Shown here: positions 1 through 24,757 of the stretch, in pieces
Position numbering within the stretch: the stretch's first letter is position 1
Layout of the letters: the number at the start of each line of letters is the position of its first letter
Source: a virus
Lineage: Duplodnaviria; Caudoviricetes
Direction: 5' to 3' (one strand)
DNA length: 24,757 bases
Virus record (IMG/VR): IMGVR_UViG_3300025838_000129
Coordinates: 1-24,757 of that record
Notes under the pieces: generated by a model
Database searches by the model: none
What the model was told of the DNA's origin: nothing
The model's input: the letters and a program-made list of their open reading frames with translations, nothing else
Program-made: the position numbers and the translations under genes

Positions 1-649
1 ATTCATTTTCTTCTTTATTCATATGTGCTTGTAATCGGTCAATAGCAGAAGTCATGCCACCAGAATTCTTTTCAATGGCATCATGTTTCTTCGTTCTCGC
101 ATCAGCATCAGCACGGAACTTTTTAAGTGTAGTCATCTTATTCAAACGAGCATCTTCTTCACGGTCAATTACTCCCCGTTTGAATTGACCTTCTTGCAAT
201 TCATATTCTTCTTTTAATTTGGCAATATATTCATAATCATCCATGGTCAACATACCTTTATCACGGATATTGATTAATTTCTCAACAACCTTGTGTAAGT
301 CCATATCCGATTTAATATCTTCCCGAGCCAATTCTAATACACGAATCAGTAAAGGAATGTCCATTGTTACAGTATCTTTTTTATCTGTTTCTTCTTGTAC
401 AGATTCAAATTGATGGTCATTCTTCCATTTCATAAATTCAGAAGATTTAGCATGAGAAATTCTTGTATCGGTACTAATAAAACGGGGATTGATACCTCTT
501 GAATTGAGATAGGAATCCAACATAGATTCATTACTACTTTCAGCAATACCTGCTTTGGCAGACCAAGGATCATTAGGGTTTGTACCATACGTAGACGCTG
601 GTGCAGTACCCTTAATGATTGATTTAATTTTTTTTACTATGTTGTTCAT
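1..649 (-). CDS. Hypothetical protein, probable head-internal/virion protein (runs off the window edge)
   Basis: Manual translation from ATG at 649: MNNIVKKIKSIIKG...DKKDTVTMDIPLLIRVLELAREDIKSDMDLHKVVEKL...YELQEG..., open to position 1. Contains IAES, LKEE and LQEG (I/L-x-E) motifs. Not in the ORF track because it is partial. Confidence 0.8.
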   Translation of the reverse strand, partial: MNNIVKKIKSIIKGTAPASTYGTNPNDPWSAKAGIAESSNESMLDSYLNSRGINPRFISTDTRISHAKSSEFMKWKNDHQFESVQEETDKKDTVTMDIPLLIRVLELAREDIKSDMDLHKVVEKLINIRDKGMLTMDDYEYIAKLKEEYELQEGQFKRGVIDREEDARLNKMTTLKKFRADADARTKKHDAIEKNSGGMTSAIDRLQAHMNKEENE

Positions 650-658
650 CTTCTTGCC

Positions 659-2002
659 TTATTTGACAGACATATCTTTTTTAACTTTATTCATAGCATT
701 GCGAGCTAAATCTTTTGCACGGGACATTGGTGTATGAACTGCACCAGATTTGTCTTTAACATTCTTTGGAACATCTGCATAAGGAGGATCAAAAGGTGCA
801 TCGTCTTGGCCAGGTGAAAGTGTTTTGGCTTCGTTAGTTTCTTTTTTACCTGCTAAGAAACGACCAAAGTTTTTAATATCACCTTTCAAAGATGGTTTCT
901 TACCTAAATCTTTTAAGTGTGATTTATCAGCAATGTCTTGGTTCTTTTTAGGTGAACTAGGAATACCATGCTCATCTTCAAAAGATTCATTAACACCAGC
1001 AGCCTTTAGAAACTTGGCATGGTCAAAACGAGGATTTTGTTGTGCAAAAATACTTGCATGGTGGTTTGCTAACTCTTTACGCTTATCAGCATTATCATGA
1101 GTTTTGATTAAATCCGCAACCAACTTAAAGTCTTTGCGTGAAACAGCTTCATCCAATCCTTCAACTTCTTCTTTTAATGTAGCAAGGTGTTTATCTAAAC
1201 TAGAAAATTTATCTGTGCTATCACCTTGAGCTTTAGTTCCTTTGTGATGCCATTCACCATAACGGTTGATAGAAATCTCACCATGTTTTGGGTGTTTCAT
1301 TCCAGCGCCATAAGTGGTTCTATTGAATTCCATGCCGTGTTTCTTAGCAATGTCGCCAAGATTATCACCTTCATTCAATTCAAATTCTTCAGCATGAATA
1401 GAGGCTCTTGCAGGTGTCAATTCTGGAGTAGCAGCTGCAGGTCGTGTAACACCATCACCTTTTAGTTTGACTTTGAATTTTTTGAAATCGTTATCTTTGC
1501 CACCTTCTGAACGACCAGCTAATGTATCAGTAGTAACATCAGAGGTTTCAGCGGCTTCATTTTGTTTTGTTTTAAGGCCTTCAATCAAACGAGCAGCAAA
1601 TGATTCACCGTGCATTTTCTTTTCATGTGCCTCAACTTCTTCATTCTTATAACGAGGTTCTTCTTTTCCTTTAGTAGGAAGTTCAGAATCCATATTAGAG
1701 AAAAATCTTCCAGCGTGAACTTTATAGTTTCTTTTTTGACCAGTATCCTTTACATAAAGACGAGAATCTTTTTCAATATCTTTTTTAGTAGGTTCTTTTA
1801 AAGAATCAACAGATGATTTGGTTTGGTCACGGTGAGCAGCTGCAGAATTACCATAACTACCACCAAGGACTTTGGTTCCTGTTGGTGTTGGAATTTTGAT
1901 ATTACCGGCTTCGTCCAATTGTTGGACTTTTTCAGATTTTTCACTAATGATTAAACTAACTGCATCAATTATTGACTGGCTGATTTTGGATTTTGCAAAC
2001 AT
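659..2002 (-). CDS. Low-complexity virion internal/prohead-core-like protein (447 aa)
   Basis: K/E-rich, modular sequence punctuated by LDEA (x2), LIEG, LNEG, LKEE and VNES, resembling T4 gp21 protease sites (I/L-x-E). Lies in the late operon. Confidence 0.65.
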   Translation of the reverse strand: MFAKSKISQSIIDAVSLIISEKSEKVQQLDEAGNIKIPTPTGTKVLGGSYGNSAAAHRDQTKSSVDSLKEPTKKDIEKDSRLYVKDTGQKRNYKVHAGRFFSNMDSELPTKGKEEPRYKNEEVEAHEKKMHGESFAARLIEGLKTKQNEAAETSDVTTDTLAGRSEGGKDNDFKKFKVKLKGDGVTRPAAATPELTPARASIHAEEFELNEGDNLGDIAKKHGMEFNRTTYGAGMKHPKHGEISINRYGEWHHKGTKAQGDSTDKFSSLDKHLATLKEEVEGLDEAVSRKDFKLVADLIKTHDNADKRKELANHHASIFAQQNPRFDHAKFLKAAGVNESFEDEHGIPSSPKKNQDIADKSHLKDLGKKPSLKGDIKNFGRFLAGKKETNEAKTLSPGQDDAPFDPPYADVPKNVKDKSGAVHTPMSRAKDLARNAMNKVKKDMSVK

Positions 2003-3877
2003 TTATTGTGCTCCCTTTTTCTTTTTCTTTTTTATTTCGATACCGATGTTTCTGTTTTGGTCCTTATAGGTGTCCATGCCTTCTTTATTACTAGCCCCAC
2101 CTAATACACCACCAACCCCCATGTCACAAGCACCTGGATCGTCAATGGCTTCTTTAAATTGTTTTCTAAACTTCTTAAAATCTTTTGGTTTGTCTGTATA
2201 ATCATTACTTAGTGGATTTGGTGACCCACCAGATGGAAACGCTGTACTACTAGGACTTGCATTACTATATTCTTGGTCCTCACTATATGTCTGATTACCT
2301 AGTCCTGCACCACCTGTTAAACCTTGTCCTGAGGTTCTTGTATCGAATTCTGGTCCAACACCTGGTGGATTACCGATACGAGAAGCACTCAATGACCTTT
2401 TTACTTTGCCTTTTTCTTTGTCCTTGGAGAAGTTGCTTTCTTTGGGGACTGGCTTGATTTGGAACTTGGGATTGCTTTCTTCGCTGTAGGTGCGGAAGGT
2501 GTAGGTTTTGTTTCTTTTGGGGGCGTCCCACTTGATATTGTCTGCGTTGGGGTCACCGGCACGATTGTCGGCCGGGATACTGTCGAGACCGTCTGCTTTG
2601 AGGGCTGGGTTGGTTTTGACTTTAAGAAACTTATTAACTTTTTCAACATTTATTTCTTCCTTGAACAATGAAACTATTTTATCGTTTATATTTAACTTAT
2701 TGTGGGTTTCTAACCAAACGGTTGCAACCTCGTTATAAGTTTTATTGTCTATAAACCTGTTGATATTTAGGTAAGTTTCAGTTATATCTTGTTCGATGGC
2801 GTCAACCGTACCTGTATTATCAATATAGACAAAATTGTTAAATGATTCGGAGAAGTGTTCCTTACTCTTTTGTGCCTGTACCCACTTATCATATCTGACG
2901 GATTCGACCATCATTCTAGATAATTTGGTATTTCTTTCTTGACTGGCTTCGTTTGTGGTATTAACAAATACCATCATAGTATAATAACCGAGGTCTTCCA
3001 GTTCTTCTTTGATATGGGAGATACGATTAAAGTCATCGGCCGGACCATTGATGATGAGTGGTCCACGATTCCTTATAGATTCTCTACGGAAATCACTAGT
3101 CTTTTCTGATAGTTTCTGTTTGTCTGCAAGGTACTCAAAGGCCTGCACGGAATTTAATTCTACTGCCTTTGATTCAGCAATGGCTTCACGGATTACAATA
3201 TCTTTACCCGAACCAGGTCCACCCGTTACAAAAATTGCTTTGAACAAACCACGGTCAACAGATTCATGTACACCCATACCTTTACGGACATCATGGTAGA
3301 GTTCTTTTGCATGGTGTTCAGGAACATGGCCAGGAACACCTTTCTTAAATTCTTTATAGTTACCCGTTGAAGCATGGTGCCTCATTTTAGAACCAGACAT
3401 ACCTTCGGTACCTTCAGCATCAGGATCACGATGGCCTGCGGAATGTACAGTAATCTTTTTGAAGTGATACTTACCATGAGAAGATTCTACACCATTATAT
3501 TTGTGTAATATATGATGCATTTCTTTAACTCGGTCAGAACCGACAACCATATGAAGGTGAGTTACACCTTTTTTATGCAATTCAGCAGCATGGTGCAAGA
3601 CCGATGGATGTTCTTTGGAGGAAGATTTGAAAGAAGTTTCTGGTGAATACCTTTTTAAGTGTTTTACTTTTTGTTCACCACTTAATGGATTCTTCTTGGC
3701 ATCTTGTGAATGTGATACCACGACAGAATGAGAAGCATTATGTTTAGCGGCAACATCTTTAACTTTATCTACAAGTTTCAAGTGACCGGATGTAGGAGGA
3801 TTCATGCGACCAAAAGTCATTGCATGATGCTTTTCAGCTTTTGCTTCCTCTCTTAGTAACTCTGAAAATGATTTCAT
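2003..3877 (-). CDS. HIGH-superfamily (cytidylyltransferase/NMNAT-like) nucleotidyltransferase fused to a P-loop kinase-like domain and a disordered tail
   Basis: TFGRMNPPTSGH (HIGH-like), VVGSDR and MSGSKMR in the N-domain. KAIFVTGGPGSGKD Walker A, LIING and MVFVNT...SQERN in the second domain (zeta-toxin/AAA_33-like). N-terminus is MKSFSELLREE. Confidence 0.8.
   Translation of the reverse strand: MKSFSELLREEAKAEKHHAMTFGRMNPPTSGHLKLVDKVKDVAAKHNASHSVVVSHSQDAKKNPLSGEQKVKHLKRYSPETSFKSSSKEHPSVLHHAAELHKKGVTHLHMVVGSDRVKEMHHILHKYNGVESSHGKYHFKKITVHSAGHRDPDAEGTEGMSGSKMRHHASTGNYKEFKKGVPGHVPEHHAKELYHDVRKGMGVHESVDRGLFKAIFVTGGPGSGKDIVIREAIAESKAVELNSVQAFEYLADKQKLSEKTSDFRRESIRNRGPLIINGPADDFNRISHIKEELEDLGYYTMMVFVNTTNEASQERNTKLSRMMVESVRYDKWVQAQKSKEHFSESFNNFVYIDNTGTVDAIEQDITETYLNINRFIDNKTYNEVATVWLETHNKLNINDKIVSLFKEEINVEKVNKFLKVKTNPALKADGLDSIPADNRAGDPNADNIKWDAPKRNKTYTFRTYSEESNPKFQIKPVPKESNFSKDKEKGKVKRSLSASRIGNPPGVGPEFDTRTSGQGLTGGAGLGNQTYSEDQEYSNASPSSTAFPSGGSPNPLSNDYTDKPKDFKKFRKQFKEAIDDPGACDMGVGGVLGGASNKEGMDTYKDQNRNIGIEIKKKKKKGAQ
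2401..2649 (-). CDS. Candidate nested out-of-frame gene: 82-aa P/T/S/K-rich basic protein
   Basis: AAGGAAG lies 6 nt before the ATG. Amphipathic N-terminus MLKKLISFLK. Coincides with a local GC rise and C-ending codons in the host frame. Confidence 0.55.
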   Translation of the reverse strand: MLKKLISFLKSKPTQPSKQTVSTVSRPTIVPVTPTQTISSGTPPKETKPTPSAPTAKKAIPSSKSSQSPKKATSPRTKKKAK

Positions 3878-5064
3878 TTACGGACTTTTAATAGATTCTG
3901 TTTAGCAAACTCAGCACGATTGACAAGTTTAGTTGGTTCATTATCATGGTGTACCACAAAACCTTCAGGTTTAGATTTCTTACCAGCAATGTGGTGTTCA
4001 TATCTACCTTCATGAGTTTCTAAAGATTTAACCAATGCATTTTTTGCTTGGTGTAAATGATGGTGCATTGAAAATAAGTTACCATAATGTTCTTTATTCT
4101 TTTCAACATGAGCAATCTGTTTCTTACCTTCACCAGTTTTTTCAGACTTGGATTTTTCGGTAGAAACCTTTGAAGCCATTTTTTCATGTTGTGAGTGTAG
4201 GTGTTCTTTGAAACCTTTAACACTTGGTACTTGGTCGTGGCGAACAGTATGATTTACATATGTTGATAAATGACCAGTTTCTCCACTATGTTTTGGATGA
4301 ACAGCGTCATACATCTTGTGGCCATGTGTGTCATGAATTTCTTTGGCAGCAGTCATATGCTTCTGAAATGTCTTTTCATTCTCAGCGGAATGTTTTACTT
4401 TACTTGTATCGTGTTCTGCACCGTGAATGTGTACATCCGGATGTTCTTTAAATTTACTCATATCCACATGAGGTGTGGTATGTTTCATATCATCACTATA
4501 TTGCGTATGAACGGCAACACCAACCTTGGAGTGCTTAACCTTTTTGGCCTCATCACCATGAGCAGTATAAGTGATTGTATTTGGAGTAAAGGAAACATCA
4601 CCTTTTGCCTCTACAATGTAACCTTCAGATAATTTTTCACTACCAGCATGATGTAATAAGTCGCCTTGATAAACACCATGTTTTGGTGCCACTTTAGGTA
4701 GATGCTTTAATGCGTGTTTGAGTGCAACGGCTAAACCAGGAGCATGACCATGATTTCTATCAATGTCTTTTTCTGTATGATTAATCTTTGGATTTTTATT
4801 GAAGGCAGATTTTGTTGCAACAAAGAATTTACCATTCTTAGGATGATGGCCAAAAACTAGTGAAGGTGAACCATCATACTTTGTTGTTAGATTAGTGTTG
4901 TTGTGGCCGCCAGTAATATGTGCATGAACTTTAGTTAAAGCAGCGTGTGCGTGTTCAAATCCTGCATGGCCATGCATTAATGGTCTATCTTCTGCATGAT
5001 GAATATGCTTAAGTTCAGAACCTTTTTCGGCTTCTTCCGTTAGGAATGACTTAAATGATAACAT
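3874..5064 (-). CDS. His-rich RNA-ligase-like nucleotidyltransferase (DUF6267-like)
   Basis: Ligase-type motifs: I TKYDGS, III YQGDL, IV PEGFV, V KLV. Start moved to ATG 5064 (MLSFKSFLTEE), which is preceded by AAGGA. Confidence 0.65.
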   Translation of the reverse strand: MLSFKSFLTEEAEKGSELKHIHHAEDRPLMHGHAGFEHAHAALTKVHAHITGGHNNTNLTTKYDGSPSLVFGHHPKNGKFFVATKSAFNKNPKINHTEKDIDRNHGHAPGLAVALKHALKHLPKVAPKHGVYQGDLLHHAGSEKLSEGYIVEAKGDVSFTPNTITYTAHGDEAKKVKHSKVGVAVHTQYSDDMKHTTPHVDMSKFKEHPDVHIHGAEHDTSKVKHSAENEKTFQKHMTAAKEIHDTHGHKMYDAVHPKHSGETGHLSTYVNHTVRHDQVPSVKGFKEHLHSQHEKMASKVSTEKSKSEKTGEGKKQIAHVEKNKEHYGNLFSMHHHLHQAKNALVKSLETHEGRYEHHIAGKKSKPEGFVVHHDNEPTKLVNRAEFAKQNLLKVRK

Positions 5065-5107
5065 GATTTTCCTTTTGATTTGCAACACACTTTGGTTGCC
5101 AGTTGCT

Positions 5108-5115
5108 TATTTATA
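5108..5115 (-). promoter_or_regulatory. T4-type late promoter TATAAATA
   Basis: Exact TATAAATA on the - strand, intergenic, about 45 nt upstream of the ATG at 5064. Confidence 0.8.
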
Positions 5116-5176
5116 CAACATCCATCTTTTCAACCACAAAGATTAGAAAGATTGGGTTAGATACATAGTCGCAGAA

Positions 5177-5815
5177 TTATTGGATTTTTGATGCAATAAC
5201 CGTTAAAATGTTCGGATAATTATCTACTGGTTTCCGAACCTTATCCTCTGCGTTACCAACATAGATTATTTTGTATCCAGATTGGATTAGTAGATTGATT
5301 AGTCCAGCTGAATCGAAATGATGAATATGTTCATTTTCTCTACGATGTTTCCATTTTCTAAACCACTCTGGACCGAGAGATTCATGAAACCAAGGTACCG
5401 AAATGACAAAATGGTTGGCTCGTTTGGACTTTAGAAACTTGACCAGATTGCGTTGGGGTATGTGTTCAATACAATCATAGAATGTCATTACATCAACTTC
5501 TAAACTGTCTGGAACGACTGTCCTTTTAGATCCCAACGGTACAGGATAGTCTGATATGTCATAACCATAAACATCTTTACCATTACTGACACAATGCTTC
5601 ATAAAAGCACCATTACCATAACCATAGTCACAAATACTATCAAAATCACCAATTGTATTTTGAATAAGATTGTATCTTAATTCCGACATGGCATCATTGG
5701 TACCATAGGTGTCGTAGCTGTTTTGAGAATATGAAGCACTATAATCAGGTGATGGACCTGTAAGATTTCTCTGAAACCAATGGCCTGCGGTTAACTGTGA
5801 ATAACCTTCAATCAT
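5177..5815 (-). CDS. Class I SAM-dependent methyltransferase
   Basis: ICDYGYGNG motif I, YGYDIS, FYDCIEHI, ISVP and EHIHHF. Confidence 0.85.
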   Translation of the reverse strand: MIEGYSQLTAGHWFQRNLTGPSPDYSASYSQNSYDTYGTNDAMSELRYNLIQNTIGDFDSICDYGYGNGAFMKHCVSNGKDVYGYDISDYPVPLGSKRTVVPDSLEVDVMTFYDCIEHIPQRNLVKFLKSKRANHFVISVPWFHESLGPEWFRKWKHRRENEHIHHFDSAGLINLLIQSGYKIIYVGNAEDKVRKPVDNYPNILTVIASKIQ

Positions 5816-6348
5816 GCTTTTTCACCAACAACCATAAATGAATTCAATAAATCTCGTTCAGAATAAAATATGTTTTTATATCCTCTATCGGTCATATAAT
5901 CAATGATAGTTTCGGGAACAAAGGAATGAAGATGTTTACGATTATTCCATGGTCTCCAATATTCTTGACTGTAATGTGGTAAATAAAGAAATAATATTCC
6001 CCCATTATGAACTCCAACTGTTCCGTCTTTATTGAGTGTTTGATATGGAATTTTTAATTTTGAAGTCCAATAATCTAAAGCATCAACCCAATTTGGTAAA
6101 TGTTCCAAACAATGGCTTGAGAAAATATAATCTACTTGATTTTCAGGAAGATTATAAGCATCCCATCCATCATTAAACAATAAATCAATTGCTTGAGCAC
6201 CAGGAAATGCCCATTCTAAACGATTACATCCAATATCGTAACCTACACCTTGACAAAATTTCTTTGCAAAAGGAATAGCATATTGTGCTGCATTACCTTC
6301 TCCTTGAATTGCAGGATAAATTTTATTTTTATATTCAATTGTTTTCAT
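5812..6348 (-). CDS. SAM-dependent methyltransferase (Methyltransf_11-like)
   Basis: GYDIGC, DYIFSSHCLEHL and GGILFLYLP. Confidence 0.85.
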   Translation of the reverse strand: MKTIEYKNKIYPAIQGEGNAAQYAIPFAKKFCQGVGYDIGCNRLEWAFPGAQAIDLLFNDGWDAYNLPENQVDYIFSSHCLEHLPNWVDALDYWTSKLKIPYQTLNKDGTVGVHNGGILFLYLPHYSQEYWRPWNNRKHLHSFVPETIIDYMTDRGYKNIFYSERDLLNSFMVVGEKA

Positions 6349-7064
6349 ATTCCATTTTCTTCAAAATCGCCAAGATATAATAATTTAGATTTTCTATTTC
6401 CATAGAAGTGTTTTTGAAATGATGCTTCGATGGGCTTATTGTCCCACATTCTTAAATCATCTGTCCATAAAACCAATTGATCCACATTCATCAAATCGGC
6501 CATTACTGCCGTACCCGTAAATGCCGAAATGAATGGTTTGTTACAATGTTTGATAATGTAAGCATTTTCCATCAAAGGTCTATTATAATCTAAAAAGTGT
6601 ACATTGTCAAGATGTGATAGTGAACCGGACGCTCTTCTACCATCAATAAGTGGGCCAGCCCATCTATCACCCACATATCGTTTATCACCATCTACAGGTA
6701 AATCTAAATCTTCCACTTGTAATACAAAATCATCATCCACTTCAAATAACATACGATAATGGTCATTAACCCAATTCTCATAACGGCAAGTTTCTGTTGG
6801 CCGATTGTTATTCTCTTTATCTTCTCTGGTAATAGAACTCAATGAAATACCTTCATAATTCATAATAATGTATTCATCATCAAATGTAACACTATTGATA
6901 CAATCTTGATATTTAATAAATTCCTTGAATCCATTAAATCGTTTCATTTCACCACGAACCAACAAATCAATTTTTTCATTTGTGTATTTTGATAAACCGG
7001 ATAATACAGGAAATGCGTTTAGGAAATCTCCAATATTAATGGTGTGTCTAATTTCAACTTTCAC
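6345..7064 (-). CDS. Putative GT-B glycosyltransferase (GT9/heptosyltransferase-like)
   Basis: NIGDFLNAFPVLSGL near the N-terminus and FISAFTGTAVMA near the C-terminus resemble GT9 motifs. GTG start at 7064 follows AAGGA; the track start at 7121 overlaps the upstream gene. Confidence 0.5.
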   Translation of the reverse strand: MKVEIRHTINIGDFLNAFPVLSGLSKYTNEKIDLLVRGEMKRFNGFKEFIKYQDCINSVTFDDEYIIMNYEGISLSSITREDKENNNRPTETCRYENWVNDHYRMLFEVDDDFVLQVEDLDLPVDGDKRYVGDRWAGPLIDGRRASGSLSHLDNVHFLDYNRPLMENAYIIKHCNKPFISAFTGTAVMADLMNVDQLVLWTDDLRMWDNKPIEASFQKHFYGNRKSKLLYLGDFEENGI

Positions 7065-7851
7065 TTTGATATTCCTTAAATATAATAAATGGGTCTGATT
7101 CTTTGATTGGATGCAATTCAAACAATTCTGGTTTTTGTAGATAAGACATCAACATCAATGTTTGGTCATCATCAATTAAATTGTTCTTTAATAATTCATT
7201 GACACTATGGTGAATTAATGCTTCTAATGTTGGCCACATTTCTTTACCCGCAACAATCATAGATCCGTGCATATGTACAATATTATTTGCGATAATATCT
7301 AAGATGAAGCTTCCATCATAATCACGAACATTGAAAAAATGGATTTTATCTTTGGTAAAAGGATATTGCCATTTGGTAACATCGTTTGTTGTAGAAGGTT
7401 CACGGCAATAACCAAAATCTAACCAAGCAACCAAATCTGTTGGTACATGGCCTAATTGTATGGCCTTATTTACAAAGGTTGATTTAAGTGCATTGACCAA
7501 TACATAATCAGCATTCCAATATTCAGGATTACGAATTTGTGATGGACTTATTTGTTTTAAATATTCTGGATCTTTTTGTACTTTAGAGATTGAATCCCTC
7601 AGTTCTTGGAAAGAATTAGGAAAATCAACCACAAGAATTTCTGTTGGTCTATCTTGTCTTAGAAATTTAATATCAGCAGCTAACTCTTTAGAGGTAAATA
7701 CAACAATCTTGTTTTCGAGTTTGGCCATGTGGCCAAATCTTTCCAAATAAGTTTCAGTTGTTCGGTGTAGATAGTGTGGTAATCCTTTATCAGGAGTCCA
7801 ATCTCCACGGCCAATGTCGAAGAAGGCAGTTACAATAGTGATATCATTCAT
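7054..7851 (-). CDS. HtrL/YibB-family glycosyltransferase-like protein
   Basis: ITIVTAFFDIGRGDW, NPEYWNADYVLVN, AWLDFGYCR and DDDQTLML are typical of HtrL/YibB. Confidence 0.85.
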   Translation of the reverse strand: MNDITIVTAFFDIGRGDWTPDKGLPHYLHRTTETYLERFGHMAKLENKIVVFTSKELAADIKFLRQDRPTEILVVDFPNSFQELRDSISKVQKDPEYLKQISPSQIRNPEYWNADYVLVNALKSTFVNKAIQLGHVPTDLVAWLDFGYCREPSTTNDVTKWQYPFTKDKIHFFNVRDYDGSFILDIIANNIVHMHGSMIVAGKEMWPTLEALIHHSVNELLKNNLIDDDQTLMLMSYLQKPELFELHPIKESDPFIIFKEYQSES

Positions 7852-7852
7852 A

Positions 7853-8584
7853 TTAATAATAATTTTTAAAGTTGTGAACTAGATTGTATTCAGGTGGAAT
7901 AGTAGATAGGTCGAAAGGAATCTTTGTTGGCCAGATATTATAGAACCTTGGATTCTCCGTTAAATCTTTACCACATAACAGATAAAATACTGTCATATAA
8001 GAATCCATCCACCCAAGAGTGGGATAAAAGTTATCTTGAATCGTATCAATGTGTGTAATCAACCAAGAACGGACACTATCATAGTTTTCTAAAAAGGTGG
8101 AAGTCTTAAAAAAAGAACCACCACCTGTTGTATAGTAATTCTTTTTGGGAACTACACCAGAATAATCAACAATCATATCTACTAGTGCTTGCGGAAAAGC
8201 AGGCACTTGACCTGGATATTGCAATACATGGCCAACCATTTCCCATTCAGGTTCTAAATGAATATCTGATAATATCACAACATCATCTTCCATCATTGTA
8301 AAGAAATCAGTATTCATTTCTTTGACACCTTGGTGTAATCTATCCAACCATTCAATTGCTTTATCTTTACGATAACCAAAAGGTTGCGTTTGTGGACCCA
8401 AAGTCCAATTATGTGGCTGGTAAATGCAATTATATTGTTTGGTCATCGATTCATAACCAGAAACATTGTCGGTAGAAATAACAATCGGTGCATCAGGATA
8501 AAACTTTCTAATACTACGAATCATAAATTCTGTTGCATTAGGATGAGTATTGGCGTGGTCGTAAAATCCGATTGTAGGTTTCAT
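7853..8584 (-). CDS. GT-A fold glycosyltransferase
   Basis: SIRKFYPDAPIVISTD, MMEDDV (DxD-like), GGGSFF and C-terminal LVHNFK. Confidence 0.7.
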   Translation of the reverse strand: MKPTIGFYDHANTHPNATEFMIRSIRKFYPDAPIVISTDNVSGYESMTKQYNCIYQPHNWTLGPQTQPFGYRKDKAIEWLDRLHQGVKEMNTDFFTMMEDDVVILSDIHLEPEWEMVGHVLQYPGQVPAFPQALVDMIVDYSGVVPKKNYYTTGGGSFFKTSTFLENYDSVRSWLITHIDTIQDNFYPTLGWMDSYMTVFYLLCGKDLTENPRFYNIWPTKIPFDLSTIPPEYNLVHNFKNYY

Positions 8585-8586
8585 AA

Positions 8587-8913
8587 TTAAAAATTAGGTT
8601 TTAGATATTGTTGTTTGGGATATAAATCATTTATCATTCTTCGTTTTAAATCTTCGATATAGTTGTCTGATTGATGTTTTTCCAACCAACTGGTGGCAAG
8701 TTCTTTTGTTACATTTTCATATTCTACAAAATTATTCAAATTATCAACCGGAATATGAATAACAAATAATTGTTTTCTTGTTCCTGATGTATCACCTTCA
8801 GTTAAGGTACAACAAAGAAGTGTTCTAATTTCATAGATAACATTTTTCTTACCATCAAGTTCATTGTGAACACCAAATGCATCAATTTCAAAATCAAAAG
8901 TTATATTATCCAT
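8587..8913 (-). CDS. Hypothetical phage protein (108 aa)
   Basis: In-operon ORF with 2-nt/1-nt junctions. The FVEYENVTKELATSW segment looks like a recurring small phage domain. Confidence 0.7.
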   Translation of the reverse strand: MDNITFDFEIDAFGVHNELDGKKNVIYEIRTLLCCTLTEGDTSGTRKQLFVIHIPVDNLNNFVEYENVTKELATSWLEKHQSDNYIEDLKRRMINDLYPKQQYLKPNF

Positions 8914-9776
8914 TATGTTCTAAAGGTAATTAAATCTTCAACACCATATTTTTTTTCAAAATATTGTTTCATTTCGGGAACACGGTCATATTGGTGAACA
9001 ATACAGTATGGGTCAGCTGTTGCACCAGTAACAACCACATTATCTTTAAATACAGGTCTTGGTTCTAATAGATGTGGACCAAATTGTTCCAGTTGGTCTG
9101 GTTTATTAGTTACATGGAGATTACAAGTCCATCCATCCGCCAGATGAGCCCAATGGGTATATTTTCCATCATTATAGGGAAACAAATTTAAAAGTATATT
9201 ATATGCGGCTTGGTCTGCAACCCAATCAGCTCGATTAGATGACATATGATATAACATAGCACACAAATCACGGATATGTTCAGAATAACCAGCAAGTGTA
9301 CCTACATTATAAACAGGTGTTTCACTAACTTGGTCTAAAAAATATTGGCCAAAACAAGTTTTAATATTGTCGTGATTCCATTTTTCGTTTTTGATTTGGA
9401 TTGCTTCAGAAGATGCCACAATATACGGACCATTAATATCCAAAACATTTTCCAAATATTGACTTGGATTATCTTGAAAGACCACATCACGAACATCAGT
9501 CGTGATTACATAACGATAATTTTGGTAATTGTGTAACAGATATGTGTAGATATGTAGAAATCGTTCCATGTGAAACATCATGTTACTTGTTCCACCGGGT
9601 TGTATTACTTGAAAACCAGAATCTTCGATTTTCTTAACTGTTTCGGTTGTAGCATTAAGAGCAATGAGAACTTTATCACCTTTGAAACCACATTGGTTGA
9701 TAGATTCAATCCAAGGTTTTATCTGGTTGTAATTATAATTCTTAAATGCACCAATTATGAGGTCTTTTTTTGCCAT
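8913..9776 (-). CDS. Nucleotide-diphospho-sugar transferase (GT-A-like)
   Basis: YVITTDVRDVVFQ (DxxD), YNVGTLAG, ADQAAYN and IVHQYDR. Confidence 0.75.
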   Translation of the reverse strand: MAKKDLIIGAFKNYNYNQIKPWIESINQCGFKGDKVLIALNATTETVKKIEDSGFQVIQPGGTSNMMFHMERFLHIYTYLLHNYQNYRYVITTDVRDVVFQDNPSQYLENVLDINGPYIVASSEAIQIKNEKWNHDNIKTCFGQYFLDQVSETPVYNVGTLAGYSEHIRDLCAMLYHMSSNRADWVADQAAYNILLNLFPYNDGKYTHWAHLADGWTCNLHVTNKPDQLEQFGPHLLEPRPVFKDNVVVTGATADPYCIVHQYDRVPEMKQYFEKKYGVEDLITFRT

Positions 9777-10486
9777 GGTAATGTTCCATTATATTTTTGT
9801 TTCATCACTTCATTGTTATGTAAGAAGAATTCTTTTTGTACTGACCTCTCGGTATTTCCTGTACGATAATTAAGAGTATACAGGTAATTGGTGTCGTATG
9901 TCAAGTTATTTTGACGGAGAACATGAACCAACATTCTATCTACTTCTGGTACACCTGGTTCTCTGGCTTTACGATACCAAATTGGTGTTAATTGTAATGC
10001 GATGTTTTTAGGTAAGAAATAACAACCCACATCGACAAAATAATCTTGTTCACCCAAGCAAGAAGGCCATTTTCCTAAGGATTCACAATCATCATTACAC
10101 ATATAATTACCATCTTTATCGGTAATCTTGCGTAGTGAAAATGCCCATTGATTACCTGCCTCGATGGTTTCCATTAGTGATTCAACATGGTCTGGTTCTA
10201 ACCAGTTATCTTCATCCAAGAAACATACATATTCACCTTTGCAAAGATAGATGGATGCACCGTAGATTCGGTGGCCATTGTATCGGTCTGTTCCTGTTGC
10301 ATAGGGTAATTCAATAACATCCAAACCAGGATAATCTTGTAGAATTACATGAGCTTTAGGATGAACACCATCAACCACCACAAGGTGTTGTATATTTTCG
10401 TATGTTTGGGATTTTACAGATTGGATTGCTTGCCTGAGGTAATGCGCTCCCGTGGTGGGAGTAATCACAGTCACTAATGGTTTCAT
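9755..10486 (-). CDS. Glycosyltransferase family 2
   Basis: LVTVITPT, QSVKSQTY, VVVDG and GEYVCFLDEDN. Confidence 0.9.
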   Translation of the reverse strand: MKPLVTVITPTTGAHYLRQAIQSVKSQTYENIQHLVVVDGVHPKAHVILQDYPGLDVIELPYATGTDRYNGHRIYGASIYLCKGEYVCFLDEDNWLEPDHVESLMETIEAGNQWAFSLRKITDKDGNYMCNDDCESLGKWPSCLGEQDYFVDVGCYFLPKNIALQLTPIWYRKAREPGVPEVDRMLVHVLRQNNLTYDTNYLYTLNYRTGNTERSVQKEFFLHNNEVMKQKYNGTLPWQKKTS

Positions 10487-10488
10487 AA

Positions 10489-10794
10489 TTATTCTCTAGT
10501 CAGTTTTAGTATCTTCTCAATTTGTTTTTCTATTGCAGGTTTACGATTTGGCCAATATATGTATTCTTTATCTCCGGTCGAATGTAGTTTAGTGAGAAAA
10601 GGAACAATCATATTTTCCAATTGTTCCAATCTTGATTTATAATCTACAACCATATTCTCAACAGGTTTGGTAACCTTGTTTACTTCATTGGCAATACGAG
10701 CATTATAATCTTCTTCACTTACTGCGGAGAATCCAAAGTCATCTTCTTGTGTGGCATATTGTTTTGCCAGTTTATCAAAATCAATCAATCCCAT
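10489..10794 (-). CDS. Hypothetical protein (101 aa)
   Basis: In-operon ORF preceded by AGGT; contains DDFGFSAVSE and YIYWPNR. Confidence 0.75.
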   Translation of the reverse strand: MGLIDFDKLAKQYATQEDDFGFSAVSEEDYNARIANEVNKVTKPVENMVVDYKSRLEQLENMIVPFLTKLHSTGDKEYIYWPNRKPAIEKQIEKILKLTRE

Positions 10795-10801
10795 AAATTA
10801 C

Positions 10802-11902
10802 CTATGCGCTATATTTAATAAAAATACTACTATTCTTTGTTGCCGAAGAACCATAACCAAATAACCATTTTGTTATTGCAGATTGTTTCTTTTCTTTTAA
10901 CATTGTATAACAGAAATCTATTCCTATGTATTTTGACATCCACCAGACTTGGTCTTTTCTTTGAGATTTTTTAGCCTCCATAATTAAATCCTCAACTTTT
11001 GCTCTGGATCCAGATAATTCTTTAAACATCGTTGCAAATTTTTTAAATGTTGCATCGGAAGGTTTTGCAATTTGCGATTGAAAGTCTTGAGGAAACATTA
11101 ATTTTCCTCTTGTTATTCCTGAATCAATAGCAGATTGCATTACATTACCACCACCAATTTTTCCACCAGCAGCAGTTTTACCTTTGATTTCTCCTTGCCA
11201 AGAACTAGTTACTGGTCTACTGGAGAAATTTCTTAATTGTATTTCACCATCTTTACCTGAAGATTTAAATTGAATGTATATATCTTTTGAATCAAACATA
11301 TTTTGACCTAATTTTATTCCAGTATATATTGCATTAGGAGGTTTTCCATTATTAAAAATTTCTGCATGGGGCGAACCTTTAGGAACTTTTTTAAGTGAAA
11401 TTCCGATTAAATTGGTTTTTGCAAATTCATCATAAATGTATCCATTGTAATCTTGCAATGAATCCCAATCCGATTTAAAAATAAATCCTTTTTTTACCAT
11501 CCAAATGTCTGCGGGATTCCATTTATCATCACCGACAATTCCACTAACTTTTCTAAATTTACCAAATTCAGAATATATTTGGCCAACTAATTTTCCACCA
11601 CGATGAAATGTAAATTTTTGTGAAGAACTATCTGGAACATCATGAAATATTTGATTAGCTGTAACGATAACACTATGAAACCAATCGTCATCTAAACTTT
11701 TTAAACAAGAAGGTAAACTTCTATCACAATTGGCATCACCTATTGTTTTATCTGTTATTTGAGAAATGTCTGATAAACTTGTGCCCAAATATTGTCTTGT
11801 CGCACAGGCATAAGCTTGTAAACATTCTGCAAGAGCGGTTACCTCCGAACCTGCACCGGAACCCATTACTGGAGCTTGATTTACTTTAGTTGGAATTTTC
11901 AT
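10802..11902 (-). CDS. Putative PD-(D/E)xK-like nuclease-fold protein
   Basis: TALAE helix, DKWNPADIW and LIGISLKK (P-x-D ... S-x-K variant). Confidence 0.5.
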   Translation of the reverse strand: MKIPTKVNQAPVMGSGAGSEVTALAECLQAYACATRQYLGTSLSDISQITDKTIGDANCDRSLPSCLKSLDDDWFHSVIVTANQIFHDVPDSSSQKFTFHRGGKLVGQIYSEFGKFRKVSGIVGDDKWNPADIWMVKKGFIFKSDWDSLQDYNGYIYDEFAKTNLIGISLKKVPKGSPHAEIFNNGKPPNAIYTGIKLGQNMFDSKDIYIQFKSSGKDGEIQLRNFSSRPVTSSWQGEIKGKTAAGGKIGGGNVMQSAIDSGITRGKLMFPQDFQSQIAKPSDATFKKFATMFKELSGSRAKVEDLIMEAKKSQRKDQVWWMSKYIGIDFCYTMLKEKKQSAITKWLFGYGSSATKNSSIFIKYSA

Positions 11903-11903
11903 T

Positions 11904-11937
11904 TAAATACTCATAAGTTGTTTTTGGAGTATTTATT
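11904..11937 (-). promoter_or_regulatory. Late-promoter variant (AATAAATA) within a 9-bp RBS-occluding hairpin
   Basis: - strand TAAATACTC (11935-11927) pairs with GAGTATTTA (11912-11904), just before the ATG at 11902. Confidence 0.55.
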
Positions 11938-11945
11938 ATACACAT

Positions 11946-13061
11946 TTACCGGATAATGTCAATATTTGCACCATTTGTCCACACTTCTAAATCGGTACGA
12001 ATACGACCTTCTCTTTGGAGTGTTTCAAAACGATTGGACGCTTTGTTTTTCCACCATGCAATAATGTTGTCAAACTCAAACTTATCATAGTTTTCATCTT
12101 TAATCAACACATCTGCTTTTCCGTTAACCACATCAACATAGTTCTTAAAACCATAGTTGGAAGTATAATACCTTTTCTTTTCGGTTAACTTCTTGGCATT
12201 ATCAATCATTTCGTTGAACTTTGCCAGTTCTGGTGTTCCTTTTAATGCCATTTTGACCATACTGATAGTTTTCATTGTGGCCTTTAACTTCTTACTGGAA
12301 CCCTCAGGATCAACCAAATCTTCACCTGTCTTTGATTCGATATACTCTTTCATCTTACGATAAGAATCACCGTCCATCATCGGAATGAAGTTACTGTCGG
12401 TCAATCCTCTGAATCTGATATAAGGTTTCATACCATCATATTGAGATACCGTTTTGGAACTACCATATAAACTGGTGGTTTCAAACAGGCATAGATTCAT
12501 ATTGTATTTCTTATTCAATACTTCACGGATGGTATGTGAACAACAGATTGCAGCCAAGAGTTTACCACCAAGATAATTGTAACCAAACGGTTGTGCTGGT
12601 ACAATAGTGAACCCCATAATTGTGGTATTATTGAATGACTTTGCAAAACCTGGAGTTTGGGAAAATACTTGTTGAAGTAATTCATTTCTTGGTTTCATAT
12701 TGATAACAGGAGAACCAAGACGGATGAATCCCAAAATCTTATTTGAATTCTTTTCATTGACCGCAAACTTCACACTTCTACCAGGAATTGAGGAAGGAGT
12801 AACGTGAGAGGAGATTACACGAATGTAATCGTCCCAACGAGAACTGTCCATTTCCATTAATTCAATATCCATATCTTTTGGGTGCATGGTGAAATCAGAA
12901 AATAAATCTTCCTCAAGGCCACAACCGGGTAAGGTGGTTGGCAACGCATCAATTTGAATCATTTTCTGACTACGCATATATTCATCAATGCGGTCAAAAT
13001 TACTAAAATAATCATGCAATAGATTTGCACAATATAAAGCATCTTCTTTTTCTAATTTCAT
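11946..13061 (-). CDS. DUF4338 / Druantia DruA-like protein
   Basis: GFIRLGSP, IVPAQPFGYNYLGGKLLA and FETTSLYG..SQY. ATGA overlap with the gp41 stop. Confidence 0.7.
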   Translation of the reverse strand: MKLEKEDALYCANLLHDYFSNFDRIDEYMRSQKMIQIDALPTTLPGCGLEEDLFSDFTMHPKDMDIELMEMDSSRWDDYIRVISSHVTPSSIPGRSVKFAVNEKNSNKILGFIRLGSPVINMKPRNELLQQVFSQTPGFAKSFNNTTIMGFTIVPAQPFGYNYLGGKLLAAICCSHTIREVLNKKYNMNLCLFETTSLYGSSKTVSQYDGMKPYIRFRGLTDSNFIPMMDGDSYRKMKEYIESKTGEDLVDPEGSSKKLKATMKTISMVKMALKGTPELAKFNEMIDNAKKLTEKKRYYTSNYGFKNYVDVVNGKADVLIKDENYDKFEFDNIIAWWKNKASNRFETLQREGRIRTDLEVWTNGANIDIIR

Positions 13062-14440
13062 ACTTTGAATCCATCAAATGATTTTTTAGGGTGTTGAATT
13101 TTATTATGCGAACCAACATGGCCAGCATCTGCAAGGCCTTGTTGTGCTGATTGTTCAACATCAAATAATTTCATCTTGGCTCTATCCACACCAATTGTAA
13201 ATCGTTTATGGAATGTTGGGTCGTTATATCTATTTTTTAATTGTTTCACCATCATCTGGCCAAGTTCTTCCAATTCTTCGGAAGAAATCAAAGCAAACAT
13301 CAAATCGGCGGTTGCAGGCAACCCGAAACTCTCACTCGTATCCTCCAAGCCAGGATCAGACGATGTGAATCCGCTTCTGGTAGTTTGAGTAGCAGATACA
13401 ATAGGAACATTACATTCAACCGCAAGACCCCTAAGTTCTTCTGCGATGGACTTAACGTAAGTGTAAGAGTTAATATTCGCCCCAGCCTTGATACGAGAAG
13501 AACAACAGATATTAAGATAATCCACAAAGATAATGTCAGGCACGAAAGACCTTTTGAGATTGAGTTCATTTAATAATGTCCTGAAATGGATAGCTGAAGC
13601 AGCTGCTGTTGGATATTCTTTGATAATGAGTTTGCCGGTACACTTCTCACGGACACGAGCGACCTTCTTATCATATAAATCTTTGGGTAATTCCGATAAG
13701 TCACCAATGTCAGTATTCAAAAGGTTTGCATCAATACGTTCTGCAATCTTTTCTTCCGACATTTCTAGTGTGATGTAGAGAACATTCTTACCTTGTACCA
13801 TAGCACTTGCGGCCACATGACACATAAACAAACTCTTACCAACACCCGTTCCAGCCAACGCAATATTGAGTGTTTTGTTCGGTAATCCCCCTTTTGTAAT
13901 CTTGTTAAAATAGTCCAAGTCAAAGGGAATTCGTTCTTCTTTTCTATGATAAAAATCATAACGCTGGTCAGAATCATCAAGGTAATCGTGTCCCACTGAG
14001 TTATCAAAACTAATTGCTAAAGCATCCGAGAGTATTTTGGGAATCTGACCTTTATCATGCGCTTTGTCCTTACCGTCCAGAATTGAAATAGACCCCAATA
14101 CAGCGTTATAAATGGCTTTCTCTTGGCAGAATTTTTCTGTTTTATCGACAAGCCATGGTATTTGAGATTCTTCTGATTTAGCCTTCTCAATTTCGTCAAG
14201 GTAAGTTTCACATCTTTGTACTTCATCAGACGTAAGATTACGCCTCTCTTTGACGGCAATAGAGATAGCTTCAATTGTGGGTGTTTTATTATATGTTTCG
14301 GTAAAAGAGGTGATTTCATCATATAAAGTTCTCTCAACACTATCCGAAAAATAATCTGTTTTTAGGAATGGTAATACTTTCCGTAAGTAATCATCATTGT
14401 AAATCAGATTCTTTAGTATCGTTTGTTCCAGCTTCATCAA
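13058..14440 (-). CDS. 41: DnaB-like replicative helicase (T4 gp41)
   Basis: ALAGTGVGKS Walker A, YITLEM, IIKEYPT, IFVDYLNIC, SATQTTR, SESFGLPATAD and KQLKNRY. Confidence 0.97.
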   Translation of the reverse strand: MMKLEQTILKNLIYNDDYLRKVLPFLKTDYFSDSVERTLYDEITSFTETYNKTPTIEAISIAVKERRNLTSDEVQRCETYLDEIEKAKSEESQIPWLVDKTEKFCQEKAIYNAVLGSISILDGKDKAHDKGQIPKILSDALAISFDNSVGHDYLDDSDQRYDFYHRKEERIPFDLDYFNKITKGGLPNKTLNIALAGTGVGKSLFMCHVAASAMVQGKNVLYITLEMSEEKIAERIDANLLNTDIGDLSELPKDLYDKKVARVREKCTGKLIIKEYPTAAASAIHFRTLLNELNLKRSFVPDIIFVDYLNICCSSRIKAGANINSYTYVKSIAEELRGLAVECNVPIVSATQTTRSGFTSSDPGLEDTSESFGLPATADLMFALISSEELEELGQMMVKQLKNRYNDPTFHKRFTIGVDRAKMKLFDVEQSAQQGLADAGHVGSHNKIQHPKKSFDGFKV

Positions 14441-14717
14441 TAACTTCCTGCTCCATATTTGAGCTCATAATTTCTACAAGTAAATCACCAAGATAATTCT
14501 TAAAATCTGCATCCTTTTCCAACTTCTTTGGTTTCGCCACGGTGGATTCTAACACATCGTAACCAAAAAGTAAATAGACAAGGTCATTCTTTTCCTCAAA
14601 TTTTACTTTACCATACTTAAAAATGGTATCTTTATATTGCCCATCCAGAAGTCGGATGTGTACCGCAGCCGGATCATTTTTTGGATAAATGTAACAATAA
14701 TCAAGGCCTTCAATCAT
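14394..14717 (-). CDS. gp40-like protein (positional homolog of the head vertex assembly chaperone)
   Basis: Sits between uvsX and 41 as in T4. Start moved to ATG 14717 (MIEGLDY), which follows GGAG. Confidence 0.55.
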   Translation of the reverse strand: MIEGLDYCYIYPKNDPAAVHIRLLDGQYKDTIFKYGKVKFEEKNDLVYLLFGYDVLESTVAKPKKLEKDADFKNYLGDLLVEIMSSNMEQEVIDEAGTNDTKESDLQ

Positions 14718-15789
14718 CTTCCACTCCGTTTGAAGTAACAACATCATCAAAAATATTTTCAGAACCACCTTGCATAATGTCACCGGCTGCAATTTGGTAT
14801 TTGCTTTGTACTGATTCTTGGAACTTTTTGTTTTTAAGAATTGGCATCCAGAAATCAGCAGTATCGGTTTCTTTAATACGATACTTTTTATCTTCTATAA
14901 CACCATCCTCGTCCACCTTTGAGTACCAACCATTAGATGGTTTAACAACAAATCCACTATCAATTGCAATATCAAGTAACCCACTCCAACGGCTAATGCC
15001 ACCATCATGACGAACAGTAACAGGGATTTTAGATTTTTCTCGGACATATCGGGACTTCTCCACATTAATAATAAAGTTATATCCAACAACTTCAGTACCT
15101 TCTTTTTCTTGCTGGCGCCCAATAACAAAAATGTTATCGGCAGAATAGTATGAACCTGTTCCACCACCAACGATTGCTTTAGGAAACATACCAATTTCCA
15201 TGTATGTGTGATTTACTACAACCATTGGAATATCTTTAAGATTCAAATGAGGAGTTACCATACGGAATAAAGATTTGACTGCTTTGGCTCTCGACATATC
15301 ACCAACAGTTTTACCATCAAGTGCATCATTCACTTCTTTAATGGATGCTAAGTTACCAATTGAATCCACTACAATGATGAGGTGTTCACCCCGTTCAACT
15401 TGATTCAGCTGTTGCATGATATCAATTTTTAATTGTTCAATGTCAGTAAGAGGTGTATGTAAAACTCTGGAGGTATCAATACCAAAAGAATCAAAATAAG
15501 ACTGAGGAGTGCCAAACTCCGAATCATAAAAAAGTAACGCTGCATCAGGATATTTGTCCAAGTAAGATTTGGCCATCAACAATGAAAATGCTGTCTTGAA
15601 ATGTTTGGATGGACCTGCCCACATTGTAAGACCTGGTGTTAAACCACCATCTAATCGACCACTTAATGCCACATTGATAATGGGCACCGAGGTGGGAATC
15701 ATATCTTTGTTTGTGAAGAATTTTGATTTCGACAGAATAGCCGAATCTTTAATACTACTATTTTTTTTAATTTTATCTAAAATGCTCAT
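14710..15789 (-). CDS. uvsX: RecA-like recombinase UvsX
   Basis: AGPSKHFKT, FYDSEFG, VVDSIGNLAS, KSLFRMVTP and GGGTGSYYSAD. Confidence 0.97.
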   Translation of the reverse strand: MSILDKIKKNSSIKDSAILSKSKFFTNKDMIPTSVPIINVALSGRLDGGLTPGLTMWAGPSKHFKTAFSLLMAKSYLDKYPDAALLFYDSEFGTPQSYFDSFGIDTSRVLHTPLTDIEQLKIDIMQQLNQVERGEHLIIVVDSIGNLASIKEVNDALDGKTVGDMSRAKAVKSLFRMVTPHLNLKDIPMVVVNHTYMEIGMFPKAIVGGGTGSYYSADNIFVIGRQQEKEGTEVVGYNFIINVEKSRYVREKSKIPVTVRHDGGISRWSGLLDIAIDSGFVVKPSNGWYSKVDEDGVIEDKKYRIKETDTADFWMPILKNKKFQESVQSKYQIAAGDIMQGGSENIFDDVVTSNGVEDD

Positions 15790-16712
15790 TTATTTCCCTT
15801 TTCACGAAATGCCAATTCAGCATCATAATCATACTTAGGTTCTAATTTTTTAACCGGTTCTTCACGATAAACACCTTCGGCTATATGTGTTGTTATCTTT
15901 TCTTCCTGTGGCATTGACGCCTCGACTGTAGTGATGTTTTCTTTTTTGATTTCAATCTTATCACTCTCCCGTTTTTCATCTTTTTGAATTGCTTCGTTAT
16001 ACAACTCAACAGGTTCAGATACCGAAACGGGAATTGAAACTTCTTCTTTCTCATCTTTTTGCCTTAAAGAAATATTTCCTGCTATCAATAATAACACAGC
16101 TAGAGGGTCAAATACAAGCATAATCGTAAAGATTACCAATCGAACGGCTTTATCTAATGCACCATCACCTGTACCAAAGAACATATCTGCCACATACTTG
16201 ATTGGTCCAACATCCGCATTTAATTTATTTTCGGATTTTAATAGAGGCAATCTTTGTTTGTTTATTGTGGTAAGTTCTTTTTGTGTCGTTTGTATTTGTC
16301 TATCAATACTCGCAGATGCCGTTTCTGGATTACCAGCCCGTTTCAACAAGTAATCTAATCTTTCAGTAGCATTTTTCTCTTGTTTGTTTAATACTTTTAA
16401 CTCAGCAGAATTAGCACCAGAATCTAATGTAGAATCAATATGTGATTTGGCCAAGAAACCAAAAATACCCATTGATGTGAGTAACATTAAAACGACCACA
16501 GCAAATACCAAATATGTTTTTAATAACTTAGGTGCAACTTTCCAATTACGATATAACCAAGAGGCAGTAACCAACTTGGCAAATTCCAAAGTAGAACCCA
16601 TAAACACGACAGGCCAAAAAGCACCTGCAAATATTAATGCTAATCCTAATACTGAATAGTATGCAGCCATTCCCGATAATAGAAATGCTGCTAGAAATGT
16701 TAAGTACATCAT
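15786..16712 (-). CDS. Membrane protein with coiled-coil (3 N-terminal TM + 1 TM + acidic tail)
   Basis: Hydrophobic stretches at about aa 3-38, 64-87 and 189-211, with a heptad-like segment between them. Confidence 0.8.
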   Translation of the reverse strand: MMYLTFLAAFLLSGMAAYYSVLGLALIFAGAFWPVVFMGSTLEFAKLVTASWLYRNWKVAPKLLKTYLVFAVVVLMLLTSMGIFGFLAKSHIDSTLDSGANSAELKVLNKQEKNATERLDYLLKRAGNPETASASIDRQIQTTQKELTTINKQRLPLLKSENKLNADVGPIKYVADMFFGTGDGALDKAVRLVIFTIMLVFDPLAVLLLIAGNISLRQKDEKEEVSIPVSVSEPVELYNEAIQKDEKRESDKIEIKKENITTVEASMPQEEKITTHIAEGVYREEPVKKLEPKYDYDAELAFREKGNK

Positions 16713-19246
16713 GAGAAGAAATCCTCTATCGAACTAGTTTTTTCGGTAGACCATTTCATACAATCTAAAATAACTTTAATAGGTTCTAAAAATGCCTTAT
16801 CAAACTGCATATCGTAATCAATATACTCTTGTAGATTAAATTCTTTAGGTAAACGAGATGGATATGATATGACCGTATCCTTAAATGGATTAGGCATCTT
16901 TAGATAAGTGAACTTGACTTTCTCACCTTCTTGTATCAATGGATACTTTTTGGTAAGTTTCATCACCTTCAAATTATGATTGTAATGAATTGCTCCTTTT
17001 ACATGGATTGGAGTACCTTTCTTATACAAGGTCACCGGATCCGAATAATTATTTAGGCCATTTAGGCCACGGGGGAAGGAGATTTCTTCTACGGGTAAGG
17101 TTTTGAACTCTGCTCTAAAGTCTGCAATAAAGGTGTGTATATCTTCCTGTGTTCCATTCACCATTAGTTTAATGGCTTCTTTCATTTTCTCACGAATGGC
17201 AGATGGTGTGGAAGATTTAATCATCTCCAATCCCATTACCTTCATTTGGGGTTCATTGTATTGAACGCCTTCGTTATTATATACATTCAGAATATATCGT
17301 TTCTTGGCAGTCCAAATACCTTTATCCGAAAGACCTTCTCGTTTCATTTGCATCTTCTGGTCATATGCGTGGACATATTTGGCCAATTCATTGTATGACA
17401 CATCAATATAAGGTTCAAGTTTTTCCTTACAGATTTTATCCATAAGTGAAATGACTTTTTGTTTATCTGATTTATCTTTAATGAACTTGTCAACCAATTC
17501 ACCCATACGGAGATAGATTGAATCTGTATCTGATGCGATTACATAATCTACATTTTCTGAAACAAGAATCTTATTCATCCAAGCATTAATCTTGGCTTCA
17601 ATCCACCGAATACTTAATTGTCCAGCAGTTGTAACAGCAAGAGCCATACGCAAGTCGTAAAACCTAAAATACTGGCTTCCCAAAGCACCATATGCTGAGT
17701 TAAGGGAGACCTTTTTAGCCAATTGAAGATTGTCATACCGAGCGATTCGTTTTTCGATATCATATTTTTTGGAATCATCCTTTTCATGTTCATATTCCTG
17801 TTTTGCTTGCAACATCATCTTCTTAAACTTCTTACGATCCTCATACATTTCTTCCATCATCTTAGGTAAGAAACCTTGATGGTCGGTTCTGAAGAATTGA
17901 CCATTTGGAGTAAGTGTTGCATTTTGAAGTTTGGACAAATCAACTTCTTTTGCCAACATCTTATTAACATGAACTCCAGAAGAAATAATCTCACGCATTT
18001 CTGGTGTATAGTTTTCGGGTTCAATCAGAGTTTCTGGAGAAACGTTATACTGCATCATAAGGTGGGGGTAAAGTGAATTTAGGTCAAAGCTGGCGACATA
18101 ATGGTGCATACCAACTTGAACTTCTTTAACATAGGCACCTTCAAACATTCCATCTTTTTCTTTGTGAACTTTAGGTGGAACAATGATATTATCTTCCAAC
18201 AAACGATTATATGTCAACGCATCCCACATACGAGTTTGTGCAAACACATCTTCATAGTTTGTTTTGGTATCATATGCTAGAGTATAAGCCAACTCTAATA
18301 GTTTTAACTTATCTTCCAAACGAATAATCAATTGAACGTCTTTGATGTTATATTCAATAAACTTTTGAAAATTCAAACGATAGAGTGAGTATAGATTATC
18401 ATATTCATCATAAGAGATTTTACCTTCACCCAATTCAACCTGTGCAATAGCATCTAAACGATAAGATTCTTGTGACTTACCACCTGGTGCATACCATTTG
18501 TATAGTTCTATGTAATCTAATGAAGCAAGGCCTGAAATCTTATACTCAATCAATTCACGACCATTAATTGTGGTCTTACGTTCGTAGATATTATTCCATG
18601 GAGATAATTTCTTGGTTTCATCTTCACCAAGAATTTTACGAAAACGATTTACGAGATAAGGTATATCAAAGAACTTGGTATTCCAACCTGTGATGGTGTC
18701 TGGTGTCTTTAACTTCCAAAGTTCCATGAATCGCTTGCAAAGTGTATATTCATCTTTACACTTCACATAGATTTCTTCGCCTTGTTTTTCGTAAATACCA
18801 CAACCAAACACATAAGTCGGTCCATGTAAATAGGTAATACAAATTGCGGTGATAGGTTCATTGGCTTCGTAAGGATCAGGAAATCCATTTTCGGAACCCA
18901 CCTCAATATCGACTACGGCAGTTAAAATCTTTTCTTCGTCCCAATCAACCATGCCTTTATGGTTCTCACCGATATAAGCATATTCAAAAGCGGAGTTACC
19001 ATAGATTTTAACACCACTAGATACACCATCGAATTGTTTGATGTAATCTCTGGCTTCACGAATGCCACCAAAGATTTTTTGGTCGAGGTAATCACCATCC
19101 AAACTTGTGATATGTGTTATTCTTTTAGAAGGAACATAAAGTGAAGGAGAATATTCAATTCTCTGTTTTACTCTTTTTCCATCAATGACACCACGATAAA
19201 GGATGTTATTACCTGATACTTGAACATTTGTGTAGAAAAAACTCAA
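16709..19246 (-). CDS. 43: Family B DNA polymerase (T4 gp43), TTG start
   Basis: Exonuclease motifs DIEV, GWNTKFFDIPY and YNIKDV. Polymerase motifs SFDLNSLYP, KVSLNSAYG, ASDTDS and KKRY. Confidence 0.98.
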   Translation of the reverse strand: MSFFYTNVQVSGNNILYRGVIDGKRVKQRIEYSPSLYVPSKRITHITSLDGDYLDQKIFGGIREARDYIKQFDGVSSGVKIYGNSAFEYAYIGENHKGMVDWDEEKILTAVVDIEVGSENGFPDPYEANEPITAICITYLHGPTYVFGCGIYEKQGEEIYVKCKDEYTLCKRFMELWKLKTPDTITGWNTKFFDIPYLVNRFRKILGEDETKKLSPWNNIYERKTTINGRELIEYKISGLASLDYIELYKWYAPGGKSQESYRLDAIAQVELGEGKISYDEYDNLYSLYRLNFQKFIEYNIKDVQLIIRLEDKLKLLELAYTLAYDTKTNYEDVFAQTRMWDALTYNRLLEDNIIVPPKVHKEKDGMFEGAYVKEVQVGMHHYVASFDLNSLYPHLMMQYNVSPETLIEPENYTPEMREIISSGVHVNKMLAKEVDLSKLQNATLTPNGQFFRTDHQGFLPKMMEEMYEDRKKFKKMMLQAKQEYEHEKDDSKKYDIEKRIARYDNLQLAKKVSLNSAYGALGSQYFRFYDLRMALAVTTAGQLSIRWIEAKINAWMNKILVSENVDYVIASDTDSIYLRMGELVDKFIKDKSDKQKVISLMDKICKEKLEPYIDVSYNELAKYVHAYDQKMQMKREGLSDKGIWTAKKRYILNVYNNEGVQYNEPQMKVMGLEMIKSSTPSAIREKMKEAIKLMVNGTQEDIHTFIADFRAEFKTLPVEEISFPRGLNGLNNYSDPVTLYKKGTPIHVKGAIHYNHNLKVMKLTKKYPLIQEGEKVKFTYLKMPNPFKDTVISYPSRLPKEFNLQEYIDYDMQFDKAFLEPIKVILDCMKWSTEKTSSIEDFFS

Positions 19247-19247
19247 T

Positions 19248-19559
19248 TTAGCCTGTGATTAGTTGTTTTGCTGGTGGAAGAACAATACCAGAACCAAAGA
19301 TTTGGTTGTAGTTGGTAATAAAATCTTCCGCTGGAACATAGGAGTATACTACATTTCTCTTAGCTAAGGCAATAGTTGCACCTGATTTTTGTTCAGAATG
19401 AATTGGGAATGGTGAAAAACCAACAGAAGGTTGGCCATCTTTACCACGAACAGTAACGATACCAACGGGATTAATTAATACAAATTCGGTATCCGATTGA
19501 GATTCGATTTCACCGAGAACATCTTCTCCAGTAATTAATTTTAGTGCTAATACTTCCAT
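19248..19559 (-). CDS. Small Sm-fold-like phage protein (103 aa)
   Basis: LKLITGEDVLG and YNQIFGSGIV. Start moved to ATG 19559, which follows AAGGA. Confidence 0.7.
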   Translation of the reverse strand: MEVLALKLITGEDVLGEIESQSDTEFVLINPVGIVTVRGKDGQPSVGFSPFPIHSEQKSGATIALAKRNVVYSYVPAEDFITNYNQIFGSGIVLPPAKQLITG

Positions 19560-19597
19560 AATAGTTTTCCTTTGATAAAATAATAATCCAATTGACA

Positions 19598-19626
19598 ATT
19601 ATACTATACAATGCATTTAATGTCAA
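19598..19626 (-). promoter_or_regulatory. Consensus sigma70 promoter for the replication operon
   Basis: TTGACA (19626-19621) - 17 nt - TATAAT (19603-19598). Confidence 0.85.
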
Positions 19627-19663
19627 TCATTATTGGTGGTAGGTATACATTATTATTTTCTTA

Positions 19664-19801
19664 ATGAAGAACTTATGTTGGAAGTATCGAAATATCCATC
19701 GGTGGAAGAACATAAACTATTACTACGAGAATATGTTAGAAAGATTGGAAGAAGGAAAGCCCGATAATTGGGACGGTACTTATCGAGCCACTTCTAAGTA
19801 G
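19664..19801 (+). pseudogene. 45-aa ORF resembling the extreme C-terminus of CHASE2-type class III adenylate cyclases; probable remnant
   Basis: MKNLCWKYRNIHRWKNINYYYENMLERLEEGKPDNWDGTYRATSK*. The stop abuts the convergent gene at 19802. Confidence 0.5.
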
Positions 19802-20002
19802 TTAAGCGTAAGTGTCAAAAGAAGAAGCTACTTCTTCATGAACACACTCACCATCTTGATTGTAAATACGGACTCCATCATTGTCAAACGATGAAGCGTA
19901 GATAGCAAAATCTTTAGCTTCTTGCAATGATTCAAAAGAATTGGTGTAGGTGGTTAGTGTTCCGTTAACCCAACGATGGCGTTTTACGTGGTGATGCGAC
20001 AT
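19802..20002 (-). CDS. Hypothetical protein (66 aa)
   Basis: AGGAG RBS upstream; follows the GT gene by 10 nt. Confidence 0.75.
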   Translation of the reverse strand: MSHHHVKRHRWVNGTLTTYTNSFESLQEAKDFAIYASSFDNDGVRIYNQDGECVHEEVASSFDTYA

Positions 20003-20012
20003 TCTTATTCTC

Positions 20013-21032
20013 CTAAAAAAAGTATTTATTCCAGATTTTTTTCGTATTATTTGTATACATCTTCAATTTATATTGATTTAGTTTTGCATTAATTTGCGGG
20101 AAATAATATGTCCTCAACAATGTATCACTAATATCTTTACTGTCTGTCGGATCAGCATTAAACAATTCGGTTGACCATGGAATTTCTTTACTTCCAACCA
20201 ACGGCACACCTTGACTGGTCAAATCTGCACCAACAATATTAAATGTTTCAGAGAAGTTACATTGCATACCAATATCCATAGATGCACAAAGTTTTAAGAA
20301 TTCTTCTCTCGGTGTCCATTGATGATTTATCAATTGATATTTTTCAAAAGGAAGTTGTTGAAATAAACCTCGTAGATTATTTTTAACTGAATCGCCTTTC
20401 ATTTCAATACGACCAGCATTAACATGAAATCTTAATTTTTTACCAATTCTGTCAGCAAAATCCATAGCACCAAAGACTTGAACTAAGTGATTTTTCAATG
20501 GACGGATTGCACCAAAACAGGCAACATCAATCGTATCTTTGTTTTTATCAAATGGTTTATGTACAAAATTTTGAGGATAATAATTTGGTAAATAAATTGT
20601 TTTTTCTTTACCAATATAAAATTCAATTTCTCTCAACATTCTTGGCGCATTACAAGCAATAATAATATTCTTGAATCGTGCATATTCAGCAATCCAATCC
20701 ATCGCCATTCCTTCTCCTGCCATAAAAGGCATTTCGGAATGTAGGCGAATAATCCATTTTACATTTGGATGTAATTTTTGAAGAATTGCAAATTTGGTAG
20801 GAACAACCCATAATGCTTCGATGATTACATGGGTTGGTTTATATTGATATACTTCTCGGTCAATTGAATTATTGTCGGGAACAACAACCATTTTTGATTC
20901 GAATCCGGAATCAATCATCATGTCGTTCATAAATTTGGCTGAATTATATAAGCCTGTGCTTAGGCCAATATTTGAATGTAAAGTAGCGCTATAATCTTCT
21001 CGGCGTTTCAGTATGAATAATAGTTTGGACAT
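20013..21032 (-). CDS. GT-B (GT4-like) glycosyltransferase
   Basis: CFGAIRPLKN and QCNFSETFNIVGAD...GVPLVGS. Confidence 0.8.
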   Translation of the reverse strand: MSKLLFILKRREDYSATLHSNIGLSTGLYNSAKFMNDMMIDSGFESKMVVVPDNNSIDREVYQYKPTHVIIEALWVVPTKFAILQKLHPNVKWIIRLHSEMPFMAGEGMAMDWIAEYARFKNIIIACNAPRMLREIEFYIGKEKTIYLPNYYPQNFVHKPFDKNKDTIDVACFGAIRPLKNHLVQVFGAMDFADRIGKKLRFHVNAGRIEMKGDSVKNNLRGLFQQLPFEKYQLINHQWTPREEFLKLCASMDIGMQCNFSETFNIVGADLTSQGVPLVGSKEIPWSTELFNADPTDSKDISDTLLRTYYFPQINAKLNQYKLKMYTNNTKKIWNKYFF

Positions 21033-21061
21033 GATGATATCAAATTATGGGATTAAAATTT

Positions 21062-21069
21062 TATTTATA
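21062..21069 (-). promoter_or_regulatory. T4-type late promoter TATAAATA
   Basis: Exact match, 30 nt upstream of the ATG at 21032. Confidence 0.8.
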
Positions 21070-21100
21070 CAATCCTAATGTGACAAAAAAATTACAAAAC

Positions 21101-21241
21101 TTAACGACCTCGGCCGGCTTTCCTCATTACAGTTGGCTTAGGAACAAATTTTGGTTTGTTAATTTTAGGAGCAGGTCCTACTTGTTTAAGTTGACGAACT
21201 TTTTGTAATTGTTCTTCACGAAATTTTTTATCTTCCGACAT
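21101..21241 (-). CDS. Small basic protein (46 aa)
   Basis: AAGGAG RBS; MSEDKKFREEQLQKVRQLKQVGPAPKINKPKFVPKPTVMRKAGRGR*. Confidence 0.7.
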   Translation of the reverse strand: MSEDKKFREEQLQKVRQLKQVGPAPKINKPKFVPKPTVMRKAGRGR

Positions 21242-21254
21242 GAAATCTCCTTAT

Positions 21255-21329
21255 TGGTTGCGGAGGATGGATTCGCACCACCGACATCCGGATTATGAGT
21301 CCGGCGCTCTTCTACTGAGCTACTCCGCG
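21255..21329 (-). tRNA. tRNA-Met(CAU), initiator-like with atypical elbow
   Basis: CGCGGAG acceptor with C1:A72 mismatch, CCGGA-CT-CAT-AA-TCCGG, T-loop TGCGAAT and encoded CCA. Confidence 0.85.
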
Positions 21330-21336
21330 CTAACTT

Positions 21337-21576
21337 TTAACCGTAAATGAAAACTACATCATCAATTGGAACAACATAGGTTTCATCTTCAACCTTTACT
21401 GCTTTATTCCAATTTAAAAGAACTTCATCACCAATTGCAACTTCATCAACCTTAGGTCCAAGAGCAATCACTCTTGCTCTATCTGGACCTTCAGCAGTTT
21501 TTAAAATTAATCCTGATGCTGTAGTTTTTTCTCCAGCAACTCTGGATACAATAATGTTGTCACGCAAGGGTTTCAT
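21337..21576 (-). CDS. groES: GroES-like co-chaperonin (79 aa)
   Basis: MKPLRDNIIV, KTTASGLIL, VIALGP and VAIGDEVL. Confidence 0.9.
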   Translation of the reverse strand: MKPLRDNIIVSRVAGEKTTASGLILKTAEGPDRARVIALGPKVDEVAIGDEVLLNWNKAVKVEDETYVVPIDDVVFIYG

Positions 21577-21604
21577 AATTTACCTTCTATTAAAATATAC
21601 AATT

Positions 21605-21612
21605 TATTTATA
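21605..21612 (-). promoter_or_regulatory. T4-type late promoter TATAAATA upstream of groES
   Basis: Exact match, 29 nt upstream of the ATG at 21576. Confidence 0.8.
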
Positions 21613-21614
21613 CT

Positions 21615-21835
21615 AGTCATTATTGAGAATACTGTTTGGTGTTTAAGAGCCGTGTAGTAGTTAGACGTTTAAGGTCATCTCTTTCGAGCCTTGCTACCGA
21701 TTCTCCTGATGTTGGCGTTACGAATCCTCTCAGCATAAGATTCTACCTCAATTAGTGGGTTGCGTTAATCAGGATGGTGATGTTCCCTAACAGTTGGGAT
21801 TGCTTAATCTTTCTCTCACATTCTCAATGATGACT
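21615..21835 (-). ncRNA. Candidate 221-nt structured ncRNA
   Basis: 16-bp closing stem with 1 mismatch (21615-21630 / 21820-21835). Internal helices TCCTGAT/ATCAGGA, GAATCTT/AGGATTC and CTC-GAAA-GAG. No convincing ORF. Confidence 0.55.
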
Positions 21836-21837
21836 GA

Positions 21838-21904
21838 TGTAGGCCGGTGGGGTATCTGACCAGTTTCTAGTCTGCCCATCCTCCGTTTACTTTCCTTGCC
21901 TACA
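21838..21904 (-). ncRNA. Candidate 67-nt extended hairpin RNA
   Basis: Nested pairing TGTAGGC/GCCTACA, CGG/CCG, TGGG/CCCA and GACTAG-AAA-CTGGTC; GC-rich relative to flanks. Confidence 0.45.
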
Positions 21905-21914
21905 ACAATCAAAC

Positions 21915-21988
21915 TGGAGCGGGATATCAGAATCGAACTGATAACGGAAGATTGGAAATCTACAGTTTTACCATTAAACTAATCCCGC
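21915..21988 (-). tRNA. tRNA-Gly(UCC)
   Basis: GCGGGAT acceptor, TT-TCC-AA anticodon loop, GTTCGATTC T-arm and TCCA end. Confidence 0.93.
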
Positions 21989-21995
21989 ATAAATC

Positions 21996-22065
21996 TGGAG
22001 CGGTGGCCTAGATTCGCACTAGGTGAGTAGATTGGACACCTACTCTGGTTCTATACCCCAACCGC
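21996..22065 (-). tRNA. Non-canonical 70-nt tRNA-Gly(UCC)-like RNA
   Basis: GCGGTTG/CCACCGC-TCCA acceptor, mini D-arm GGT-ATAGA-ACC, 7-bp anticodon stem with loop TGTCCAA, and T-arm CCTAG-TGCGAAT-CTAGG. Confidence 0.7.
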
Positions 22066-22069
22066 ATTA

Positions 22070-22207
22070 TTACTTTTCTTTTCTATCTTTTTGCTTTGCG
22101 TAAATTCTATCCATCAAATCTAACAATTCCTGTTTGGTTAACATTCTACCCCATTGAGGAACTGTATTTGCTTTTGGTGTTACAACTTCTTCTTTTTTCT
22201 TTTTCAT
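22070..22207 (-). CDS. Small charged protein (45 aa)
   Basis: ATGA overlap with the upstream stop; MKKKKEEVVTPKANTVPQWGRMLTKQELLDLMDRIYAKQKDRKEK*. Confidence 0.6.
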   Translation of the reverse strand: MKKKKEEVVTPKANTVPQWGRMLTKQELLDLMDRIYAKQKDRKEK

Positions 22208-22419
22208 TCTGAAGCTACTGGCTCTGCATCCTTACCAAATTTTTGGGTCTGTAAACGTTTTGCAATAGCTTTCTTAATCTTAGGAATATGTTTCTTACGG
22301 GCACCATCTAACAGTTTTGATAATTGTTCGATGTTCAAAGGACCTAAACGGGTCTTGCCAGTTTTGGTTAACATTGGATTTGCCTTACGAGTTCTTTGAT
22401 TCGTACCTTTTGTTGCCAT
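22204..22419 (-). CDS. Small basic protein (71 aa)
   Basis: GAGGA RBS; K/R-rich. Confidence 0.75.
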   Translation of the reverse strand: MATKGTNQRTRKANPMLTKTGKTRLGPLNIEQLSKLLDGARKKHIPKIKKAIAKRLQTQKFGKDAEPVASE

Positions 22420-22444
22420 AATATAGTCCTCTAATCAATAAATT

Positions 22445-22514
22445 TGGAGCGGTGCCTTTGGTTTGCACAAAGTTTTTTAAGAGGGTATCCTAAACTGTTC
22501 TATCTACACACCGC
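22445..22514 (-). tRNA. Non-canonical 70-nt tRNA-Gly(ACC?)-like RNA
   Basis: GCGGTGT/GCACCGC-TCCA acceptor, degenerate D region containing ATAGAAC, TTTAGG-ATACCCT-CTTAAA anticodon arm, and T-arm CTTTG-TGCAAAC-CAAAG. Confidence 0.6.
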
Positions 22515-22517
22515 ATT

Positions 22518-22582
22518 GTCCTGCTTACCGGTTACAGGGACACCACTTTACTGGCGCCGGAAGTTTTGCTGTTTCCCAACAG
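22518..22582 (-). ncRNA. Structured GC-rich 5' leader, possible pseudoknot
   Basis: CTGTT-GGGA-AACAG hairpin, CGCCA/TGGTG hairpin, and CCGG/CCGG crossing CCTG/CAGG. Confidence 0.4.
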
Positions 22583-22590
22583 TAAATACT

Positions 22591-22619
22591 ATTATATACT
22601 TATGTATGTTAAATGTCAA
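22591..22619 (-). promoter_or_regulatory. Consensus sigma70 promoter
   Basis: TTGACA (22619-22614) - 17 nt - TATAAT (22596-22591). Confidence 0.85.
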
Positions 22620-22637
22620 TACATATTCTGGTATACT

Positions 22638-22713
22638 TGGTGCCCCCACCATGATTCGAACACGGGACATCCTCATTACAAGTGAGGTGCTCTACCAACT
22701 GAGCTATAAGGGC
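22638..22713 (-). tRNA. tRNA-Thr(UGU)
   Basis: CCTCA-CT-TGT-AA-TGAGG, canonical D and T loops, ACCA end. Confidence 0.95.
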
Positions 22714-22718
22714 AATTT

Positions 22719-22793
22719 TGGTGGGCCAAAATAGAATTGAACTATTACTCAACCGATTATGAGTCGGACGCTTTACCATTAAGCTATTGGCCC
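22719..22793 (-). tRNA. tRNA-Ile2(CAU, lysidine type) most likely; elongator Met not excluded
   Basis: CT-CAT-AA loop; GGGCCAA acceptor with G1-C72, C4-G69 and C5-G68 (TilS-type determinants); A73. Confidence 0.8.
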
Positions 22794-23212
22794 TTATTAT
22801 AATATCTTGCTAAATTTTCTTTACTCCAACGACCATTACCTCTATTTGCACCAGCAAAAGTTTCAGTTTGGCTATGGCAGTTAGGACAAATTAATCTTAA
22901 ATTATCAAGATTGTTATTGTATGGATCTCCATTAATATGGTCAACCTGTAATACGATTTCTTTTCCTAACCATTCATTTAAATTACAACATTCACAACGA
23001 TAACCTTTTATTTCTCCTAATAATCTCCTTATCATGGGCCTATTAGACAATTTTCCCTCTAACAATTTCACGAGGTTTTTTTCATCTGCTAGTTTTGACC
23101 TATGGTCACCTTGACATTGATTATTACAATATTTGTGATTGTAAGTATAACCTTTAAATGGTATATTATTACCACAACTTAAACAATGATATATCTTATT
23201 TTTCTTAGACAT
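22784..23212 (-). CDS. HNH endonuclease with N-terminal Zn-finger-like region
   Basis: CLSC..YCNNQC, RCECC and LQVDHINGDPYNNNLDNLRLICPNCHSQT. Confidence 0.92.
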   Translation of the reverse strand: MSKKNKIYHCLSCGNNIPFKGYTYNHKYCNNQCQGDHRSKLADEKNLVKLLEGKLSNRPMIRRLLGEIKGYRCECCNLNEWLGKEIVLQVDHINGDPYNNNLDNLRLICPNCHSQTETFAGANRGNGRWSKENLARYYNKGQ

Positions 23213-23251
23213 GGTTAAAGCACTCCTTTATTATATTTATGCTTTAACCAT
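23211..23251 (-). promoter_or_regulatory. 12-bp hairpin occluding the HNH start, with late-promoter variant CATAAATA
   Basis: ATGGTTAAAGCA / TGCTTTAACCAT perfect inverted repeat (23211-23222, 23240-23251); CATAAATA at 23241-23234. Confidence 0.7.
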
Positions 23252-23257
23252 TTTAAA

Positions 23258-23332
23258 TGGTCCGTCCAAGAGGAATCGAACCTCTATCAATTGCTTAGAA
23301 GGCAATTGCACTATCCGTTGTGCTATGGACAG
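23258..23332 (-). tRNA. tRNA-Arg(UCU)
   Basis: ATTGC-CT-TCT-AA-GCAAT, GGTTCGATTCC T-arm, ACCA end. Confidence 0.93.
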
Positions 23333-23466
23333 AATTATTATAGTGAAGTGTATTATGGTAACCTTGATTAGAGGTAATCTTTTACACCACTCCGTCAGAT
23401 TAGATTATATGGTTAATCAAGCCAATAACAAGTCTTGGGAACAATACACTTCACTATAATAATTCT
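23331..23466. repeat. 24-bp perfect inverted repeat enclosing 88 nt (candidate structured RNA)
   Basis: AGAATTATTATAGTGAAGTGTATT (23331-23354) and its reverse complement (23443-23466); internal CTTGATTA/TAATCAAG. Confidence 0.85.
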
Positions 23467-23584
23467 TTTTAGATTTCTCTAAACGCCTTATAGCTTTGTT
23501 ACTTTTTTTGTGACTCCCTGCTTTACGAAACAATGCCAATTTGACAAGGTAGTTTCGAGGTTGAGGAGTTTTTTTCTTCTTCAT
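23417..23584 (-). CDS. Small very basic protein (55 aa) reading into the 24-bp stem
   Basis: AGGAG RBS; MKKKKTPQPRNYLVKLALFRKAGSHKKSNKAIRRLEKSKKNYYSEVYCSQDLLLA*. Confidence 0.65.
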   Translation of the reverse strand: MKKKKTPQPRNYLVKLALFRKAGSHKKSNKAIRRLEKSKKNYYSEVYCSQDLLLA

Positions 23585-23593
23585 AATACTCTC

Positions 23594-24022
23594 CTAAGGT
23601 TTATTTTTACCACACCATGTGTCTGTTTGAGAATGACAATTTGGACATAATAATCTTAAATTATCTTTAAGATGGTCCGAACTATCTCCATTTTTATGGT
23701 CTAATTGCATTACAATTGGTTTGTTATTATGTTCAGTAATTCCACAACAAGAACATTTATTCTCAAAAACACCATCACGAATTAATCGTTTTCTCAATTT
23801 ATTAGTTTGATAATGTGGATGTAATCCTTCCAATATTTCATTAGTTGGAATTTTTAATCCATCTCCACCACCATTACTGAATTCTAAACCAAGCATTTTA
23901 CATTTTCTCCAAATGGTAATACTTGGTACTTTAAATTTTACCGCTAATTTACCTAAATGTTTTTCTTGATTATAAGCCTCAATTAATTCACTATCGGTAA
24001 AACTATTTTGCCTTTGTTTCAT
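23594..24022 (-). CDS. HNH endonuclease with N-terminal HTH-like region
   Basis: LAVKFKVPSITIWR (HTH-like), KCSCC and MQLDHKNGDSSDHLKDNLRLLCPNCHSQT; AAGGAG RBS. Confidence 0.92.
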   Translation of the reverse strand: MKQRQNSFTDSELIEAYNQEKHLGKLAVKFKVPSITIWRKCKMLGLEFSNGGGDGLKIPTNEILEGLHPHYQTNKLRKRLIRDGVFENKCSCCGITEHNNKPIVMQLDHKNGDSSDHLKDNLRLLCPNCHSQTDTWCGKNKP

Positions 24023-24034
24023 AATAATCTCCTT

Positions 24035-24048
24035 TACTTATATTTAGT
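24035..24048 (-). promoter_or_regulatory. Late-promoter variants (CTAAATA / TATAAGTA) upstream of the HNH gene
   Basis: - strand ACTAAATATAAGTA, inside an imperfect AATCT..TTACT / AGTAA..AGATT hairpin. Confidence 0.5.
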
Positions 24049-24066
24049 AATAGCAGATTTCAAATC

Positions 24067-24150
24067 TGGTGGGTCGTACTGGGATCGAACCAGTCGTGCC
24101 AGAAGCGGCGGGTTTACAGCCCGCTGAATCACCATTGATTCTTCCGACCC
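24067..24150 (-). tRNA. tRNA-Tyr(GUA)
   Basis: GCGGG-CT-GTA-AA-CCCGC, long variable arm, GGTTCGATCCC, ACCA; A at position 8 and G7:A66 mismatch. Confidence 0.9.
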
Positions 24151-24156
24151 AAAATT

Positions 24157-24231
24157 TGGTACTCGATAGCAGAGTTGAACTGCTCTTACATGGATGAAAA
24201 CCATGTGTCCTAACCGATAGACGAACCGAGT
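24157..24231 (-). tRNA. tRNA-Glu(UUC)
   Basis: CATGG-TT-TTC-AT-CCATG, GTC-TATCGGTTAG-GAC D-arm, ACCA end. Confidence 0.92.
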
Positions 24232-24239
24232 AAACGACC

Positions 24240-24268
24240 ATTATACTAGACAATGAATAGTTTGTCTA
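24240..24268 (-). promoter_or_regulatory. sigma70-like promoter for the tRNA-Glu/Tyr cluster, overlapped by a 10-bp inverted repeat
   Basis: TAGACA (24268-24263) - 17 nt - TATAAT (24245-24240); TACTAGACAA/TTGTCTAGTA. Confidence 0.75.
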
Positions 24269-24312
24269 GTAATACTTTTGGTATTGTTGTTTTGGTACAA
24301 CACTTTACAAAT

Positions 24313-24355
24313 ACAGTCTATAGGTTGTAAAATACAAATACAGGGCATAGACTGT
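24313..24355 (-). other. 9-bp hairpin 3' of tRNA-Trp (possible weak terminator or processing site)
   Basis: ACAGTCTAT/ATAGACTGT with a 25-nt loop, followed on the - strand by ATTTGT. Confidence 0.35.
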
Positions 24356-24362
24356 TAAAACT

Positions 24363-24436
24363 TGGCATCCCGCTACGGAATCGAACCGCAACTAAGGCGT
24401 TTGGAGTGCCTTGTGCTACCACTACACCAGCGAGAA
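24363..24436 (-). tRNA. tRNA-Trp(CCA)
   Basis: CT-CCA-AA loop, G73, GGTTCGATTCC, GCCA end; U1:U72 and A31:C39 mismatches. Confidence 0.9.
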
Positions 24437-24440
24437 TCGG

Positions 24441-24474
24441 AAAACAAAAAACCCAAGATGTTTAGTCTTGGGTT
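24441..24474 (-). terminator. Intrinsic terminator directly upstream of tRNA-Trp (attenuator)
   Basis: AACCCAAGA-CTAAACA-TCTTGGGTT followed by TTTTGTTTT; ends 4 nt before tRNA position 1. Confidence 0.85.
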
Positions 24475-24513
24475 CGTATAAACTTTGTTACTTAAAAATT
24501 TACAAACGAACCC
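24470..24513 (-). promoter_or_regulatory. Antiterminator hairpin mutually exclusive with the terminator
   Basis: GGGTTCGT (24513-24506) / ACGAACCC (24477-24470) plus GTAAATTTT/AAAGTTTAT; shares AACCC with the terminator 5' arm. Confidence 0.75.
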
Positions 24514-24571
24514 CACTACACCATGTTCCTGATGTATGATAATTGGAGATGTTTATTAAAATATTTTTCAT
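24500..24571 (-). CDS. Putative attenuator leader peptide (23 aa, single Trp)
   Basis: MKNILINISNYHTSGTWCSGVRL*; TGG at 24523-24521; the last codons overlap the antiterminator 5' arm. Confidence 0.65.
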   Translation of the reverse strand: MKNILINISNYHTSGTWCSGVRL

Positions 24572-24595
24572 GTTCTTTTATATAGGTTACTTTTT

Positions 24596-24757
24596 TTATT
24601 TCCAACCTAATTTTTTCGTTTCAATTTCCGCATTTGGATTAGAAATGCCTTCAAATACTTTCCACAACTTTTCTTTAGATGCAAATTTTGTAAATAATCC
24701 AGGTTCCATGCCATGTGCTTCTACTTCCCATGGCTGAACCCAATAATCAATATCATC
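24596..24757 (-). CDS. C-terminal part of a putative zincin-like metallopeptidase phage protein (5' part outside window)
   Basis: ...DDIDYWVQPWEVEAHGMEPGLF...KLGWK*; a Y-x3-PWE-x-EA motif typically follows HExxH in phage proteins. Confidence 0.6.
   Translation of the reverse strand, partial: DDIDYWVQPWEVEAHGMEPGLFTKFASKEKLWKVFEGISNPNAEIETKKLGWK

Follow-up and report, generated by a model that had tools for sequence, protein, structure and literature searches.

A predicted multivalent, tryptophan-anchored attenuator ahead of a phage tRNA cassette

The tRNA-Trp gene of a T4-like phage is preceded by a real and conserved element, which most likely puts classical attenuation to a new use. It was analysed in a window of 24,757 nucleotides that makes up the IMG/VR virus record IMGVR_UViG_3300025838_000129, and it is best explained as a multivalent, Trp-anchored, ribosome-mediated attenuator that controls a tRNA cassette, in this case consisting of tRNA-Trp alone, a reading to which we assign a probability of about 0.6. 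The reading draws on parts whose presence, conservation and co-occurrence are found in the sequence, and on helices and a switch point at UGG that are predicted by folding. If it holds, attenuation would be extended to phages and to tRNA genes as the regulated output.

The element and its genomic setting

The window covers part of the genome of a T4-like phage, with genes for a gp43-type DNA polymerase, UvsX, a DnaB-like helicase, GroES and HNH proteins, and these and its eight tRNA genes all lie on the - strand. The identity of UvsX to the nearest cultured T4-like phages is at most 60%. A blastn search of the region against 50,697 phage records returned no match to the leader, and of the four terminator-like hairpins in the DLP_6 tRNA region none resembled the leader element by eye. 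Of 22 listed public sequencing runs, eight DNA runs contained at least half of the sampled words of 21000-24757; these eight are freshwater or lake metagenomes, and no RNA run with the sequence was listed. Four DNA runs were compared with the region, and one of them, the independent run X2 (24218-24537), matches the stretch from ORF to terminator without differences, and the element is therefore not an assembly artefact.

Synteny is anchored by the 3' end of an upstream hypothetical gene (24596-24757, - strand), whose ortholog matches phrog_16532/phrog_10499, has an HExxH motif and is without assigned function. This gene ends 24 nt before the leader ATG, and its last codons contain the -35 box of the leader promoter. 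All parts of the promoter listed in the initial annotation are present: TTGGAA (24605-24600), a 17-nt spacer, TATAAA (24582-24577) and 5 nt to the ATG at 24571, with no Shine-Dalgarno (SD) sequence. The site (24577-24605, - strand) is sigma70-like and weak and was not listed by a consensus promoter scan. Transcription from it is predicted to begin at or close to the ATG, which would make the transcript leaderless. Likewise, the leader ORF (24571-24500, - strand) has the 23 codons ascribed to it (MKNILINISNYHTSGTWCSGVRL) and a single TGG at codon 17 (24523-24521), with UCA and CAU shortly before UGG. Searches of Rfam and NCBIfam gave no match to the leader.

The tRNA-Trp(CCA) gene (24363-24436, - strand) begins at 24436, 4 nt past the U tract of the terminator, as had been annotated. 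It encodes its CCA end and scores 45.3 bits, with mismatches U1-U72 and A31-C39 that could represent nuclease evasion or decay. The anticodon stem of tRNA-Trp varies among relatives.

A second promoter (TAGACA-17-TATAAT, 24268-24240, - strand), from which control specific to Trp had been deduced, does exist (11/12) ahead of tRNA-Glu(UUC) and tRNA-Tyr(GUA) (24067-24231, - strand), and it bounds the cassette that depends on the attenuator only. The deduction itself is not supported. No - strand terminator was found from tRNA-Trp to tRNA-Arg, and read-through thus need not stop at tRNA-Trp; it could add to the output of tRNA-Glu and tRNA-Tyr, which are expected to be served by their own promoter and possibly also from the tRNA-Trp side.

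Several further features of the tRNA island were recorded. A 10-pair inverted repeat (24244-24271) lies over the second promoter and reads as a terminator on the + strand; it could be an operator or an antisense terminator. Two HNH endonuclease genes (23594-24022 and 22784-23212) are found within the tRNA array, and the cassette is also split by HNH-like inserts in two homologous loci (L271 and L283). Two long non-coding, GC-richer stretches on the - strand, 21615-21910 after tRNA-Gly and 22440-22580 after a promoter at 22619-22591, have no Rfam match and are possible unrecognised RNAs. Small basic ORFs of 55 and 71 aa (23417-23584 and 22204-22419) are conserved in related tRNA islands and matched no Pfam or PHROG family.

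Predicted helices and the switch point

Folding predicts three helices (1:2, 2:3 and 3:4) that exclude one another, as a trpL-type attenuator requires. The annotated 17-bp antiterminator (2:3; 24470-24513, - strand) was recovered with arms 24513-24506 plus 24503-24495 and 24486-24470, a predicted energy of -15.8 kcal/mol and its first pair at the 8th nt after UGG. The terminator (3:4; 24441-24475, - strand) was recovered as well, with a stem of 10 pairs at 24475-24449 (-12.7 kcal/mol), a U tract to 24441 and the sequence GAACCC in common with the antiterminator; both sequence and folding indicate an intrinsic terminator ahead of the tRNA gene. Folding added a 1:2 protector helix that the earlier list of parts did not include, in which segment 1 (24544-24548, - strand) is predicted to pair with 24515-24511 when no ribosome is present, and which is longer in most homologs than in the window. 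At folding equilibrium the terminator probability without a ribosome was 0.85 for the window and 0.95 on average over the 21 leaders of the family described below. A small hairpin containing UGG (24517-24536, - strand, -6.7 kcal/mol) occurs in all homologs with varying partner bases and is possibly a pause site or part of the protector.

The predicted duplex between the leader and the terminator arm is stronger than in dinucleotide shuffles (-13.6 kcal/mol against -7.7 +/- 1.8, with 8/2000 as strong), and 2/200 shuffles switched as well as the window, that is, brought the terminator probability below 0.2.

A stalled ribosome was modelled by masking the RNA to 5-9 nt past the A-site codon, with equilibrium and not cotranscriptional folding. 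With 5-7 nt masked, the mean terminator probability over the 21 leaders was 0.10-0.27 for codons -14 to -7 and 0.78-1.0 from codon -6, and with 9 nt masked the jump moved onto UGG itself. For the window the model predicts antitermination whichever codon between about 7 and 17 the ribosome stalls at, and the last permissive codon in the A-site is UGG (W17; 24521-24523, - strand) at 5-7 nt masked and T16 at 8-9 nt. With 8-9 nt masked, a window stall at UGG gave a terminator probability of 0.89-0.97, and the role of UGG therefore hinges on 1-2 nt of ribosome footprint. According to PMC8861025, hairpins sit 11-13 nt from the P-site codon; in our own reading of that source, an 11-nt spacer would correspond to about 5 nt past the A-site codon if it is counted from the first base of the P-site codon.

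Conservation of the leader and co-occurrence with tRNA-Trp

Homologs were searched with a pattern that consisted of the antiterminator arm and excluded UGG, which gave 21 metagenome and 45 viral matches. Together with earlier loci these made up 42 distinct stretches, 21 of them with a terminator behind, including the window, which recurred as L267 and was counted once. The other 21 were dropped as chance matches with no terminator or tRNA behind, as judged by eye, and W at the leader position occurred in 0/21 of these unrelated sequences.

The 21 leaders of the family have 22-26 codons and differ in length by whole codons, and their other two reading frames contain stops in 21/21 and 16/21. 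The ATG follows a TATAAT-like box by 3-8 nt in the homologs (n=21), an SD is absent in 20/21, and in 5/21 homologs a TTGAC(A/T)-17-TATAAT promoter stands 6 nt before the ATG. UGG is found at codon -7, seven codons before the stop, in 21/21, with codons -5, -6 and -8 varying around it; it is the only UGG among mixed codons in every leader, and no run of cognate codons occurs. Leaders of a second family, located at the corresponding gene position, differ in both peptide and antiterminator. Its members were found without requiring UGG, which is nevertheless present in 13/13 distinct leaders, 6-7 nt before the antiterminator, and tRNA-Trp follows in 12/12 loci with downstream DNA. Around W, the two families have no conserved peptide sequence in common. 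The leader ORF, its UGG and a fixed spacing to the antiterminator are thus conserved, and none of the refuting conditions that the initial annotation set at the sequence level was encountered.

In an alignment of 20 sequences, two of the ten terminator pairs showed compensatory change (in 8 and 7 of the 20). The antiterminator had 91.9% of cells paired in 20 homologs and three pairs with two-sided change, in an alignment where covariation could not show in the 5' arm because this was fixed by the search pattern.

The upstream gene gave 80 loci, of which 44, full-length and at least 71% identical, were analysed; two were too short and the remaining 42 fell into 23 orthologous groups. Leader and tRNA-Trp occurred together in seven groups, leader only in none, tRNA-Trp only in two and neither in 14 (p=1.5e-4, among related phages), and the leader accordingly tracks tRNA-Trp. 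Behind the 21 family leaders tRNA-Trp was found in 15 loci and was absent in L277 and L282, and four loci end too early. Loci L025 and L038 were considered as counter-examples and rejected, since a family leader is present in them, 970 nt ahead of tRNA-Trp and separated from it by Ala, Ser and an inserted gene. Terminator and tRNA-Trp without a leader are found in L111 and the L090 group. In L111 the upstream gene itself was ruled out as a leader (-6.2 kcal/mol, no switch). In L090 (2963-4402) and L092 a 479-codon gene is inserted after the upstream gene, and its last codons pair with the terminator arm preceding tRNA-Trp in a hairpin of -17.3 kcal/mol. This full-length gene, for which NCBIfam holds no family above cut-off, may serve as leader.

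The upstream proteins of L266 and L276 are identical and their leaders differ, an indication that recombination exchanges leader and cassette. A third leader type was observed about 200 nt before tRNA-Trp in L009, L021, L026, L027, L040, L041 and L046. It consists of SD-led, C-rich and G-poor ORFs of 26-29 codons with a conserved A(Y/H)SW motif; no intrinsic terminator was found before tRNA-Trp, and this type is possibly a case of Rho-dependent attenuation. Shorter ORFs ending in YWR or YWRY were seen in L034 and L052.

Codons probably sensed by the leader

UGG is the sole invariant codon upstream of the antiterminator in both families. It stays constant where its partner bases in the small hairpin vary, it lies at the predicted switch point, and tRNA-Trp, the commonest member of the cassettes, tracks the leader. 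These observations would all be accounted for by the Trp-specific attenuator of the initial annotation, in which no stall other than that at UGG has an effect in vivo and the other cassette tRNAs are passengers, but we consider this unlikely in view of the wide range of permissive codons (about 7 to 17) and of the composition of the cassettes. tRNA-Trp is the first tRNA in 5/21 homologs, with Ser, Ala, His or Leu first in most others, and two family loci lack it altogether. The exact leader of the window precedes Ser(UGA)-His(GUG)-Trp in L276, and in run X10 a near-identical leader is followed by a 173-nt insert before tRNA-Trp.

The leader codons also match the other cassette tRNAs. In 20 distinct leaders, 156/180 of the codons at -16 to -8 (87%) have a tRNA of the group that reads them; the share was 44% for 7005 window codons, 47 +/- 4% for shuffles, and 46% and 57% when the other frames were read. 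Both the tRNA set behind the 87% and the cassettes were assigned by the analyst from the same loci. These positions contain no Lys, Asp, Val, Gln or Met. A matching leader residue was present for 23/25 of the non-Trp cassette tRNA types in 20 loci (permutation mean 12.0, 0/20000 as high), with L266 left out for having no downstream DNA and two His-like tRNAs assigned by hand, and this match loses significance when relatedness is taken into account. A tree of the upstream protein, with both traits available in 16 rows, yielded 1-4 independent pairs per amino acid, none of them in the wrong direction and none significant. Mismatches occur in L274, where no codons match the Leu, Leu and Arg tRNAs, and in L284, with CUA codons and tRNA-Leu(CAG).

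Leaders with their own cognate codons ahead of other tRNAs, the search for which the annotation had proposed, were found in one Trp-free case with Ser, His and Thr. This leader, L388 (- strand, before tRNA-Ser(CGA)), is unrelated to the window family, has 26 codons that include UCG, AGU, UCA, CAU, ACG and ACC, and gives a clean predicted switch. Behind it lie Ser(CGA), Ser(GCU), Ser(UGA), His, His, Thr(CGU) and Thr(GGU), which is difficult to reconcile with a sensor of Trp alone. In other unrelated phages, L225 has a Cys-Trp-Cys leader before Trp and Cys tRNAs, and the leader of L197 contains Asn, Pro, His, Gln and Trp with Pro, Asn, Gln, His and Trp tRNAs behind it; together with L388, these unrelated leaders give independent support to a multivalent sensor. 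The terminator-arm duplexes of L225, L197, L187 and L237 reach -12.8 to -19.0 kcal/mol, yet no switch was obtained in the model, and the UGG of L134 and L188 lies outside the permissive positions. Further unrelated combinations of leader and terminator before viral tRNA arrays were noted in L336, L197, L187, L225, L237, L119, L112-L114, L134 and L139, several of them with mixed codons. The element is not general: in leader-blind samples a terminator lay within 500 nt upstream in 10/79 viral tRNA-Trp loci (118 fetched; L225 was missed by the scan) and in 4/45 tRNA-His loci (115 fetched), and no leader with a run of His codons was seen. As a whole, the attenuator layout of the initial annotation gains support from conservation, spacing and co-occurrence, but its restriction to Trp could not be upheld.

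The width of the permissive codon range could also point to a general sensor of slow or uncoupled elongation, as in host shut-off or under ribosome-targeting toxins or antibiotics, with Trp kept for RNA structure or a nascent-peptide contact. UGG is base-paired in the small conserved hairpin and could thus be conserved for structural reasons, the hairpin formed by the end of the 479-codon gene in L090 and L092 would suit such a sensor, and uORF sensors of translation stress are described in 10.1101/682021. A general sensor would, however, not need a codon-tRNA match that is seen in one frame only, nor leaders whose codons -16 to -8 lack five amino acids, and the peptide differs around W between the two families. 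We therefore regard the general sensor as less likely still than one of Trp alone.

The terminator and the upstream gene

The terminator is retained without leader or tRNA-Trp in L075, L082 and L104. As it is also kept without a leader in L111, it probably ends the transcript of the upstream gene in addition. That it does nothing else, being a constitutive terminator in a recombining tRNA island with tRNA-Trp made by leak-through and the ORF incidental, is the least likely of the readings: its retention in these four loci (in L111 with tRNA-Trp directly behind), the weak promoter of the window and the promoter/stem-loop cassettes of T4-type phages (PMC2839356) are in agreement with it, but it leaves unexplained the conserved complementarity, the whole-codon length changes, the invariant UGG, the consensus promoters reading into the ORF in 5/21 homologs and the same layout in unrelated phages, and the PeSL stem-loop as presented in PMC2839356 ends transcription from upstream, whereas here the promoter fires into the terminator.

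Proposed mechanism and its implications

For the multivalent attenuator that we prefer, the promoter spacing suggests that the transcript would start at or near the AUG and be translated as a leaderless message. According to the folding model, a ribosome arrested anywhere between about codon 7 and codon 17 would mask segment 1, helix 2:3 would form and RNA polymerase would read through. A ribosome that moves past UGG is predicted to unzip the GGG end of segment 2, upon which the 3:4 terminator would form, and with no ribosome the 1:2 protector is expected to favour termination. The mechanism would require coupling to the host RNA polymerase. UGG would be the invariant last checkpoint of a sensor that is probably multivalent, as the codons before it (Ser UCA, His CAU, Thr ACA, Gly GGA, Tyr UAU and Asn AAU) would be read by tRNAs of the phage group. 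The unit under control would be a tRNA cassette of varying content (Ala, Ser, His, Leu, Pro, Trp), which in this genome contains tRNA-Trp alone, and the outcome would be a negative feedback in which a shortage of working tRNA makes the phage transcribe tRNA. The trigger might be amino-acid starvation, a general slowing or, as the initial annotation suggested, anticodon nucleases.

A wider proposal, to which we give slightly less than even odds, is that phages of unrelated lineages monitor the host tRNA pool codon by codon by means of leader-peptide attenuators. The leader would list the codons of the tRNAs behind it and change with the cassette, and replacement tRNAs would be made only on depletion, for example by host anticodon nucleases. 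If this is true, leader sequences would predict which tRNAs are destroyed by the defences of each host. Why phages carry tRNAs has been described as a question more than 50 years old (PMC10264068), and phage tRNAs are reported to offset tRNA-cleaving defences (PMC11464382, PMC11555353). A conditional switch before tRNA genes separates the explanations, as codon compensation calls for steady expression and replacement on demand for a sensor. With a length of about 135 nt, the element should work with no more than the RNA polymerase and ribosomes of the host, and it is therefore testable in a reporter without phage culture; it would in turn provide a compact reporter for tRNA-targeting defence.

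Relation to known systems

A full-text literature search returned no attenuator of phage or bacterial tRNA genes, within a scope outside which supplements and subscription journals could hold one. The classical attenuators, such as trpL of E. coli and the multivalent thrL and ilvL, combine a leader ORF with 1:2, 2:3 and 3:4 helices and have amino-acid biosynthesis as their output; trpL is also treated in PMC13096801. The element shares with them a short leader ORF, the three predicted helices, a codon just ahead of segment 2 and predicted termination when untranslated. It differs in having tRNA genes as output, in being phage-encoded, in its predicted leaderless start, in having one UGG among other putatively sensed codons and not a run, and in matching no Rfam leader family or NCBIfam entry. 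Since there is neither a cognate-codon run nor an output of biosynthesis, transport or synthetase genes, it was not filed as a member of the trpL family. The pheM-pheST attenuator of E. coli is chromosomal and controls a synthetase; ribosome-read feedback on the supply of charged tRNA would be common to both, but the output here is a tRNA gene.

T-box riboswitches, with their stem I, specifier loop and T-box bulge, bind tRNA directly and need no ORF, and would have in common with the element a choice between terminator and antiterminator that is set by tRNA status. In 20900-24757 Rfam gave 13 matches at E up to 1, none of them to a T-box or a leader family, and a literature precedent for a T-box ahead of tRNA genes was sought and not confirmed. 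In arrest peptides of the TnaC type, the nascent peptide arrests on free tryptophan and termination is Rho-dependent; the element has an intrinsic terminator, and its peptide is not conserved between families.

The PeSL cassettes of T4-type phages, whose stem-loop is joined to a strong promoter for the next gene, resemble the element in their promoter, their terminator stem-loop and their location in a fast-shuffling region, but the order here is promoter, ORF, terminator and tRNA, and the cassettes are described in PMC2839356 without leader ORF or antiterminator. Leaderless short ORFs also act as sensors in mycobacteria, where polycysteine sORF attenuators are reported as amino-acid sensors (10.1101/834739) and ribosomes are reported to stall on such leaderless ORFs after a toxin has cleaved the cognate tRNA (PMC13096801). 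As these sources describe them, the mycobacterial sORFs differ in their poly-Cys runs, in exerting control via access to the ribosome-binding site of protein genes and in having no tRNA output. The Anabaena trn operon is a mobile tRNA array induced by translational stress under the repressor TrcR (PMC8421152, PMC10272220), and the word 'attenuat' does not occur in PMC8421152. Its control, as described in these two sources, is exerted by a protein repressor at initiation and is not codon-specific, but it would share with the element a tRNA array that is turned on when translation is impaired.
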